DNA of 64,000 bases, taken from contig CBDCNP010000002.1 in NCBI GenBank assembly GCA_965219415.1, forward strand, positions 4,000,001 to 4,064,000, written 5' to 3'. The notes under the pieces were generated by a model that worked only from the letters and a program-made list of their open reading frames with translations, did not search any database and was not told the origin of the DNA. This document shows, one piece after another, positions 1 through 64,000 of this stretch (positions are counted from its first letter, which is position 1; the number at the start of each line of letters is the position of its first letter). The DNA comes from Candidatus Marinacidobacterales bacterium (GTDB taxonomy: Bacteria; Acidobacteriota; Vicinamibacteria; Marinacidobacterales; DATDRI01). The position numbers and the translations under genes are program-made.

Positions 1-2
1 GC

Positions 3-704
3 CCGTGGGAATTCCGTAAACGGGTGCGGGAAGCGGTCAAGCAGGGTGTGGATTTGATCAAGGTCACTCCGCCTTACACGATCGAGGAGCTCAAGGCCAC
101 CGTGGAGGAAGCGCATTACTGGAAGCTTCGCATCACGGCTCACGTGGGCGGGCCGCAGGATCCGCATTCGGTCTCGGGACGCATCGCCGTCGAGGCGGGC
201 GTCGACAGCGTCGAGCATCTCTATCCTTACGGTGGAGAAGAAGTGGTACGACAGATGGCGGAGAACAATATCTACGTCATACCGACGATGGGCTACCACA
301 TCCGTGAGCTCGCCGGTGAGTACAGCTATAACGCCGAGCTGCTCGAAGAGAAGCTGGGGCACACGTATGACGGCATGATGGAGCTATTCCGGCAGATGCG
401 CGAGGCAGGCGTCAAGTTCGCAGTGGGATTGGACTCCAACGCCAAGGACCTGCCGACGGTCAACGAGCTCTATCTCCAAGAGGTGAAGGGCATGATGACC
501 GGAGGCCTCTCCTCGATGCGGGTCGTGCAGTCGGCGACGCTCCACGCCGCGGAAGCGATGGGTCTCGGGGACGAAGCGGGCAGCATCGAGCCGGGTAAGT
601 GGGGAGATGCCATCGTGCTGTCATCGGATCCACTAAAGAAGATCGACGCGCTCGTCGCTCCTGAAGTCGTCATTCAGGCCGGCGAGATCGTTCATAAGAA
701 ATGA
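3..704 (+). CDS. Metal-dependent amidohydrolase (prolidase-like, Amidohydro_1), 5'-truncated by the window edge
   Basis: Open frame from position 3 (PWEFRKRVREAVKQG). Motifs DLIKV, ITAHVG, SVEHLY, VGLDS and C-terminal GSIEPGKWGD. Confidence 0.85.
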   Translation, partial: PWEFRKRVREAVKQGVDLIKVTPPYTIEELKATVEEAHYWKLRITAHVGGPQDPHSVSGRIAVEAGVDSVEHLYPYGGEEVVRQMAENNIYVIPTMGYHIRELAGEYSYNAELLEEKLGHTYDGMMELFRQMREAGVKFAVGLDSNAKDLPTVNELYLQEVKGMMTGGLSSMRVVQSATLHAAEAMGLGDEAGSIEPGKWGDAIVLSSDPLKKIDALVAPEVVIQAGEIVHKK

Positions 705-1477
705 AAGGGAGACTCATGTTGAGAACAATCTGCACCGTTTTCGCAGTAGTGCTATTCGCCGCTTCGTCGAATGTCTACGCGGACCAGCTCGAAGGGGCCT
801 GGTCGCTCGAAGGTTACGAGTTCGAGAACAACGACGTACCGGTCTCGGGAGTCATGATCTTCGCCGATGGTTACTTCTCCACGGTTTTCACGATGGACCA
901 TGAGGGTCGTTCGGGTCGCGGTCACGGCGGCAAGTACACGCTTGAAGGTGACGAGATCTCGTTCGCCATCCCGTGGTGGACCGAGCACGTCGCGGGGAAG
1001 CCGCAGGTCATGAAAGACGAGAGCCATGCCAAGGCGCGGGTCGAAGTCCTAGGGGATCTGCTAGTCATTCATTTTGCGAGCGGTTCGGAGCAGAAGCTGA
1101 AGAGGCTCACGTCGGGGGACGCGGGCGATCTAGCCGGAGCCTGGCTGATGGATAGCTACCAAAGCCGCGCCAAGACCGGCCCTACCTCGGGCATGATGAT
1201 CTTCGCCGGTGACAGCTTCACTCTGACCTACACGATGGACGCCGAAGGCGGTAAAGATGGGCGGGCGCACGGGGGAACCTACGTGCGAGACGGCGGGGCG
1301 ATGACACTCAATGTCGCCTGGTCGATGCAGGTCGTTGGCGCCGAAGGCTCGGTCGATGAGGAATCCTCCTCGCGCAAGACGAAGGTTTCGGTAGCCGGGG
1401 ACTCGTTGACGGTGGATCTTGGCGCTGGATCGGTCCAGAAATTCCACCGCGCCGGCAAGGGAGGCGCTTCGAGATGA
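701..1477 (+). CDS. Exported protein with two tandem lipocalin-like domains
   Basis: Signal peptide ending in VYA. Two internal repeats LxGAWxL..SGxMIFAxxxF..RxHGGxY. ATGA overlap with the upstream gene. Confidence 0.75.
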   Translation: MKGRLMLRTICTVFAVVLFAASSNVYADQLEGAWSLEGYEFENNDVPVSGVMIFADGYFSTVFTMDHEGRSGRGHGGKYTLEGDEISFAIPWWTEHVAGKPQVMKDESHAKARVEVLGDLLVIHFASGSEQKLKRLTSGDAGDLAGAWLMDSYQSRAKTGPTSGMMIFAGDSFTLTYTMDAEGGKDGRAHGGTYVRDGGAMTLNVAWSMQVVGAEGSVDEESSSRKTKVSVAGDSLTVDLGAGSVQKFHRAGKGGASR

Positions 1478-2229
1478 TCTCGATTCGAACGACGTTTGCT
1501 TTGTCGCTTCTCGTGGCGGCTGGGCTTCACGCCGGTCCTCGGGCGGGCGCGGAAGAGTTGGACGGGAGTTGGCGATTGGTCTCCTACGACCGCCATGGAG
1601 ATCTCGATGTGAGTGGGTTGATGGTCATGGCCGACGGGCATTTTGCCTTCGCCTTCGACATGGCGTTGGACGGCAAGTCCATGCGCGGTCATGGGGGAAC
1701 GTACTCGGTGGAGGGTGACCGCCTGGTCTACACGGTGCCGTGGTGGGTCGAGCACGTAGCCGGCAAGAATCAAGTGATGGCCGAAGAGAGGAAGGCCCCG
1801 GGTCGCATCGAACGGGACGGGGACTCCCTGACGATGAACTTCGATGCCGGTACGGTTCAGAAATACAAGAAGAACCCGTCGGTCGCCGCAGATGGCCTGA
1901 CCGGAGCTTGGATGATGGAAAGCTACGAGGGGGGGGCGAAGACCGGCCCGGCCACAGGCGTTCTGGTCTTCGCGGATCGGACCTTTGCGCTCGCATACAC
2001 CATGAAGCCCTCGGATGGCACGCCCGATGGGCGAGCCCACGCCGGACCCTACGAGAGGGACGGCGAGTCCTTGAAGCTAACGCTCAACTGGTCCCTCCAC
2101 GTCGTCGGGGGCGAAACCACGCTCGAGGAGCCGGGCAACGTGCACGATCTAAACCTAAAGATCACAGGCGACACCCTGCGCCTCGGTTTCGGCGAGGGTG
2201 CTTCTATGACGTTTCGCCGGGCGAAATAG
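1474..2229 (+). CDS. Exported tandem lipocalin-like protein, paralog of 701..1477
   Basis: Signal peptide, same two-repeat architecture, shared PWWxEHVAGK and GAKTGP motifs, ATGA coupling. Confidence 0.75.
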   Translation: MISIRTTFALSLLVAAGLHAGPRAGAEELDGSWRLVSYDRHGDLDVSGLMVMADGHFAFAFDMALDGKSMRGHGGTYSVEGDRLVYTVPWWVEHVAGKNQVMAEERKAPGRIERDGDSLTMNFDAGTVQKYKKNPSVAADGLTGAWMMESYEGGAKTGPATGVLVFADRTFALAYTMKPSDGTPDGRAHAGPYERDGESLKLTLNWSLHVVGGETTLEEPGNVHDLNLKITGDTLRLGFGEGASMTFRRAK

Positions 2230-2283
2230 GCTGGCGCGGGCTCACGCGCACGGCTACCGGTGCGCGATTAGGTGGCGGAGTCG

Positions 2284-3717
2284 TTACCGTTCAGACACGG
2301 CGTCTCGAAAACGCTCTTCGCTTTCGGCCACCGCGTAGGCCATGAACGCCATCGCCGCCAGGTTGCGTTTCACGGATTCGGCGTTCACCTTATCGAAGGT
2401 GTCCCCATCGCTATGATGGAAGATGAAATAGCGACTCGGGTCGTTTCGTAGGGCAATCGCCAGGACTCCCTTCTCCTCCAAGGGAGCTAGGTCCGGAGCC
2501 CATGCTTCGGGTGGTAGTCCGCCTGGGCCACCGTAATCCACCCACACCGCGCCAATCGGATCTAGAAACTGAGCCCACTGGCGAATGAGATCCAACGTCC
2601 TTCCCTGCTGGCTGACGCGGAATCCAACGGGATCGTCCGCGCCGGCGTCGGCCTCGATGGCGGCCACGTGACGCTCGAGCTCGTCCGAGCCCATGTCGGC
2701 ATAGCGCTTCGCGCCCGGTGCTCGGATCTCCTCGGTCATGAACAAGACCGTCCGGATGGTTCGGCGCGGCACGAGCCCCAGCTCCTTGAGAAGCCGTGGG
2801 GTCTCCATGGCGATCGCGGAGCCGACCGCGTCGTCGAAGGCTCCCGTCCCGAGATCCCAGGAGTCGAGATGCGCACCTACGACGACGATCTCGTCTGGTC
2901 GTTCCCGTCCTCGAATCTCGCCGATCACGTTGGCAGATTCCACCTCACCCTCCGGTCGACAGGTCATCACCAATCGCACGGTAGGTTTCTCACCGCTCGC
3001 TATCAGACGGTGGAGAAGATCACCGGCCTCGGTCGCCAAGGCAGCATGTGGGATACGCGGCACGTCGTCCACGTAGTACGTCGCGCCGGTGTGCGGCGTA
3101 CCCAAGCTGCCCGTCGCGAGGGAGCGAATCATGGATGCCGCCGCGCCGAGTTTCGCCGCCTCCACCGCGCCACGGCTTCGGTAGCGGATCTGCTCACCGT
3201 AGGCTTGAAGAGGGTGTACATCCGGCTTCAGCGGCGTGTGGTAGTAGACGATCTTGCCCTTCACCGCTTCGCCCAACCGCGAGAGCTCCTCGAAATTGGA
3301 GACTTCGATGATCTCGGCCGTGATCCCCTCCTCCGGTGTGCCCACGCTTCCCCCGAGCGCTGTCAAGGGCAATCTCTGTCGGCTAGGAGTCAAGAGCTCC
3401 CCGGTCTCGACACCTCGCACCCATTTCGGAACCGTCACCGGCTGGAGCGTGACGTTCTCGAACCCGTCCTTCTTCATCCGCTCCGCCGTCCACCGGACGG
3501 CTTCGGCTGCTTGAGGCGAGCCACTGAGCCGAGGGCCGATGACGTCAGTGAGATGCTTCAGTATTTCCATTGCGCGATCGTTGGTGTTTGCGGCGGCGAT
3601 GATTTGACGCGCAGCCGACTCGAGATCCCGCTCCGGAGGACGAGAGAGCGCGGCCGAGCCTGCGAAAATTGCGAGGGCCAAAGAAAAGTAGAGCGGCAAG
3701 CTGGAGCGAGACGTCAT
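2284..3717 (-). CDS. M28 family metallopeptidase (carboxypeptidase Q-like, PA domain)
   Basis: Signal peptide; IGPRLSGS, GAHLDSWDLGTGAFDD, TEE, EADAG, HHSDGDT. AAGGAGG RBS. Confidence 0.9.
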   Translation of the reverse strand: MTSRSSLPLYFSLALAIFAGSAALSRPPERDLESAARQIIAAANTNDRAMEILKHLTDVIGPRLSGSPQAAEAVRWTAERMKKDGFENVTLQPVTVPKWVRGVETGELLTPSRQRLPLTALGGSVGTPEEGITAEIIEVSNFEELSRLGEAVKGKIVYYHTPLKPDVHPLQAYGEQIRYRSRGAVEAAKLGAAASMIRSLATGSLGTPHTGATYYVDDVPRIPHAALATEAGDLLHRLIASGEKPTVRLVMTCRPEGEVESANVIGEIRGRERPDEIVVVGAHLDSWDLGTGAFDDAVGSAIAMETPRLLKELGLVPRRTIRTVLFMTEEIRAPGAKRYADMGSDELERHVAAIEADAGADDPVGFRVSQQGRTLDLIRQWAQFLDPIGAVWVDYGGPGGLPPEAWAPDLAPLEEKGVLAIALRNDPSRYFIFHHSDGDTFDKVNAESVKRNLAAMAFMAYAVAESEERFRDAVSER

Positions 3718-3732
3718 GTGACCTCCTTCAAA

Positions 3733-4710
3733 CTATTCGAAGCAACGGGCGAGCGCGCCCCGCTCGGTCCCGGAGAGTGGAAGCTCGAGAGCGCGGCGGC
3801 CTGCCTCCATCTGGTCGGGCGTTCTAGGGCCGAGCACGACGGCCGTCGTCGATGGATGGGAAAGAACCCAGGCGGTGGCGAGAGTCGCGGGGTCGGTTCC
3901 GCGAGCCTCCGCCGCCTTACAAAAAGCCTCAACGCCCTCGAACGTCTTCTCCTGAACCAGGTGGGCATACGCTTCCGGACGGAGGCTCATCCGCGAACCC
4001 TCCGGGTAGGCCTTCCCGGCTCGATACTTTCCCGTCAGCCAACCGCCGGCGAGCGGGCCGTAGGGCGTGAAGCCGAGATTCTGGTCTTTGCAAACCGCTA
4101 ACACCTCGGTATTTCGGATCCGGTCAAGGAGGTTGTAGGCATTCTGCACCCAATCGAATCGCACCAGTCCGTACTTGTCACTGATCCACAGGGCCCGGGT
4201 GAGGCGCCACCCTTCGATGTTGCTTGCACCGATGTAGTGAATCTTGCCCTGGTGAACCAGGTCGTCCAGCACGCCGAGCGTCTCTTCGAGGGGAGTGCGC
4301 GGGTCCGGCCCGTGAATGACGAACATATCCAGTCGCTCGACCCCAAGACGCCGAAGACTGATGTCGACCTGCCGCAGGATGTGTCCCCGCGATAGACCGC
4401 GATCGTTCGGCCCTTCGCCGACTGGCATCGAAGCTTTGGTGCTGATGAGGAGTTGGTCTCTCACCGATGCCGGTTGGGACTTGAGCCAGCGTCCGACGAT
4501 CGACTCGCTGTTTCCCGCTCCATAAACGTTCGCGGTGTCCAGGAAGTTGATTCCGGTCTCTACGGCGCGGTCCATCAGGGCAAAAGCTTGCTCTTCTGTC
4601 TCACCCATGCCCGCGAAGCTGGGATCGGATCCGATCCCACCGAAGTTGGCGCAGCCGAGACCGAGCCGTGAGACCTTGAGCCCGGTTCGTCCGAGAGAAA
4701 CGTAATCCAT
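3733..4710 (-). CDS. Aldo/keto reductase
   Basis: LGRTGLKVSRLGLG, DTANVYG, STK, IGASN, PYGPLAGGWLTGKY. Confidence 0.93.
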   Translation of the reverse strand: MDYVSLGRTGLKVSRLGLGCANFGGIGSDPSFAGMGETEEQAFALMDRAVETGINFLDTANVYGAGNSESIVGRWLKSQPASVRDQLLISTKASMPVGEGPNDRGLSRGHILRQVDISLRRLGVERLDMFVIHGPDPRTPLEETLGVLDDLVHQGKIHYIGASNIEGWRLTRALWISDKYGLVRFDWVQNAYNLLDRIRNTEVLAVCKDQNLGFTPYGPLAGGWLTGKYRAGKAYPEGSRMSLRPEAYAHLVQEKTFEGVEAFCKAAEARGTDPATLATAWVLSHPSTTAVVLGPRTPDQMEAGRRALELPLSGTERGALARCFE

Positions 4711-4719
4711 GTCCGATAG

Positions 4720-6024
4720 CTACTTTTGCGGTTTTTGCCCTTCGAAAGGGCTCCCCTTGAACGAAAGGACCAGCATCAAACCCGCCGAAGTCAGCAACGC
4801 GACCAGATATCCTGCCAGTACCCATTGATAGGAGCCGAGATGGTCGAAGCCCAATCCCATGAGAAGAGGACCGCACATCCACCCCACGACGTACACCGCC
4901 ACCACGTAACCGTAGATCTCGGCAAACGATCGAAGACCGAAGTATTGGGTTACCAGATAAGGGATGAGGCTGTCCGAGCTCGACGCGATCCCGACCAGAA
5001 AGGCGCCGGCAAACGCGAGAGTGCCAACGGCTCCGCTCCATAGCAAGAATATTCCGAGGCCCGCGATCGCAAACAGCGAGGCGCCCAAGTAGGGTGCGAA
5101 GAACCGGTCCAGGAGGTAGCCCACGGTGAGTCGTCCTACCAGGGTCGCACCGCCGAGGACCGACGCGGTCAATGCGGCATCGCGGGTCGATACGCCGCGA
5201 TCGGTGAGCATCGGCACGAGGTGGGTCATGACCCCGACGACGCTCGTCGCAAGGAGTAGGAAAGCTGGAGCCATCAACCAGAAGGTGATGCTCAGTCGAG
5301 CCTCCGCAGCCGGAACGCCCTCCTCCTCCTCCTCCTCCTCCTTCTCGGTCTCGCTGTCGAGCGTTTCAGATGCGTCGCCGTCCGGTAGAAGACCCTTCTC
5401 CTGGGGGGTTTCCTTGAGCAAGATCGCCACGACAGGGATCGTCACCGAGATCACCATGAGTCCGATGATGACGTAGGCCTGGCGCCAACCGAAGCTCGCG
5501 ATGAGGCTATTGGCCAAAGAGGGCATGAAAAAGGCGCTCACGCCGTTTCCGCTCAGAGCGAGTCCGAACGCCAAGCCGCGCCTCCGCTTGAACCAACGGC
5601 TCAGTACGCTGAAATAGAGCATCGAGGTCGTTCCTCCCCCGACGATCCCGATGACTACATAGACGGCGTACAAGTGCCAAAGGTTCGGCGTCAAGGCAGA
5701 GAGGGAGCCAAAACCGAGGCCGAACAGCAAAAGCGCCGGCAAGAGGATTTTCCTCGCGCCGAGTCTGTCGACCAGTCGGCCAATGAACGGCTGCGCGGCG
5801 CCGTAACTGAGCATGGCCAGCGAATACGCGGCGGAGATCTCGCCGCGACTCCATTGAAACGCCTCGGCGAGCTGATTGAAGAAAACGCCGAACGTGAAGG
5901 TGACGACCGGGCCATAGCACATGAAGAGCCCGATCGCGGCCGAGAGAACGACCCACCAGCCGTAGAAGATCTTTCCTCGAGGCGCCCCCGGGGAGGGCGG
6001 TTCCGGCTCGGACGTCTTTGTCAT
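4720..6024 (-). CDS. MFS transporter (OFA-like)
   Basis: About 12 hydrophobic segments, FYGWWVV, motif A GRLVDRLGAR, WFKRRRGLA. Confidence 0.9.
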   Translation of the reverse strand: MTKTSEPEPPSPGAPRGKIFYGWWVVLSAAIGLFMCYGPVVTFTFGVFFNQLAEAFQWSRGEISAAYSLAMLSYGAAQPFIGRLVDRLGARKILLPALLLFGLGFGSLSALTPNLWHLYAVYVVIGIVGGGTTSMLYFSVLSRWFKRRRGLAFGLALSGNGVSAFFMPSLANSLIASFGWRQAYVIIGLMVISVTIPVVAILLKETPQEKGLLPDGDASETLDSETEKEEEEEEEGVPAAEARLSITFWLMAPAFLLLATSVVGVMTHLVPMLTDRGVSTRDAALTASVLGGATLVGRLTVGYLLDRFFAPYLGASLFAIAGLGIFLLWSGAVGTLAFAGAFLVGIASSSDSLIPYLVTQYFGLRSFAEIYGYVVAVYVVGWMCGPLLMGLGFDHLGSYQWVLAGYLVALLTSAGLMLVLSFKGSPFEGQKPQK

Positions 6025-6120
6025 TTCGACCTCGAGACAACCGTCGTCGCTAGATAGGCGGCGCGGACTTCGGGGAGTTTATCAGATAGGATACGAGAGC
6101 TCAGAAACGGAGGTGGGCGC

Positions 6121-6609
6121 ATGTTGAACCGCTTGAGAAAACTGTTAGGAAGTCTTGCCCTGATACTCCTCTTGTTCCCGGCCTTGTGCCAGGCTCAGTC
6201 CGAAGAGAAGGGGGTTCTTGCCGCCGTGCAACGCTTCTTTGACGCCGATGCGGCGAAGGATGCGGAAGGTGCGCGAGAGGTCATGATGCCGGAAGGGTGT
6301 TTCTTCTCCGTCCGTACGGAAGGTGACCAGAAGGTCGTCCGCAGCTTCACTATTAAGGAGTATCTCGACGAGCTCCCGGCGCGCGCGGAAACCGTGCGCG
6401 AACGGATTTGGGAGCCGACGGTGCTGATCCATCAGGAAATCGCGGTGGTGTGGACGCGCTACGATTTCTATCGAGACGGACGGTTTAGCAACTGCGGTAT
6501 CGATTCCTGGAATCTCATCAAAACGCCCGAGGGCTGGAAAATCTCGGGAGGCAGTTATACGGTGGAGCGCATGGATTGTCCCGAAAGTCCGCTGGGTCCT
6601 CCAGACTGA
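6121..6609 (+). CDS. Exported NTF2/SnoaL-like protein
   Basis: Signal peptide; ERIWEP..IAVVWTRYDFY..CGIDSWNLIKT..GWKI is typical of the NTF2-like fold. GGAGG RBS. Confidence 0.75.
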   Translation: MLNRLRKLLGSLALILLLFPALCQAQSEEKGVLAAVQRFFDADAAKDAEGAREVMMPEGCFFSVRTEGDQKVVRSFTIKEYLDELPARAETVRERIWEPTVLIHQEIAVVWTRYDFYRDGRFSNCGIDSWNLIKTPEGWKISGGSYTVERMDCPESPLGPPD

Positions 6610-6620
6610 GGGCCCCTCCC

Positions 6621-8036
6621 CTACTCGGAGGTCGGCTCAGGCATGTGTTCGTGCCGGGGAATCACCACCTGCCCGTTTCGTAGAACGAGCTCACCATCTC
6701 GAATCACCAGATTGACGTTGGCCAAATCCTCGAGGCGTTGGTCGGGCTCGCCATCCACCACCAAGACGTCGGCCAGCTTGCCTCGCTCCAGAGTTCCGAG
6801 CCTGTCGTCCATGTCCAGGATCTCGGCGCTCGTCCGGGTCGCAGCGACCAACGCGCCGGGTACGGTGTACCCGACCGCCACTAATTGCTTGAGCTCCGTA
6901 ATATAGGCGCCGGGAAGGAGGCGATACCAATCGAACGGTAGATCCGCGCCGACTCCTATCTTGATGCCCGCTTGCTTCATTTTTCGCAGCACTTCCAGAT
7001 TGGCTTCGTGGGAAAACGTAAAGCGCCGGGATGTCGCGCCGTGGTAGCCACCCCACAACGCAAAGACATACATATAAGGCACCAGGGTCGGTACGGCGGC
7101 GGTCCCGTTCGCCGCCATCATTTCGATGACGTCGTCCGACCGCGGTAACGGGTGCTCGATGTCGTCGGCGCCGGCCTCCACCGCCCACCGGATATAGAAG
7201 GTTTCCGCATCCACGGCGACCTTGAGTCCCAAAGCGTGAGCCTCGTCCACCGCCGCTTGGATCTCGTCCGGGGAGAAATGACTCATGAGCTTGATGACGT
7301 CGGCACCGGCCTTGAACTGCTCACGAACAGCCTCCCGCCAACCGTCGGGGCCGGAGGCTTCGATGACGGCGCCGTAAGCCGCGTTAAACGGGCTCAGCCG
7401 TTCCGCCCCGTGGCCGCCGGTACCGGTAATTGCCTGTCCGGACGGAAAAATACGTGGGCCGATGAGACGGCGATCCCGAACCCATCGCTTCAACTGAAAC
7501 GGGACCGTTCCGTGCGAGCTCACATCCCTGACGCTCGTGATCCCACTCTCGATGTAGTAACGCAGCCGTTCTATCGCCCGTAGCGTTTGGTGTGCGGGAT
7601 CGAGAGCATCGGTGATCGATGCCTCCGCCGACGCGGAATCCCCCGGCGGTCGGGCGAGGTACGTGAGATGGCCGTGTAGATCGATGAGCCCCGGAAGCAC
7701 GGTCTGACCGGTCACATCGATGACCTGCGCATCCGACGGCCAAGTTTCGTCTTGCGGCGAGAGCACTCCCGAGATTCGATTTCGCTCGATGACGACGGTC
7801 GCTTCACGCGCGGGCGCGCCGGTGCCATCAAACACGCGCCCCCCCCGCAGGACGAAGCTACCCTCGGGACCGCGCGGCCCGGCGGCGACGGGAATGCGGC
7901 GAGGGTCATCGGACACCGGCGAACCGGCTTCGATGTAGCGACGGCGATCCTCGGAACGCTCTTGGGCCGCCGCGATGGAAGGAAGTTGCAATAGGACAAG
8001 GATGGCAACCGTGACGGTTCGAATCAGTGCGGTCAT
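6621..8036 (-). CDS. Exported prolidase-like amidohydrolase (strand-5 His replaced by Asp)
   Basis: ATG at 8036 with GGAGG RBS and signal peptide. PGLIDLHGH, DVIKL, VAVDA, IEHP, VGAD, GTLERGKLAD. Confidence 0.88.
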   Translation of the reverse strand: MTALIRTVTVAILVLLQLPSIAAAQERSEDRRRYIEAGSPVSDDPRRIPVAAGPRGPEGSFVLRGGRVFDGTGAPAREATVVIERNRISGVLSPQDETWPSDAQVIDVTGQTVLPGLIDLHGHLTYLARPPGDSASAEASITDALDPAHQTLRAIERLRYYIESGITSVRDVSSHGTVPFQLKRWVRDRRLIGPRIFPSGQAITGTGGHGAERLSPFNAAYGAVIEASGPDGWREAVREQFKAGADVIKLMSHFSPDEIQAAVDEAHALGLKVAVDAETFYIRWAVEAGADDIEHPLPRSDDVIEMMAANGTAAVPTLVPYMYVFALWGGYHGATSRRFTFSHEANLEVLRKMKQAGIKIGVGADLPFDWYRLLPGAYITELKQLVAVGYTVPGALVAATRTSAEILDMDDRLGTLERGKLADVLVVDGEPDQRLEDLANVNLVIRDGELVLRNGQVVIPRHEHMPEPTSE

Positions 8037-8090
8037 AACGACACCTCCGGCTTCAAGGGAATGACAATCCGGGTGCTGCAACCTCACGTT

Positions 8091-9479
8091 TTACTCTATA
8101 AGCTTCTCCCGCACCACTCTCCCATCGGCGATCACCAACCGCATCTATTGCAGGTTCTGAATGTCCACCAAGGGGTTCGCAGCGACCACAAGTAGATCCG
8201 CGAGTTTCCCTTTTTCCAGGGTTCCTAGTTTGTCGCCCATGTCCAAGATCTCTGCCCCCAGCGACGTAGCGCTGGCGAAGACTTCTCGGTCGGTGTAACC
8301 CGCCTTCTTCAAAAGACCAAGCTCCACAAAGTAGTCACTCGGGTAGCGCTTCTCGTTCTCGAACGGGATATCCGTTCCCACTCCGACCTTGATCCCGAGC
8401 TCGCGGGCCTTCCGGACCGGCTCAATGATATTCTCACTCGTCAGCGGATAGCGACGCGACATCGTAAAGTAGAAGCTTCCCTTCACGATCCCGGCCGATG
8501 GATACCCGTAGTGCAGCATGTTGTAGTAGGCGGTGATCGTGGGTACAAACCTCGTGCCGTTCTTGGCCATGACTTCAAGCGTTTCATCCGAGAGCGCCAA
8601 GGGGTGCTCCAGGGTGTCGAGACCGGCTTCCGACGCCCAATCGATATATTCTCCGAACGCATCGGCCGCAACCGGAATCCCGTGCATGTGGGCTTCGTCA
8701 ATCGCGGCGGTGACCTCCTCGCGCGTGTACGGTGAGGTCAATTTGATCCAGTCGGCGTGCATTCGGATCTGTTCTCGGACCGCGAGTCGCCAGTCATCGG
8801 CGCCGTTCGCCGCCCGGACGAATGGGCTGGTCGCCATGCTTTCCGGGCCTCCCGCACCCACCGATGTGATCTCATCGGTATGACCTCCTCGTGAAACGAT
8901 GATCTTGCCGCTCCAAAAAACGCGCGGGCCGTCGAAGATTCGTCGCTCTACTGCTTCCTTGATCTTTAGCGCGACGTCATTGGTGGAGCCGACATCCCGC
9001 ACCGCGGTAATACCTCCGTCCAGAAACTGGCCCAGGAGTTTGACCCCGCGGATGGCGGTCGCGGCGTCCGAGTCGCGATACCTCTTAAAGTCCTCGCCGC
9101 GTTCTTGAAAAAAGTGCATGTGAAGGTCGATGAGCCCGGGGACGACATAAAGTCCGCTCACATCGATCGTCCTTTGAACGCCATCGGGAATAGCAACCCT
9201 CCCTACTGGGCCGACGTCCAGGATACGGTCGCCTTGGATGACCAGCGCCGAGTTTGTCAGCGGCTCGGCTCCGGTGCCATCGATGAGGGTTCCTCCTCGT
9301 AGAACGACGATGGGATCGTTGGAGCGGTCTCGGGGCGGGATAGGGACCCGACGGGGATCGTCGGTCGTCGTCAGCCCCTCTTGTCGGTGCTTGTACTGGG
9401 CGTACACGAGATCACCGCTCGCAACGATGAAAACGACTAGGCTCACCGCGAAATGCCGCATAACCAGCTCGGGTTTCAT
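8091..9479 (-). CDS. Exported prolidase-like amidohydrolase with an in-frame TAG at 8145-8147, 17 sense codons before the TAA (probable nonsense allele)
   Basis: ATG at 9479 after a purine-rich RBS. DLHMH, WIKL, VAADA, LEHP, GTD. The frame continues after the TAG as MRLVIADGRVVREKLIE to TAA at 8091-8093, matching paralog C-termini. Confidence 0.8.
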
Positions 9480-9697
9480 AACGAACCTTCCTTTCTCGTA
9501 TGTTTGAACTCGTCTATCGCGGGTAGACGGGCGTTCTCTCGAACACCCTGTTTCGGTGTGGCAGTGTCCCATCGGTCGCAATCCCTTGCAATCGCCGACT
9601 TGACACGATGGGAAGAAGAACTCTATTCTCTGCGGACCACGACCGGCCCCATCTAAAGCGCTTCTGGGCACCTCTGAGCTGGGTGAAGGAGAACAAA

Positions 9698-11155
9698 ATG
9701 AATACCAATCGTTTGCTGTTGTCGTTCGCGATCATCACCGCTTGTGTCACTCATGCGCGCGCCCAGTCTTTAAAAGAAGTGGCTGACCGCATTATCGCGG
9801 CTTCCGAGAGCAACACTGAGGCACTCCAAAATCTGCAATACCTCAGCGATTGGATCGGCCCTCGTTTGACCGGCTCCGAGCAGGCCGCGGAGGCGGTCGA
9901 GTGGGCCGCCGAGAAGATGCGGAAAGACGGTCTCGAGAACGTCAGGCTTCAGCCGGTAACCGTGCCGCGATGGGTTCGAGGCACGGAGACCGGAGAGCTA
10001 CTCAGTCCATCTCGACAGAAAATGCCGCTCATCGGATTGGGAGGCACGGTGGGCACGCCGCCGGAAGGTATCACCGCCGAGGTTGTAGAAGTCTCGACCT
10101 ACGATGAGCTGGCCGAACTCGGAGACGAGGCCAAGGGGAAGATCATTTACTACCACACGCCTCTCAACCCCCGGCTACATCCGATGGATGCCTATGGCGC
10201 CGCCATCCGTTATCGCAGTCGGGGAGCGGTGGAGGCCGCGCGGTACGGTGCGGTCGCTTCGATGATCCGTTCCTTCGGCACGCGAAGCTTTGGTACGCCG
10301 CACACCGGAGGCACGTACTATTCGGATGATGTCCCGCCTATTCCCCACGTCGCCTTGGCCACCGAGGCCGGGGACTTGATCCATCGCCTGGTGGCTGCCG
10401 GCGAGACGCCGAAGATGCGGCTCGTCGTCACTAGCCGGCCGGAAGATGATGTGGAGTCGGCCAATGTCATCGGGGAGCTTCCCGGAAGGTCGGCTCCAGA
10501 GGAGATCGTGGTGATCGCCGCGCACCTCGATTCCTGGGACGTCGGGACCGGCACCATCGATGCGGGCTTTGCATGCGCCATTGCCATGGAGGTACCGCGT
10601 CTACTCAAAGAGCTGGGCCTGGTGCCCCGCCGAACCATCCGCACGGTGTTGACGATGACGGAGGAGTTGGGAAATCTGGGCGCCAAACGCTATGCGGACT
10701 CATTGAGTGACGAGGAGCTCCGCGCCCATGTTGCAGGGATCGAAGGCGATGCCGGCCCCGATCAGCCCTGGGGGTTCCGGGTCACCCGCGGCGATGCGGC
10801 GGGTGGTACGCGAGGAAGATCACTTGACGGCGCCGACCCCATCGCGAAAAAAATGTTCGCCGCGGTTCAGAAGTGGGCGCAGTTCTTAGAGCCTGTCGGG
10901 GCCACTTGGGTAGACTACGGAGGCATTGAAGGTTCTGGTCCCGATATCGTTCCTCTGGCTCGAAGAGGCGTGCCGGCGATTTCCATGCGCAACGACCAGT
11001 CCCGCTACTTGCACATCCATCACACCGATGGCGACACGTTCGACAAGATCGACCCCCAGAGCTTTCGGCGTAACCTGGCATCGATTGCCTTCATGGCCTA
11101 CGCCCTTGCCGAAAGCGAGGATCTCTCGGAGTCTGGTACGACTAGTGGACAGTAG
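9698..11155 (+). CDS. M28 family metallopeptidase, paralog of 2284..3717
   Basis: AAGGAG RBS and signal peptide; IGPRLTGS, AHLDSWD, TEE, EGDAG, HHTDGDT. Confidence 0.9.
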   Translation: MNTNRLLLSFAIITACVTHARAQSLKEVADRIIAASESNTEALQNLQYLSDWIGPRLTGSEQAAEAVEWAAEKMRKDGLENVRLQPVTVPRWVRGTETGELLSPSRQKMPLIGLGGTVGTPPEGITAEVVEVSTYDELAELGDEAKGKIIYYHTPLNPRLHPMDAYGAAIRYRSRGAVEAARYGAVASMIRSFGTRSFGTPHTGGTYYSDDVPPIPHVALATEAGDLIHRLVAAGETPKMRLVVTSRPEDDVESANVIGELPGRSAPEEIVVIAAHLDSWDVGTGTIDAGFACAIAMEVPRLLKELGLVPRRTIRTVLTMTEELGNLGAKRYADSLSDEELRAHVAGIEGDAGPDQPWGFRVTRGDAAGGTRGRSLDGADPIAKKMFAAVQKWAQFLEPVGATWVDYGGIEGSGPDIVPLARRGVPAISMRNDQSRYLHIHHTDGDTFDKIDPQSFRRNLASIAFMAYALAESEDLSESGTTSGQ

Positions 11156-11208
11156 AATTCCCTCGGTAAGAGTGTCGAGGATCTTGAAGCCATAAAGGAG
11201 GCACAAAG

Positions 11209-11628
11209 ATGAAGAGACTCGTTGGCTTGCTCCTGCTGCTCGCGATGGCATCCGTCGGCTCAGTGGTCGCAGACGGTCAGGATTTGGTTGGGGTGTGGAA
11301 GCCGCTCAACTACCACATCGCGGGGAAGGATCACCCTATGGAGGGACTCTTCATCTTCACCGAGAACCACTTCGCAACCAACGTCCGCTATCAACAAACG
11401 AGCATGGAGCTTGATGACAGCAACGCGAACGCAGGCACCTACCGTACCGAAGGTAACAAGTTGCTTTTAACCTCCGACCTCGCTGCCCACATTCGTCCCG
11501 GCAAGAAGGAAGAGCCCATCCACTACAATCGAGGCGGCGTGGACGCGTCGACGTACGAAATCAAAGGGGACAAGCTCATCATCACGTTCCCGTCGAAAAA
11601 TCGATACGAAGCGGAACGGGTGAAATAA
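11209..11628 (+). CDS. Exported single-domain lipocalin-like protein
   Basis: AAGGAGG RBS and signal peptide. LVGVWK..EGLFIFT..AGTYRTEG resembles one repeat of the proteins at 701 and 1474. Confidence 0.72.
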   Translation: MKRLVGLLLLLAMASVGSVVADGQDLVGVWKPLNYHIAGKDHPMEGLFIFTENHFATNVRYQQTSMELDDSNANAGTYRTEGNKLLLTSDLAAHIRPGKKEEPIHYNRGGVDASTYEIKGDKLIITFPSKNRYEAERVK

Positions 11629-11644
11629 CACGCTTGTTTCCTTG

Positions 11645-13987
11645 CTATCGCGGCCCTCGCCCAAGGTGCGTGCCGAAATAGCCGACCAGCTTTCTCAAGC
11701 CAAACAACGAAACGTAGTCTTTGGTCCCCCATTCGTGCACGGCGGCCGGAAGGACGACGAAGTCGAAGTCTTTCTCCAACATCATCAGCTTTTCGGCCAG
11801 CACCACCGAGTCCTTGAACAGCACGATGTTATCCTGCATCCCGTGTATGATCATCAGGTGGTCCTCCAGGTCTTCGCCATAGTTAATCGCGGAGACCTTT
11901 CGGTAAACCTCGGGGTGCGTGTTCGGTCGCCCGGCCACGTTCACTTGGGCGGTCATGGCATGGGTGATGTGGGTAGCGGGTGCTGAAGCGACTCCAGCCG
12001 CATAGACCCCCGGCTTCTTGAAGAGGGACAACGCGGTCATCAAACCGCCGTAGCTGCTACCCCATATCCCGATGCGATCTGGATCCACGTACGGGAGGGT
12101 CAGAAGATGCTGCACGCCGCTATGTATGTCTTCGATGTCGATACCGCCGTAGTCTCGAAAGAGCTTTTCACGGAAGGCACGCCCGTATCCGACCGTGCCC
12201 CGAACATCGACCAGCAGCCCAATGTACTCCCCTTCGAGCGTGAAATACTGTTGGAGCGTGCTATATAAGCCCCTCCATTCTTCCGCGTCACCCCACCTGC
12301 TTTTCACCGAGTTTGGATACACCGGGCCGACAATGACCGGATATTTCTTGGAGCGGTCCAGATTCCGGGGCTCGAGGATCCGCCCATGCACCGTGACCCC
12401 GTCCACGTGGCTTGGAAAAGTGACGTAGCGGGGCTCAATCCAATCGTGGTCGTAAAAATCCTTTGGCGGTGAATGCGTTACTCTTCTCTCGGGCTCCCCT
12501 CCCCGGCTGTTCACAATATAGAGCTCGGTAGGAGTGAGGTCGTTAGAGTGAAGAAGTACCAACTTTGAGGCGTCGGGCGCCCAGTACGGATGGTGCACTC
12601 CGGGTAGCGTCGTCACCTGCACGATCTCGCCGCCCTTCTCGGGCATGCGGTAGACATGCCTTTCATAGGGAGACTTCTTATTGGCAACGAAGTAGACCTT
12701 TTTGCTAGAAGGTGAAACGAAGATGGTCGCTGCGCCGGCCTCACCGATGACACTCCAGTCTCCCTGGGTGAGTCGCTTTGGCTTTCGTGTTCCCAGTGGC
12801 AACTCGTAGAGATGATGGCGATCGTCTTTGTCGGAAATGAAGATTATTCCTCGCCCGTCGCTCTGCCAGGCAGAGTTCCAATGCTGGGTGGTCCTGGTCG
12901 CCCGATAGTCGTGCCAGATCTCCTGTAACGAGCCGTCTCTCGGATCGGCGAGCAAGATCCATCGATTCTCCGCACTTTGATCGTACCGATCGACCAACAG
13001 GTGACTATCATCAGGCGACCAGCCGTAGCTAGCAATGCTACGGTCGGTGTTGTCCGGAAGATTCAACCTCACCAGGCGACCGACGGAGACCGAATAGATA
13101 GCGATGTCCATCCCGTGGTCGTTGTCCCCAGGGTAGTCGCGGCGGAGTAAGTCCACGTCGGTCTCTTCACCCAGATAGTTCGGGATCATGACTTTACGGA
13201 TACTGCGGCGATCTTCGATGTGGAGCGCAACATGTACGCCGTGAGGCGACCATCGATAGGAGCTCACTTCCACATCCGGACGAGAGTACCCCGGTCCGCA
13301 GCAGGTATTGAGTGGTGAACGGCCGACCGCAGGCCCGGCCAGCTGGGTCGCTTGGACGACCTCGTCAGTTTCGCGATTCCACAACCACAGATCTCCTTTC
13401 TGAAGATAAGAAAGAAACTTCCCGTCGGGAGAAAACGACAGGAGGTACTTGTCGCCGGGGGAGCGAGTGAGCCGTTTGAGATCGGTTCCATCCGGATTGA
13501 CCTGGAATAAATCGTCCCCGCCCTCCGGCATGGGCGCTCCCGAGCGGTTCCTAGGCACGTCCATCCCGCGGGTCTGGATCGTGAAAATCAGCGCGTCACC
13601 GTTCGGTGTCCAAATCGCCTCCGCGACACCTCGATGCTGGCGCGCGGTGACTCTTTCAGCGAGCGCCATGCTCTCGCTATCGGAGCCGTAGAGCTCCGCC
13701 AGGTCAGAGGACATGTTGGTGACCCGTTGTGGGTTCGTCCCATCAGCTGACACCACCCAAACGTCTCGGAACGGCATCGCCTGGTCGTTCCACAAAAACG
13801 CCAGGCGTGTACTATCCGGCGACCAGGCGGGGTTCGACGGCGCCGTGCCGCTCAAGTATGGCAGCGAGCCAATGCGCTCAACGGTCAGATGGGGGTGCTC
13901 AGCATTCAGCGACCCTTGCAGGGAAAGGAAAAAAAACACCACACCGTAACCGCTTGCCGCACGTGACGTTCTTACGTTGGCCGACAT
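11645..13987 (-). CDS. S9 family serine peptidase (DPP IV-like: beta-propeller plus alpha/beta hydrolase)
   Basis: WSPD repeats, nucleophile GIWGSSYGG, HGMQD, AVHEW. Confidence 0.92.
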   Translation of the reverse strand: MSANVRTSRAASGYGVVFFFLSLQGSLNAEHPHLTVERIGSLPYLSGTAPSNPAWSPDSTRLAFLWNDQAMPFRDVWVVSADGTNPQRVTNMSSDLAELYGSDSESMALAERVTARQHRGVAEAIWTPNGDALIFTIQTRGMDVPRNRSGAPMPEGGDDLFQVNPDGTDLKRLTRSPGDKYLLSFSPDGKFLSYLQKGDLWLWNRETDEVVQATQLAGPAVGRSPLNTCCGPGYSRPDVEVSSYRWSPHGVHVALHIEDRRSIRKVMIPNYLGEETDVDLLRRDYPGDNDHGMDIAIYSVSVGRLVRLNLPDNTDRSIASYGWSPDDSHLLVDRYDQSAENRWILLADPRDGSLQEIWHDYRATRTTQHWNSAWQSDGRGIIFISDKDDRHHLYELPLGTRKPKRLTQGDWSVIGEAGAATIFVSPSSKKVYFVANKKSPYERHVYRMPEKGGEIVQVTTLPGVHHPYWAPDASKLVLLHSNDLTPTELYIVNSRGGEPERRVTHSPPKDFYDHDWIEPRYVTFPSHVDGVTVHGRILEPRNLDRSKKYPVIVGPVYPNSVKSRWGDAEEWRGLYSTLQQYFTLEGEYIGLLVDVRGTVGYGRAFREKLFRDYGGIDIEDIHSGVQHLLTLPYVDPDRIGIWGSSYGGLMTALSLFKKPGVYAAGVASAPATHITHAMTAQVNVAGRPNTHPEVYRKVSAINYGEDLEDHLMIIHGMQDNIVLFKDSVVLAEKLMMLEKDFDFVVLPAAVHEWGTKDYVSLFGLRKLVGYFGTHLGRGPR

Positions 13988-14069
13988 ACCGGTCCTCCTT
14001 CCGAATTGGTCCTCGGAGCGACAACTTCCCTCAGTTCATGCAACATCCGGGAGGCGATTCCAGAACGGC

Positions 14070-14097
14070 AGAGAGGATAGAAGGATCTATCCTCTCT
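14070..14097. repeat. 12-bp perfect hairpin in the intergenic region
   Basis: AGAGAGGATAGA-agga-TCTATCCTCTCT. Confidence 0.7.
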
Positions 14098-14122
14098 CAG
14101 TCAGGGTCTTCCGTTGAGCAAG

Positions 14123-14155
14123 CCCACCCTCACCCGCGGTGCGGGTGAGGGTGGG
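14123..14155 (-). terminator. 15-bp GC-rich stem-loop after the TonB receptor (terminator or mRNA stabiliser)
   Basis: CCCACCCTCACCCGC-ggt-GCGGGTGAGGGTGGG, about 40 bp downstream of the receptor stop. No strong U-tract. Confidence 0.55.
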
Positions 14156-14193
14156 TCAACCCCAAGAGCTATAGGGCTTGAAGCGCGCCAGGG

Positions 14194-17115
14194 TTAGAAG
14201 TCAAACCTTATACCCATGCGCAGCACCCGCGGTTTCAAAAGCTCGGCCGGAGTCAGATATTTCGGATCGTCAAGCCGAAGGGCGTTCAACCTAATCACCG
14301 TGCCTGAATTGAAGACATTGAAAATGTCGGCAATTAACGCCACACCAGCATCTCCGCCAACAGGAAATCGGTATTGGACCCGCAGATCGAGAAGAGTCTC
14401 GACGTCGAACGTTCTAGTGCCAGCGGGTTCACCGGCGACGTCGATAAAAGTCTCGGAGAGGATTTGGGGGAAATCACTTGCGAAGATGCGCACCTCGGTC
14501 GCCCCTCTCGGAGACTCCTGGTTGAATCCTTGATAATTATTCGTGATGGGGAAGCCGCTCAGCACCTCCAGGAATCCGCTGAAAAGCAATCCAAAGGAAG
14601 TCTGGTAGGTGGCCTGCAGTTTAAATTGGTGACGCCGGTCCATCGCAAGATCCCCGTCCCTGTTGATGAAAAAATTGGGGTTGGTGTAGTCCGCCCATGT
14701 GGAGCCCGCGAACGAGTTCGATACATTCCCGTGCCCCCGACCGAGAACGTAAGAGGTCGAAAGTTGCCAGTTGTCACTCATCCTCTTGTTGAGGACGACC
14801 TCCACGCCGTCGTACTTCCGCGTCAGCGGTGCCGGATCGCCGGGTCGGTCACCCGGATTGGTCTGACGGATCGCCGGCCGCCGGCCCAAGAATTCGGTTG
14901 GAAGCGTAAAGATTTCCAGTGGCTGGCCATTCAGCGGATTAGTCACGGTGATCCGTTGGTAAGCCGAGATTGGAACCGCGTCGTTGACAAAGCCGATGAG
15001 GTCGCCGTCGCGCTTGAAAATCCCTGTGGCTGAAAGAACCCACTCCTCACCGATCAGGTGTTGAAACCCTATCGTATAGACGTCGGTGTACTGGTTTTTC
15101 AAATTTGGATCGGCGGTTGGAAAGGCCGTCGGGTCTGGACGAGTGTCGCGTCTTAGCAGCGTCTCTTCCCCCTGTTGCCACACACGGTCCCCGTTTCGAT
15201 CCTCCCAGTCGAACTCGCGAAAGGCCAAAACAGCGGGGTTGATGTCGCCCAGCCAGAGGGCCAAGGGTTGGCTGTAATATCGTCCGGCGCTCCCCTTGAT
15301 GGTCGTTCTGTTACTCCCGTTGATATCCCATACCACGCCCAACCTCGGAGCTACGTTATTGAAAGTAATGATACCGCTCTGCTCAGGAAAGACCTGTAGA
15401 GGCTCAAAGGCTCCACCTCCGACGCTCGACTCGTTAACCGTCCCGCTCGAGTGATCGTACCGGACACCAAGATTCAATGTCACCCGTTCTCGCAAAACCC
15501 ACTGGTCCTGAAAATAAGCGTTCCAAATATTAAACTCGTACTTCCTGTCGGACGGAGAGTTGTAGAGCGAAACCCGGAACGGTTCCCCGTCGAAAAGAAA
15601 ATGCTGGACGTCTGGCGTGTCGGAAATGCAGGCCTCACTGCAACCCGTTAGCTCATTTTCGCCTCGAGCCCCTTGGAGAAAGGCTAGGGCCAAGTTCGGC
15701 GTGTTCATCCACTTGATTCCCCCCTTAAATTCATGGCTTCCGCCAGCCCAATTCTCCTTGAAGTGGGTCAGGTCTGCCCTAGCCTGATGTCGGTTCCGCT
15801 CAACTCTGCCGATGGTATGAAAGTCGCCGCCACTGATGATACCGGTCGAGAGGTCTATATAAGATGTGGAGCCATCGTTGTTCGGGTTGCTCACCGGAAT
15901 ATGGTAATATCCGAGGGCTCCCCGAACCTCTAAAAGTGTGCTCTCGTTGATGACACTGGTCCATTGCACCGATGGGATGCGGTTTGTCTTTACAAGACCC
16001 ATCCACGTGCGCGGGTCGTCTGCGTTGCGGAAGCTAGCGGTGGCTGTGAAGGGGAAGTTCGTAAAGACCCTGCGGTTGTATGACGCCATCAGTGTGTTTG
16101 AGTCAGAGAGCTTTACGGTTCCTTTCACAAACAACTGTTTCTCTTCGTTGCCTAGTGCGACTGGGAAATCCGACTTGATCTCCTGCAAATCCTGATACCG
16201 ATAATTTGCAAAAAACCAGGCCTTTTCCCTCTTAATTGGGCCTCCTATGAAACCGGAGACGTCGTAGACGTGCTCGAATCCGCTCGCGACCGAGAGTCCT
16301 TGTTGCTTTAGGTCGTCCGAGACATTATCGGCCTCAGTGCTCCTATTCTGAAAATAGAAGCTTGCTCCCCCGCTGAATCGGTCACCGCCCGATTTGGTGA
16401 TGTAGTTGAAAACGGCTCCGCTGGCATCGCCATACTCGGCAGTAATGCCCGCTGTCGTTAGTTGGATTTCTTGGATGGTGTCGACCGACAATTGCGTGGA
16501 GGTAGCACCGGTTAGAGAGTCGTTCGTATAGATGCCGTCCAGGCTGTATTCGTTCTGACGCACGCTTCCGCCATGAACGACATTGATGGGAGAAAAGTTG
16601 TAGTTGGCATCCACCACACCGGGGAGGAGGTTCAAGATCTTGGTGTAGTCTCTGTCGTAGGGTACGTTCTCCAGGGTCTCCGGATCGGCGAAGTTGACGA
16701 GTCCCGAGGTACGGGTATCGATCAGGGGGGCTTCGCCGGTCACGGTCACGGCTTCCTGCACCCCGGCCAGTTGGAGTGCGACGACTACGGGGAGGGATTG
16801 TCCGGCCAACAGGAGAATCCCCTCACGCTTCTGGGACTGGAATCCCTGGAGGTCGAAGCTAACGCTGTACGTTCCTGGGCTGAGGTTGACGAACCGGTAG
16901 GTCCCGTCTGCCCCCGTCGCCCGAACCTGTTGCCCCCCGAGAAGCTGCGGGCTAGCCACCGTCACGCTGACCCCCGGTAACCGCGCGCCCGTCCCGTCAG
17001 AGACGGTTCCAAAGATGGAGCCGGCCACTTGCTGAGCCCCTGCCGTGTGAGCTGTTACCCAGCCCAGTGCGAGACAACCTAACAGAAGAAACAATTCGCG
17101 GGTTCTAACATTCAT
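14194..17115 (-). CDS. TonB-dependent receptor with N-terminal carboxypeptidase-regulatory-like domain (Oar-like)
   Basis: Signal peptide; GTVSDGTGARLPGVSVT, TGADGTYRF, plug AEYGDASG, QDQW..TLNLGVRYD, APRLG, C-terminal RFDF. Confidence 0.93.
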   Translation of the reverse strand: MNVRTRELFLLLGCLALGWVTAHTAGAQQVAGSIFGTVSDGTGARLPGVSVTVASPQLLGGQQVRATGADGTYRFVNLSPGTYSVSFDLQGFQSQKREGILLLAGQSLPVVVALQLAGVQEAVTVTGEAPLIDTRTSGLVNFADPETLENVPYDRDYTKILNLLPGVVDANYNFSPINVVHGGSVRQNEYSLDGIYTNDSLTGATSTQLSVDTIQEIQLTTAGITAEYGDASGAVFNYITKSGGDRFSGGASFYFQNRSTEADNVSDDLKQQGLSVASGFEHVYDVSGFIGGPIKREKAWFFANYRYQDLQEIKSDFPVALGNEEKQLFVKGTVKLSDSNTLMASYNRRVFTNFPFTATASFRNADDPRTWMGLVKTNRIPSVQWTSVINESTLLEVRGALGYYHIPVSNPNNDGSTSYIDLSTGIISGGDFHTIGRVERNRHQARADLTHFKENWAGGSHEFKGGIKWMNTPNLALAFLQGARGENELTGCSEACISDTPDVQHFLFDGEPFRVSLYNSPSDRKYEFNIWNAYFQDQWVLRERVTLNLGVRYDHSSGTVNESSVGGGAFEPLQVFPEQSGIITFNNVAPRLGVVWDINGSNRTTIKGSAGRYYSQPLALWLGDINPAVLAFREFDWEDRNGDRVWQQGEETLLRRDTRPDPTAFPTADPNLKNQYTDVYTIGFQHLIGEEWVLSATGIFKRDGDLIGFVNDAVPISAYQRITVTNPLNGQPLEIFTLPTEFLGRRPAIRQTNPGDRPGDPAPLTRKYDGVEVVLNKRMSDNWQLSTSYVLGRGHGNVSNSFAGSTWADYTNPNFFINRDGDLAMDRRHQFKLQATYQTSFGLLFSGFLEVLSGFPITNNYQGFNQESPRGATEVRIFASDFPQILSETFIDVAGEPAGTRTFDVETLLDLRVQYRFPVGGDAGVALIADIFNVFNSGTVIRLNALRLDDPKYLTPAELLKPRVLRMGIRFDF

Positions 17116-17532
17116 TACAACCCTCCTGTTCTAGAAAGGTGATTGATTAATTTTGAGGAGGACTCGCAAGGAGTGGATGCTTAAAGTACACTGCCACGCG
17201 AAAGCATACTGCATACTGCATGCCAGGCGAAAAAAGTAAGGCTTTGTGCTGTAAACTCTTCGGACGCTTTACGTTACAGTTCGTTCCCCAAAGGCTCATC
17301 ACAACGAAAGATCCATCCCGCTGGATCATGTCCACCGGGCCTAGCCCCCCCTCAACCGCTTCCGACACCAATCCCGAAGTGGCTCCCTTGTAGGTAACCG
17401 CGAGAAAAGGAGTTAACTACCAGGAGTCAACGGCGGAACGTCCCGAACGCCATCATTCAAATTGTCGGATCTTTCACGTACGAGTTTTCGTATTCCCAGG
17501 CCTCCGGAGCTCGAGCACGGGATCTGGAAGAA

Positions 17533-18774
17533 TTAGCGGCGGTCCTTGAACACATGCCCCTCCTTCATGACGAAACTCACTTCCTTTAGCGTACGAACGT
17601 TCTCGAGCGGGTTTTCGGGAGTCGCGATCAGGTCCGCCGCGAGGCCAGGTTTGATCGCGCCTCGGGTATCCTCGACGCCCAACATCCGGGCGGCATTTGT
17701 CGTCATGGACCGGAGAATGGCTGTTGCCGGTAGCCCCGCTTCGACGTAGTTATCGATGATGGATATTCCTAGGCGTCCTCGGGTCTGGCCGGGCACCACG
17801 ACGCCGACATCCGCGCCGAAGGCCAGCGTCACCCCCGCGTCGTACATGCGCCTGAGCTCTCCGAGTCGTTCTCGGTATTGTTTTTCCGGGTTCGGAATGT
17901 TTCTTTCCTCGAGCATGACGAGCGTGTCCAGGTTGGGGATGACGGTAACCCCTTTTTCCTTGATGAGACGAAGGGTGTCATCTGACACAAAAAGAGCGGG
18001 CTCCACGGAACCCACACCCCCCTCGACGACGACACGCACACCTCGGTCGGTTGCGGCGTAGGCGGCCACTTGAAGGCCGGCCCTGGAAACCTCTTCCACG
18101 ACAAACTGCACGTCTTCGACCGAGTACATGTAGGGCTCGTAGTCGATCGCGATCTTGATGACCTTGGCACCGAAATGGATGTTCTCGCGGATAGCCTTCT
18201 TCAGCTCATCCTTGGTATCCGCATGCAGATAATCGGGGGCGGAAGAATACCGACCCTCTCGATGAACGGGAAGTCCACCGCCAAAAGGAGCGAGCAGGCG
18301 GCCGGAATTGATGATCGTCGGTCCCGGCACTACGCCGTTCTCGACGGCCTGCCGTACGTCGGTGTCGGCGTAGTGTCCCCCCACACCATCGTCACGAATG
18401 GTCGTGAACCCGGCTTCCAGGATTTCCCGGGCGTACGCGACGCCCAGAATCGCCCGGTAGCCGGTGGTCATCGTCATGAGGTTGACGAACAGATCTCTGG
18501 TCTTGGTGTAGTGGGCACAGATATGCGTGTGGCAATCGAAGAGTCCCGGCATCACGGTGCTATCCGATAGATCTATCACCTTGGATCCCGGCGGAATCGC
18601 GATATCGGTCCCTACCTCTCGGATGGTGCCGCCCTCGACGAGGATGACCACGTTGCTGGTGGCGGTACCGCTTTCTGGATCCACCAAATTGCCTGCCTTG
18701 ACCGCGGTCACCTGAGCTTCGGAAGCTGGGGCACCTAGAATCAGTAGGCTTAGTAACAACAGGCTCTGTTTCAT
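17533..18774 (-). CDS. Exported prolidase-like amidohydrolase with a degenerate second metal site
   Basis: Signal peptide; PGLFDCHTH, VIKI, FGAD. Has VAAYA and SVEPA where the family has VAAHA and SIEHG. Confidence 0.87.
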   Translation of the reverse strand: MKQSLLLLSLLILGAPASEAQVTAVKAGNLVDPESGTATSNVVILVEGGTIREVGTDIAIPPGSKVIDLSDSTVMPGLFDCHTHICAHYTKTRDLFVNLMTMTTGYRAILGVAYAREILEAGFTTIRDDGVGGHYADTDVRQAVENGVVPGPTIINSGRLLAPFGGGLPVHREGRYSSAPDYLHADTKDELKKAIRENIHFGAKVIKIAIDYEPYMYSVEDVQFVVEEVSRAGLQVAAYAATDRGVRVVVEGGVGSVEPALFVSDDTLRLIKEKGVTVIPNLDTLVMLEERNIPNPEKQYRERLGELRRMYDAGVTLAFGADVGVVVPGQTRGRLGISIIDNYVEAGLPATAILRSMTTNAARMLGVEDTRGAIKPGLAADLIATPENPLENVRTLKEVSFVMKEGHVFKDRR

Positions 18775-18878
18775 TGTCCTCTCCTTCCACTGTTCGGCAG
18801 GGTCGCCCTTGAATTTCTATATAGAAACTGATATGCCTAACACAACTACGGTTTTTCGGCCATTCGCTAGGGGGCAGC

Positions 18879-20333
18879 ATGAATTCCCGCAACACTAGGA
18901 AACCGCGGCCAACGAGCACAGCCGCACTGCTTCTCAGCTTCTTCTTTGGCGGGCTCCTCTTCGCGGGCTTTACTTCCCAGAAGCCCCCCACCAGCCCCAC
19001 CAACAACGATGCGCAAAGTGAGCTCGTTGCGAAGGGCAGAGAGATCTTTTTCAACGAGACCTTCGACGGAAACGGACGAACGTGTAGCACCTGTCACCGG
19101 CCCGAGGACAACTACCGGATCACGCCGGAGTTCATCGCATCCCTTCCCGAGGACGATCCGCTGTTTGTGCACGAGTTCAACCCCGATTTAAAGGAAAATT
19201 TCGAGAAAGCGGATTTGTTAAGAAAGTATGGGCTCATTCTGGGTAACCCCGCCGGTTTTGACGACCTCGAGAACGAGTATGTTATGCGCACAGTCTCATC
19301 CCTTCGTTCTGTGCGCACCTCCATCAACGGCTCCGAATTCGAGGGTTTCGAGAACAAAATTTCCTTCCTCGGGCCCCTAACGGGTTGGGCTGGTGACGGT
19401 TCGCCGGATGGAACGCTCCGCGGGTTCGCCGACGGCGCGATCAAGGCCCACATGACCAAGACGCTGAATCGGGTGCCGGGCGTCGACTACAGATACGCGA
19501 CGGACGAGGAGCTCGATGCCTTGGAGGCCTACATCCTTACATTGGGAAGACAGGAAGAGCTCAGCCTTCCCCTCCCCCTGAAGGGCTCTCGAGCGCGCTT
19601 GGGACAAGAGCTCTTCATCGACAAGGATCAGAAAAACGCCCGTTGCAACACCTGTCACATTAATGCGAGTGCTTCGGCGATGAGCGCCGATGCCCGCGCC
19701 AAGGGGCAATTTGTCAACTTGGGTAGCATCCACCTCAATACCGGCGAAGAGAACTTGGACAATGCTTTGATTCACAGTCTCCCGGTCGACGATGGTTTCG
19801 GCACTCCCGGATCCTTCCGGATGAATACGCCCTCGGTGGTGGAAGCAGCGGACGCCGGCCCTTTGTTCCACAGTGGCTTCTTCAATACGGTCGAAGAGGC
19901 GATCGACTTCTACAGTACCGACGCCTTCAACAACTCCATATCCGGGCGCAACATGGCGCGAGATTTTGGCGGCCCTACCAATCTGAGCGCTGCCGAAGTG
20001 CTCGCGCTCGGCGCTTTCCTGAGGGTCATCAACGCACTGGACAATATTCGGGAAAGCACCGAGCTCCTCGAGGAAAGCCTCGAAGTAGGCTGGTTGGAAC
20101 GCGAAGACAAGAGGCGCCTGCTACGCGAAGCCAACTACGAGACGGAGGACGCCATCATCGTATTGGCGGGCGTCAACCTCCATCCCATCACCGTGGCCCA
20201 TCTAAGAAAAGCGGAAAAACTGACCCAGCAAGCTCTGGACAGTGGGCTTTCCAGAAACCGTCTGGCCAAGGAAGCCCTCGCGGAGCACGAAAAGGCGCGA
20301 GCCAGTCTTATCGAGATCTCCGAAAAGCTCTAG
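18879..20333 (+). CDS. Di-heme c-type cytochrome, cytochrome c peroxidase/MauG-like superfamily
   Basis: Two CxxCH motifs (CSTCH, CNTCH), GREIFF/GQELF, MNTPSV..GPLFHSG, N-terminal hydrophobic segment. Confidence 0.8.
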   Translation: MNSRNTRKPRPTSTAALLLSFFFGGLLFAGFTSQKPPTSPTNNDAQSELVAKGREIFFNETFDGNGRTCSTCHRPEDNYRITPEFIASLPEDDPLFVHEFNPDLKENFEKADLLRKYGLILGNPAGFDDLENEYVMRTVSSLRSVRTSINGSEFEGFENKISFLGPLTGWAGDGSPDGTLRGFADGAIKAHMTKTLNRVPGVDYRYATDEELDALEAYILTLGRQEELSLPLPLKGSRARLGQELFIDKDQKNARCNTCHINASASAMSADARAKGQFVNLGSIHLNTGEENLDNALIHSLPVDDGFGTPGSFRMNTPSVVEAADAGPLFHSGFFNTVEEAIDFYSTDAFNNSISGRNMARDFGGPTNLSAAEVLALGAFLRVINALDNIRESTELLEESLEVGWLEREDKRRLLREANYETEDAIIVLAGVNLHPITVAHLRKAEKLTQQALDSGLSRNRLAKEALAEHEKARASLIEISEKL

Positions 20334-20359
20334 GTAAACCCTAGCGACCAGTCTTTCCG

Positions 20360-21502
20360 TCAGGCGCCCCAGATTTGCTCGTAGGCGCGGAGCAAATTCT
20401 CACCGAGCACCTTGCGAACGTCGGGCACCGACCATCCGCGACTTAACAACGCCTCTGTCACATTGGGTGTTTCGGCGACGTTTTCATAGCCTCTCACGAA
20501 GATCGACGCATCTACGAACATCTCGCGCGGGAAGATCGCTCGGTTGACGTTCCCGTAGTCGATATTTCGCCCCACCACGAAATCCGAAGCAAGACTAATG
20601 TGATCGACACCGACGAGCTTGCGCACGTAGTCGAATTGATCGACGTACTCTTCCACGGTCAGTTGAGGGATTTCATCGAGGTGCGCATTGGTCTTGTTCC
20701 GCACCAGAAAGTCGTTCACCGGAGTTAGCCCGACGACGCCACCTGTCTTGGCCACTGCCTCGATGAGGCGGTCGCTCACGCAGCGTGGGTTGTCGTTCAA
20801 GGCTTTCACGTTGCTATGCGTGCACAGCACGACGCGGCCGGCCGACATCTCGATGGCGTCGAGACTCGTCTGCTCTCCGGTGTGTCCTCCGACGTCGAGG
20901 ACCATATTCAAACCGTGAATCTCTTCTACCAAACGACGCCCGGCTCGCGTAAGCCCCATTTCAGGCTCGAGGCACCCGCCTCCGAAAATGTTGGCGACGT
21001 TGTAAACCGGAAGAACGATCCGCAATCCGAGCTCGTAATAAGCGCGAAGGGCCGTCTTGGGAGGACCGAATCGGGAGTTCTGCGCGTCGCCGAGAAGGTC
21101 GGCGCCCTGCCAACCGAAAACTACCGACAGTTTTCCGTCCCGATTCGCCTCGCGGATGTCTCGGACGCTCCTCGCAGCGACCAGATCCTGCGGATGCTCG
21201 TCGATGAACTTGTATGCGTCGGCAAACGCCTGTACACCACCGATGGTCGCGTGCCACCCGTCCACGCCGCCCTTCCGGAGCTCCGCTAGAAAAGCTTCGG
21301 TCAAGGCGGCTGGAATCAATCCATCGAACACGATGGTTGATTTGTGTATCGCCAGCGGGTCTGACCCTTCGCCCCCCTGACCGGATGCCCGTGGGGACAC
21401 CGAGCTCCGTGGAAAACTTGCAGCCCATCCGGCGGAAATCTCGGATAGGCTGACGGTCGCCCCTGCGAGGGCGGCCTGCCGCATGAAGTCTCTTCGATTC
21501 AT
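20360..21502 (-). CDS. Tat-exported membrane dipeptidase (M19 family)
   Basis: MNRRDFM twin-arginine signal; GLTRAGRRLV, DVGGH, THSN, NPR, GVDHISLASDF, VLGENLLR. Confidence 0.85.
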   Translation of the reverse strand: MNRRDFMRQAALAGATVSLSEISAGWAASFPRSSVSPRASGQGGEGSDPLAIHKSTIVFDGLIPAALTEAFLAELRKGGVDGWHATIGGVQAFADAYKFIDEHPQDLVAARSVRDIREANRDGKLSVVFGWQGADLLGDAQNSRFGPPKTALRAYYELGLRIVLPVYNVANIFGGGCLEPEMGLTRAGRRLVEEIHGLNMVLDVGGHTGEQTSLDAIEMSAGRVVLCTHSNVKALNDNPRCVSDRLIEAVAKTGGVVGLTPVNDFLVRNKTNAHLDEIPQLTVEEYVDQFDYVRKLVGVDHISLASDFVVGRNIDYGNVNRAIFPREMFVDASIFVRGYENVAETPNVTEALLSRGWSVPDVRKVLGENLLRAYEQIWGA

Positions 21503-21538
21503 CACCGAGTCCTCCTCTCTTTCGTTAACGTTCGCCGT

Positions 21539-23170
21539 TTACGAACCCGGCCGACCCTTGATACTTCGGCGCAATACGCGGCCCGGTTTCGCTCCGGTGT
21601 GCTGCCCTTCCTCGACCACCGCCTTCCCGTTCACGAGGACATAGTGGATCCCGGTTGGATAGTGGAGCGGGTCTTCGAAGGTCGCGACGTCGGAAGCCGA
21701 CTGCGCGTCGAAGATGACGATATCGGCCTTCTTTCCAACCGCGATCTGTCCTCGGTCCACCAAGCCCAAGCGACGGGCTCCGTGCAGGGTCATCTTGTAA
21801 ACCGCCTCCTCGAGCGAAAGGGCCCCTCCTTCTCGTACGTACTTCCGGAGTATTCGAGGGAAAGTCCCGAGAGAGCGGGGATGGGTCCTCGTTCCGCTAA
21901 AGCTCTCGAGCGTGATGGACGACCCGTCCGAACCGATGTGAACCCAGGGAAGCTGAAGCGCCTTAGCCAGATTCTCTTCGGTGTTGTTGAGCGTCATGGA
22001 GTAAGCGCTTCCTTCTCCTTCCAAGACGACGTCCATAACCACCACCGCCGGCTCGACGCCCCGTTCGGAGGCGATCTCGGCGACGGTCTTGCCATTGACC
22101 GATTCATCGGCGGAGCCGATCATCATTCTCTCCCACCGTGATGGGTCGCCGCCTCCGAGTTCCCGACCGATGCGCCGACGCATTGTCTCGTTTCGCAATC
22201 GCTCGAGCAACTTCTCGACGCCGCCTTCTTGCGCCCATGCTGGAAGTCGTCCTCGCAGTCCCCCCATCCCCCGGAGGTAGGGGTAGACGTTAGCGGTGAT
22301 GTCCAAACCGTATTTACGAGCCTGGTCGACGGTTCGGGCAAACTCATCGTAGTTCTCGCGTGCCGACGAGTTCAGGTGCATGATCTCCACTGGTATCTTG
22401 GCTTCTCGAGCGATACGGATGGCCTCCTGGAGGCCTCGAAGAGGCTCTTCTCCCGTTTCGCGAAGGTGGATTCCGTAGAAGCCTCCATAGTCTGCTGCCA
22501 CTTTTGCCAGCGCGATTAACTCTTCGGTCTCGGCGAATATGTTGGGGACGTAGGAAAGCCCTGACGAGAGCCCGACCGCCCCTTGCTCCATCGCTTCGTC
22601 GACTAGGCGTTTCATCTGCTCGAGCTCGCTCTCGGTTGGTGGGCGGTCTTCATACCCCATGACGCAAGCCCGCACCTGGCCGGAGCCGACGAAGGACGCT
22701 ACGTTGGTAGCGATCCCCTGCTCTTCGAGCAATTCGAAGTAGCCACCGAGTGTCGTCCAGTTTGGTAGGGTTTGGTGATCTCGCTCTTCGTCTGCACTCA
22801 GCCATCGCCGATCCGCTTTGCCCTGAATCGGACCGGCAGAAGACTGCTCGCCGAGAAGCTGGGTCGTGACACCCTGCAGGACGAAACTGGCGGCCCGCCC
22901 GTCTAGGACCAACGCCCGCTCGGAATGAGCGTGCATGTCGATGAAGCCAGGTGAGACAACGAGTCCTCGGGCATCGATGATGCGATCGGCCGAGCCTTCG
23001 ACATCCGGGCCCATCGCCACGATGGTGTCCCCGCGGATGGCAATGCGGAACTCTACCCCAGGCTGCCCCGTTCCGTCGATCACGTCGCCGTTGATGATGA
23101 GGATGTCGTACTCCTCGATAGGGAGTGACCCGAGGACCGCGAAGGCGGCCAAGCATGCGATCGCTTTCAT
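21539..23170 (-). CDS. N-acyl-D-amino-acid deacylase (D-aminoacylase) family
   Basis: ATG at 23170 with signal peptide; PGFIDMHAHS, GLSSGLSY, HLRE, IGSDG, HPRSLGTFPR, GKKADIVIFD. Confidence 0.88.
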   Translation of the reverse strand: MKAIACLAAFAVLGSLPIEEYDILIINGDVIDGTGQPGVEFRIAIRGDTIVAMGPDVEGSADRIIDARGLVVSPGFIDMHAHSERALVLDGRAASFVLQGVTTQLLGEQSSAGPIQGKADRRWLSADEERDHQTLPNWTTLGGYFELLEEQGIATNVASFVGSGQVRACVMGYEDRPPTESELEQMKRLVDEAMEQGAVGLSSGLSYVPNIFAETEELIALAKVAADYGGFYGIHLRETGEEPLRGLQEAIRIAREAKIPVEIMHLNSSARENYDEFARTVDQARKYGLDITANVYPYLRGMGGLRGRLPAWAQEGGVEKLLERLRNETMRRRIGRELGGGDPSRWERMMIGSADESVNGKTVAEIASERGVEPAVVVMDVVLEGEGSAYSMTLNNTEENLAKALQLPWVHIGSDGSSITLESFSGTRTHPRSLGTFPRILRKYVREGGALSLEEAVYKMTLHGARRLGLVDRGQIAVGKKADIVIFDAQSASDVATFEDPLHYPTGIHYVLVNGKAVVEEGQHTGAKPGRVLRRSIKGRPGS

Positions 23171-23353
23171 CAGAATCCCAGACGGGTTCGTCGAATACGA
23201 GTTCACGATTCTAGTACCAAAAAACGCCGGTCGCCAACGCTGAATGTAGTGTCCGTGGCCGGCACTGGCTCCCGTACAGGCGGCGATGCTAGAGTGGAAT
23301 GCCGAACTCTGGGTTCCCAAGGCGCAATAATTAGGATTTGAGGAGGCGAAACC

Positions 23354-24739
23354 GTGAAGAAAACAATCCTTCTTTTTGCCTTGATTTTTCCTTGTTTTTC
23401 CGCCTTTGTCCGTTCTGCGCAGAGCTCCAACCAGCTCGGGACCAAGGACCCTCAGAACCTGTTCGAAACGATCGACGAGAATAGACAGCGACATATCTCT
23501 TTCCTGAGGAGGCTGGTTGAGTCCACAAAAGAAGGCGAAGAGCGGGTTCAACGAGTCGTAGCTGAGAGATTCAAGGAACTCGGTTGCAAGGTTGATGTTC
23601 TGAGGGTGGTCCCAACGAGCCTTGACCTGAAGAATCAGTTTGCATCGTCGGACGTTATCGATTCGACCGAACGCGTGACCGTAGTCTGCACCATCCAAGG
23701 TTCAGGTGAAGGCAGAAGTCTCCTGTTTTTCGCTCACCCCGATAGTCAGCCGGTGACTTCGACGCCTCGAGACGGGACTCGTGATCCATTCAAGGCGACC
23801 ATCGTAGGCGATAAGATCTTCGGATGGGGTGTAGCAGACGACCTGGCAGGTGTTGCCATCATGGCCGAGGCCGTCGACGCAGTACGAACTGCGGGATTAC
23901 ATCCTCGAGGAGACGTGATTCTGGGTAGCACCGCGAGCAAGAGAAATGCACGCGGTATCATAGCCCTGCTGAACAAGGGCTACCATGCGGATGCCAGCAT
24001 TTACGTTCACCCCGCTGAGTCGGGCGTAGGATTGAACGAAATCAAAGCTTACGCCTCTGGCATGCTCAGATTCCGAATCAGAATCACTGGCCAACAGCCC
24101 AACACCACTGAGCCGGATCAGACGGCGTTCGCCCACCTTGGAACGAGTCCCATCGATAAGGCGAATTTGATCATACAGGCCTTGGAGAGACTCGACGCCA
24201 GGCGTGGCGAAAGAATCCACCATGAGGCTATAGATGCAGCCGTTGGGAGATCGACTAACCTCCTAATTGGGCATATTAGTTGCGGAAACGCCAAACGTAT
24301 CTACCAGATGCCGAACGACTGCGTGATTAGTGCGAGCATAACATTCCCAACGAATGAAGAGCTCAGCGCGGTCAGGAAAGCCGTTCAGAGCGCCGTTGTC
24401 GAGGCGGCCAACACCGACCCCTGGCTTGCTCAGCACCCGCCATCAATAGACTGGCTTTTCGGCACCCCAGGGGTGGAGGTACCCATCGACCATCCGCTGT
24501 ACCAGACGGTTAGTGACGCCATTCGAGCCGTCACGGGCGAGGCGCCTCACCTCAATCCACTCCACTCCGCAAGCGATATTCGAAACCCGATTCTATTCAG
24601 TGGCATCCCTACTGTGGGTATTGGTCCGCTTGGGGGAGGCTTGAGCGTGACAGGAGGAGAAAACGAGTGGGTTGATCTCGAGGACTACATTACCGCGATC
24701 AAGGTAGGTGCAAGAGTCATCGCAGACTGGTGTCGGTAA
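23354..24739 (+). CDS. Exported M20/ArgE-DapE family hydrolase with atypical active site
   Basis: GAGGAGG RBS and signal peptide; RSLLFFAHPD, GWGVADDLAG, dimerisation domain, ASD, GIPTVGIGP, NEWV. Confidence 0.83.
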   Translation: MKKTILLFALIFPCFSAFVRSAQSSNQLGTKDPQNLFETIDENRQRHISFLRRLVESTKEGEERVQRVVAERFKELGCKVDVLRVVPTSLDLKNQFASSDVIDSTERVTVVCTIQGSGEGRSLLFFAHPDSQPVTSTPRDGTRDPFKATIVGDKIFGWGVADDLAGVAIMAEAVDAVRTAGLHPRGDVILGSTASKRNARGIIALLNKGYHADASIYVHPAESGVGLNEIKAYASGMLRFRIRITGQQPNTTEPDQTAFAHLGTSPIDKANLIIQALERLDARRGERIHHEAIDAAVGRSTNLLIGHISCGNAKRIYQMPNDCVISASITFPTNEELSAVRKAVQSAVVEAANTDPWLAQHPPSIDWLFGTPGVEVPIDHPLYQTVSDAIRAVTGEAPHLNPLHSASDIRNPILFSGIPTVGIGPLGGGLSVTGGENEWVDLEDYITAIKVGARVIADWCR

Positions 24740-24817
24740 GCTCTCACGATCACGATCGAATAAAGCCAACAAAATACGTCTATTGGCCCCTTTTGTCCCT
24801 CCCTTTCCGTATTTTTG

Positions 24818-24845
24818 TTGACATGTCGAAAAACTGATCTATCCT
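24818..24845 (+). promoter_or_regulatory. Putative sigma70 promoter for the DUF885 gene
   Basis: TTGACA-16 bp-TATCCT. The -35 lies within the near-palindrome TTGACATGTCGA. Confidence 0.45.
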
Positions 24846-25018
24846 ACCTTGCCCAACGGCGCGGTGTGTTCCAGTCCACGGGTCCCCGCCAGGCCCGGCG
24901 TTCATATTCCTCTGTGCGTTGATGAACTTCCTCCGGTAAACGACTTCGGAACGGCTGGTTCGTCCCGCCCTCGGCGTTTCGAATCAACGGCTCTCGAACC
25001 CTGTCTTGGAGGGATGTC

Positions 25019-26713
25019 ATGAAACACTTACAAGTATCAAAAATCGCGATCGGCCTGCTTGGTGTGTGCCTCCCCCTCGCTGCCCAAGGGACATCACAAA
25101 GCGGTTACCAAAAGTTGGTCGCCCTCGACAAAGACTTCCTGGAGCTTCAGAAACCCAAGCAAGTCGACGGCATCCCGGACTACAGTCTCGACGCGATGAA
25201 GGCCCAGAAGAACGGCTTGGACAATGTTCGCCAACGTCTGGCGGCCATCGACGTCAACCCCTGGCCGATTAATCAAAAGGTGGACTATCTGCTGGTGTGG
25301 GCCAGGCTCAACGAGCTCGACTTCGCCCACCGCGTGATGCGACCTTGGGCCCGAGATCCGAACCTCTACCTCGACCTGGTGAGCCGATTGGCCTATATCG
25401 AGGTACCCGTCCCCGAAGGCCAAGCGGCTCCGGCGGGCCCGAGAAAGCTTCATCCGGTTGTTCCGCGCATGTCCAAGGCCGAGTTCCGCAAAAAGTTACA
25501 AGCGGTGCCCAAGATCATGGCCGAGGCCCAGACCAACCTGACGGTTCCGGTTGGAGAGCTCGCCCATACCACACTTTTCCATCTAGAGAGTTTCGACGGT
25601 GTGGGAGCGCGGGAGCCCTACCGCGATGAGCCGCCCGATGGCACCATCGGTTGGTACCAGGACTTGTGTGAGCGACTATCGCGGCACCAATCGGACCTCG
25701 TCGCCGATTGCGAAAACGCCCTGAATGCCCTCGAAGGCTATCGGGATTGGCTCAAGGCGAAGGTCGACGAGATGCCCCAGTCGGCCGCCATCGGAATTGA
25801 TAATTTCAACTGGTACCTCAAGTACGTCCGCCTCGTACCTTTCACGGTGGACGATCTCAAAGCCCACGGTGAGCGGGAGCTCCAGCGCTACCGCATTAGT
25901 TACATCATTGAGCGGAACAAGAATCGCAACTTACCCGAGCTTAAACTGACGCAGTCCAGAGAAGAGCACGAGGAGCGGACACGGAAAGCGGAGCAGAAGA
26001 TTCGAGCTCTTATCGCCTGGCAGGAGCTCTTGACCATCCCAGACTATATGCCCGCCGAGTTCGAAACCGACGTGTTCTGGAGCCCGAGAGCGCCGATCAA
26101 ACGGCACTTCTGGGAGGAGATTCAGTTCCGGAATGCGCTCAACAATCACATTCACGCGTCCATCCCCGGACACCGCTTCGACGTAAGGCTCCGGGACCAC
26201 CTCGACAGCCCGATCCGTCGTACCTACAATGACTGGAATCGCAGGCAAGGATGGGCGGTGTATCTCGAGGAGATGTTCGTACTGGCCGGTCTCACCGATG
26301 ACAACCCTCGCGCCGCCGAGCTCTTCTACGCTGCCCTCATGAAACGGGCAAGCCGGATCTTCGCAGAGACGAAAATGCACAGCGGCGAGTTCACGCTGGC
26401 CGAGGCCAATCAGTTGATGATTGACTCCGTTCCCTTCATGGAAGAGGACCTAGGGCGTTACGACCTGGAGGGTTATCTACGCCGCCCCGGCGGGGGGAGC
26501 AGCTACCAGATTGGGAAAATACAAGTCGAGCAATTAATGTTCGATCGGGCAAGGCAGCTGGGAGATGAGTTCAATCTGAAGGCCTTCCATGACGAATTTC
26601 TGTCTAAGGGCATCATCCCGGTAACCTTGATTCGCTGGGAAATGACCGGTTTGGACGATGAGGTAAAGCCGCTGTGGGCAGAAGCGGTTGGGCCGCAACC
26701 GTCAGAAGATTAG
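25019..26713 (+). CDS. DUF885 family exported protein
   Basis: Signal peptide; HASIPGH, QGWAVYLEE, SYQIGK, LGDEFNLKAFHDEFL..G.IP C-terminal signature. Confidence 0.88.
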   Translation: MKHLQVSKIAIGLLGVCLPLAAQGTSQSGYQKLVALDKDFLELQKPKQVDGIPDYSLDAMKAQKNGLDNVRQRLAAIDVNPWPINQKVDYLLVWARLNELDFAHRVMRPWARDPNLYLDLVSRLAYIEVPVPEGQAAPAGPRKLHPVVPRMSKAEFRKKLQAVPKIMAEAQTNLTVPVGELAHTTLFHLESFDGVGAREPYRDEPPDGTIGWYQDLCERLSRHQSDLVADCENALNALEGYRDWLKAKVDEMPQSAAIGIDNFNWYLKYVRLVPFTVDDLKAHGERELQRYRISYIIERNKNRNLPELKLTQSREEHEERTRKAEQKIRALIAWQELLTIPDYMPAEFETDVFWSPRAPIKRHFWEEIQFRNALNNHIHASIPGHRFDVRLRDHLDSPIRRTYNDWNRRQGWAVYLEEMFVLAGLTDDNPRAAELFYAALMKRASRIFAETKMHSGEFTLAEANQLMIDSVPFMEEDLGRYDLEGYLRRPGGGSSYQIGKIQVEQLMFDRARQLGDEFNLKAFHDEFLSKGIIPVTLIRWEMTGLDDEVKPLWAEAVGPQPSED

Positions 26714-26724
26714 GCTCCAACTAG
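26153..26724 (+). repeat. 572-bp direct repeat, copy 1 (3' end of DUF885 gene plus 11 bp)
   Basis: Matches 28561..29132 by eye, except C26161 vs T28569. Offset 2408 bp. Confidence 0.95.
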
Positions 26725-27196
26725 AACGTTTTTATGATCTTTTTTAGAAAGGTAAATCTAATCTAATACTGAACTTGACATAGGCCATCTATAGATTTTA
26801 TGCGCTTATAGCCTGGGGCTTTTGTGACCATATTAGGCTCACTGATATTTTCAGCAGAAGGATGGTTTCGCCAGATATCATTCTGATCAACCGTTAAGCA
26901 TAAGTACTGCCTAAGGCATTATATATGTCGATAAAAGCGCCCAGCTTTCCGGAGTCTCCAATCCCTTCGGGTCGCAGCCATACATGAGTTGAGTAAGCAT
27001 GTCGCTCTTGCTCCCGAATGCGCCGAAAAGAAGGCTGTCGTTCGTGGACCACCATTCAAACTCTCAACCTATAAGAAAAGACATGGGAAAAGACAAAGAA
27101 ACTTAGACAACTTTTAAAAAATCCCCGGTTCTTAAAAACGTCGTTTTTCAACGTCGGTTCTTAAGGAAAAATATTCTTTTAAAAAGGAAGATATTA

Positions 27197-28399
27197 ATGA
27201 AAAAAAGATTTAAGGCGTTACTAAACCTCCGATTATTCCCTTTCCTCATCATGCTTATGGCCATAGCGCTTATAAGTAGCTCCCCATCAGAACCTGATCC
27301 GTTCGATGTTAGTATTACCCATGTCCCTTCGGTTAACTATGCTGCCCCACAAGGAATCTACCTGGAGCCGGAATCTTCTAAATGGGCATATCCCACAAGT
27401 CCATATGCTTACACTCAAAGTCTTATCTGGTTCCTCCACTTGGTTTTCGAGTCACAGGAAGACGATACTCTTAGTTTCGAAGAGGTAGAAGCCTTATTTA
27501 AACGTGAGGGTGAAGTCCTTTGGAAAGAAACATTCTCCAGGGAATACCTCAGGCGGATGGAATGGATAAAGGGTGCTTTCGAGATGACTACCGAATATTT
27601 CTTAACGAAAATCAATATGGGGGAAGACATGATATCACGTGAAAAGGATATCACGTCGGAACTTCCTGCTGGAGAAACAATATCCTGGGTACGCATACCC
27701 TTTGCTCGTCCCTGGTTTGCACAGATTGACCGCATCGACATGAGATTCAAAGTTCGCGATTCTAAGGGTAATTCGGGTGTGCTTTCACATTCAATACCGA
27801 TTACCAATTATAAGCAAAAGGTAAAGCTGCGACTTCCATTCTCTGGCGTTTGGCAAGTAAGGGCCGGAAATGATCTGACCGCCGGTCATCGCCGGACCGG
27901 CTTGAACGGTTTAAGTACAACCGGCTGGGATTTTATGAAGGTTGATCCACCTGCCGATCCCGGCTATAGGGAGCCGATACTGGCAGCGGGCGATGGAGTG
28001 GTAGTGGATGTACGGAATGACATTACGAGAGTGGGTATGGAGAAACCGTACGAACCTGAATTCTTGAAAAAAGATACCGACCGTTTTATTGACTCTTTTG
28101 TCTCCATAGATCATGGGAATGGTGAGTATTCTTTGTACGCTCATCTAGATAAAGGTGGCATAGTGGTAAAAGTAGGAGACAAAGTAAAGGCAGGCCAAGT
28201 TATTGCCCGGGAGCGTTTGACTGAACATGGCTATCTCGGGTTGCATTTTAATCTGATGACGAAAGGGGAGTGGATCGAAGGGAAAGGACTACCAGCCATG
28301 TTTAGCGACTTCGAACGACTCCGGGCGGGCAAAGTTCCTGTGTATAAGATAAAGCTTGGAAACCCTATGTCGCAATGGTACGTCCGTCACATCGAGTAA
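27197..28399 (+). CDS. M23 family peptidase with N-terminal unknown domain, low-GC xenolog of 42851..44047
   Basis: LRLPFSGVW, GHRR..WDF, ILAAGDGVVV, IDHGNGEYSLYAHL, VKVGDKVKAGQ. AT-rich codon usage. Confidence 0.85.
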   Translation: MKKRFKALLNLRLFPFLIMLMAIALISSSPSEPDPFDVSITHVPSVNYAAPQGIYLEPESSKWAYPTSPYAYTQSLIWFLHLVFESQEDDTLSFEEVEALFKREGEVLWKETFSREYLRRMEWIKGAFEMTTEYFLTKINMGEDMISREKDITSELPAGETISWVRIPFARPWFAQIDRIDMRFKVRDSKGNSGVLSHSIPITNYKQKVKLRLPFSGVWQVRAGNDLTAGHRRTGLNGLSTTGWDFMKVDPPADPGYREPILAAGDGVVVDVRNDITRVGMEKPYEPEFLKKDTDRFIDSFVSIDHGNGEYSLYAHLDKGGIVVKVGDKVKAGQVIARERLTEHGYLGLHFNLMTKGEWIEGKGLPAMFSDFERLRAGKVPVYKIKLGNPMSQWYVRHIE

Positions 28400-28560
28400 T
28401 AAAATCTAACAAAAAAGAAGAGAATGGGACGACGACATGCGACGCCTGATGGCGTCCTACGACAAGCTTGAGGAGAGAGGCGTTTGCATACCGATCAATG
28501 AAGACCTCTTTTAAGGACACGACACGCGCCCACCCCTTGTCGGCTGCGGTGGATGCAGAC

Positions 28561-29132
28561 CACGCGTCTATCCCCGGACACCGCTTCGACGTAAGGCTCC
28601 GGGACCACCTCGACAGCCCGATCCGTCGTACCTACAATGACTGGAATCGCAGGCAAGGATGGGCGGTGTATCTCGAGGAGATGTTCGTACTGGCCGGTCT
28701 CACCGATGACAACCCTCGCGCCGCCGAGCTCTTCTACGCTGCCCTCATGAAACGGGCAAGCCGGATCTTCGCAGAGACGAAAATGCACAGCGGCGAGTTC
28801 ACGCTGGCCGAGGCCAATCAGTTGATGATTGACTCCGTTCCCTTCATGGAAGAGGACCTAGGGCGTTACGACCTGGAGGGTTATCTACGCCGCCCCGGCG
28901 GGGGGAGCAGCTACCAGATTGGGAAAATACAAGTCGAGCAATTAATGTTCGATCGGGCAAGGCAGCTGGGAGATGAGTTCAATCTGAAGGCCTTCCATGA
29001 CGAATTTCTGTCTAAGGGCATCATCCCGGTAACCTTGATTCGCTGGGAAATGACCGGTTTGGACGATGAGGTAAAGCCGCTGTGGGCAGAAGCGGTTGGG
29101 CCGCAACCGTCAGAAGATTAGGCTCCAACTAG
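28561..29132 (+). pseudogene. Duplicated 3' fragment of the DUF885 gene (repeat copy 2)
   Basis: Near-identical to 26153..26724. Lacks the first ~378 codons and any credible start. Confidence 0.9.
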
Positions 29133-29167
29133 GCTTGAGAATAATTCTATGACCGAGGGAGGTCATC

Positions 29168-30910
29168 ATGATTCGTATAGCGAAACCAATCATATTGACA
29201 CTAGGTATTGGGATCTGTGTTGGATGTGGTGAAGTAGGAGAAGATACTTCCGCGCAACAGGCGGGGTCGGATCTAATCATCCACAACGGGAAAATCGTGA
29301 CGGTGGACGAAAACTTCTCGATCGCTGAGGCAGTAGCTATAAAGGATGGTGTGTTCGTTGCCGTTGGAACCGACTCCGAAGTGCTCGCCATGGCTGGTCC
29401 GGAAACACGGCAGGTGGATCTAGAGGGTAGGACGATGCTGCCTGGGTTCAACGACACGCACAGTCATGTGGTGAAGATGGGCCTCAACCTCCCCGCGTCG
29501 ATCGATCTCACCTCGGTGGAGTCCATAGCCGACATTGGGGAGGTCGTTGCCGAGCGCGTGGCGAAGTCGGAGCCCGGCGAGTGGATCTTTAGTGAGGGTG
29601 GCTGGTGGCAGTTCATGCTGGCCGAGGGGCGTTTGCCGAACCGCCACGACCTTGACCCGGTATCGCCGGACAATCCGGTCGTCCTACGAGGGGGGCACTA
29701 CTGGATTGTCAATAGCTTGGCGCTGAAGCGTCTCGGCTACACGAAAGAGACACCGGATCCTCCGGGGGGAGAGATCTGGAAGGACGAGGACGGCGAGCCC
29801 ACCGGGTTTCTGCTGAAAGCTGCGCGCGACCCCTTGCGCCAATACGTCCCCAAGCTGACCCGCGAGCAGCAACTCGACGGCATTCGTCAGGCGCTTAGGC
29901 GTGTCAACAGCTGGGGGATGACGAGCTTTCGGGAGGCCGGGGGCACCATTGAGCAAGTCGAGTTGTTGCGGGAGCTGCATGACAACGGCGAGCTGACCGC
30001 CCGGGTGGATTGGTGCTACGACGTCGACCCAAACACGCCCGAAGCAGAGCTCGACGCTCTTTTCGAGGCGCTCGGCCCCCCCGGCCAGGAATGGGGTGAC
30101 GGGATGTTTCGGGCCGATGGTCTTGCTGAGATAGGCTTGGATGGCGCTGAGGAGTCAGCGTTTCTACGCAGTGCATACAAAGGCCGTCCTGACTTTTTTG
30201 GGGTGCAGGTCGTTTCTCAGGAACAGTTCAACCTGTTCGCGGCCGCGGCGGCTCGCCATGGCTGGCGTCCGGGCCCGCATGTGGTGGGCGATGCCGCTAT
30301 CGACCTAGCGCTCGATGCGTTTGAATACGCGAATGCCCAAACGTCTATTATCGGTAAGCGTTGGATGCTCGATCACGGCATACTGCTGCTGCCGGACCAT
30401 TATGACCGGGTCAAACAGCTCGAGTTGATCGTGAACGCGCAGCCCAGACACAACTACATTATCGGAGATAAGTTCACCGAGTTCTGGGGTAAGCAGCGAG
30501 CTGACATGTCCTATCGCTTCAGGGATTGGATTGATAACGGCATCATGGTCGCTCTCGGAGCGGACAGGCCCATTTCTGTTCGTTCAACCCCTTTGATGCA
30601 GATCGATATAGCGGTTACCCGGCAGACAGGCTGGGGGGGCGTCCTTGGCGCGGACCAAGGGATCTCCCGCGAGGAGGCTATCCGGGCGATAACGCACGCA
30701 TCGGCTTACACCTCTTTCGAGGAGGACAAGAAGGGCACGATCGAGCCGGGTAAGTACGCGGATCTTGTGCTCTTGGCGGAGGACATTCTCACCGTTCCGG
30801 CCGAGGATATCAACGACATTGAGGTTTTGGCGACGGTGCTTGCTGGAGAAACGGTCTACGGGTCGCTCACCGAGGAAAGCAAAAGCACACGAACAAGCAG
30901 TCTAAGGTGA
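29168..30910 (+). CDS. YtcJ-like amidohydrolase (Amidohydro_3), probable lipoprotein
   Basis: GGAGG RBS; lipobox-like CVGC; PGFNDTHSH, HVVGD, LDHG, GAD, KGTIEPGKYADLV. Confidence 0.9.
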   Translation: MIRIAKPIILTLGIGICVGCGEVGEDTSAQQAGSDLIIHNGKIVTVDENFSIAEAVAIKDGVFVAVGTDSEVLAMAGPETRQVDLEGRTMLPGFNDTHSHVVKMGLNLPASIDLTSVESIADIGEVVAERVAKSEPGEWIFSEGGWWQFMLAEGRLPNRHDLDPVSPDNPVVLRGGHYWIVNSLALKRLGYTKETPDPPGGEIWKDEDGEPTGFLLKAARDPLRQYVPKLTREQQLDGIRQALRRVNSWGMTSFREAGGTIEQVELLRELHDNGELTARVDWCYDVDPNTPEAELDALFEALGPPGQEWGDGMFRADGLAEIGLDGAEESAFLRSAYKGRPDFFGVQVVSQEQFNLFAAAAARHGWRPGPHVVGDAAIDLALDAFEYANAQTSIIGKRWMLDHGILLLPDHYDRVKQLELIVNAQPRHNYIIGDKFTEFWGKQRADMSYRFRDWIDNGIMVALGADRPISVRSTPLMQIDIAVTRQTGWGGVLGADQGISREEAIRAITHASAYTSFEEDKKGTIEPGKYADLVLLAEDILTVPAEDINDIEVLATVLAGETVYGSLTEESKSTRTSSLR

Positions 30911-30977
30911 CCATGCTCGACTGCTAAATGCGTGCTGGCGCTTCGACGCTGACAGCCGTTTCGCCTAACTCTTTCGA

Positions 30978-32801
30978 TCACCTGCTGCCGAGGGTTTCTC
31001 CCAGGCGCACGAGCTCTCTGTTGTCCGGCCATCTCCCGAGCCCTTCCTCGAGAACCCGGCGTGCTTCGCGTCCCTCGCCAGACTGTGCGTAAGCGCGGAC
31101 GACTCTGACACAGATTTCGGGCGAGGGAGCAAGCTCGAACGCTTTTCGCAGAACCTGGACGGCTTCCCGGTGTCGCCCCACTTGATTGAGGGCGGTGCCC
31201 AAATTGACGTAAGCGTTCACGAGCTCGGGCGCATGGGATATGGCGGCCTCAAAGGACATAATGGCTGCGGACAAGTTACCGGAGCGGGCCTCCAGAGTGC
31301 CCAGGTTATTGTGGGCCTCGGCGAAGTAGGGGCGTAGCTCGAGGGCGCGACGATACGCGTCTCGTGCCTTGGACTGCTGCCCGAGCGCCGCCGAAACGTA
31401 ACCGAGATTGTTATAGGTGTCCGCCAAACGCGGGTTCAAGGCGACCGCTTCCTCGAACGCCCGTCCCGCCTCGTTCCATCTTTGTTGGTTGAGCATCACC
31501 GTCCCGAGGTTGTAATGTACCTGAGCCGCCGACTGACCCTTATCGATGGCCCGTCGATAAAGCGTCTCCGCGTGACTCCAATAACCCCGCTCCGCGAACG
31601 CGTTTCCAAGCGCAAAATCGTTCCGCAAGAACTCACCCACCAAATTGATGCCGTCGAAAGGGAGACCAAGACGCTTCCGCTCTTCGGCAGTCCGCGGGAT
31701 CCGTCGCGAGTCGGCCACAACTTCATCGACCCCGACCGCGCCGCGGTAGGCTTTGACGATCCTTCCTCGCGCGTCGATAAGAAAGCTCATTGGAACGCCC
31801 AAGTTCGAAATGCGGTCGTGAAGATTGGAGGCCAGAACCTTATAGACCCCTACCATCTCTTCATTGGCCAAGAGCAGCGGGAAGTCGAGACCGAGCTCCG
31901 CCTGGAACGCGCGCACCGCTTGCTCCGCCGGTGGCTCATCTACAGAAACCGCCATCAGGGTAACGCCCGAGGCATCGAGCTCCGCTCTCTTGGCCTTGAA
32001 ATCGAGGAGCTCGCCGCGGCAAGGGGGACACCAGCTCGCCCAGAAGTTCAGCAACACTTTCCTTCCCTCGAGACTGGAAAGCCGGTGGGAGTTGCCGTCC
32101 AGATCCCCCAACGTGAAATCAGGGGCAGGTAAAGGATCCAGAAGCCATGTTCCACGACGGGAGGGGGGTGCGGCTCTCTCGGCTTTCGGAACCGGTGTGG
32201 CACGGGATGACTGGAAAGGCTCTCGTTTGAACTTCTCTTCCCCTTCGATCACGTATACCACGTGATTCGATGGGACGGACCGTAACGTTTGCACGAGCCC
32301 GTTCGTCCACCGTATGACGACTTTCTCTAGCTTTCCCAAGCCTTCGAGGCCAAAGTGCAAAGACCGGCTACTTTGGGATAAGTAGCCGCTCGCCACGCGT
32401 ACGGTCTTCTGTCGGACGCCGCCGCTCGCATGCACCTCGACGCGCGTGCCGATAGCATCACGGTTGCTCGAGCGACCCTCCAAGACGAACCTAACAGCGG
32501 CCCGCCCGTTTGCCAGGTCGTTCCGCAGAAGCCGTAGCTGAGGCGCGTTTCGGTTTTTGAGTGCAACATCGATGTCACCATCCAGGTCATAGTCGAATGC
32601 GACGAACGCTCGCCCGTCTTGGGGAAAGTCGAGCCCGCTGATACCTGAGGCGTCGATGAAGGTGCCATCACCGTTGTTCAAGTAGAAACGGTTCCGCTCG
32701 TGTCCGCTCCAGCTTCCGTCGCCACGGATGAGTCGATCGATCGCGCTCCAGCTTCGCTCGTAAAGCTCCACCGCTTTCCTGTCAGGGGGTGAGCGCGACA
32801 C
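30978..32801 (-). CDS. ASPIC/UnbV + TlpA-like redoxin (WCPPC) + TPR protein; probably the C-terminal half of a UGA-readthrough protein starting at 34643
   Basis: SWSGHERN, SNRDAIGTRV..SGYLSQ..LHFGL (ASPIC/UnbV), NFWASWCPPC, several YNLG/NNLG TPRs. The GTG at 32801 has no RBS and is in frame with the upstream ORF. Confidence 0.85.
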   Translation of the reverse strand: MSRSPPDRKAVELYERSWSAIDRLIRGDGSWSGHERNRFYLNNGDGTFIDASGISGLDFPQDGRAFVAFDYDLDGDIDVALKNRNAPQLRLLRNDLANGRAAVRFVLEGRSSNRDAIGTRVEVHASGGVRQKTVRVASGYLSQSSRSLHFGLEGLGKLEKVVIRWTNGLVQTLRSVPSNHVVYVIEGEEKFKREPFQSSRATPVPKAERAAPPSRRGTWLLDPLPAPDFTLGDLDGNSHRLSSLEGRKVLLNFWASWCPPCRGELLDFKAKRAELDASGVTLMAVSVDEPPAEQAVRAFQAELGLDFPLLLANEEMVGVYKVLASNLHDRISNLGVPMSFLIDARGRIVKAYRGAVGVDEVVADSRRIPRTAEERKRLGLPFDGINLVGEFLRNDFALGNAFAERGYWSHAETLYRRAIDKGQSAAQVHYNLGTVMLNQQRWNEAGRAFEEAVALNPRLADTYNNLGYVSAALGQQSKARDAYRRALELRPYFAEAHNNLGTLEARSGNLSAAIMSFEAAISHAPELVNAYVNLGTALNQVGRHREAVQVLRKAFELAPSPEICVRVVRAYAQSGEGREARRVLEEGLGRWPDNRELVRLGETLGSR

Positions 32802-32825
32802 GACCTGCCGCCAAAAGAAACTTCA
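32790..32825 (-). other. In-frame UGA plus candidate bacterial SECIS element
   Basis: mRNA reads UGA-AGUUUCUUUUG-GCGGCA-GGUCG-UGUCGC-GCUCA: a 6-bp stem starting 11 nt after the UGA, with an apical loop beginning GG. Confidence 0.65.
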
Positions 32826-34643
32826 AAGATCCTTCGTTGAGGCATTAGTAATGTAGCCGTTGACGGTATAGAGATCGTCATTCCCGTCGTTGTCGCAATC
32901 GAAAAAATCGCTGCTCCAGGCCCATCGCCCGAACTCGACTCCTGCCTCCTCACCGACCTCTTCGAACCTTGCTCCCCCTAGGTTGCGAAAGAGACTGTTT
33001 CCCTTGGCGTGCCGCCGGTAGCTGGCCCGTGCCTCGCCGGCGTGGTAACCGCGCTGCGCGGTGAGGCGCAGACCGGCAGAGGACCACATGTTGCCTACAT
33101 AGAGATCGTCTTTGCCATCGAGATCGTAGTCCGTCCAGGCCACACTCATGCCGGCCCCGATGTCCTCCACCCCCGCCTCTCGGCTAATCTCGATGAAAGT
33201 GCCGCCAAGGTTCCGATACAGATTGTTACGGCCGAAATCGTTCGCCACATAAAGGTCTGGCCATCCGTCGTTGTCGAAATCGCCCCAAGACGAGGAAAGG
33301 CTGAAACGATCGTTGCCGGCCTCTAGACCCGAACCGGTGGTCACGTCTTCGAACGTTCCGTCACCCTCATTCCGGAAAAGGATATTTGGAGGTCCATTGG
33401 TGGCATCATGATACGGGTAAGGCAACGCCAGAGCGGTGTCCTCTCCGGGAGCGTCGACGTATCGGTAGCAGGTAACATAGAGGTCGAGGTCGCCGTCATT
33501 GTCATAGTCTGCCAGTGATGCCGAGCTGAGAGTCGCCTTGACTTCGTCTCTTCTCTCTAACGAAGCGCGAGACGGCTCGAATCTTCCTTGGCCGTCGTTC
33601 AAGAGAAGTACGACATTCCAGTTTTGGATGACGACAAGTAAGTCTTGATCGCCATCACTGTCGATGTCACCGAAGAGCCCCATCGAGGTTCGCTCCAGGA
33701 TGTCGATCCGCGAGGCCTGGCTGATGTCATCGAACGTCCCGTCACCCCGGTTGCGGTAGAGCCGGTTCGGGAGTCCCTGCGCCTGGGCCACGAAAAGATC
33801 CTCGAGTCCATCGTTATCCACATCCCCCACCGCAAGTCCACTGTGCCCGTAGAGATCAACCCCACTGGCGGCGTCCATTCCGGCGCGGAAGTAATCGATA
33901 CCCAGCCGCATCTGTCCCCAGTAGGAGGCTTCCTCGGCCCAGGCGATGCTGCTCACGTCGGTAAAGAAGGGCGCGGCCGAATGGCCGCCGGTGGCGGGTT
34001 CAGGCTTGAGGCGCTTCATTTTCCAGATGCCATCGGCAAGGACCCAGTCGAGTCGCCACCAACCTAAACGAGCAACGATCTCGTTCCGCGCCCCTCGCCC
34101 CACCAGGTCGTACAAGACACGAGTCCGTGCCTGGGCCGGAGCAGCACCTGAGGGAACTCCCACCTCGATGCTCACGATCTTGAACTTGAATGCAGAAAAG
34201 GAATTGAAATCTTGAACCCAAGACAAAAATTCCGAGGGCGCCAGGGCCGCTGCCACCGAAAGCTCATCCTCGTAGCGAAACCGGTAGAGTCGAACGCCGG
34301 GTGGTGCGCCCACCGGTTTGCTCGATACCGGCGTTAGAGACGCTCCCCGGAACTCCGCGTCGACCAGCGAGGCGATCGCTTCTGGGCGATGATCTTGTAA
34401 TGCCGCTTCGAGTAGGTGGAGTCTCTTGTCGAGTGCTTCTGTGACCGCCTCGGTCGCCCACCGGTCCTGTTCCGCATCCACCGCAACGAAGAGGGACTCG
34501 ACTGCAGAAGGCTTAGAGACGTAGCCCCGGAGTGGGAAGACCTGCTGGCCCTCTTCCGATTGTGGGGACCGTTCTGGAGCCAGCGCCGTACGTGGCAGGA
34601 GTAAGAGGGCCAGACATGCTAAACGAGGGAACGACTCGACCAT
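32823..34643 (-). CDS. Exported FG-GAP/VCBS repeat (CRTAC1-like) protein; N-terminal half of a candidate selenoprotein
   Basis: Signal peptide; repeats GDVDNDGLEDLFV, DYDNDGDLDLYV, GDFDNDGWPDLYVAND, NxLYRN. Ends in TKDL-TGA, in frame with SFFWRQVV. Confidence 0.88.
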   Translation of the reverse strand: MVESFPRLACLALLLLPRTALAPERSPQSEEGQQVFPLRGYVSKPSAVESLFVAVDAEQDRWATEAVTEALDKRLHLLEAALQDHRPEAIASLVDAEFRGASLTPVSSKPVGAPPGVRLYRFRYEDELSVAAALAPSEFLSWVQDFNSFSAFKFKIVSIEVGVPSGAAPAQARTRVLYDLVGRGARNEIVARLGWWRLDWVLADGIWKMKRLKPEPATGGHSAAPFFTDVSSIAWAEEASYWGQMRLGIDYFRAGMDAASGVDLYGHSGLAVGDVDNDGLEDLFVAQAQGLPNRLYRNRGDGTFDDISQASRIDILERTSMGLFGDIDSDGDQDLLVVIQNWNVVLLLNDGQGRFEPSRASLERRDEVKATLSSASLADYDNDGDLDLYVTCYRYVDAPGEDTALALPYPYHDATNGPPNILFRNEGDGTFEDVTTGSGLEAGNDRFSLSSSWGDFDNDGWPDLYVANDFGRNNLYRNLGGTFIEISREAGVEDIGAGMSVAWTDYDLDGKDDLYVGNMWSSAGLRLTAQRGYHAGEARASYRRHAKGNSLFRNLGGARFEEVGEEAGVEFGRWAWSSDFFDCDNDGNDDLYTVNGYITNASTKDL

Positions 34644-34714
34644 GATGGAATCTCTTTGCTCCGACCCGAATAGTCGTCAACCAATCGACTCGGTCCGGAC
34701 CGAGTTGCGCTGCG

Positions 34715-36133
34715 TTATTCTTCGGTGGCGCTAGATCCGCCTAGGCGATCCCGGACCACGCGTCCGTCGCTGATGACCATTCTCATGCTCCGAATGTTCT
34801 GAATATCGCTGAGCGGGTTCTCGGCGACGATCAGGACATCCGCGAGCTTTCCTTTCTCGAGCGTGCCCAGCTTGTCGTCCAACCCCAGGATCTCCGCCGC
34901 GGTTTTTGTAGCGCAAGCGAGGACTCCTTCATCGGAGAAGCCGGCGTCCTTCAAGAACCCGAGCTCGGTGAAGTAGTCCGAGGGATACCGCTTCTCGTTC
35001 TCGAACGGGATATCGGTGGCGGCGCCAATCTTGATGCCGGCCTGCCTCGCCTTGCTAACCGCCTCCAAGCTCCGTTCGTGACTCACCTTGAAACGGCGAG
35101 ACCAGGTGTAGAAGAACCCGCCCGGAGGAATACCCGCGGTGGGATATCCGAGAACGGTTGGATTGTAGAAGGCGGTTATCGTGGGAACGAAACCGGTCCC
35201 GTTTTTCGCCATCGCTTGGATGGTGGTATCCGACATATCCAAAGGATGCTCGAGGCTGTCGAGCCCCGCTTCCGCGGCCCATACGATGTAGTCGCCGAAG
35301 GCGTCCGCCATCACAGGAATACCGTGCATGTGCGCCTCATCGATGGCTGCGGCGATTTCTTCTTTCGTGTACGGAGCGCCGATCTTGATCCAGTCGACGT
35401 GTCGGCGGATCTGCTCCCGGACGGCGAGTCGCCAATCCCACGGTCCGGTGGCCACGCGCACGTTGGGGCCTCCTCCGAGCTCGGAGGCACCACCCGCGCC
35501 CCGAGGTTTTCCGGAGGCCGTTCCGGTGAGCTCGTCGCCGTGCCCTGAGCGCGACGTAATGATCTTTCCGCTCCAGAACACTCGTGGACCATCCAGCATT
35601 TGCCGATCGACGGCTTCTTTGAGTTTGAACGCGACATCATTTCGTGTGCCGGCGTCGCGCACCGCGGTGATCCCGCCGTCTAATAGTTGGCCGAGCTTCA
35701 AGACCCCGCGAATGGTCGCCGCGGAGTCGGAGTCGGAGTACATGCCGAAGTCATCGCCGCGTTGCTGCGTGAAGTGGACGTGAAGATCGATGAGCCCCGG
35801 CACGATGTAGAGCCCGCTCGCATCCACGGTGCGGGCGGCGTTTGCCGGGACGCGGACGTTGCGCCCGACGTCCAAGATTCGGTCGCCTTGGATGACCAGC
35901 GTGGCGTTCGCGATGGGAGCCGCGCCGGTACCGTCGATAAGCGTGCCGCCCTTGACCACCAGGATGGGATCGTTGGATCGATCCCGCGGCGGGATCGGTA
36001 CTCGTCGGAGGTCATCGGTGGTGTCCAGCCCCTCGAGGCTCTGGGCACCATATTGTGCGGTGACGATTCCGACGCTGCCGAGCGTGACAGCGAGAATGGC
36101 CGCCAGGATTCGTGTCGATGAAGACCCTTTCAT
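34715..36133 (-). CDS. Exported prolidase-like amidohydrolase (His to Asp subtype)
   Basis: Signal peptide; DDLRRVPIPP, DLHVH, WIKI, VMADA, LEHP, ATD. Close paralog of the genes at 8091 and 44061. Confidence 0.9.
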   Translation of the reverse strand: MKGSSSTRILAAILAVTLGSVGIVTAQYGAQSLEGLDTTDDLRRVPIPPRDRSNDPILVVKGGTLIDGTGAAPIANATLVIQGDRILDVGRNVRVPANAARTVDASGLYIVPGLIDLHVHFTQQRGDDFGMYSDSDSAATIRGVLKLGQLLDGGITAVRDAGTRNDVAFKLKEAVDRQMLDGPRVFWSGKIITSRSGHGDELTGTASGKPRGAGGASELGGGPNVRVATGPWDWRLAVREQIRRHVDWIKIGAPYTKEEIAAAIDEAHMHGIPVMADAFGDYIVWAAEAGLDSLEHPLDMSDTTIQAMAKNGTGFVPTITAFYNPTVLGYPTAGIPPGGFFYTWSRRFKVSHERSLEAVSKARQAGIKIGAATDIPFENEKRYPSDYFTELGFLKDAGFSDEGVLACATKTAAEILGLDDKLGTLEKGKLADVLIVAENPLSDIQNIRSMRMVISDGRVVRDRLGGSSATEE

Positions 36134-36242
36134 TTGGTCTGCTCCTTTCCCCGCATTCCGTGTCTGGGGGCGGCTATAGTGTCAAAGACAGATCTCGGTT
36201 GCAAGGTGCCTCCAAACCCAACTCTCACAGGGGGTTCGTCGT

Positions 36243-36272
36243 TTGACACCCCACGCCCGTTTCTGTATACAG
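36243..36272 (+). promoter_or_regulatory. Putative sigma70 promoter with overlapping palindrome CTGTATACAG
   Basis: TTGACA-17 bp-TATACA upstream of the 36316..46647 gene run. Palindrome at 36263-36272. Confidence 0.5.
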
Positions 36273-36315
36273 TCGACCCGCCCACTCGGGAATCAATTTC
36301 AAAGGGGCTTATCCA

Positions 36316-37608
36316 ATGCAATCTTCTCTTAGGGTCTCAACCTTCGCGCTATCGGCCTTGGCGCTTGGCTTCGCACAGTGGAGCTGGGCACAGTCCGAAG
36401 AAACGATCGCCATCGTCGGTGGCAAGGTCATCGACGGTACTTCCGGGGCCTCTATCGCGAACGGCGTGGTGATCGTCGAGGGCAACACCATCCGTGCCGT
36501 CGGCTCTCGCTCCGACGTCTCGATTCCACCGGGGGCTCGCACTATCGATGCTAGTGGCAATAGCGTGCTTCCCGGGTTGACCGATCTTCACACTCACTCG
36601 GCCCACTACACGATCTCGGTGAACTGGGAGACCGACTCGATGGCGGCGCTCCGTGCTGCCGGAATCCTGCGGCAAGCACTCGACTCCGGGATCACCTTGG
36701 TGCGCGATGCCGGAGCTCGCAACTTGACGGCCATCGCCTTGAAGCGATCGATCGAGCAAGGCTACATCGAGGGTCCACGTTTCGTTATTTGCAACCAGAT
36801 CGTTAGCGCCACCGGCGGGCACGGCAGCGAAGGCGATCGGATGGAGAAGCCGAAGTGGGTCTTGGAGTCGGACTCGCCCTACGAGTGGAGAAAGAACATT
36901 CGCCAGAATTTCAAGATGGGCGCCGATTACGTCAAGGTGACCTTTCCGTTCACCGCGGAGGAGATCCAATTGGCCGCGGATGAGGCCCACAACTTCGGCG
37001 CTCTCATCGCGGTGGATGCCCTGGGTCCGCCGTACCCGGGCATGATGATGGTCGAGTGGGCGGTCCGTGCGGGTGCCGACACCATCGAGCATTTGCCGGG
37101 CATGAAGAACCAAGCCGAAGTGATCGCCTTGATGAAGGAGCAAGGGACGATTGTCGTACCGACGCTCCACGCGATGAGGCGGTTTGCGGGCGAGCGTTGG
37201 GACGCGCCGACCGAGAGGGAGGTTCGCAACCTGAGGCGACCCACGGACTACGAGGCTCGATTCCGCGCCATGCACGCCGCGGGCATCCCGATGGCGATCG
37301 GCACCGACACCGGAGGAAAGGATCAGGGAGAGATCGGTTTGTTCTACACCGAAGAGATCAAACGGTGGATGGGGTGGGGCTACTCCGCGGCGGAGATTAT
37401 CCAAGCCGCCACACGGATTGGAGCGGAAGCCGCGGGTTTGGATGATCACCTCGGAACACTCGAGGCGGGGAAGTGGGCGGACATTATTGTTGTCCCCGGC
37501 GACGCTCTCGAAGATCCCACCCGTTTGCCGCGACCCATACTAGTGATGAAAGACGGTGAAGTCGTTCGAGACCGAATGGAGACACGCGGCATGGGAGGAA
37601 CCCAATGA
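36316..37608 (+). CDS. Exported prolidase-like amidohydrolase (His to Asp subtype)
   Basis: Signal peptide; DLHTH, YVKV, IAVDA, IEHL, GTD, GTLEAGKWAD. Confidence 0.9.
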   Translation: MQSSLRVSTFALSALALGFAQWSWAQSEETIAIVGGKVIDGTSGASIANGVVIVEGNTIRAVGSRSDVSIPPGARTIDASGNSVLPGLTDLHTHSAHYTISVNWETDSMAALRAAGILRQALDSGITLVRDAGARNLTAIALKRSIEQGYIEGPRFVICNQIVSATGGHGSEGDRMEKPKWVLESDSPYEWRKNIRQNFKMGADYVKVTFPFTAEEIQLAADEAHNFGALIAVDALGPPYPGMMMVEWAVRAGADTIEHLPGMKNQAEVIALMKEQGTIVVPTLHAMRRFAGERWDAPTEREVRNLRRPTDYEARFRAMHAAGIPMAIGTDTGGKDQGEIGLFYTEEIKRWMGWGYSAAEIIQAATRIGAEAAGLDDHLGTLEAGKWADIIVVPGDALEDPTRLPRPILVMKDGEVVRDRMETRGMGGTQ

Positions 37609-39884
37609 ACGTACCGTCTTTGGTGGTAGGGGGGGTGGGCGCCGCTTTCGGCCTCGCCGTCCTGGCGTCGGTAGCCGCATCTCAAGAGCTCAAGGTCGAG
37701 CGCCTCGCCGCCTTGCCGAGCTTGATCGGAACCGCCCCGACGAAACCCGTTTGGTCTCCCGACAGCTCTCGTCTCGCGTTCCTCTGGAACGACGAAGCCA
37801 TGCCGTTTCGGGATGTCTGGGTCGTTGCCGCGGAAGGGGGTGAGCCGCGCCGGATTACCGACGTAGCGTCGCCGGCGCGCGGCGGGCCCGGTGCGGAACC
37901 GGGCTCACTCGCGGCCCTGGAACAGGAGTTCGCGGAACGTTCGCGCTCCGGTATTTCGGAAGTCGTGTGGACTCCGGATGGCCAGGCGCTGGTCGTCGCC
38001 TATGACGGGCATCTGTTCCGTGTGGGCGCCAATGGAGGCGAGGTCGAACGGCTCACCCGCAACTCCGGCGGACGTCACGCGATCGCCTTCTCGCCAGATG
38101 GCCGTTTTCTGTCGTTCTTACAAGGTGGCGATCTCTATCTGTGGCATCAAGAGACGGGAGAGTTGGTGCAGGCGACCGACGTCGGTGTGCCGCCACTCGG
38201 CCATCTTCCCGGCGCGTCTTTCTACCACCCCGACTCTGCCTTCATGGATTACCGGTGGTCGCCGGATAGCCGTCACATCGCCCTTCGCTACGAAGACCGC
38301 CGCAACGTGCGAAAAATGCCGTTCCCTGACTACCTGGGCGAGGAGACGCACGTCGAAACGCTGCGCCGGGACATCCCGGGCGAGAACGACTTGATGCGAA
38401 CGATGGTCGTTTTCTCCATTGCAAGTGGTCGTACGCGGACGGTCGAGCTTCCCGGTGCAACCGACCGACGTTTCAGTAGCTTCGGCTTTTCTCCCGACGG
38501 CTCTCACTTGCTGATCGATCAGTTCTCGGAGGACGGCGAGGATCGTTGGATTACCATCGCCGATGCCGCAGATGGCTCGGTACGGGTGCTGCGACACGAC
38601 CACAAGGCGAAGGGTGGGAACACCACGACCGCGTCTGCACTTTGGACCTCCGACTGGAGCTCGGACGGGCAGGCGGTGATCCTCGTTTCGGATGTCGACG
38701 GCTGGTTTCGCTTGTACTCGGGGCCCCTTGCCGGGGGACAAACCGAAAAGCTGACCAGCGGGGACTGGAGTGTGACTGGGGTCGCCTCCGAGGGGGCGAG
38801 TCTGACCGTCTCGCCGAAGACGAACGAGGTCTTCTTCATTGCCAGCAAGAAGAGTCCCTACGAGCGGCCGGTCTATCGCATGCCCGAAGGCGGCGGTACC
38901 GTAACTCAAGTTACGACGCTTCCCGGTTCCCATCTTCCTTTCGTATCCCCGGACGGGAAGTGGGTGGCCACGATTCGGTCGAGCGCGGTGAGCCCGCGCG
39001 AGCTTTATCTGGTGGGCTCGCAAGGGGGCACGGAGACGCGAGTGACGCACTCGCCCCCCGAGGAGTTCTCGAAGTACTCGTGGGTCGAGCCTCGCTACGT
39101 GACGTTCAAGAGCCGCACCGACGGCGCCACCCTCCACGGGCGGCTTCTCGAGCCGCCGAACCTCGATCGATCGAAGCGTCACGCCGCGGTCCTCGGGCCG
39201 GTGTACTCGAACACCGTTCGCGAGCAATGGGTCACTCCGTTCGATACGTTCCAACAGTACCAAGCGCTCTCGCGTGGCTACCTCGTTCTGCTCGTCGACA
39301 TTCGCGGCAGCGTCGGCTATGGCCGCGAGTTCCGGAGTCAGTTCGTCGAGAACGTGGGCGAGATCGACATCGAAGATCTGCATAGCGGCGTCGAGTACTT
39401 GGAGACGCTTACCTACGTGGATCCCGATCGCATCGGGCTCTGGGGATGGAGCTACGGGGGCCTTCTCGCCGCGATGTCGCTCTTCAAGAAACCGGGGGTC
39501 TACCAGGCGGGTGTGGCCGGTGCCCCAGCCACCAACGTTTGGCACGCCACGAGCGGAGAAGTGGATCTGTTCTTCCGTCCCAGCGCGCGGCCCGATCTTT
39601 ATCGCAAGGGCTCGGCCTTCCTGCACGCCGACGGCCTCCAGGATCCGCTGATGATCATCCACGGAATGCAGGACACCATCTGCTTGTTCAGGGACTCGAT
39701 CCACCTGGCCGAAAAACTCATGTTGTTGGGTAAGGACTTCGATTTCGTTCCTTTGCCGACGTCGGTTCACGGCGATGCACGGACTAAGGACTTTATCGGG
39801 ACCCACGTACTTAGGAAAATCGATCAGCACTTCGAGCGGCACTTGGGCTCTGGCCCGACGCGGTCAGGACAAGGCACTCAATAA
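37605..39884 (+). CDS. S9 family peptidase (DPP IV-like)
   Basis: Signal peptide, WSPD repeats, GLWGWSYGG, HGMQD, SVHGD. Confidence 0.92.
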   Translation: MNVPSLVVGGVGAAFGLAVLASVAASQELKVERLAALPSLIGTAPTKPVWSPDSSRLAFLWNDEAMPFRDVWVVAAEGGEPRRITDVASPARGGPGAEPGSLAALEQEFAERSRSGISEVVWTPDGQALVVAYDGHLFRVGANGGEVERLTRNSGGRHAIAFSPDGRFLSFLQGGDLYLWHQETGELVQATDVGVPPLGHLPGASFYHPDSAFMDYRWSPDSRHIALRYEDRRNVRKMPFPDYLGEETHVETLRRDIPGENDLMRTMVVFSIASGRTRTVELPGATDRRFSSFGFSPDGSHLLIDQFSEDGEDRWITIADAADGSVRVLRHDHKAKGGNTTTASALWTSDWSSDGQAVILVSDVDGWFRLYSGPLAGGQTEKLTSGDWSVTGVASEGASLTVSPKTNEVFFIASKKSPYERPVYRMPEGGGTVTQVTTLPGSHLPFVSPDGKWVATIRSSAVSPRELYLVGSQGGTETRVTHSPPEEFSKYSWVEPRYVTFKSRTDGATLHGRLLEPPNLDRSKRHAAVLGPVYSNTVREQWVTPFDTFQQYQALSRGYLVLLVDIRGSVGYGREFRSQFVENVGEIDIEDLHSGVEYLETLTYVDPDRIGLWGWSYGGLLAAMSLFKKPGVYQAGVAGAPATNVWHATSGEVDLFFRPSARPDLYRKGSAFLHADGLQDPLMIIHGMQDTICLFRDSIHLAEKLMLLGKDFDFVPLPTSVHGDARTKDFIGTHVLRKIDQHFERHLGSGPTRSGQGTQ

Positions 39885-39895
39885 GGAGAATTCGC

Positions 39896-41245
39896 ATGTG
39901 GAGAAGAAACTTTTTGAAGCTTTTAGGGCTCGGCGGATCGGCGAGTGTACTTTCCGGGTTCAAGACACATTCGGCCGCTCCATCGGAGACATCGGTGGGA
40001 GCCGACGTGACAGTGGGCCCCCTCGACCTGGCGGAGATGGAGATCGTCGACGTTCATGTTCATCCCCCCAACCCCATCACCCTCGAACAGAACTACGACC
40101 AGTGGAACGGCTCGTTCGTCGACGCACTACTCCCGGCCTATGAATACGAGCACAAGGAAGAGCTCCGGCAAAAGCTCTCCGGGGTCTTCGAAGAACACCT
40201 CTACAACATGCCTCGCCAGACCGGCTACTACAACTACGTCTCTCGGGTGTACGGGGTGGAGCCCAATCTCGCAGGGTTCGATTCGGTGGTGAAGAAGGGA
40301 ATCGAAAGCGGCTTCACCGACTACGTCCGTTCGATCTTGGATCGCGAGAAGGTAAGCTCGATACTGCTTCAATCGCGGAGCTCGGAACCGAAGCGGCCGG
40401 AGACGTACGTGCCGGCGGGCCGCTTCGTATGGAGCTACTCCTTCAACGATCTCATCGACCCCGGCTTCGCCAAGAAGAACTCGGCGGAGGCCGTCGAAGA
40501 CGTCGTCAAGGCGGTGGACGAGGTTCTCGAATCTTGTGCCGCGGACGGTTGCGTCGGTCTAAAAACCTCGATGGCCTACTTTCGACCGTTAACCGTTGAG
40601 AAGGTCGAGCGGGATCAAGCCAACCTAGATCTGAAGACCGTCCTGACCAACGAGCCATCGGCGCTCACTCCCCGAGGGACCCCCCTCTACGACGATCCAG
40701 AGCTCACCCGTGCGCTTCACTCCTATCAGGACTATCTGCTCCGCCACATATTCGTCAAGGCGGGCGAGCTCGACATGCGCGTGATCATCCACACCGCGGT
40801 GGGGTTGCATCCAGCTCTCCGGTTCGATTGGAACAGTCCACTGGGACTCTACAAGTCCTTCCAGGATGACGAGGTCAAACGGGTCGAGACTCAGTTCGTT
40901 CTCATCCACACCGGGTATCCCTTGCACCACAACGTCGCCGCGTTCATTAGCCAGTTTCCGAACGTCCACTGCGACGTTTCGTTCTACGCCAAGTTCCCTG
41001 GAGCTCTCGAGGAAACGCTGCGGGCGTTCCTCGCCCTCGCGCCGTCCGAGCAGACCATGCACGGCAGCGACGCCAACAACATTCCAGAGGAGATCGGTTA
41101 CTGTGCCGACAACTTCCGTCGGGTGTTGGCTAAGGTCCTGAACGACTATCGCTCGCACTACGGTTGGACCGACAAAGACTGCGAAAAAATCGCCCGCAAC
41201 GTGATGAGTGAGAACGCGAAGCGGATTTACAAGATCAACACATAA
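39896..41245 (+). CDS. Tat-exported amidohydrolase_2 family protein (FluG N-terminal-like)
   Basis: MWRRNFLK; VDVHVH, GLKTSMAY, IIHTA, LIHTGYP, HGSDA. Confidence 0.83.
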   Translation: MWRRNFLKLLGLGGSASVLSGFKTHSAAPSETSVGADVTVGPLDLAEMEIVDVHVHPPNPITLEQNYDQWNGSFVDALLPAYEYEHKEELRQKLSGVFEEHLYNMPRQTGYYNYVSRVYGVEPNLAGFDSVVKKGIESGFTDYVRSILDREKVSSILLQSRSSEPKRPETYVPAGRFVWSYSFNDLIDPGFAKKNSAEAVEDVVKAVDEVLESCAADGCVGLKTSMAYFRPLTVEKVERDQANLDLKTVLTNEPSALTPRGTPLYDDPELTRALHSYQDYLLRHIFVKAGELDMRVIIHTAVGLHPALRFDWNSPLGLYKSFQDDEVKRVETQFVLIHTGYPLHHNVAAFISQFPNVHCDVSFYAKFPGALEETLRAFLALAPSEQTMHGSDANNIPEEIGYCADNFRRVLAKVLNDYRSHYGWTDKDCEKIARNVMSENAKRIYKINT

Positions 41246-41263
41246 ACGTACGGAGGGAAGTCG

Positions 41264-42751
41264 ATGAAGAAGTTACTTTGTTTGGGAATCGGACTTCTGG
41301 TCCTAGTGCCGGCGCTGTGGGCGATTCAGGCCCCGGGGACTTGGGGACCCCAAGAGCCTCCGTTTCGACCGGAACGACCGATCGTCATTCAAGGCGGTAC
41401 CCTCATCGATGCCACCGGTGCCCCGCCCAAGCTCGATCACGCGGTCGTCATCGAAGGCGAGGACATTACTTGGGTGGGCCCGATGGAAGAGGTCACCATC
41501 CCCGATGGGGCCCAGGTCGTCGATGCCAGCGGCATGACCATCATGCCTGGGCTCATCAACTCCAATCAACACACCCAGCTCAACCCTCTCTACCACTCAC
41601 CGGGAGGGGACGTCCCCCTCGCGCACCTCAAGGCCCAGTGGGAGGAGAGCTGGTCGAGGATCCCGCGGCGGTCCTTCGTCTACCTCATGCAAGGTGTGAC
41701 CAGCATGCGGAATACCAGTGGCCCCGCTAGCCAATTGATTCCCTATAAGAACGCCATTGATAACGGAGAGATTCCCGGGCCTCGGATTTTCCTGGGAGGG
41801 GCGTTGCTATGGAGTCGGGCGCACTTCGAGGAGAGCTACGCGGATTCTCCACCCGACACCAAGGAGTGGATGAGGACCCAGTTCGCCTTCGTCGTCGTGG
41901 ACGATCCGGACAAAGATACCGATCGGCTTGTGGGGCCCGATTTCAACTACTGGAAGCTCATCATGTCGGGCTCGAGGTACGACGGGAAGAACGATTTCTC
42001 GGACGAGGACGTCCGTTTCATCATCGACAAGGCGCGCAAGAACGGGAAGTTCATGGACGTCCACTGCGGAGGCCACAACGACGGCCTTAGAAGAATGCTG
42101 GCCTTCGATTTCGACACGCTGGAGCATCCCTTCTATGGTGGTGAGCTCATCGACGAGGACATCATCGATGGCTACGTGAAGAAAGGGGTCGTCGTCGACA
42201 CGCTACTCGAGCAGATGATCGCCCGCGCGAATCGGGCCGCCGATCCGCACCGTTTCGACGAGACGGTCTACATCATGTCGGTGCAGCCGAAGGACTACCG
42301 TATTCTCATGCGCTACCGGGACAAGATGGTTTACAACAAGCGCCACCCCGACGAGCCGGAGATGGTCATTCACGGTGAGGGCCGGCTTGAGATGTCCTAC
42401 AAGGAACGGCAAGAGAGGCGGGAGACGTCTCGGGAGAACATGCGTCGCTTCATCCGGGCGGGGGCCAAGTTCTCCATGGGAACCGATACTCCGGCGTTCA
42501 TGAACCTGCAGCAAGAGGATCCGAACGCCAACGAGATGCGCTACATGGTGGAGATGGGGATGAGCCCGATGCAGGTCATCGAGGCCTCGACGAAAAACGG
42601 CGCCGAGATCTTGGGACTGTCGGATAAGCTCGGCACCATCGAAGCCGGGAAGTGGGCGGATGTCATCGTCGTGGCGGGAAATCCGCTCGACGGTATGAAG
42701 GCTATGAAACGTGTCGCCGTCGTGATTAAGGGCGGCGTTCGCTACAAATAG
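41264..42751 (+). CDS. Exported prolidase-like amidohydrolase (HxH changed to NxH)
   Basis: Signal peptide; PGLINSNQH, YWKL, DVHC, LEHP, GTD, GTIEAGKWAD. Confidence 0.87.
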   Translation: MKKLLCLGIGLLVLVPALWAIQAPGTWGPQEPPFRPERPIVIQGGTLIDATGAPPKLDHAVVIEGEDITWVGPMEEVTIPDGAQVVDASGMTIMPGLINSNQHTQLNPLYHSPGGDVPLAHLKAQWEESWSRIPRRSFVYLMQGVTSMRNTSGPASQLIPYKNAIDNGEIPGPRIFLGGALLWSRAHFEESYADSPPDTKEWMRTQFAFVVVDDPDKDTDRLVGPDFNYWKLIMSGSRYDGKNDFSDEDVRFIIDKARKNGKFMDVHCGGHNDGLRRMLAFDFDTLEHPFYGGELIDEDIIDGYVKKGVVVDTLLEQMIARANRAADPHRFDETVYIMSVQPKDYRILMRYRDKMVYNKRHPDEPEMVIHGEGRLEMSYKERQERRETSRENMRRFIRAGAKFSMGTDTPAFMNLQQEDPNANEMRYMVEMGMSPMQVIEASTKNGAEILGLSDKLGTIEAGKWADVIVVAGNPLDGMKAMKRVAVVIKGGVRYK

Positions 42752-42761
42752 CCAAGGGCAC

Positions 42762-42815
42762 CGCGTTGGAGCGGACGGCACCAGCGCTTAACCCTCGGCG
42801 CCGCCGCTCAACGCG
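42762..42815. repeat. Imperfect inverted repeat resembling the core of an integron attC site
   Basis: Left arm CGCGTTG(G)AGCGG(A)CGGC pairs with GCCGCCGCTCAACGCG, leaving two unpaired bases. R boxes not recognisable. Confidence 0.45.
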
Positions 42816-42850
42816 ATGGACCAACGATTGCTAAACCTACGGAGGGTCTG

Positions 42851-44047
42851 ATGCCTCGTGTGATAGTAGTTATTTCATTAATGGCTGCGCTGGTGGGTTG
42901 TGCGGCGCCCGAGCCGGTGACTTTCGACGTCGACATTCATCAAGTTCCCAAGGTCGTCTACGCAGCCACCCAAGGCACTTACCGTGCGCCGGCCGACGAT
43001 CCGAAGAGGGCACACGCCTACACCCAAAACCTCACGTGGTTGTTTCACCTGGTGCTCAAATCGAACGAGTCGGAACCGCTCCAAGTCGTGCGGGTGAACG
43101 CGGACTTCGAGAGAGCGGGCGAGACGGTTTGGGAGGAGACTTTTTCGCGAAACTACATGCTGCGGACGGAGTGGATCGAGGGGGCGTTCGACGACACCAC
43201 CAAGTACTTCATGGACAACATCGAGTTTCGGGAACACCGTATGGCGTCCCTCGAGCGGCCCACCGGGCCAGAACTGCCTCCAGGCGAGCCCGTTTCTTGG
43301 GTGCGCATTCCGTTCGGCCGTCCTTGGCACGCGGAGGTGGACAGCGTCCAAATGACGTTCTGGTTGAAGTCGGAGAGTGGTCGCGAGGGTATCGCGCGAC
43401 ATACCGTACCCATCGTCAACTACCGTCAGAAAGTAACGCTCCGCCTTCCGTTCGAAAGTACTTGGTCGATCAGTGCGGGGAACGATCTGATCACCGGCCA
43501 TCGGCGTACGGGGATCAACTCCTTGACGATGTACGGCTGGGACATCACGAAGCTCGGTCCCAACGGACTCCCGTACAAGACCGATGGCAAGACCCCGGCG
43601 GACTACTGGTGCTACGACGAGCCGGTCTACGCCGCGGGCGACGGGGTCGCGGTGCATGTGCGGAACGACATCGAGGACTACGGGGTCGGCGAGACCCCGC
43701 CGCGTGAGGTGCTGGAAAACGATGGAGACGTCTTTTCCGGCAATTTGGTCGTTCTCGACCATGGCAACGGCGAGTACTCGCTGACGTGTCACATGCAGAG
43801 CGGCACGGTACCGATTAAAGTGGGCGATGAGGTGAAGGCCGGTCAACTCCTCGGCCGTGTCGGCAACTCGGGGCTCGCCCAGTACCCCCACATCCACTTC
43901 AACCTGATGGACGAAGAGCGATGGCTCGAGGCCAAAGGCCTGCCCTCGCTCTTCTCCGGCTTCGAAAAAATCCGTATGGCGGGAGACCCGATGGCGTTCG
44001 AGCTGGGCAATCCCATGACCGGGTGGCTGGTCCGCCCACGAAAGTAA
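42851..44047 (+). CDS. M23 family peptidase, lipoprotein
   Basis: Lipobox LVGC; GHRR..WD, VYAAGDG, GNLVVLDHGNGEYS..HM, GNSG..PHIHF. Confidence 0.88.
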   Translation: MPRVIVVISLMAALVGCAAPEPVTFDVDIHQVPKVVYAATQGTYRAPADDPKRAHAYTQNLTWLFHLVLKSNESEPLQVVRVNADFERAGETVWEETFSRNYMLRTEWIEGAFDDTTKYFMDNIEFREHRMASLERPTGPELPPGEPVSWVRIPFGRPWHAEVDSVQMTFWLKSESGREGIARHTVPIVNYRQKVTLRLPFESTWSISAGNDLITGHRRTGINSLTMYGWDITKLGPNGLPYKTDGKTPADYWCYDEPVYAAGDGVAVHVRNDIEDYGVGETPPREVLENDGDVFSGNLVVLDHGNGEYSLTCHMQSGTVPIKVGDEVKAGQLLGRVGNSGLAQYPHIHFNLMDEERWLEAKGLPSLFSGFEKIRMAGDPMAFELGNPMTGWLVRPRK

Positions 44048-44060
44048 GGAGTCCCAAAAA

Positions 44061-45467
44061 ATGAAGCACTCGACAATCCTGTTTCGATGGCTAGCCGTCC
44101 TCTTTGCTGCGGCGCTGGCTTTCTCCGCAGTCGCCGAAGCGCAGTACGGCACTCAGAGCCTGGAAGGGCTCGAGACGACCGACGATCCCCGGCGAGTCCC
44201 CATTCCACCTCGGGATCGTTCCAACGATTCCGTCCTCGTGGTACGGGGCGGCACGCTCATCGACGGAACCGGTGCCGATCCGATTTCGAACGCGGTGTTG
44301 GTGATCAAGGGCGATCGTATTTTGGACGTCGGTCCGGCGGGACAGGTGTCGATCCCGAGCAATGTGGCTCGCACCGTAGACGTCAACGGTCTCTATGTCA
44401 TGCCCGGTCTCGTCGATCTGCACATGCACTTCAACCAGCAATGGGGCGATGACTTCTCTCGCTACCGGGACTCCGATGCGGCGAGGGCCATTCGCGGCGT
44501 GGTCAAGCTCGGTCAGTTCTTGGACGGCGGCATCACCGCGGTGCGTGACGCGGGGACTAACAACGACGTTGCACTCAAGCTCAAAGAAGCCGTTGAACGT
44601 CGTATGGTGGATGGCCCGCGCGTCTTCTGGAGCGGCAAGAGCATATCTATCCGAGGCGGACACGGCGACGAGACGACCTCTACCGCGACCGGAAGGCCAA
44701 AGAGCACCGGCCCGAGATCCAACCGTCGCGTCGCAACTGGGGCCGACGACTGGCGGCTTGCGGTGCGGGAGCAAATCCGTAATCACGCGGATTGGATCAA
44801 GATCATGGCTCCCTATACGCGTGAGGAAGTGACTGCGGCGATCGACGAGGCCCATATGCATGGAATCCGCGTCGCGGCGGACGCCTTCGGGGACTACATC
44901 ATCTGGGCCGCCGAGGCCGGGCTCGACTCCCTCGAACATCCTCTCGACATGGACGATGACGACGTTGCGGCAATGGCCAAGTATGGGACCGATTTCGTGC
45001 CGACCATCACCGCTTTCTACAACGTCATCAACTACGGCTATGCGTCCGCGGGGATACCAGCCAGCGGTTTCTACTACACGATGTCGCGCCGCTATCCGGT
45101 CACCAACGAGAACATCTTGTCGCCGGTGACGAAAGCGCGTGCGGCGGGGATCAAGATCGGTGTAGGCTCGGACATTCCTTTCGAGAACGACACCCGCTAT
45201 CCGGATGACTACTTCGTGGAGCTCGATCTTCTGAAGAAGGCAGGACTCACCGACGCGGAGATTGTGGCGAGCGCGACGAGCGTGGGAGCGGACATCCTGG
45301 GCATGGGGGACAAACTCGGGACGCTGCAAAAGGGTAAGCTCGCCGACGTGCTGGTGGTGGCGGCCAACCCGTTGCGCAACATCAAGAATGTGCGCCAGAT
45401 GCGCATGGTCATCGTCGACGGGCGCGTGGTGCGCGACAAGCTGGGTGGTGGCTCGACCGACCGTTAG
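44061..45467 (+). CDS. Exported prolidase-like amidohydrolase (His to Asp subtype)
   Basis: Signal peptide; DDPRRVPIPP, DLHMH, WIKI, VAADA, LEHP, GSD. Confidence 0.9.
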   Translation: MKHSTILFRWLAVLFAAALAFSAVAEAQYGTQSLEGLETTDDPRRVPIPPRDRSNDSVLVVRGGTLIDGTGADPISNAVLVIKGDRILDVGPAGQVSIPSNVARTVDVNGLYVMPGLVDLHMHFNQQWGDDFSRYRDSDAARAIRGVVKLGQFLDGGITAVRDAGTNNDVALKLKEAVERRMVDGPRVFWSGKSISIRGGHGDETTSTATGRPKSTGPRSNRRVATGADDWRLAVREQIRNHADWIKIMAPYTREEVTAAIDEAHMHGIRVAADAFGDYIIWAAEAGLDSLEHPLDMDDDDVAAMAKYGTDFVPTITAFYNVINYGYASAGIPASGFYYTMSRRYPVTNENILSPVTKARAAGIKIGVGSDIPFENDTRYPDDYFVELDLLKKAGLTDAEIVASATSVGADILGMGDKLGTLQKGKLADVLVVAANPLRNIKNVRQMRMVIVDGRVVRDKLGGGSTDR

Positions 45468-45484
45468 GGTAACATTCGAGGACC

Positions 45485-45679
45485 ATGCGGACGGTCAGTC
45501 CTAAACATCCCAAGGATCAGGAGCCTCCTCGCACGCTAGGGGACGACTTGAGGCTCCTTCGCCGCATCTTCTTGACCGGCTATGGCTACTTCGTCGACGG
45601 CCGGAGGATTCGTAAGGAGTTCTACGAGAAGCAGCGGCTGAAGGAGAAGATCTACATCGACGAGATCGACTGGATATGA
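45485..45679 (+). CDS. Small hypothetical protein (64 aa), coupled to the downstream Fe-S gene
   Basis: GAGGA RBS, ATGA overlap with 45676, fills the operon gap. Confidence 0.65.
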   Translation: MRTVSPKHPKDQEPPRTLGDDLRLLRRIFLTGYGYFVDGRRIRKEFYEKQRLKEKIYIDEIDWI

Positions 45680-46647
45680 GCTTCAAGACCGTAGACGTCA
45701 GCTCCCATACCACGCTGGCCTATCGTCACCAGCCGAAATCGGGCAACACGATCAACGGCCTGGGTGAGAAGGAGTGGCGCCAGGCATCTCACGTGTTCCA
45801 CAACGACGGCGATGACGTCCTGCCCTGGGATCGACTCGACAACCTCTTTGCCTACGTCAATCCTTGGCAAGTTGTCATCCGCATCATGCGCAACATCTGG
45901 CACTTGAGGAAGTCGGTGGGCCCCACCGCGAAGGCGCAACGGGCGGTTGAAGACCCCGCGGCTATGACTCAGGAGATCAAGGAGCGGGCGAAGGCCTTGG
46001 GCGCAGGCTTGGTGGGAGTGACACGCATCAAACCGGGCCACGTTTACCAAGGCCAGGAGGTCCCGTACCAAAACGCCATTGCCATCGGCGTGGTGATGGA
46101 CCGTGACAAGATGAAAGAAGTCCCGGGCGTCGTCTCCGCGACGGAGGTGATGCGTATCTACGCCGAAGTCGGGCGCATCACGTCTCAGCTATCGGAAGCG
46201 ATCCGTGCGATGGGTTGGCCGGCGCGCGCCTACGGCAACCCCAATAGCGGCGACCTGCTCCACATCCCGGTGTCCATCGACTCCGGCTTCGGCCAGCTCG
46301 GGAAGCACGGTTCGCTGATCTCTAAGGAGTACGGGTCGAACTTCCGCCTGGGAACGGTGGTCACCGATCTTCCTTTGGTGCCCGACGAGCCGGTGGACAT
46401 CGCGGTCGACGATCTGTGCACGCGGTGCAACGTATGCGTGCGCGAATGCCCGGTGGACGCCATCTACCAGGAGAAACAGCCGGTGCGCGGCGCCGAGAAG
46501 TGGTACGTGGATTTCGACAAGTGCATCTACTACTTTACCGAGACCGCCGGTTGTGGGATCTGCATCGAAGTCTGTCCCTGGAGTGAAGAGGGTAAAGGCC
46601 CCTGGCTGTCGGAGAAGCTTTTGGCGAAACGGGGCAACGGCGGCTAA
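45676..46647 (+). CDS. Reductive dehalogenase/QueG-like 2x[4Fe-4S] protein
   Basis: AKALGAGLVGV, GFGQLGKHG..YGSNFRLGTVVTDLPLVPDEP, CTRCNVCVRECP and C..CGICIEVCPW. No Tat signal. Confidence 0.83.
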   Translation: MSFKTVDVSSHTTLAYRHQPKSGNTINGLGEKEWRQASHVFHNDGDDVLPWDRLDNLFAYVNPWQVVIRIMRNIWHLRKSVGPTAKAQRAVEDPAAMTQEIKERAKALGAGLVGVTRIKPGHVYQGQEVPYQNAIAIGVVMDRDKMKEVPGVVSATEVMRIYAEVGRITSQLSEAIRAMGWPARAYGNPNSGDLLHIPVSIDSGFGQLGKHGSLISKEYGSNFRLGTVVTDLPLVPDEPVDIAVDDLCTRCNVCVRECPVDAIYQEKQPVRGAEKWYVDFDKCIYYFTETAGCGICIEVCPWSEEGKGPWLSEKLLAKRGNGG

Positions 46648-47885
46648 CTCGGATCGGGTCGGCGGCGCGTGGCCAGAATCCCCATGAGGCCGACCGCCAT
46701 CAACAGCAAGACCATCAACGCCGCGAGCATGGCCCGGTACGAACCCATCCAGTCGAAAGCGAATCCCATGATAGCCGGGCCGCTCATCCAGCCGACGACG
46801 TTGATCGCAATGACGACCCCGTAGATCTCTCCGAACGTTTTCAGCCCGAAAAACCGCGTCACCAAGTAAGGGATCGCGGTGTCGGCACTAGCCGCGAAGC
46901 CGATGACGAATGCCGCTAGGAACGCGAGCGCTCCACTGACCTCGTTCCAAAGGAGAAAGACGCCCACGAGAGCGAGCGCGAAAAACGTCATCGCGACCCG
47001 CGGTGCGAAGAACCGATCGATCAAGTAGCCGACGGTGATGCGCCCCACCATTGCCGCTCCACCTAGGACGGAGGTCGCCAAGGCCGCGATCTGGGCGGTG
47101 ACCCCTCGGTCGGTCAACATCGGAACCAAGTGGGTCATGCAACCCACGATCGCGGTCGACGCGAGCAGGAAGGGGGTCACGATGAGCCAGAAAGTTGGGC
47201 TGCGGATCGCCTCTCGCCAACTCATCGCCGCCTGAGACTCTTCGGTTGGTTTCGTCGGTGTCGATTCGGTAGGTGGCTGGCCGTCGGGCGTGAAGCCCAT
47301 CGACTCCGGGTTGTTGCGTAGCAGAAGGGCCACGATGGGGATGCCGATGACCACCGGCATCAACCCGAGGACCGCATACGTCTGCCGCCAGCCGACCGCG
47401 TCGACCAGGAACTGCGCCAGTGAGGGCATCGCAAAGGCGCTCAACCCGTTGCCGGTGAGTGCGAGCCCGATCGCGAGCCCGCGGCGTTTGTTGAACCATC
47501 GGCCGAGTACTCCCATGTAGGCGATGGACGTGGTGCCGCCGGCGACCACTCCCATGATCAAGAACACGGCGTAAAAGTGCGCGAGCTTCGAGGTCAGCAT
47601 TGATAGGGACGCGAAGCTCAGCCCGAAAATGAGCAACGCGGGGAGGATGACTCTGCGGGCACCGAACCGGTCGAGAATACGGCCGACGAACGGCTGCGCC
47701 GCCGCGAACGCGAACATCGATAGAGAAAAGGCCAGCGAGATCTGGCCGCGGGTCCAATCGAACTCGCCGCTCAACTGGACGAGGAAGACACCGAATGTAT
47801 AGGTTGTGATGGGATTGCCCGACACGAAGAGGCCGACCGCCGCGGCGAGGACGATCCACCAACCGTAGAAGGTCTTCCCGCTCAT
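46644..47885 (-). CDS. MFS transporter, paralog of 4720..6024
   Basis: FYGWWIV, GRILDRFGAR, WFNKRRGLA, shared MTHLVPMLTDRGV. Confidence 0.9.
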   Translation of the reverse strand: MSGKTFYGWWIVLAAAVGLFVSGNPITTYTFGVFLVQLSGEFDWTRGQISLAFSLSMFAFAAAQPFVGRILDRFGARRVILPALLIFGLSFASLSMLTSKLAHFYAVFLIMGVVAGGTTSIAYMGVLGRWFNKRRGLAIGLALTGNGLSAFAMPSLAQFLVDAVGWRQTYAVLGLMPVVIGIPIVALLLRNNPESMGFTPDGQPPTESTPTKPTEESQAAMSWREAIRSPTFWLIVTPFLLASTAIVGCMTHLVPMLTDRGVTAQIAALATSVLGGAAMVGRITVGYLIDRFFAPRVAMTFFALALVGVFLLWNEVSGALAFLAAFVIGFAASADTAIPYLVTRFFGLKTFGEIYGVVIAINVVGWMSGPAIMGFAFDWMGSYRAMLAALMVLLLMAVGLMGILATRRRPDPS

Positions 47886-48871
47886 GTGCGGAAGTGGGGG
47901 AGGATCTCTTCGCCGGCGATTCGGATCGACTTCTCGAGGTTTTCGGCGCTGATGCCGTGGAATCCCATGAGCAGTATGAGGTGATCGGGGTGGTAGCGAT
48001 CCCGATAGCTCTCAATCTTGCGGATGCAGGCCTCGGGGTCGCCGATGATCGAGGCTTCGCGCGCGTTGTCGAGCGCGGTGGTGTTGATGACGTCTTCTCC
48101 TTTGAGAATCCCCCAATCGCGCTTTCTCTGGAAGTGTGCCCCGAGGAGCTCCTCCACCGCTTGCGTTTCCTTCGGGTCGTGGCTGGTATGAAAGGCCCTC
48201 ATCATGGCGATGGTTCCCTTCGTGCGGTAGGTGTCGACGGATTCTCGGAAGAGGCCGAATCGAGTTTCTAAGAGAGAACCGAAGACCTCGGGCGGAATGA
48301 TCCAGCCGTCGGAGAGTCGCCCCGCCCTCTTGACGGCTCGCAGCGCATAGGCTCCGATTAGGATCGGTGGCCTTGGTTTCTGGGTTGGCGCGGGGTTGAT
48401 AGTGGCGTTTTCGATCTTGAAGTGGCTACCCGCGTAGTTGGCCGGCGCTTCCTCCCAGAGGTGTCGGATGACTTCGATCGATTCCTCGAAGCGCTCGATG
48501 ACGTCTTCTTTACGAATGCCGGCGGCCGCGAACTCTTCGTCGCGATAGCCGAGCCCCGCTCCCAGGATGAAGCCGCCTTCGGTCATCGCATCTATCGTGG
48601 CTCCATGCTCGGCAACGTCCACCGGATTCAACATGGGAAGAAGGATCACCGAGGTCCCCATTTGCATTCCAGGAGCCGCCGCCGCGGCGCGTGCCGCGAG
48701 GGTGAGTGGCTGAAACAAGCAGAAGCGATCGGCCATGAAGTGTTGTCCCGACCAGAACGAGCGAAAACCATGCTTCGAAGCCAGCTCGATGAGTCCGAGA
48801 AAGCCCTTGATGGCGGTGGCGGGGAGTGCGCCTAGAACGGCGGGCTGCGAGAACTGAATACCGAAATCCAT
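47882..48871 (-). CDS. LLM class flavin-dependent oxidoreductase
   Basis: ATG at 48871 with GAGG RBS; MDFG, WSGQHF, NPVDVAE..D, GAGLGYRDEEF, PTQKPRPPILIG. Confidence 0.88.
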   Translation of the reverse strand: MDFGIQFSQPAVLGALPATAIKGFLGLIELASKHGFRSFWSGQHFMADRFCLFQPLTLAARAAAAAPGMQMGTSVILLPMLNPVDVAEHGATIDAMTEGGFILGAGLGYRDEEFAAAGIRKEDVIERFEESIEVIRHLWEEAPANYAGSHFKIENATINPAPTQKPRPPILIGAYALRAVKRAGRLSDGWIIPPEVFGSLLETRFGLFRESVDTYRTKGTIAMMRAFHTSHDPKETQAVEELLGAHFQRKRDWGILKGEDVINTTALDNAREASIIGDPEACIRKIESYRDRYHPDHLILLMGFHGISAENLEKSIRIAGEEILPHFRT

Positions 48872-48882
48872 TGTGACCTCTC

Positions 48883-50289
48883 TTAGAAGAACGAGCGGAG
48901 GTAGTCGTAAACGGAAGTCACCCCCGCGCCGAACAACAGGATGGCGGCAACCCAGAGCGCGACCTTGAGTGCGCCGCCCATTTTGAATGCGCCGGGCAAG
49001 AAGCGGTGGTCCACCCACAACATCGTGAAGCACCACAAGCCCGCCGCGAGGAGGCCCCCGAGAAGCACGGAGGGCGTGAGGATGGCGACCGGATCCCAAC
49101 CGGTCCAAATGAGGAGCACGCCGCTGGTGACGGCGTAGATGACAACAAAGAGCCGGAACGTTCGGAGCGGAGTCGCCGCCAACTTCGGGGTCGTCACTCG
49201 CCCGCATTCGAATAACGCACGCGTGTGAAGCTCGATGGCTCCATAGATGGTGCCGAAGAAGACCATGATGATTCCGATGACGTAAAGGGGGAACAAAGAC
49301 GGATGAAGCTCCGTCAAGAAGCGAGCTTGTACGGTCAGTAGGGCCGGCCCCGCCGGCACCGCGTGTTCGGGTGCGAGAAGCACCGCACCGAGCACCAAGA
49401 AGACGATGGTGAAGAGGGTAACGAATGCAAAGGAGACCAGCGTGTCCAAACGCGGCGCTCGCAGCCAATGGAGGCCCTTGGCGATTTCCTCGTCGGCTGG
49501 AGACGGAGGATTCTCGATCGGTGTGCCGGAAGAGGTCGGGCTCGCGAGTCCCCAGCGTTTATCGCGGATGAAGCTCAAGTAGGCGGTGTAATCGACCGCG
49601 TTACCACCGATGATCCCCGCGGCGGTCATGATCTCGACCCAAGGGGGTCGCGCGGCAATAGCGGGGTAGCTTTCTCGAATCCAGTCCGGGTAGTCGGGCA
49701 GAGAGATAACAAAGATGCCCTCGAGGATGGCCCAGACGTCCGGCCGGACGGCTAGAAAGGCCGCCACGATGAAGGCAGCGAACAAGAACGAGATGGCGGT
49801 CATCGTCCACTCGAGCGCTCGATAGGAGCTTCGGAGTGCCAAGATCGCACAGCCGACCAGAATCAGACTCGCCAACAGGCTCACAGTGTCGTCGTATCGT
49901 GGCGTGTCGACCTTGAACAAGGACGCGATGAGGGTGGCCAGGAATTTCGGAAGGGCGGAGAACATGCTGGGAATGGTGATCAAACTGACGATGATCATGA
50001 GGATGGGAAACCAAGCTCGCGGCCCTCTCATACGTACCCAGTAATCCACCGGATGGAGCCCGGTCAGGGTCATGACCCGCATCGTGGTATAGACCTGGAT
50101 TCCCTTCAGCACGCCGCCCAGAACGAAGCACCACAAAAGCGCGTAGCCGAAGATCGCGCCTCCTCGCGAAGCGAAGACCGTCTCGCCGCCACCGATGGTG
50201 ACCGATGCGACGATGGCGCCCGGGCCGTAGAACTTGAGGTGTCGGAAGGGGTTCTTGGAGAGGAGTGCCCGGGGAACGTCGGGAAACAT
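48883..50289 (-). CDS. Nramp-like (APC superfamily) transporter
   Basis: GPGAIVASVTIGGGE..GAIFGYALLW; about 11 transmembrane segments. Confidence 0.82.
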   Translation of the reverse strand: MFPDVPRALLSKNPFRHLKFYGPGAIVASVTIGGGETVFASRGGAIFGYALLWCFVLGGVLKGIQVYTTMRVMTLTGLHPVDYWVRMRGPRAWFPILMIIVSLITIPSMFSALPKFLATLIASLFKVDTPRYDDTVSLLASLILVGCAILALRSSYRALEWTMTAISFLFAAFIVAAFLAVRPDVWAILEGIFVISLPDYPDWIRESYPAIAARPPWVEIMTAAGIIGGNAVDYTAYLSFIRDKRWGLASPTSSGTPIENPPSPADEEIAKGLHWLRAPRLDTLVSFAFVTLFTIVFLVLGAVLLAPEHAVPAGPALLTVQARFLTELHPSLFPLYVIGIIMVFFGTIYGAIELHTRALFECGRVTTPKLAATPLRTFRLFVVIYAVTSGVLLIWTGWDPVAILTPSVLLGGLLAAGLWCFTMLWVDHRFLPGAFKMGGALKVALWVAAILLFGAGVTSVYDYLRSFF

Positions 50290-50381
50290 CTGACCTCTTT
50301 AACAGATTCCAAAAGCCAAGTCCACAAAACGAGAATCGATATAAGATACGGACGCCGAAACCGGTTAATAGGAGGTTGATC

Positions 50382-52562
50382 ATGGGTCGCCTGCAGAGCC
50401 TGCAAAGATTGCGGAGATTGATGTTCCTGAGTATGGCGTTCGCGGTGGTGGCGGGGTCGCTGCCGGCTGAAGAGCTCACCATCGAGCGCATCACCTCGCC
50501 GCCCTACTTGAGTGGTACCTCGCCGGTGCGGCCCACCTGGTCGCCCGATGGGTCGCAGCTCGCGTTCCTGTGGAACGATAAGGCGCAGGCGGCGCGGGAT
50601 GTCTGGGTGGTGGGAGCTGTCGAAGGCCCGCCGCGGCAGGTGACCGATTTCGGGAACGCCGGTGTGTCAGAAGTCGTCTGGACGCCGAACGGGAAGCGTC
50701 TCATGGTGGTCTCGGGCGGCAGCCTCTACCGGATCGATCAGGACGGGACGGGGCTCACCGACCTTGGGGCTTCGGGTCGCTCTGTCATGTTCTCACCGGA
50801 CGGCAAGTTCCTGTCCTTCATCAAGGACGGTGACCTTTGGCTGTGGAATGAGAACCATGAGCTCGTTCGTGCGACGCGTCTGGCGAAGCCCAAGATTGGG
50901 AACTCGATCCTGAACACCTGTTGCGGGTCGGGTTTTTCTCGCCCCGACGTCGAGGTGAGCGGTTACCGGTGGTCGCCCGATGGCCGCTATATTGCACTCC
51001 GGATCGATGACCGGAGCCGGATGCGGGAGATCCTCATTCCCAACTACTTGGGGGAGGAAACGGTCGCCGATCGCGTCCGCCGTGACTACCCGGGAGACAA
51101 CGATCACTCCCGCGAGCTGGCCATTTACTCCGCTCGGAGCGGTAAGCTACGCAAGGTCGAGCTGCCCGACGACACCGATCGCGGCGTCGCCAACTTCAGG
51201 TGGTCGCCCGATGGCAATCACCTTCTCGTCGATCAGTACCCGCAAAACGCCGAAGATCGCTGGCTCTTCCTCGCCAACCCCGAAGATGGGTCTCTTCGAG
51301 AGCTCTGGCACGATCACCGGGCGACGCGCGTTTCATCGGCCTGGAACTCCACGTGGCGGAGCGATGGTGAGGGGATCGTTTTCATCTCCGACAAAGATGG
51401 TCGGCATCATTTGTATTCGCTCGGCCTTGAGGGTGGTTCAGCGAAACGGCTCACCGACGGCGAATGGAGTGTGGTGGGAGAATCCGGTGCGGCCTTCCTG
51501 TGGACATCCCCTCGCACCAAGGAAGTTTTCTTTGTCTCCACTCAGGAGAGCCTGTATGAGCGGCACGTCTACCGGATGAACGAGAATGGAGGAAGCATCC
51601 GGAAGATCACCTCGACTCCCGGTGTCCATCATCCCTATCCGTCTCCCGACGGCTCGAAAGTGGCGGTTCTCCACTCGAACGACCTAATGCCGACCGAGCT
51701 TTATATCGCCGACTCGGAAGGTGGCTCGGAGCGCCGCATCACGAATTCCCCTCCCGCGGAGTTCGCTAAATACGACTGGGTCGAGCCCCGGTACGTTACC
51801 TTCAAGAGCCACTTGGACGGTGTGACGCTTCATGGTCGTCTCCTCGAGCCGCCCAACTTGGACAAGTCGAAGAAGCACCCTGTCATCTTCGGGCCGGTCT
51901 ATCCCAATTCGGTGCGCAAGCGATGGGGGGACAAACAAATCTTCCGCGGACTGTACAGCTTGATCCAACAGTATTTCGTGCTCGAGGGGGGCTACATCGT
52001 CTTCCAAGTCGACACCCGCGGTAGCTACGGGCACGGCAGGCCGTTTCGGGAAGCGCTCATCCGGGACTATGGCGGCATCGACATCGAAGATCTGTATAGC
52101 GGTCTCGAGTATCTGACGACGTTGCCCTACGCGGACACCGAGCGTGTCGGCATGTGGGGGAGTAGTTATGGCGGTTTGATGACCGCGATGAGCCTCTTCA
52201 AAAAACCCGGCGTCTACAAGGCCGGCGTTGCCAGTGCTCCCGCCACCAACGTGTGGCATGCCATGACCGGCCAAGTGAATGTCGCCGGGCGACCGAACAC
52301 CCACCCCGAGGTCTACAAAAAGGTCTCTGCCTACAGTTACGGCGAGGATCTAGAAGATCACCTGATGATCATTCATGGGATGGGGGACAGTGTCGTGTTG
52401 TTCAAGGACTCGATCGCGCTCGCCGAGAAGCTGATGCAGCTAGGGAAGGACTTCGAGTTCGTGGTGATACCGAACTCCCCCCACGAATGGACGGTCAAGG
52501 ACTACAACGCGCGGTTTGGCATGACGCGATTAGCCGAACACTTCGACCGTTACCTAAAGTAA
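50382..52562 (+). CDS. S9 family peptidase (DPP IV-like), paralog of 11645..13987
   Basis: ATG at 50382 after AGGAGG; GMWGSSYGG, HGMGD, SPHEW; shared NTCCG and GQVNVAGRPNTHPEVY. Confidence 0.92.
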   Translation: MGRLQSLQRLRRLMFLSMAFAVVAGSLPAEELTIERITSPPYLSGTSPVRPTWSPDGSQLAFLWNDKAQAARDVWVVGAVEGPPRQVTDFGNAGVSEVVWTPNGKRLMVVSGGSLYRIDQDGTGLTDLGASGRSVMFSPDGKFLSFIKDGDLWLWNENHELVRATRLAKPKIGNSILNTCCGSGFSRPDVEVSGYRWSPDGRYIALRIDDRSRMREILIPNYLGEETVADRVRRDYPGDNDHSRELAIYSARSGKLRKVELPDDTDRGVANFRWSPDGNHLLVDQYPQNAEDRWLFLANPEDGSLRELWHDHRATRVSSAWNSTWRSDGEGIVFISDKDGRHHLYSLGLEGGSAKRLTDGEWSVVGESGAAFLWTSPRTKEVFFVSTQESLYERHVYRMNENGGSIRKITSTPGVHHPYPSPDGSKVAVLHSNDLMPTELYIADSEGGSERRITNSPPAEFAKYDWVEPRYVTFKSHLDGVTLHGRLLEPPNLDKSKKHPVIFGPVYPNSVRKRWGDKQIFRGLYSLIQQYFVLEGGYIVFQVDTRGSYGHGRPFREALIRDYGGIDIEDLYSGLEYLTTLPYADTERVGMWGSSYGGLMTAMSLFKKPGVYKAGVASAPATNVWHAMTGQVNVAGRPNTHPEVYKKVSAYSYGEDLEDHLMIIHGMGDSVVLFKDSIALAEKLMQLGKDFEFVVIPNSPHEWTVKDYNARFGMTRLAEHFDRYLK

Positions 52563-52563
52563 C

Positions 52564-52650
52564 GGGGGTCAGATCCAAAAATATAACAGAAAATATAACA
52601 GGGGTCTGATCCAAAAGTGTGCACCATGCACGTTTTTGGATCAGACCCCC
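52564..52650. repeat. REP-like repeat cluster and probable bidirectional terminator
   Basis: GGGGTCTGATCCAAAA (52601-16) and TTTTGGATCAGACCCC (52634-49) close a ~23-bp stem. A third arm lies at 52565-80, with tandem AAAATATAACAG x2. Located between convergent genes. Confidence 0.75.
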
Positions 52651-52671
52651 GGTTATTTGCTTTGAAAGCAG

Positions 52672-54396
52672 CTACTTACTTCTGAGCTTCTGGGTGGCTT
52701 CGGGGTCCACTCGAAGGTCCTCCCCCGTCAGCACAACGCCGTATGTGTCTTCTGCGGCTTGGCGGCTCACGTAGCCATTCATCGCGTCCACGCGGACGAG
52801 CTCCGGGTCCCGCTCGAGCGGATTGCCGAAACCTCCTCCACCACCGGTCTCGCAGACGAGCCGCCCGCCCTTCTTGACTGGCATCTGCTCGATCTTCAAG
52901 ACCTTCTCGGTCTCGTCCGAATCGGGATGGTGAACGGTGACGTTGGGCTTGGAGCCATCTTCCCCTTCGAAGAGTCCCCAGGAGGGGGTGTGAGCGCGGT
53001 CGAAGTGGAGCGTCACGCGGGAGTCGGTCAGCAATTCGTACTCCTTGACGACGTTCAATCCCCCGCGGTGCTGACCCGGACCCCCGGTGTCCGGTCCCAG
53101 ACCGAAGCTCTTGATCCGGATCGGGAAGCGGCCCTCGAGGGACTCGACCGGGATGTTGCGGAAGTCCCCCGCGGCGGAGTGGATGATCGCGCTCTCCCCA
53201 TCGGTCTTAGAGCTGGCTCCCCAACCTCCGTCCAGCGCCTCGGTGCTGCAGTAGAATTCCCGGCTTCCGGGACGCTCTCCCATGATCAACACATTCCACG
53301 AATCACCCGGGAGTCCGGCGGCCGCGTTCTCCGGCATGACGGGTGCTAGTGCCTTGATAATGAGATCCAGCATCAACATGCCCGGGTGGGGATGCATGCA
53401 GGCGGCCGGTTGCTCGGCGGCAAAGACCGAGCCCGGCTCGGAGATGACTTCGAGCGGGATGAAGCTCCCGTGGTTCACCTCGGGATGAGGATCGGGGTAA
53501 AGGAAGGCGAGACCGAGTCTAGCCGCGGAGACGGTGTTGGCGAAACCGCAGTTGATATTGCCGGCGCGCTGCTTGCTGGAGCCGGTGGTATCGATCGTCA
53601 TTTCGTCGCCCGCCACCGTCACCTTGACCTTCACCGGTACGGGGTCCTTGGTGATGAAATCGTCGTCGGCGTAACCTTCGGCTTTGTAGACTCCGTCGGG
53701 AATGCCGGCGATGAACTTTCGGTACTTTGCCTCGGTGGCGTCGAAAATACTCTGGGTGCAGGCCCGTAGTGTCTCTAGACCAAACCGATCGATGAGCTCG
53801 CGGTAGCGTTTCTCACCCATGCGTGCCGCCGATACCTGCGCATTCAGGTCCCCCCTGAGAGTCTTGGGCCGCCGGCTGTTGAGAAGTAGGATGTCGAGCA
53901 CGTCTTGCACATATTCGCCTTGCGACATGATGCGGGTCGCGCCCCAACGCACGCCTTCTTGATAAATCTCGGTCGTGTTCACCGGGAATCCAGGCTCCGC
54001 GGTACCGATGTCGATCCAATGGGCGCGGATCGCGGCAAAGCCGATGAGCTCGCCCTTGTACGTCAAGACGCTGACCACATCGACGTCGTTCAAGTGACCA
54101 CCGGTGATGTAACTGTCGTTCACCGTGAAGACATCCCCCTCGTGCAGGTCTTCGAGTCCGTACTTTTCGATCACCGCTTTAGCGCCGGAATCGAGCCCGC
54201 CGATGAAGAATGGATGCCCCGGAGCCTGACCGAGTGTCTCGACCCGCTCGTTGAAGAGCCCGACCCCGTAGTCGTGGCATTCGTAGATCACCGGCGAGAA
54301 GGCGCTTCGTCCGAGAACGGTGCTCATGTCCTCGGCGGTCGCGTTATAGCCGTTGCGGATGACCTCGGTGGTGATGGGATCAATGCGCGCACTCAT
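52672..54396 (-). CDS. hyuB: Hydantoinase B / oxoprolinase family protein
   Basis: SAFSPVIYE..D, NDSY..GGHLND, AHWIDIG, EIYQEG, GGGGGFGNP..RDP. Symbol is family-level. Confidence 0.9.
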   Translation of the reverse strand: MSARIDPITTEVIRNGYNATAEDMSTVLGRSAFSPVIYECHDYGVGLFNERVETLGQAPGHPFFIGGLDSGAKAVIEKYGLEDLHEGDVFTVNDSYITGGHLNDVDVVSVLTYKGELIGFAAIRAHWIDIGTAEPGFPVNTTEIYQEGVRWGATRIMSQGEYVQDVLDILLLNSRRPKTLRGDLNAQVSAARMGEKRYRELIDRFGLETLRACTQSIFDATEAKYRKFIAGIPDGVYKAEGYADDDFITKDPVPVKVKVTVAGDEMTIDTTGSSKQRAGNINCGFANTVSAARLGLAFLYPDPHPEVNHGSFIPLEVISEPGSVFAAEQPAACMHPHPGMLMLDLIIKALAPVMPENAAAGLPGDSWNVLIMGERPGSREFYCSTEALDGGWGASSKTDGESAIIHSAAGDFRNIPVESLEGRFPIRIKSFGLGPDTGGPGQHRGGLNVVKEYELLTDSRVTLHFDRAHTPSWGLFEGEDGSKPNVTVHHPDSDETEKVLKIEQMPVKKGGRLVCETGGGGGFGNPLERDPELVRVDAMNGYVSRQAAEDTYGVVLTGEDLRVDPEATQKLRSK

Positions 54397-56441
54397 GGCG
54401 TTTTCTCCTTGCGTTCGATGACGAGGTTCCAGTGATCGTCCATGCTGAGCCGAAAGTCGGGCGGTACGACCGTGGTGCAGGATTGCTCTTCCACGATGAC
54501 CGGGCCGTCCTCGGCGTCTCCCGGCTTCAGGCTCCCGCGCTGAACGAACTTCGTTTCGACCGGCTCCTCGTCAAAAATCACCGAGCGCGTGACCGCGGTG
54601 CCGCTCGAGCCGTCCTCGGAGACCACGCCCTTCGACTCTGCCCCTTCGCCGGCGTGAAGAAACCCATGCGCCTCGACACGAAGGTTCACCAGTTCGATCT
54701 CCTCCGCCAGGTTCTTGTGTCCGTAGGCGCGCCCGTAGAGCTCGTCGAAGAGCTTCTTGAGGTTGGGGGCCGCTTTCTTCTCGAGAACGAGCCCCTCGGG
54801 GAGCGGTACATTAATGAAGTACTCTTGGCCGACGTAGCGCATGTCGAGGGAACGCACGAATTTCATGTCGTCCGGTGGAATCTCCTCCGCGGCGAGCACC
54901 AGTCCCAGATCCTTCTCGAGCTTGTTGAAGCGGCCCTCCAAATCCTTCCAATCCAGCTTGCTCATGGGCTCGATGAAGGTTTGCGAAACGTCGTGCCGCA
55001 GATCCGTCTTCAGCATTCCCCAGGCCGAGAAGGCGCCGGCGACGTTCGGGACCAGCACCCGCGAGACACCGAGCTCGCGCGCGATGAGCGCGGCATGCAT
55101 CGGGCCCGCCCCGCCAAAGGCGACCAAAGCGAAACTCCGTGGATCGATGCCTTTGCTGATAGTCACCGTTCGAATGGCGTTGGCCATCTGGGCATTCACG
55201 ACATCGATCATGCCTTCCGCCATTTTCTCGGTGCTCAGCCCGAATTGGTCTCCGAGCTTTTTCACGACTTCCTGAGAGTGATCGGGTAGGAGCTCGACCT
55301 CGCCGGCCAGTGAAGTTTCCGGATTGATCCGACCCAACACGAGATTAGCATCGGTGACGGTGGGCACTTCGCCACCCCGCCCGTAACAAGCCGGTCCCGG
55401 TACCGCCCCGGCACTTTGGGGCCCGACGCGCAGCGCGCCGGCATCGTTCCACGCGATGCTGCCGCCTCCGGCACCGATGGTATGGAGATCCACCATAGGG
55501 GCCAGCACCGGAAAACCACCGAGGCGCTTTTCCGAGGTCACCGCCACCTGACCGTCAACGACCAAGCTCACGTCGAAGCTGGTCCCGCCCATATCCACGC
55601 AGATCAGATTCGGCTCCTCCATTTGCTTGGCCAGCGCCTTGCTGCCGACGCTGCCCCCGACCGGCCCCGACATGAGAGTGAGCACGCCGCGCGACTCGGC
55701 TTCAGCGGCTTGGATCAAGCCACCGTTGGATTGCATCAGGTAGACTTTCTTGTCGTATCCCCGTTCCTCGAGCGCCTTCCTGAGTTTGCGAAGATAGCTC
55801 TCCAAGATGGGCGAGACGTAGGCGTTCATCACGACGGTGCTCGTTCGCTCGAACTCTCGCCATTCTCGACAGACCCGATGGGACGGAGACACGAAAAGTT
55901 CCGGCCCTTGCTCACGAAAGAAATCGGAGACCACTTCCTCATGGGCCGGGTTCAAGTACGAATGGAGAAAACACACCGCAAGGGACTTGATGTCCCTCTT
56001 CTTGAGCTCGTCGAGAATCTGCGGGAGCTGCTCCTGATTGAGCGGCTGGATGACGTTGCCTGCTCCGTCCAGACGCTCTTCCACTTCGAACGTCAAATGC
56101 CGGGGTACCAGGGGCTCTGCGTTTCGGTAGTGCAGATCGTACATGCGGATACGACTACCGCGACCCATGACGTACACATCGCCGAAGCCCTTGGTGGTCA
56201 AGAGTGCGGTGCGGGCGCCCTTTCTTTCCAGAAAAGCGTTCAGCTGGGCCGTCGTGCCGTGAACGAAGGTCCGCATCTCGGAGAAGTCGTCGAGCACTTG
56301 CGACAGGGCATGAGTGACTCCCGCCGAGTAGTCCGGGGGTGTCGAGGGGACCTTGGCCATTCGCAGCTGGCCGTTTTCCTCCAGCATCACCAGGTCGGTG
56401 AAGGTGCCTCCGATGTCTACTGCGATACGACATTTGCTCAT
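54393..56441 (-). CDS. hyuA: Hydantoinase A / oxoprolinase family protein
   Basis: ATG at 56441; VDIGGTFTD, HGTT, EFERTST, SGPVGG, DMGGTSFD, GAGGGS, FGGAGP. Symbol is family-level. Confidence 0.92.
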   Translation of the reverse strand: MSKCRIAVDIGGTFTDLVMLEENGQLRMAKVPSTPPDYSAGVTHALSQVLDDFSEMRTFVHGTTAQLNAFLERKGARTALLTTKGFGDVYVMGRGSRIRMYDLHYRNAEPLVPRHLTFEVEERLDGAGNVIQPLNQEQLPQILDELKKRDIKSLAVCFLHSYLNPAHEEVVSDFFREQGPELFVSPSHRVCREWREFERTSTVVMNAYVSPILESYLRKLRKALEERGYDKKVYLMQSNGGLIQAAEAESRGVLTLMSGPVGGSVGSKALAKQMEEPNLICVDMGGTSFDVSLVVDGQVAVTSEKRLGGFPVLAPMVDLHTIGAGGGSIAWNDAGALRVGPQSAGAVPGPACYGRGGEVPTVTDANLVLGRINPETSLAGEVELLPDHSQEVVKKLGDQFGLSTEKMAEGMIDVVNAQMANAIRTVTISKGIDPRSFALVAFGGAGPMHAALIARELGVSRVLVPNVAGAFSAWGMLKTDLRHDVSQTFIEPMSKLDWKDLEGRFNKLEKDLGLVLAAEEIPPDDMKFVRSLDMRYVGQEYFINVPLPEGLVLEKKAAPNLKKLFDELYGRAYGHKNLAEEIELVNLRVEAHGFLHAGEGAESKGVVSEDGSSGTAVTRSVIFDEEPVETKFVQRGSLKPGDAEDGPVIVEEQSCTTVVPPDFRLSMDDHWNLVIERKEKTP

Positions 56442-56568
56442 GGTCTCGTCCCTGCGCTCGGTCGGAATGGATTCACCGCGTCGATCTGATAATCTAAGCC
56501 GCCGACCCGGAGGCGATCGTACTCGATCCCCGAGGACGTGTCGACGTTCAAGGGTCAGGGCGCAAAGG

Positions 56569-57582
56569 ATGAGACTCGTACGGCAGGCATCGCGGCGGTT
56601 GGCCCTCGCGCTCATCGTCGTCTGGGGTGTCACGCTGGTCACCTTCGTCGTCGCCCGACTGCTTCCCGGCAATCCCGTCTACCTCATCGTAGGGAACCGT
56701 GCCGACCAGGCCACGATTGAAGAAGCGATGGCCAAGTACGGATTCGATAAGCCGATTGTCGAACAGTACTTCATCTACATGGGAGGGCTCCTGCGTGGCG
56801 ACCTGGGCGACGCGTGGACGACATCCAACCCAGTCACGACGGATATCTATGAGCGCTTCCCGGCCACGCTCGAGCTGGCCTTGGTCTCGTTCGTCCTGGC
56901 GATTCTGATTGCCGTGCCACTCGGTTCGGTGGCGGCCCTCGAGCCGCGGACCCGATGGGATCGCTTTGCTCGCGTCGTCTCCACCGGCGGCGTGGCGGTG
57001 CCTCAGTTTTGGTTGGGGTTGATGTTGATCTATGTCTTTTTCTTCAAGCTTCAACTCTTCCCGCCCCCGATGGGTCGGTTGCCTCTGGCGACGTTTCCCC
57101 CACGTTTCACCGGGCTCCTACTCGTCGACACTTTGGTGGCGGGAGACCTCGCGCTCTTCCGGTTGGCGGCCCGAACGCTGTTTCTGCCGAGCCTTACGCT
57201 GGCGCTCGCGGTCCAGGCTCCCATCTTGAACCAGATCCGTGTCAGCCTAAGAGCAGCGCTCGACTCTCAGCCCATACTCGCCTCGCGGGCGTTGGGACTC
57301 CCGCGCCGTGAATGGATCTTTCGCGCCTTTTGGCTGGGGTTTTTGCCGGTGCTCAATATGGTCGGCATCTCGCTCGGGTTCTTGCTCGGTGGGACGGTCC
57401 TCGTGGAGAGCGTTTTCTCGTGGCCGGGCATGGGGCTCTACGCTCTGCAGGCTATGAACGCGAGTGACTACGCCGCGGTTCAAGGGGTGGTCTTGGTCAG
57501 CGCGCTCATCTACGTCACCGTTTATCTGGTGCTCGATTTACTGCAGCTTCTTATCGATCCCAGGACTCGAGCGGAGCCATGA
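56569..57582 (+). CDS. dppB: Dpp/Opp-type ABC permease
   Basis: LPGNP, GFDKPIVEQY, GDLG, RFPATLEL, VESVFSWPGMG. Symbol is family-level. Confidence 0.88.
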   Translation: MRLVRQASRRLALALIVVWGVTLVTFVVARLLPGNPVYLIVGNRADQATIEEAMAKYGFDKPIVEQYFIYMGGLLRGDLGDAWTTSNPVTTDIYERFPATLELALVSFVLAILIAVPLGSVAALEPRTRWDRFARVVSTGGVAVPQFWLGLMLIYVFFFKLQLFPPPMGRLPLATFPPRFTGLLLVDTLVAGDLALFRLAARTLFLPSLTLALAVQAPILNQIRVSLRAALDSQPILASRALGLPRREWIFRAFWLGFLPVLNMVGISLGFLLGGTVLVESVFSWPGMGLYALQAMNASDYAAVQGVVLVSALIYVTVYLVLDLLQLLIDPRTRAEP

Positions 57583-58418
57583 ACGAGTCGGAATCGCCAC
57601 GGGAGAGAGGTCTGGTGCGTCAGCTCCTCGCATCCCGATCGGTGTGGCTCTTGAGTTTCTTGTTCTTGTCGGCGATTTTCGGTCCGCTCTTCATGAGTCA
57701 TGACCCCGTCGGTCTCGACTCGGCGAAGCGTTTGCTGCCGCCATCCACTCAAAACTGGTTCGGGACCGATGGGTTCGGGATGGACATCTTCACTCGCATT
57801 CTTTACGGAGCTCGGACCGATCTGCTCCTCGCGTTTTCCGCTGCGGGTTTGGCAATGGCGTTCGGGTCCATTCTCGGGGCGCTGAGCGGCTATATCGGGG
57901 GTTGGCCAGACAACGTGCTTCAGAGAATGACCGAGATCATCCAATCCTTTCCAGTCGTTCTTTTTGCTATGGCCGTCCTCACCGCCCTCGGCGTCACCTT
58001 GACCAACTTGGTGGTGGTCATTGCGGTGATCAACATACCGGTCTACGTGAAGATCGTGCGAAGCGTGGTGATGCCTATGCGATCCGCGGAGTTCGTCGAA
58101 GCCGCGAGGGCCGCCGGGCACGGAACGCCGGCCATCGTCTTTCGTCACATCCTGCCCAATACCGTGGGCCCGGTCATGGCCCAGTTTTCGATCAATTGCG
58201 CCTGGTCGATTCAGATCATCGCCGGACTTTCATTCCTGGGCCTGGGAGTGAGGGTTCCGGAGCCGGAATGGGGACTCATGGTCCAGCAAGGCGCCAACTA
58301 CATCGTGACCGGTCAGTGGTGGGTCTCGTTCTTTCCCGGCATCGCGATTGTGATCGGCGTCTACGCCTTTCAGGTCTTGGGCGATCGCATTCATGCCGTG
58401 GTGGATAGGGAAGCATGA
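57579..58418 (+). CDS. dppC: Dpp/Opp-type ABC permease
   Basis: FGTDGFGMDIFTRILYGAR, EFVEAARAAG, HILPN, LSFLGLG..PEWG. Symbol is family-level. Confidence 0.9.
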   Translation: MNESESPRERGLVRQLLASRSVWLLSFLFLSAIFGPLFMSHDPVGLDSAKRLLPPSTQNWFGTDGFGMDIFTRILYGARTDLLLAFSAAGLAMAFGSILGALSGYIGGWPDNVLQRMTEIIQSFPVVLFAMAVLTALGVTLTNLVVVIAVINIPVYVKIVRSVVMPMRSAEFVEAARAAGHGTPAIVFRHILPNTVGPVMAQFSINCAWSIQIIAGLSFLGLGVRVPEPEWGLMVQQGANYIVTGQWWVSFFPGIAIVIGVYAFQVLGDRIHAVVDREA

Positions 58419-59374
58419 GCCTTCGAATCCGGGAGCTACGAGTGGAGCTTGGCGAAGGGAGTCACCCGGTCCAAGTGTTGCGGGGCGTCGATCTCGAGCT
58501 TGCTCCGGGAAAGGTGACGGGACTCGTCGGAGAAACTGGCTCCGGCAAGAGCATGACTGCGCTCGCCGCCCTGGGGCTTCTCCCTCCGAACGGACGAATC
58601 GTTTCCGGGAAGATTCGCCTGGACCGCCGTGACTTGCTGACGTTCACCGAAGACGACTGGGAAGGCGTCCGGGGACGGGAGCTCGCGATCATCTTCCAGA
58701 ACGCGAAGGAAGCACTCCATCCTCTCATTCCCATCGGAAGACAGATCGCACGACTTCACCAGAGGCACCATGGGAGTAGCGGAGCGGAAGCTCTAGATTC
58801 CGCCATAAAGATGTTGCGGGAGGTCGGACTCTCCGATGCCGAAGAGCACCTCGATGCCTTCCCTCACCAACTCTCTGGCGGACAGTGCCAGCGGGTCATG
58901 AATGCGATGGCTCTCATTTGCTCGCCCCGTGTTCTCATCGCCGACGAGCCCACCTCGGGCTTGGACGTGACCGTACAGCAGCAGGTGCTCGCCAAGCTGC
59001 TCGAGCGTGTACGCGAGGCCGAAACGACAGTGCTCTTGATCTCGCACGACATGGGTCTCATCCGAAAGGCCTGCGATTTCTTGGCGGTCATGTACGCTGG
59101 TCAAGTCGTGGAGTTCGGGTCCCGCGAGCAGGTTTTGGGAGGCCCCGCCCATCCTTACACGAGAGCCCTGTTGTCCTGCCTCGATCCAAAAGCGGATCGC
59201 ATGGCGTTCGTGCCTGGGAGCGTTCCGGATCTCCGCAACCCGATCGCGGGATGTGCCTTTGCGAATCGATGTCCAGACGTGATGGACGAATGCCGATCCT
59301 TTGAGCCGTTGCCCTACGAGATTCACATCGGCCAATGGGTGCGCTGTCTGCTCCACCGAGAGAAAACGATTTAG
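58415..59374 (+). CDS. dppD: Dpp/Opp-type ABC ATPase
   Basis: GETGSGKS, LSGGQCQR, IADEPT, HPYT, Cys-rich C-terminus. Symbol is family-level. Confidence 0.9.
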   Translation: MSLRIRELRVELGEGSHPVQVLRGVDLELAPGKVTGLVGETGSGKSMTALAALGLLPPNGRIVSGKIRLDRRDLLTFTEDDWEGVRGRELAIIFQNAKEALHPLIPIGRQIARLHQRHHGSSGAEALDSAIKMLREVGLSDAEEHLDAFPHQLSGGQCQRVMNAMALICSPRVLIADEPTSGLDVTVQQQVLAKLLERVREAETTVLLISHDMGLIRKACDFLAVMYAGQVVEFGSREQVLGGPAHPYTRALLSCLDPKADRMAFVPGSVPDLRNPIAGCAFANRCPDVMDECRSFEPLPYEIHIGQWVRCLLHREKTI

Positions 59375-59377
59375 GAC

Positions 59378-60304
59378 ATGCTCATCGAAGTCGAAGGTCT
59401 CACCAAGCGTTTCCGGCGTCACGGTTTTCTCGCCGGGCGCGATAGAGTGACTGCGGTCGATGGGGTGTCTTTCCAGATCGAGCGCGGCGAGACGCTGGGC
59501 TTGGTCGGCGAGAGTGGATGCGGCAAATCCACGGTCGGGCGGTGCTTGGTGCGTCTCCTTGAGCCGGACGAAGGGCGGATCGATTTCGACGGCGTCGAGA
59601 TTCAGAACCTCGGGACCGGAGGTCTGCGCCCGTTTAGGCGTCGCATGCAGATCGTGTTTCAGAATCCGCTGGGATCGATGAATCCCGTCTACTCTGTTGA
59701 AGGGACGTTGCGAGACTCCTTGCGTCAGCTCCCCGCGTCGGAGAGAGACGAGCGAATCGGAGATCTCCTGAGTCAAGTCGGTCTCGACCGAAGGTTCTCG
59801 CATCGGCGGAGGAGCGAGATGAGCGGGGGACAGCTTCAAAGGGTCAGCATCGCCCGCGCACTGGCCACCGATCCGGAGTTCGTCTTCTTGGACGAGCCCA
59901 CCTCGTCACTCGACCTCTCGGTACGCGGCCAAATCGTGAATCTGCTGATAGAGCTCCAAGAGAAGAAACAGCTCGCGTATCTCTTTGTTTCTCACGATCT
60001 CAGCGTCGTGCGCTTTCTGGCGCACCGAGTCTTGGTGATGTACCTCGGGCAAATCGTGGAAAGCGCTCCCACCGAGGAGATTTTTTCGAAGCCCGCGCAT
60101 CCGTATACCCAGGCGCTGCTAGCTGCGGCTGGCCTCGACGGCGGGTCGGTTCAAGGTGAAGTGACCGAGCTGGGGCGGCCCGAGAAGGGTTGCCGCTTCG
60201 CGAACCGCTGCCCCCACGTGGAGGCTCGATGCCGAGAGGAAGAACCACCCTCGTTCAAAGTTTCTGAATCTCATCAAGCCCGCTGCTGGCTGTTGGAGGT
60301 CTGA
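59378..60304 (+). CDS. dppF: Dpp/Opp-type ABC ATPase
   Basis: GESGCGKS, MSGGQLQR, LDEPT, HPYT, GCRFANRC. Symbol is family-level. Confidence 0.9.
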   Translation: MLIEVEGLTKRFRRHGFLAGRDRVTAVDGVSFQIERGETLGLVGESGCGKSTVGRCLVRLLEPDEGRIDFDGVEIQNLGTGGLRPFRRRMQIVFQNPLGSMNPVYSVEGTLRDSLRQLPASERDERIGDLLSQVGLDRRFSHRRRSEMSGGQLQRVSIARALATDPEFVFLDEPTSSLDLSVRGQIVNLLIELQEKKQLAYLFVSHDLSVVRFLAHRVLVMYLGQIVESAPTEEIFSKPAHPYTQALLAAAGLDGGSVQGEVTELGRPEKGCRFANRCPHVEARCREEEPPSFKVSESHQARCWLLEV

Positions 60305-60364
60305 CCTCTCGAGCCAATCTCCTCCGGACGAGATCCATCCCGGTGACCGTTTTCACCGCGGCCG

Positions 60365-60836
60365 CTACTGATTGACGTTGTGCATAGCCACGTACGCCCA
60401 GCCCACCGACACTCCAATGTACAACGCGATCCGCGTCTTCCGGCCCAGCTTCTTCCCAACGTAGTAGACGGCGAGAGGGGCGGCGACACTGGTGGCGATT
60501 CGTACTCCCCGATTCTGCATTAGCGGATTTGCCTCCTCTGCCCCGTCTCTCGCGAGGGCGATTTCGGTGCTGGCCAAGTCGGCAAACGAGGTGATCATTA
60601 ACGAGGCAAAAAACCCCGGCATCGGTTCCGCCTGCTTGGGGGTCTTCCTTTTCAGGAATCTCTAGAAGGATGGGCCCGCCACAGTCTTCGAGCGCCAGAC
60701 ACGGATGCTCGGCACTCAAAAAGAGCTCGATTTCTTTCGATTCAGGGTCTGTATTTTCTTCTTTCTCTTGCCTTTCGTCAGCCTGGACGGCGGCCCCCCA
60801 TAGGAGGATCGCGATATCCGCGATGATGAGTCTCAT
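60365..60836 (-). pseudogene. Exported/membrane hypothetical protein (EANPLM motif) split by a 1-nt frameshift
   Basis: The signal-peptide ORF from 60836 (AAGGA RBS) joins the 60365..60622 frame if one base of GGGGTTTTTT (60608-60617) is removed, giving 156 aa. Confidence 0.6.
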
Positions 60837-60967
60837 GATTTCGTCCTTTGGTTATCATAATGAATCCAGGACGGCTGGTTGGGGGGTGCGTCCGTTGCTT
60901 CTCGCTTTGGGGGAGCGAGGCCGGTATCGTACCCGACCCCGTTTCGTGAGGCAACTCCCCCCTCCGA

Positions 60968-60993
60968 GCGAATCTCGCCCGGGCGAGATTCGC
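60968..60993. repeat. 26-bp perfect palindrome
   Basis: GCGAATCTCGCCC|GGGCGAGATTCGC. Confidence 0.85.
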
Positions 60994-61060
60994 CTCCCTT
61001 TGACGTCAGAGCGTGTGAAAGGCTATTTTCACCATAATGAAGCTGGCTTCCTTCCTTAAA

Positions 61061-61160
61061 ACCCTCTCCCTTCCGCCTTCGCTGAAGCTTCGGCGGACCC
61101 GCCGAAGTCCTTTGGAACAAAAGCGGACGAAGGCGGGTTGGGAGAGGGTAGGGTGAGGGG
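61061..61160. repeat. Nested REP-like palindromic element
   Basis: ACCCTCTCCC..GGGAGAGGGT encloses CCGCCTTCG..CGAAGGCGG with internal hairpins. A related copy lies at 63240-63295. Confidence 0.65.
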
Positions 61161-61162
61161 TC

Positions 61163-61787
61163 GTGGCACTTAACATCGGCGAGCGTCTCGGCCCATACGA
61201 GATCCTCGAACCCATTGGTGCGGGTAGGCGTTCTTCGTTCTCGGCGAAAGCTTCCGGCAGGACTTTGATCGCGACTTCACGCCCGAGCTTTGTGTCCTTT
61301 GCGCGGTAAACTTCGCCCATTAGCCCGCTTCGAGCGAGAAGCGAAAGTCCTGGCGCAATTGAACCATCCTGGCATTGCCCACCTATATGGGCTCGAGCGA
61401 TCCGAAGGGGTCGACTACCTGGCCATGGAGCTCGTGGACGGTGACACTCTTGCCGAGCGGATTGCCCGTGGGCCGATTGCCGTCGATGAGGCACTTCCGC
61501 TTTGCCAACAGATCGCGGAAGCGCTGGAGGCTGCTCATGAAAAGGGAATCATCCATCGCGACTTGAAGCCCGCCAACATCAAGGTCAATCCCGAAGGACA
61601 AGTGAAGGTGCTCGACTTCGGACTGGCCAAGGCCTTCACGGAAGAAACGAGCGACAGTGATTCCTCTTTTTCTCCGACACTCAGCCGGGATGCGACGCGG
61701 GCGGGTGTGATTCTGAGCACCGCGGCTTACATGAGCCCGGAGCAGGCGAAAGGCAAAGCGGTTGATAAACGCACCGACATCTTTTCT
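61163..61787 (+). pseudogene. Ser/Thr protein kinase (Pkn type) pseudogene with internal inversion and IS truncation
   Basis: Plus strand [21 protein letters not shown]; inverted [22 protein letters not shown] (61227-61320); then ARFEREA, HRDLKPAN, DFG, YMSPEQ, ending at RTDIFS. Confidence 0.92.
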
Positions 61788-63171
61788 GGGTTTACGCGGA
61801 TTCGTGTGGGTAAGTTCTGACGGAAAAACAGTGTAACTCATTGTGTGGAAAAGGTATCGAGTACTTCATCAGGTGCTGAAAAGTGGTCCATTTTTAGGAT
61901 AGGCTAACCGAGTGAAAAATTCCCAGTCGATCCGCTCGCTGTTTGCGCTGCCAGGTTTCGTGGTTGGTGCCGGATTGAAGGGTCTATTCGGTGACCGATA
62001 CGCCCGTGTCATCCAGCTCAAGAGGCGAAAAAAACAGCTGTGTGCTCTTACTGTGGGCAACGGTGCCGGGGGCGCTATGACAAGCAAGTGTGCCGGGTCC
62101 GCGACCTGTCGTTGGCAGGCTGGCGGATCTATCTGGAATACGAGCGTTGGCGCGTCAACTGTTCTGGGTGCGGCGGTGTGCATGTAGAACACCTAGACTG
62201 GCTGGCGAACAACTCGCGCTACACCCAGCGTTTTGCGACGCATGTGGGCAAGCTGTGCCGGGATATGCCGAACAAGGCGGTGGCCGAGATGGAACGTCTG
62301 CACCACGGTACGGTGAAGGCTCTGGATACGCTCTACATGCAAGAGCAGGTCGACCGGGCGGGGCTACCGGCGCCTCGGGCCATCGGTGTCGATGAGATCT
62401 CCATCCGCAAGGGACATAACTATCGCGTCATTGTCAGCGACCTGGAGCGGGCGCGTCCCATCTGGGTGGGCGGTGAGGGTCGCAAAGAAACCGACATCGA
62501 TTTGTTCTTCAAGGCGCCGGGCGGAAAGAAAAGCGCCCGTATCAAGCTGGCCGCCATGGATATGTGGAAGCCCTTCCGGAACTCGGTGATTCACAACGCG
62601 CCTAATGCGCGGATCATCTTCGACAAGTTTCATATCATGCGTCATCTGTCAAAGGCCCTCGATGAGGTCCGGCGCGGTGAGTACAAACGCCTCAGCGGCA
62701 AGGACCGGTCGTACATCAAGGGGCAGCGTTACACTTTGCTTTCCCGGCGGGAGAACCTGAGCCTAGACGGTCGCCGCGCACTCAAAAAGTTGCTCCAGGC
62801 CAACCGGCGCCTGAACACCGCCTATATTTTGAAGGAGGCCTTCGGGCAACTCTGGGGTTACCGCACCGAACGCGGCGCTCGCGCCTTTTTCACTCGTTGG
62901 AAAGACAGCCTCAAATGGCAACGCCTGCATCCGTACCAGAAGTTCGCCGGTATGATTGAGTCCCATTGGGACGGTATCGCCTCCTACTGTCATCCGGAGA
63001 ACAAAGTCAGTCTCGGCCTAGTTGAAGGGGTCAACAACAAAATCCGTGTTCTGCAACGACGCGCCTACGGCTATCGCGACGAGGAATATCTCAAGCTGAA
63101 GATCGTGGCGGCTTTCCTTCCGCCATTACCCAGAAATGCAGTTTTCAACCCACACGAATCCGCGTAGACCC
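61788..63171 (+). mobile_element. ISL3 family insertion sequence, 1384 bp
   Basis: 24-bp terminal inverted repeats: GGGTTTACGCGGATTCGTGTGGGT, and right end reverse-complemented GGGTCTACGCGGATTCGTGTGGGT (23/24 match). No target duplication seen. Confidence 0.93.
61912..63167 (+). CDS. ISL3 transposase, probably made by a -1 frameshift at A7 (62028-62034)
   Basis: Zn finger CSYC..CSGC, IGVDE, MDMW, DKFH, EGVNNKI..RRAYGYR. The upstream ORF 61912 overlaps in the adjacent frame at CGA AAA AAA C. Confidence 0.9.
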
Positions 63172-63239
63172 TAAAGAACATTATAGCGCGATTCGTCCGA
63201 AGCCGTGACCGCGAGCTTCCGTAGAGCCGTGGGGCCCCC

Positions 63240-63295
63240 CCGCCTCCGCCAAGGCTATGGCGCGGTCCCGCCGAAGCGCTTCGCGCGAAGGGCGG
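63240..63295. repeat. REP-like palindrome, second copy
   Basis: CCGCCTCCGCCAAGGCTATGGCG..CCCGCCGAAG..CGAAGGGCGG, similar to 61073-61136. Confidence 0.55.
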
Positions 63296-63331
63296 ACCGC
63301 TCGCAGGCTAATCCGTTTTTCATCCGCCCTG

Positions 63332-63650
63332 CTAGCGAATCGGAGCACCGCAGGCCTCGGCGATTCTCCGAACCTGCTCTCTAAGTGTGTCCATCGTAGT
63401 TCGCCCGGTTCCTGTTTGAATCTCGCCCTCTACATCGTCCAGTGCCTGGACCACGCCCGTCCACTTCGGACTTCACGAACTCGCAGTCCGAGGCGTTGCG
63501 GATGATCTTGTTGGCGGCCGCCTCGGCTTCCTTCACGACGTCGATGTCGGAAATAGCCCCGCCGAGCTGCTCACCCAGTCCCTTTTCCCCATCACCGCAC
63601 GCGGTAGCGACGAATAGGAGACAGGCTATGACCCAAATGCCATGCTTCAT
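63332..63650 (-). pseudogene. Small lipoprotein with apparent 1-nt frameshift
   Basis: Lipobox-like ATAC. Removing one G from GACGGGCGTG (CCC at 63456-58 on the plus strand) extends the helical sequence ..EVDGVVQALDDVEGEIQT..RRIAEACGAPIR to TAG, giving 105 aa. Confidence 0.6.
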
Positions 63651-64000
63651 CTGTTTTTCCTTTCAGGGGTTGCCTAAGCAAGGATAGCATCGCCATGCCC
63701 GCCGTTGCTACACCAGGCGGGCCGCGCCTATCTATCCTCAGACACTCGACGGCTCCATCCTATTCACAAGCAACGACTTACACGAAGTGCAAACGCGTGC
63801 CGAAGACTCAGAGTCTCTCAGTTTGACGCAACCGCAAGGCATGCCCGATAATGGTTTAAATAGCTGAAAACTAACTCTCATCTCACGGATCGGTGAGCCG
63901 ATTCCGAGGGGGGCACGCTTGTGAACGCGTTCGCCGCTCCTTTCGGGGAACGGCGCTACGACACCGGTGCGACCGCGAAAACAGGGGATGTCGGATGAAG

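Follow-up and report, generated by a model that had tools for sequence, protein, structure and literature searches.

The window, a stretch of 64,000 nucleotides, encodes on its reverse strand what is probably an exported CRTAC1-like β-propeller selenoprotein, in which a redox-active selenocysteine (Sec) is serviced by a fused TlpA/ResA-like domain. Judged from sequence, the assignment of UGA-607 as Sec is close to certain, and a redox relay formed by this Sec and the CxxC motif of the fused domain is likely. The ORF listing gives 32823..34643(-) and 30978..32801(-) as separate entries. The preliminary description held that they share one frame split by a TGA only, and translation of 30978-34643(-) with TGA as U indeed yields a single frame of 1221 codons followed by a terminal TGA stop. 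The sole internal TGA is codon 607 (context ..NGYITNASTKDL-U-SFFWRQVVSRSPP..), and the 21 nt separating the two listed ORFs are in frame and stop-free. Orthologues in five other genomes, at 74–88% identity, carry the identical single TGA. The two ORFs are, on this evidence, one gene for a large protein of about 1200 residues, with export predicted from its leader. Its parts are as follows.

30978..34643 (-), coding sequence with one internal UGA among its 1221 codons and a terminal stop, which table 11 divides into two ORFs
34578..34643 (-), probable signal peptide (MVESFPRLACLALLLLPRTALA/PE), read from the sequence
Between signal peptide and propeller (-), N-terminal region matching no known family
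32544..33851 (-), FG-GAP β-propeller with seven DxDxDG calcium-type motifs (Pfam FG-GAP_3, E 5.5e-44)
32823..32825 (-), UGA codon 607, predicted to be read as Sec, in the motif D-x-U-S-x-F-W-R
32795..32811 (-), SECIS-type hairpin GCGGCA-GGUCG-UGUCGC, 11 nt past the UGA and within the coding sequence (codons W611-R617)
32259..32456 (-), UnbV_ASPIC domain, residues 730-795 (Pfam E 1.5e-15)
31731..32129 (-), TlpA/ResA-like redoxin domain, residues 839-971 (Pfam AhpC-TSA 2.7e-24, Redoxin 1.1e-20)
32019..32030 (-), redox motif C872-P-P-C875 (W-C-x-x-C)
31014..31616 (-), C-terminal TPR array, residues about 1010-1210 (Pfam TPR_1, TPR_2 and others)

The protein would thus run from signal peptide and N-terminal region through a seven-bladed FG-GAP propeller and UnbV/ASPIC domain, which form a CRTAC1-like body, to a WCPPC thioredoxin-fold domain and TPRs. 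A hydrophobic leader also opens the orthologues and the clade-B paralogue. Pfam FG-GAP_3 matches the read-through protein in six stretches, and the DxDxDG motifs lie at residues 274, 326, 379, 455, 505, 582 and 684. Six of them precede U607 and the seventh, at residue 684, falls after it, so the propeller spans the TGA, as expected from the earlier observation that FG-GAP repeats continue past this codon. By profile, the propeller matches human CRTAC1 (9etn_A, E 1.8e-40), and the UnbV_ASPIC region aligns with residues 375–485 of the same structure. Were the UGA a true stop, the products would be a 606-residue N-terminal propeller and a C-terminal protein re-initiated at a GTG 22 nt downstream. 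Gene callers yield just these two, and of the 120 best clade-B hits in the database 98 are N-terminal halves that end in ..DT. However, this would leave the seventh propeller motif and the ASPIC domain beyond the stop, and the motif most strongly conserved in the family, S-x-F-W-R, is encoded by the seven codons from UGA to GTG. Homologues that lack the TGA consist of one polypeptide, and a stop leaves the UGA-specific covarying hairpin described below unexplained. Termination at codon 607 is consequently barely credible.

The preliminary description anticipated TGA or Cys at the corresponding position of homologues. When the residues were tabulated, TGA was found at one alignment column in 67 fetched loci (64 distinct over the first 45 nt) and Cys only rarely. 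The recurrence of TGA at a single column in this many loci is far beyond chance. The loci span Acidobacteriota, Verrucomicrobiota, Planctomycetota and Gemmatimonadota, with named records from Akkermansiaceae, Verrucomicrobiales, Mariniblastus, Gemmatimonadetes, Pyrinomonadaceae and Acidobacteriota MAGs, and a second copy lies in the same genome as the gene described here, on contig C2. They form three main clades with 30–40% mutual identity and the motifs ..KDL-U-SFFWRQ (A), ..MKDT-U-SLFWRH (B) and ..GD[ST]-U-SxFWRA (C). The TPR array is restricted to clade A; clades B and C stop after the redoxin domain. D605, S608, F610, W611 and R612 are invariant in 21 sequences, as are W871, C872 and C875 in 21 Sec-bearing homologues. 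Among 40 fetched loci from the phylum sample flagged as carrying one TGA, 38 have it at this column and two are displaced by one or two aligned residues. In distant bacterial paralogues the first Cys of a C-x(10-11)-C-x-P motif aligns to the Sec column, an alignment that is uncertain at 25–30% identity. A pseudogene created by a private nonsense mutation or sequencing error, which the presence of a stop codon might by itself suggest, is refuted by the 67 loci in four phyla. Both halves are strongly conserved, and the TGA is unchanged in contigs of three other studies, with no other letter at this place in contigs of runs X2, X7, X8 and X20. This speaks in its favour on the earlier concern as to whether it is real in the sequence data.

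The host genome has the means to decode UGA as Sec. All four genes whose presence had been put forward as a check, selA, selB, selC and selD, were found: SelA scores 476 bits, the SelB wing domain 58.5 bits, tRNA-Sec 69.7 bits and selD 328 bits, the latter with its own in-frame TGA and hence Sec-containing. Four further selenoprotein genes are of the UxxC or TxxU type. Across the phylum, the form with one TGA occurs in 61 of 401 sampled genomes (one of them, G089, unpublished), often in two or more copies per genome. SelA is present at E<=1e-40 in 57 of the 61, and the other four have tRNA-Sec at 68–76 bits. Read-through without Sec, in which a near-cognate tRNA inserts Trp, Cys, Arg or Gly with stimulation by the hairpin, draws on the fact that the homologue residues G, R and S are one-step neighbours of TGA. 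It is nevertheless very improbable given that SelA or tRNA-Sec accompanies the TGA form in 61/61 genomes, that the host decodes UGA as Sec in selD and Prx-type genes, that Cys forms exist, and that the hairpin shares its spacing and GGUC loop with the SelB-binding element of fdhF.

This hairpin was correctly placed 11 nt after the UGA by the preliminary description, and its likeness to the fdhF SECIS also bears out. E. coli K-12 fdhF reads UGA, 11 nt, then GGUUGCA-GGUC-UGCACC. Both have a GGUC apical loop, and the heptamer GCAGGUC, counted from the U of UGA, starts at nt 19 in fdhF and at nt 18 here. Unlike fdhF, the stem here is a perfect 6 bp with no bulged U, and homologues do not conserve a lower stem involving the UGA. 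The suggested pairing of the UGA with a downstream UCA is present in this sequence but not conserved: in 56 distinct homologues 48% of cells pair, which falls inside the 26–49% range of slid controls. The upper hairpin behaves differently, and the covariation sought there was found. Among TGA loci the gap after the UGA is 7–15 nt, mostly 10–13, and the apical loops are GGUCG, GGUC, GUC or GUG. In an ungapped alignment of 59 rows, 84.9% of cells pair against 79.3% when shuffled (reached in 0 of 500 shuffles) and 28–72% when slid. Pair 18-28 occurs as five pair types (CG 35, GU 7, UA 5, AU 2, GC 2), with column 18 being the synonymous third base of an Arg codon at which compensatory changes occur. 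The element is specific to TGA-bearing genes, with all five inner pairs retained in 45 of 59 TGA loci versus 2 of 25 non-TGA homologues encoding the same SFFWRQVV peptide; the hairpin decays in the latter despite the retained motif. No Rfam family matches it. The recoding mechanism is the ordinary bacterial one.

Replacement of Sec is accompanied by a second change in the protein. True Cys forms at the column number three (P0123, by exact look-up, P0319 and P0335), with frequencies of 0/120, 1/120 and 2/40 in three overlapping homologue sets, and all three retain CxxC. CxxC is present at 65 of 66 assessable TGA loci versus 3 of 25 fetched non-TGA loci. The non-Sec residues found at the column are S, A, G, N, R, D and E, and with them the CxxC or the redoxin domain is nearly always gone. 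Among 120 clade-A database homologues (S 67, A 34, G 12, N 6, E 1) CxxC remains in 2, and among 38 non-Cys representatives in 5. In clade B the non-Sec forms (R 6, S 6, E 3, A 1, I 1) are missing the whole redoxin domain. Non-Sec forms that retain CxxC are L161, L162, L164, P0135 and five representatives. Three changes on the tree suffice for the Sec/non-Sec labels and three for the CxxC/no-CxxC labels, and with only three independent contrasts (sign test p>=0.5) the co-retention is striking without being statistically demonstrable in this sample. One TGA sub-family without redoxin has the motif DG-U-[TR]-C, a local U-x-C, together with its own covarying 7-bp hairpin. Another, small one (L203, L205) lacks both a redoxin domain and any nearby Cys.

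Our results suggest a model for how such a protein may operate. SelB and tRNA-Sec would decode UGA-607 under the direction of the fdhF-like hairpin 11 nt downstream within the coding sequence, placing Sec in a conserved propeller loop, D-x-U-S-x-F-W-R, that follows the sixth Ca-type motif and precedes the seventh. There it may serve as the redox-active residue of the propeller body, being oxidised during turnover to a selenenic acid or selenenylsulfide and re-reduced by the fused CxxC domain. The latter would itself probably be reduced by a membrane CcdA/DsbD-type transporter, and a DsbD_TM gene is present in the host genome. Export, the flow of electrons from CxxC to Sec and a chemistry of the reductase or peroxidase type are what we infer from these features. 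The earlier proposal that the fused WCPPC redoxin may recycle the Sec gains support from the co-retention of CxxC with Sec and Cys forms and is adopted here as a proposal.

For a catalytic Sec, replacement mostly by S, A, G or N rather than Cys is unusual, and could mean that Sec has a role beyond that of Cys or a non-catalytic one. UGA-607 might encode Sec whose selenol is a ligand for a soft metal or metalloid, or a chalcogen carrier, with the TlpA-like domain only keeping it reduced or serving another client, much as TlpA-type proteins act on metal-site proteins, among them the copper-site clients of TlpA. This reading accounts for Sec almost never becoming Cys, for the small or polar residues found in its place together with loss of CxxC, and for the sub-family (L203, L205) with no partner Cys at all; several of the bacterial selenoproteins catalogued in Table 1 of PMC13188914 also bind metal. 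However, the conserved neighbours of Sec are D, S, F, W and R rather than a His/Cys/Met cluster, and the U-x-C sub-family and the strict retention of CxxC with Sec and Cys forms fit a selenenylsulfide relay at least equally well. We consider metal or chalcogen binding unlikely and retain the redox relay. Gene neighbourhood points to no particular pathway: no conserved neighbour was found, and the most widely shared flanking cluster occurs at 5 of 67 loci.

A bolder proposal, which we advance only tentatively, is that the family founds a selenoenzyme class built on a β-propeller, in contrast to thioredoxin-like or metal-cofactor folds. Its members would be periplasmic oxidoreductases with an effectively Sec-obligate loop, supplied with electrons via the cis TlpA-like domain or a local U-x-C, and Sec loss would entail loss of the redox partner to leave a non-redox CRTAC1-like protein. 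If so, CRTAC1-like propellers may descend from or include enzymes. To our knowledge no biochemical function has been assigned to these propellers, from bacteria to man, and redox chemistry would offer a first functional handle on the bacterial CRTAC1/ASPIC proteins. Sec would here occupy a fold in which it was not previously known. The forms with Sec and CxxC, Cys and CxxC, U-x-C and non-redox residues make up a natural series in which the reasons for retaining Sec could be addressed.

The view of the preliminary description that this is not a classical selenoprotein family agrees with the sources consulted. This protein family is absent from the 119 prokaryotic selenoprotein families of the 2026 catalogue as set out in its Table 1 (PMC13188914), and from NCBIfam release 20. 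The family is widespread and large, and extends to other phyla. As public annotation cuts the genes at the UGA, thousands of database entries contain half a protein each, under the name 'hypothetical' or 'VCBS/FG-GAP repeat protein'. The selenoproteomes of soil Acidobacteriota are larger than annotated.

The body of the protein resembles the CRTAC1/ASPIC-UnbV family (PF07593; human CRTAC1, PDB 9etn) in that UnbV_ASPIC comes after an FG-GAP propeller bearing DxDxDG motifs, with Pfam scores above cut-offs, and non-Sec relatives are named 'CRTAC1 family protein' by NCBI (P0127). It differs in the Sec within the loop between blades 6 and 7, the fused redoxin domain and the TPRs. We know of no member of the CRTAC1 family described as a selenoprotein. 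The redoxin domain is closest to the extracytoplasmic thiol-disulfide oxidoreductases TlpA and ResA (PDB 1jfu and 1st9, E about 1e-22), with which it shares the fold and W-C-x-x-C. It scores below the NCBIfam equivalog cut-offs (ResA subfamily 79.5 bits versus 170; TlpA 63 versus 230). TlpA and ResA are stand-alone, membrane-anchored proteins with separate clients, whereas in the present protein the domain and its presumed client are fused in cis. Such fusion is reminiscent of Neisseria PilB, in which a periplasmic TlpA-like CxxC domain recycles fused MsrA and MsrB domains. Structures of the PilB N-terminal domain (2h30, 2jzr, 2fy6) are among the PDB matches of the redoxin domain, although the partner here is a Sec propeller in place of an Msr fold, and the domains come in the opposite order. 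Catalogued TlpA/Prx-like selenoproteins (ResA-like WAxxUGC, NF041054; UGC-containing TlpA; Prx-like thiol:disulfide oxidoreductase UxxC) likewise have a thioredoxin-fold redoxin domain and, in some, a TPR tail. In those, Sec replaces a Cys of CxxC, whereas the present protein has both cysteines of that motif and carries its Sec about 265 residues before it, in another fold; the NF041054 score is 75 bits against a cut-off of 300. The host genome separately carries one gene of the catalogued type, with WASWUAGC plus TPR, at C3:1394679.

The gene on the minus strand at window positions 30978–34643 is a single gene with a conserved in-frame UGA and a UGA-specific, covarying, fdhF-like hairpin, carried in a genome with complete selenocysteine (Sec) decoding machinery and belonging to a family with rare Cys forms. 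Its parts are as follows, in window positions for the ORFs and hairpin and in residues of the read-through product for the domains.

32823–34643, minus strand: upstream ORF (ORF listing)
30978–32801, minus strand: downstream ORF, start taken as GTG (ORF listing)
32795–32811, minus strand: hairpin GCGGCA-GGUCG-UGUCGC, 11 nt after the UGA
Six stretches: FG-GAP_3 (Pfam)
Residues 730–795: UnbV_ASPIC (Pfam)
Residues 839–971: AhpC-TSA/Redoxin (Pfam)
Residues 1010–1210: TPR array (Pfam)

When both ORFs are joined and the TGA is read as Sec (U), the product comprises 1221 residues followed by a terminal TGA, with U607 in ..NGYITNASTKDL-U-SFFWRQVVSRSPP.., and the frame is kept through the seven codons that separate the TGA from the GTG where the second ORF is taken to begin. 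Seven DxDxDG motifs, at residues 274–582 and then 684, fall on both sides of the TGA, which means that the propeller spans it. The single frame and downstream hairpin proposed in the preliminary description are thereby confirmed by the ORFs, translation, Pfam domains, motif positions and hairpin sequence. In PDB profile searches the nearest structure to the propeller body is human CRTAC1 (9etn, E 1.8e-40), while for the redoxin domain ResA and TlpA, both extracytoplasmic reductases, come nearest (E about 1e-22). The Sec loop lies outside the part aligned to 9etn, and the CRTAC1 structure literature yielded nothing bearing on the loop that holds Sec. Besides the redoxin CxxC motif (C872-P-P-C875), the only cysteines of the mature protein are C392, C583 and C1178, none of which is among the invariant columns of 21 aligned homologues.

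The TGA is conserved well beyond the window. A read-through search of 40 relatives flagged '1 TGA' within the match in five orthologues (74–88% identity, two taxonomic families) and in about 15 remoter homologues (34–39% identity), the latter including another family member in G000, the genome of the window:

G000 contig C2, 205495–208032, minus strand: clade B family copy (L043), 940 aa, no TPR tail, ..MKDT-U-SLFWRHVVA.., WCVPC

This copy has a hairpin of its own (CGCCAC-GUG-GUGGCG). Mapping at codon level places the TGA at one and the same alignment column, that of U607, in 21 of 21 loci from this search. These loci form three clades, A (..TKDL-U-SFFWRQ, including the window gene), B (..MKDT-U-SLFWRH) and C (..GD[ST]-U-SxFWRA), with D605, S608, F610, W611, R612 and the redoxin W-C-x-x-C invariant throughout; the N-terminus appears to resemble a signal peptide in all clades. 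A profile of 146 residues around Sec, searched against 401 genomes sampled from the phylum, matched 114 at E<=1e-15. At least 61 of these (one of them, G089, unpublished) had one or more '1 TGA' matches among the 150 matches listed, a count that takes the search flag as it stands for matches without fetched sequence. Forty such matches were fetched, and the TGA is at the column in 38 and one or two residues off in the alignment in the other two. Named genome records add TGA forms from Akkermansiaceae, Verrucomicrobiales, Mariniblastus (Planctomycetota), Gemmatimonadetes and Pyrinomonadaceae MAGs, giving 67 TGA-bearing fetched loci in total, of which 64 are distinct in the first 45 nt.

Independent support for the TGA itself comes from Logan contigs rather than raw reads, those of runs from three other studies (X2, X7 and X8) covering 32823–32825 without a mismatch. 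A 258-nt contig of a relative from a metatranscriptomic library (X20) also spans the TGA, with 13 differences elsewhere, which is not proof of transcription. Over a 60-nt stretch spanning the UGA and hairpin, many other contigs raise the depth to 110–290, and this fits nucleotide-level conservation of the element among relatives in the same samples. As a separate observation, contig depth in metagenome runs rises from about 3–10 to 110–290 at window 32772–32833, the UGA and hairpin, and there is a second spike of 31–130 at 33237–33298, about 430 nt upstream within the gene; the short stretches at both spikes are common to many other contigs, and assemblies break there.

Nearly all TGA loci carry a stem of 5–11 bp with its onset 7–15 nt (mostly 10–13) past the UGA and an apical loop of GGUCG, GGUC, GUC or GUG. 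The stems vary between clades in a compensating manner (GCGGCA/UGUCGC, GCGACA/UGUCGC, GCGGCA/UGCCGC and GCGGCG/CGUCGC, and further GCGUCA/UGACGC, GGCGCCA/UGGCGUC, GCGUGC/GCACGC and GCGCAC/GUGCGC). In an ungapped nucleotide alignment of clades A and B (A2, 59 rows, nothing dropped), 84.9% of the cells of a 7-pair helix are paired compared with 79.3% in shuffles, none of 500 reaching the observed value, and with 28–72% when the helix is slid along the alignment as a control. Pair 18–28 occurs as five standard pair types (CG 35, GU 7, UA 5, AU 2, GC 2), column 18 being a synonymous third codon position, that of the Arg in W-R. All five inner pairs are formed at 45 of 59 TGA loci compared with 2 of 25 non-TGA homologues that encode the same SFFWRQVV peptide, and pair 18–28 is formed at 90% and 36% respectively. 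This loss of the inner pairs under an unchanged peptide argues that the structure is maintained on account of the UGA rather than the peptide, and the hairpin behaves as a SECIS would. In E. coli K-12 fdhF the UGA is followed after 11 nt by GGUUGCA-GGUC-UGCACC, and the window hairpin likewise begins 11 nt past its UGA. The likeness to fdhF drawn in the preliminary description holds to within 1 nt. The self-pairing of the UGA with downstream bases (columns 34–36), also suggested there, is not conserved, and this lower stem was for that reason dropped from the element. An Rfam search of window 32650–32950 returned no SECIS or credible RNA family, its sole match being a microRNA model at E 8.2.

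The machinery required for Sec decoding is present in G000, with SelA at 476 bits, tRNA-Sec at 69.7 bits (above gathering), the SelB winged-helix domain at 58.5 bits and selD at 328 bits. From its in-frame TGAs the genome is predicted to be rich in selenoproteins, among them SelD itself and the products of at least four redoxin/peroxiredoxin genes whose TGAs fall in UxxC- or TxxU-type motifs:

Contig C3, 3889655–3890587, plus strand: selD (L207), itself a selenoprotein gene, in-frame TGA in CAG-U-ASK
Contig C1, 52628–52999, minus strand: redoxin/peroxiredoxin, in-frame TGA in GSW-U-PFC
Contig C3, 378001–378381, plus strand: redoxin/peroxiredoxin, in-frame TGA in DTPG-U-TAEGC
Contig C3, 1394679–1395149, minus strand: redoxin/peroxiredoxin with TPR tail, in-frame TGA in WASW-U-AGC
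Contig C3, 3431227–3431592, plus strand: redoxin/peroxiredoxin, in-frame TGA in FTGG-U-TAEC

The predicted fold downstream of the selD TGA differs from the family hairpin, and the two share no organism-specific signature. Of the 401 genomes in the phylum sample, 301 have SelA at E<=1e-40; among the 61 with a TGA form, 57 do, and the other four (G270, G358, G121 and G295) each have a tRNA-Sec at 68–76 bits. With Sec in use in three quarters of the phylum, such co-occurrence agrees with Sec decoding but is not strongly discriminating.

Where Sec is replaced, the substitute is seldom Cys. The 25 close non-TGA loci fetched have S, A, G, N, D, E, Q or Y at the column and in no case Cys; the best 120 full-length clade A database homologues, of 5610 at E<=1e-10, have S (67), A (34), G (12), N (6) or E (1) at 53–59% identity. 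With the clade B paralogue as query, N-terminal halves that stop exactly at the column (..M[KEND]DT) make up 98 of the top 120 matches, which indicates that gene callers systematically split the family. Their sources name these entries hypothetical protein, FG-GAP-like repeat protein or VCBS repeat protein and label the records Acidobacteriota, Latescibacterota, Eisenbacteria or Tara. The database homologue P0123 (961 aa, ..MKDT-C-SHFWRQVV.., WCAPC) is a genuine Cys form, since an exact look-up of it succeeds, unlike that of a U-bearing record. Two more, P0335 and P0319, are among 40 column-covering representatives from a profile search of 1.84 billion, so the classical Sec/Cys pairing exists but is rare. 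In addition, a distant homologue lacking a redoxin domain, from a Verrucomicrobiales MAG record (L078), has Cys at the column in ES-C-RDY-C-TTFWRH (C-x-x-x-C). In CRTAC1-like paralogues of 25–30% identity (L046, L050, L051, L099, L103, L108 and L123) the first Cys of a C-x(10-11)-C-x-P motif aligns to the Sec column; this uncertain alignment is a hint of a possible origin of the Sec site in a disulfide loop.

Sec at the column goes together with the redoxin CxxC. Among the TGA loci, 66 have a complete 3' end (L076 is cut there and was left out); 65 of these, all but L203, carry a CxxC at the redoxin active-site position, 260–280 residues past the column, as do all three Cys forms. The motif is found in 3 of 25 non-TGA loci (L161, L162 and L164), 2 of the best 120 clade A database homologues, 1 of 18 aligned clade B non-Sec forms (P0135) and 5 of 38 non-Cys representatives, sets that overlap in part. 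Clade A non-Sec forms retain a redoxin-like fold by Pfam with the cysteines gone. Those of clade B (R 6, S 6, E 3, A 1 and I 1 at the column) stop about 200–230 residues past it, so the redoxin domain is absent altogether. In a FastTree phylogeny of 91 rows, with the Sec column masked, the redoxin excluded and L071 left out as too short, Sec occurs in all major clades and non-Sec forms are nested, as one clade of 20 without CxxC, L161 with L164 and L162 still with CxxC, and the truncated L147. This topology fits a history in which Sec would be the older state, lost several times, with its partner decaying afterwards. The tree is unrooted and its counts do not distinguish gain from loss; it holds 3 changes and 3 independent contrasts only, so no significance is possible and the coupling is not proved.

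Together these data make it probable that Sec and the CxxC in cis, or a local U-x-C, form a periplasmic redox pair. In PilB a TlpA-like domain is fused to the Msr domains that it recycles. By analogy with this fusion and with TlpA/ResA, electrons might pass from DsbD/CcdA to the TlpA-like domain, a DsbD/CcdA-type membrane domain being encoded elsewhere in G000, and from there perhaps onward to Sec and the substrate. The reaction could be a reduction of peroxide, sulfoxide or disulfide type. Two further TGA sub-families bear on this model. Five loci (L206 and L210–L213; genomes G133, G094, G433 and G425) read ..DG-U-[TR]-C-[LV]W.., a U-x-C motif, and have no redoxin domain, with 209–224 residues past the column. 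Their 7-bp stem (nt 17–23/30–36, 13 nt after the UGA) occurs in two versions with compensating changes, GGGCUGU/ACAGCCC and AGGUUGC/GCAACCU. A local resolving Cys in place of the missing fused CxxC is what a redox-active Sec would predict. The second sub-family, L203 (= L215, G255) and L205 (= L214, G045), reads ..DD[LF]-U-LP[YF]I[VL]SAVAH.. with the hairpin GCGC-GGUC-GCGC; having neither a nearby Cys nor a redoxin domain, its predicted proteins do not fit a Sec–CxxC relay.

The propeller part has no model in NCBIfam release 20. The single NCBIfam selenoprotein-model match is that of WAxxUGC (NF041054); it falls on the redoxin/TPR part and scores 75 bits where the cut-off is 300, and this model differs in demanding Sec within the redox motif. 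Among the 119 families or sub-families in Table 1 of a 2026 review (PMC13188914), none is listed under FG-GAP, ASPIC/UnbV, CRTAC1 or propeller. Term searches within the selenoproteome papers PMC13188914, PMC12013277, PMC9312934 and PMC1794560 turned up no mention of the family; supplementary tables, such as those of the deep-Sep paper, may list candidates. A full-text literature search on selenoproteins or selenocysteine with FG-GAP, ASPIC/UnbV, CRTAC1, VCBS or Acidobacteria/SECIS yielded nothing relevant.

The window gene is flanked by amidohydrolases, an S9/DPP-IV peptidase, DUF885 and an M23 peptidase. Clustering of flanking ORFs across the 67 TGA loci gave no cluster present in more than five, the top cluster being a CRTAC1-like paralogue; no neighbour is conserved across the family and no operon partner is claimed. 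Among the flanking genes, a 217-aa ORF at window 28468–29121 (plus strand) matches the C-terminal third of DUF885 alone (profile positions 366–531 of 532) and may be a DUF885 gene fragment, a full-length DUF885 gene lying 1.8 kb upstream at 25019–26713 (plus strand).
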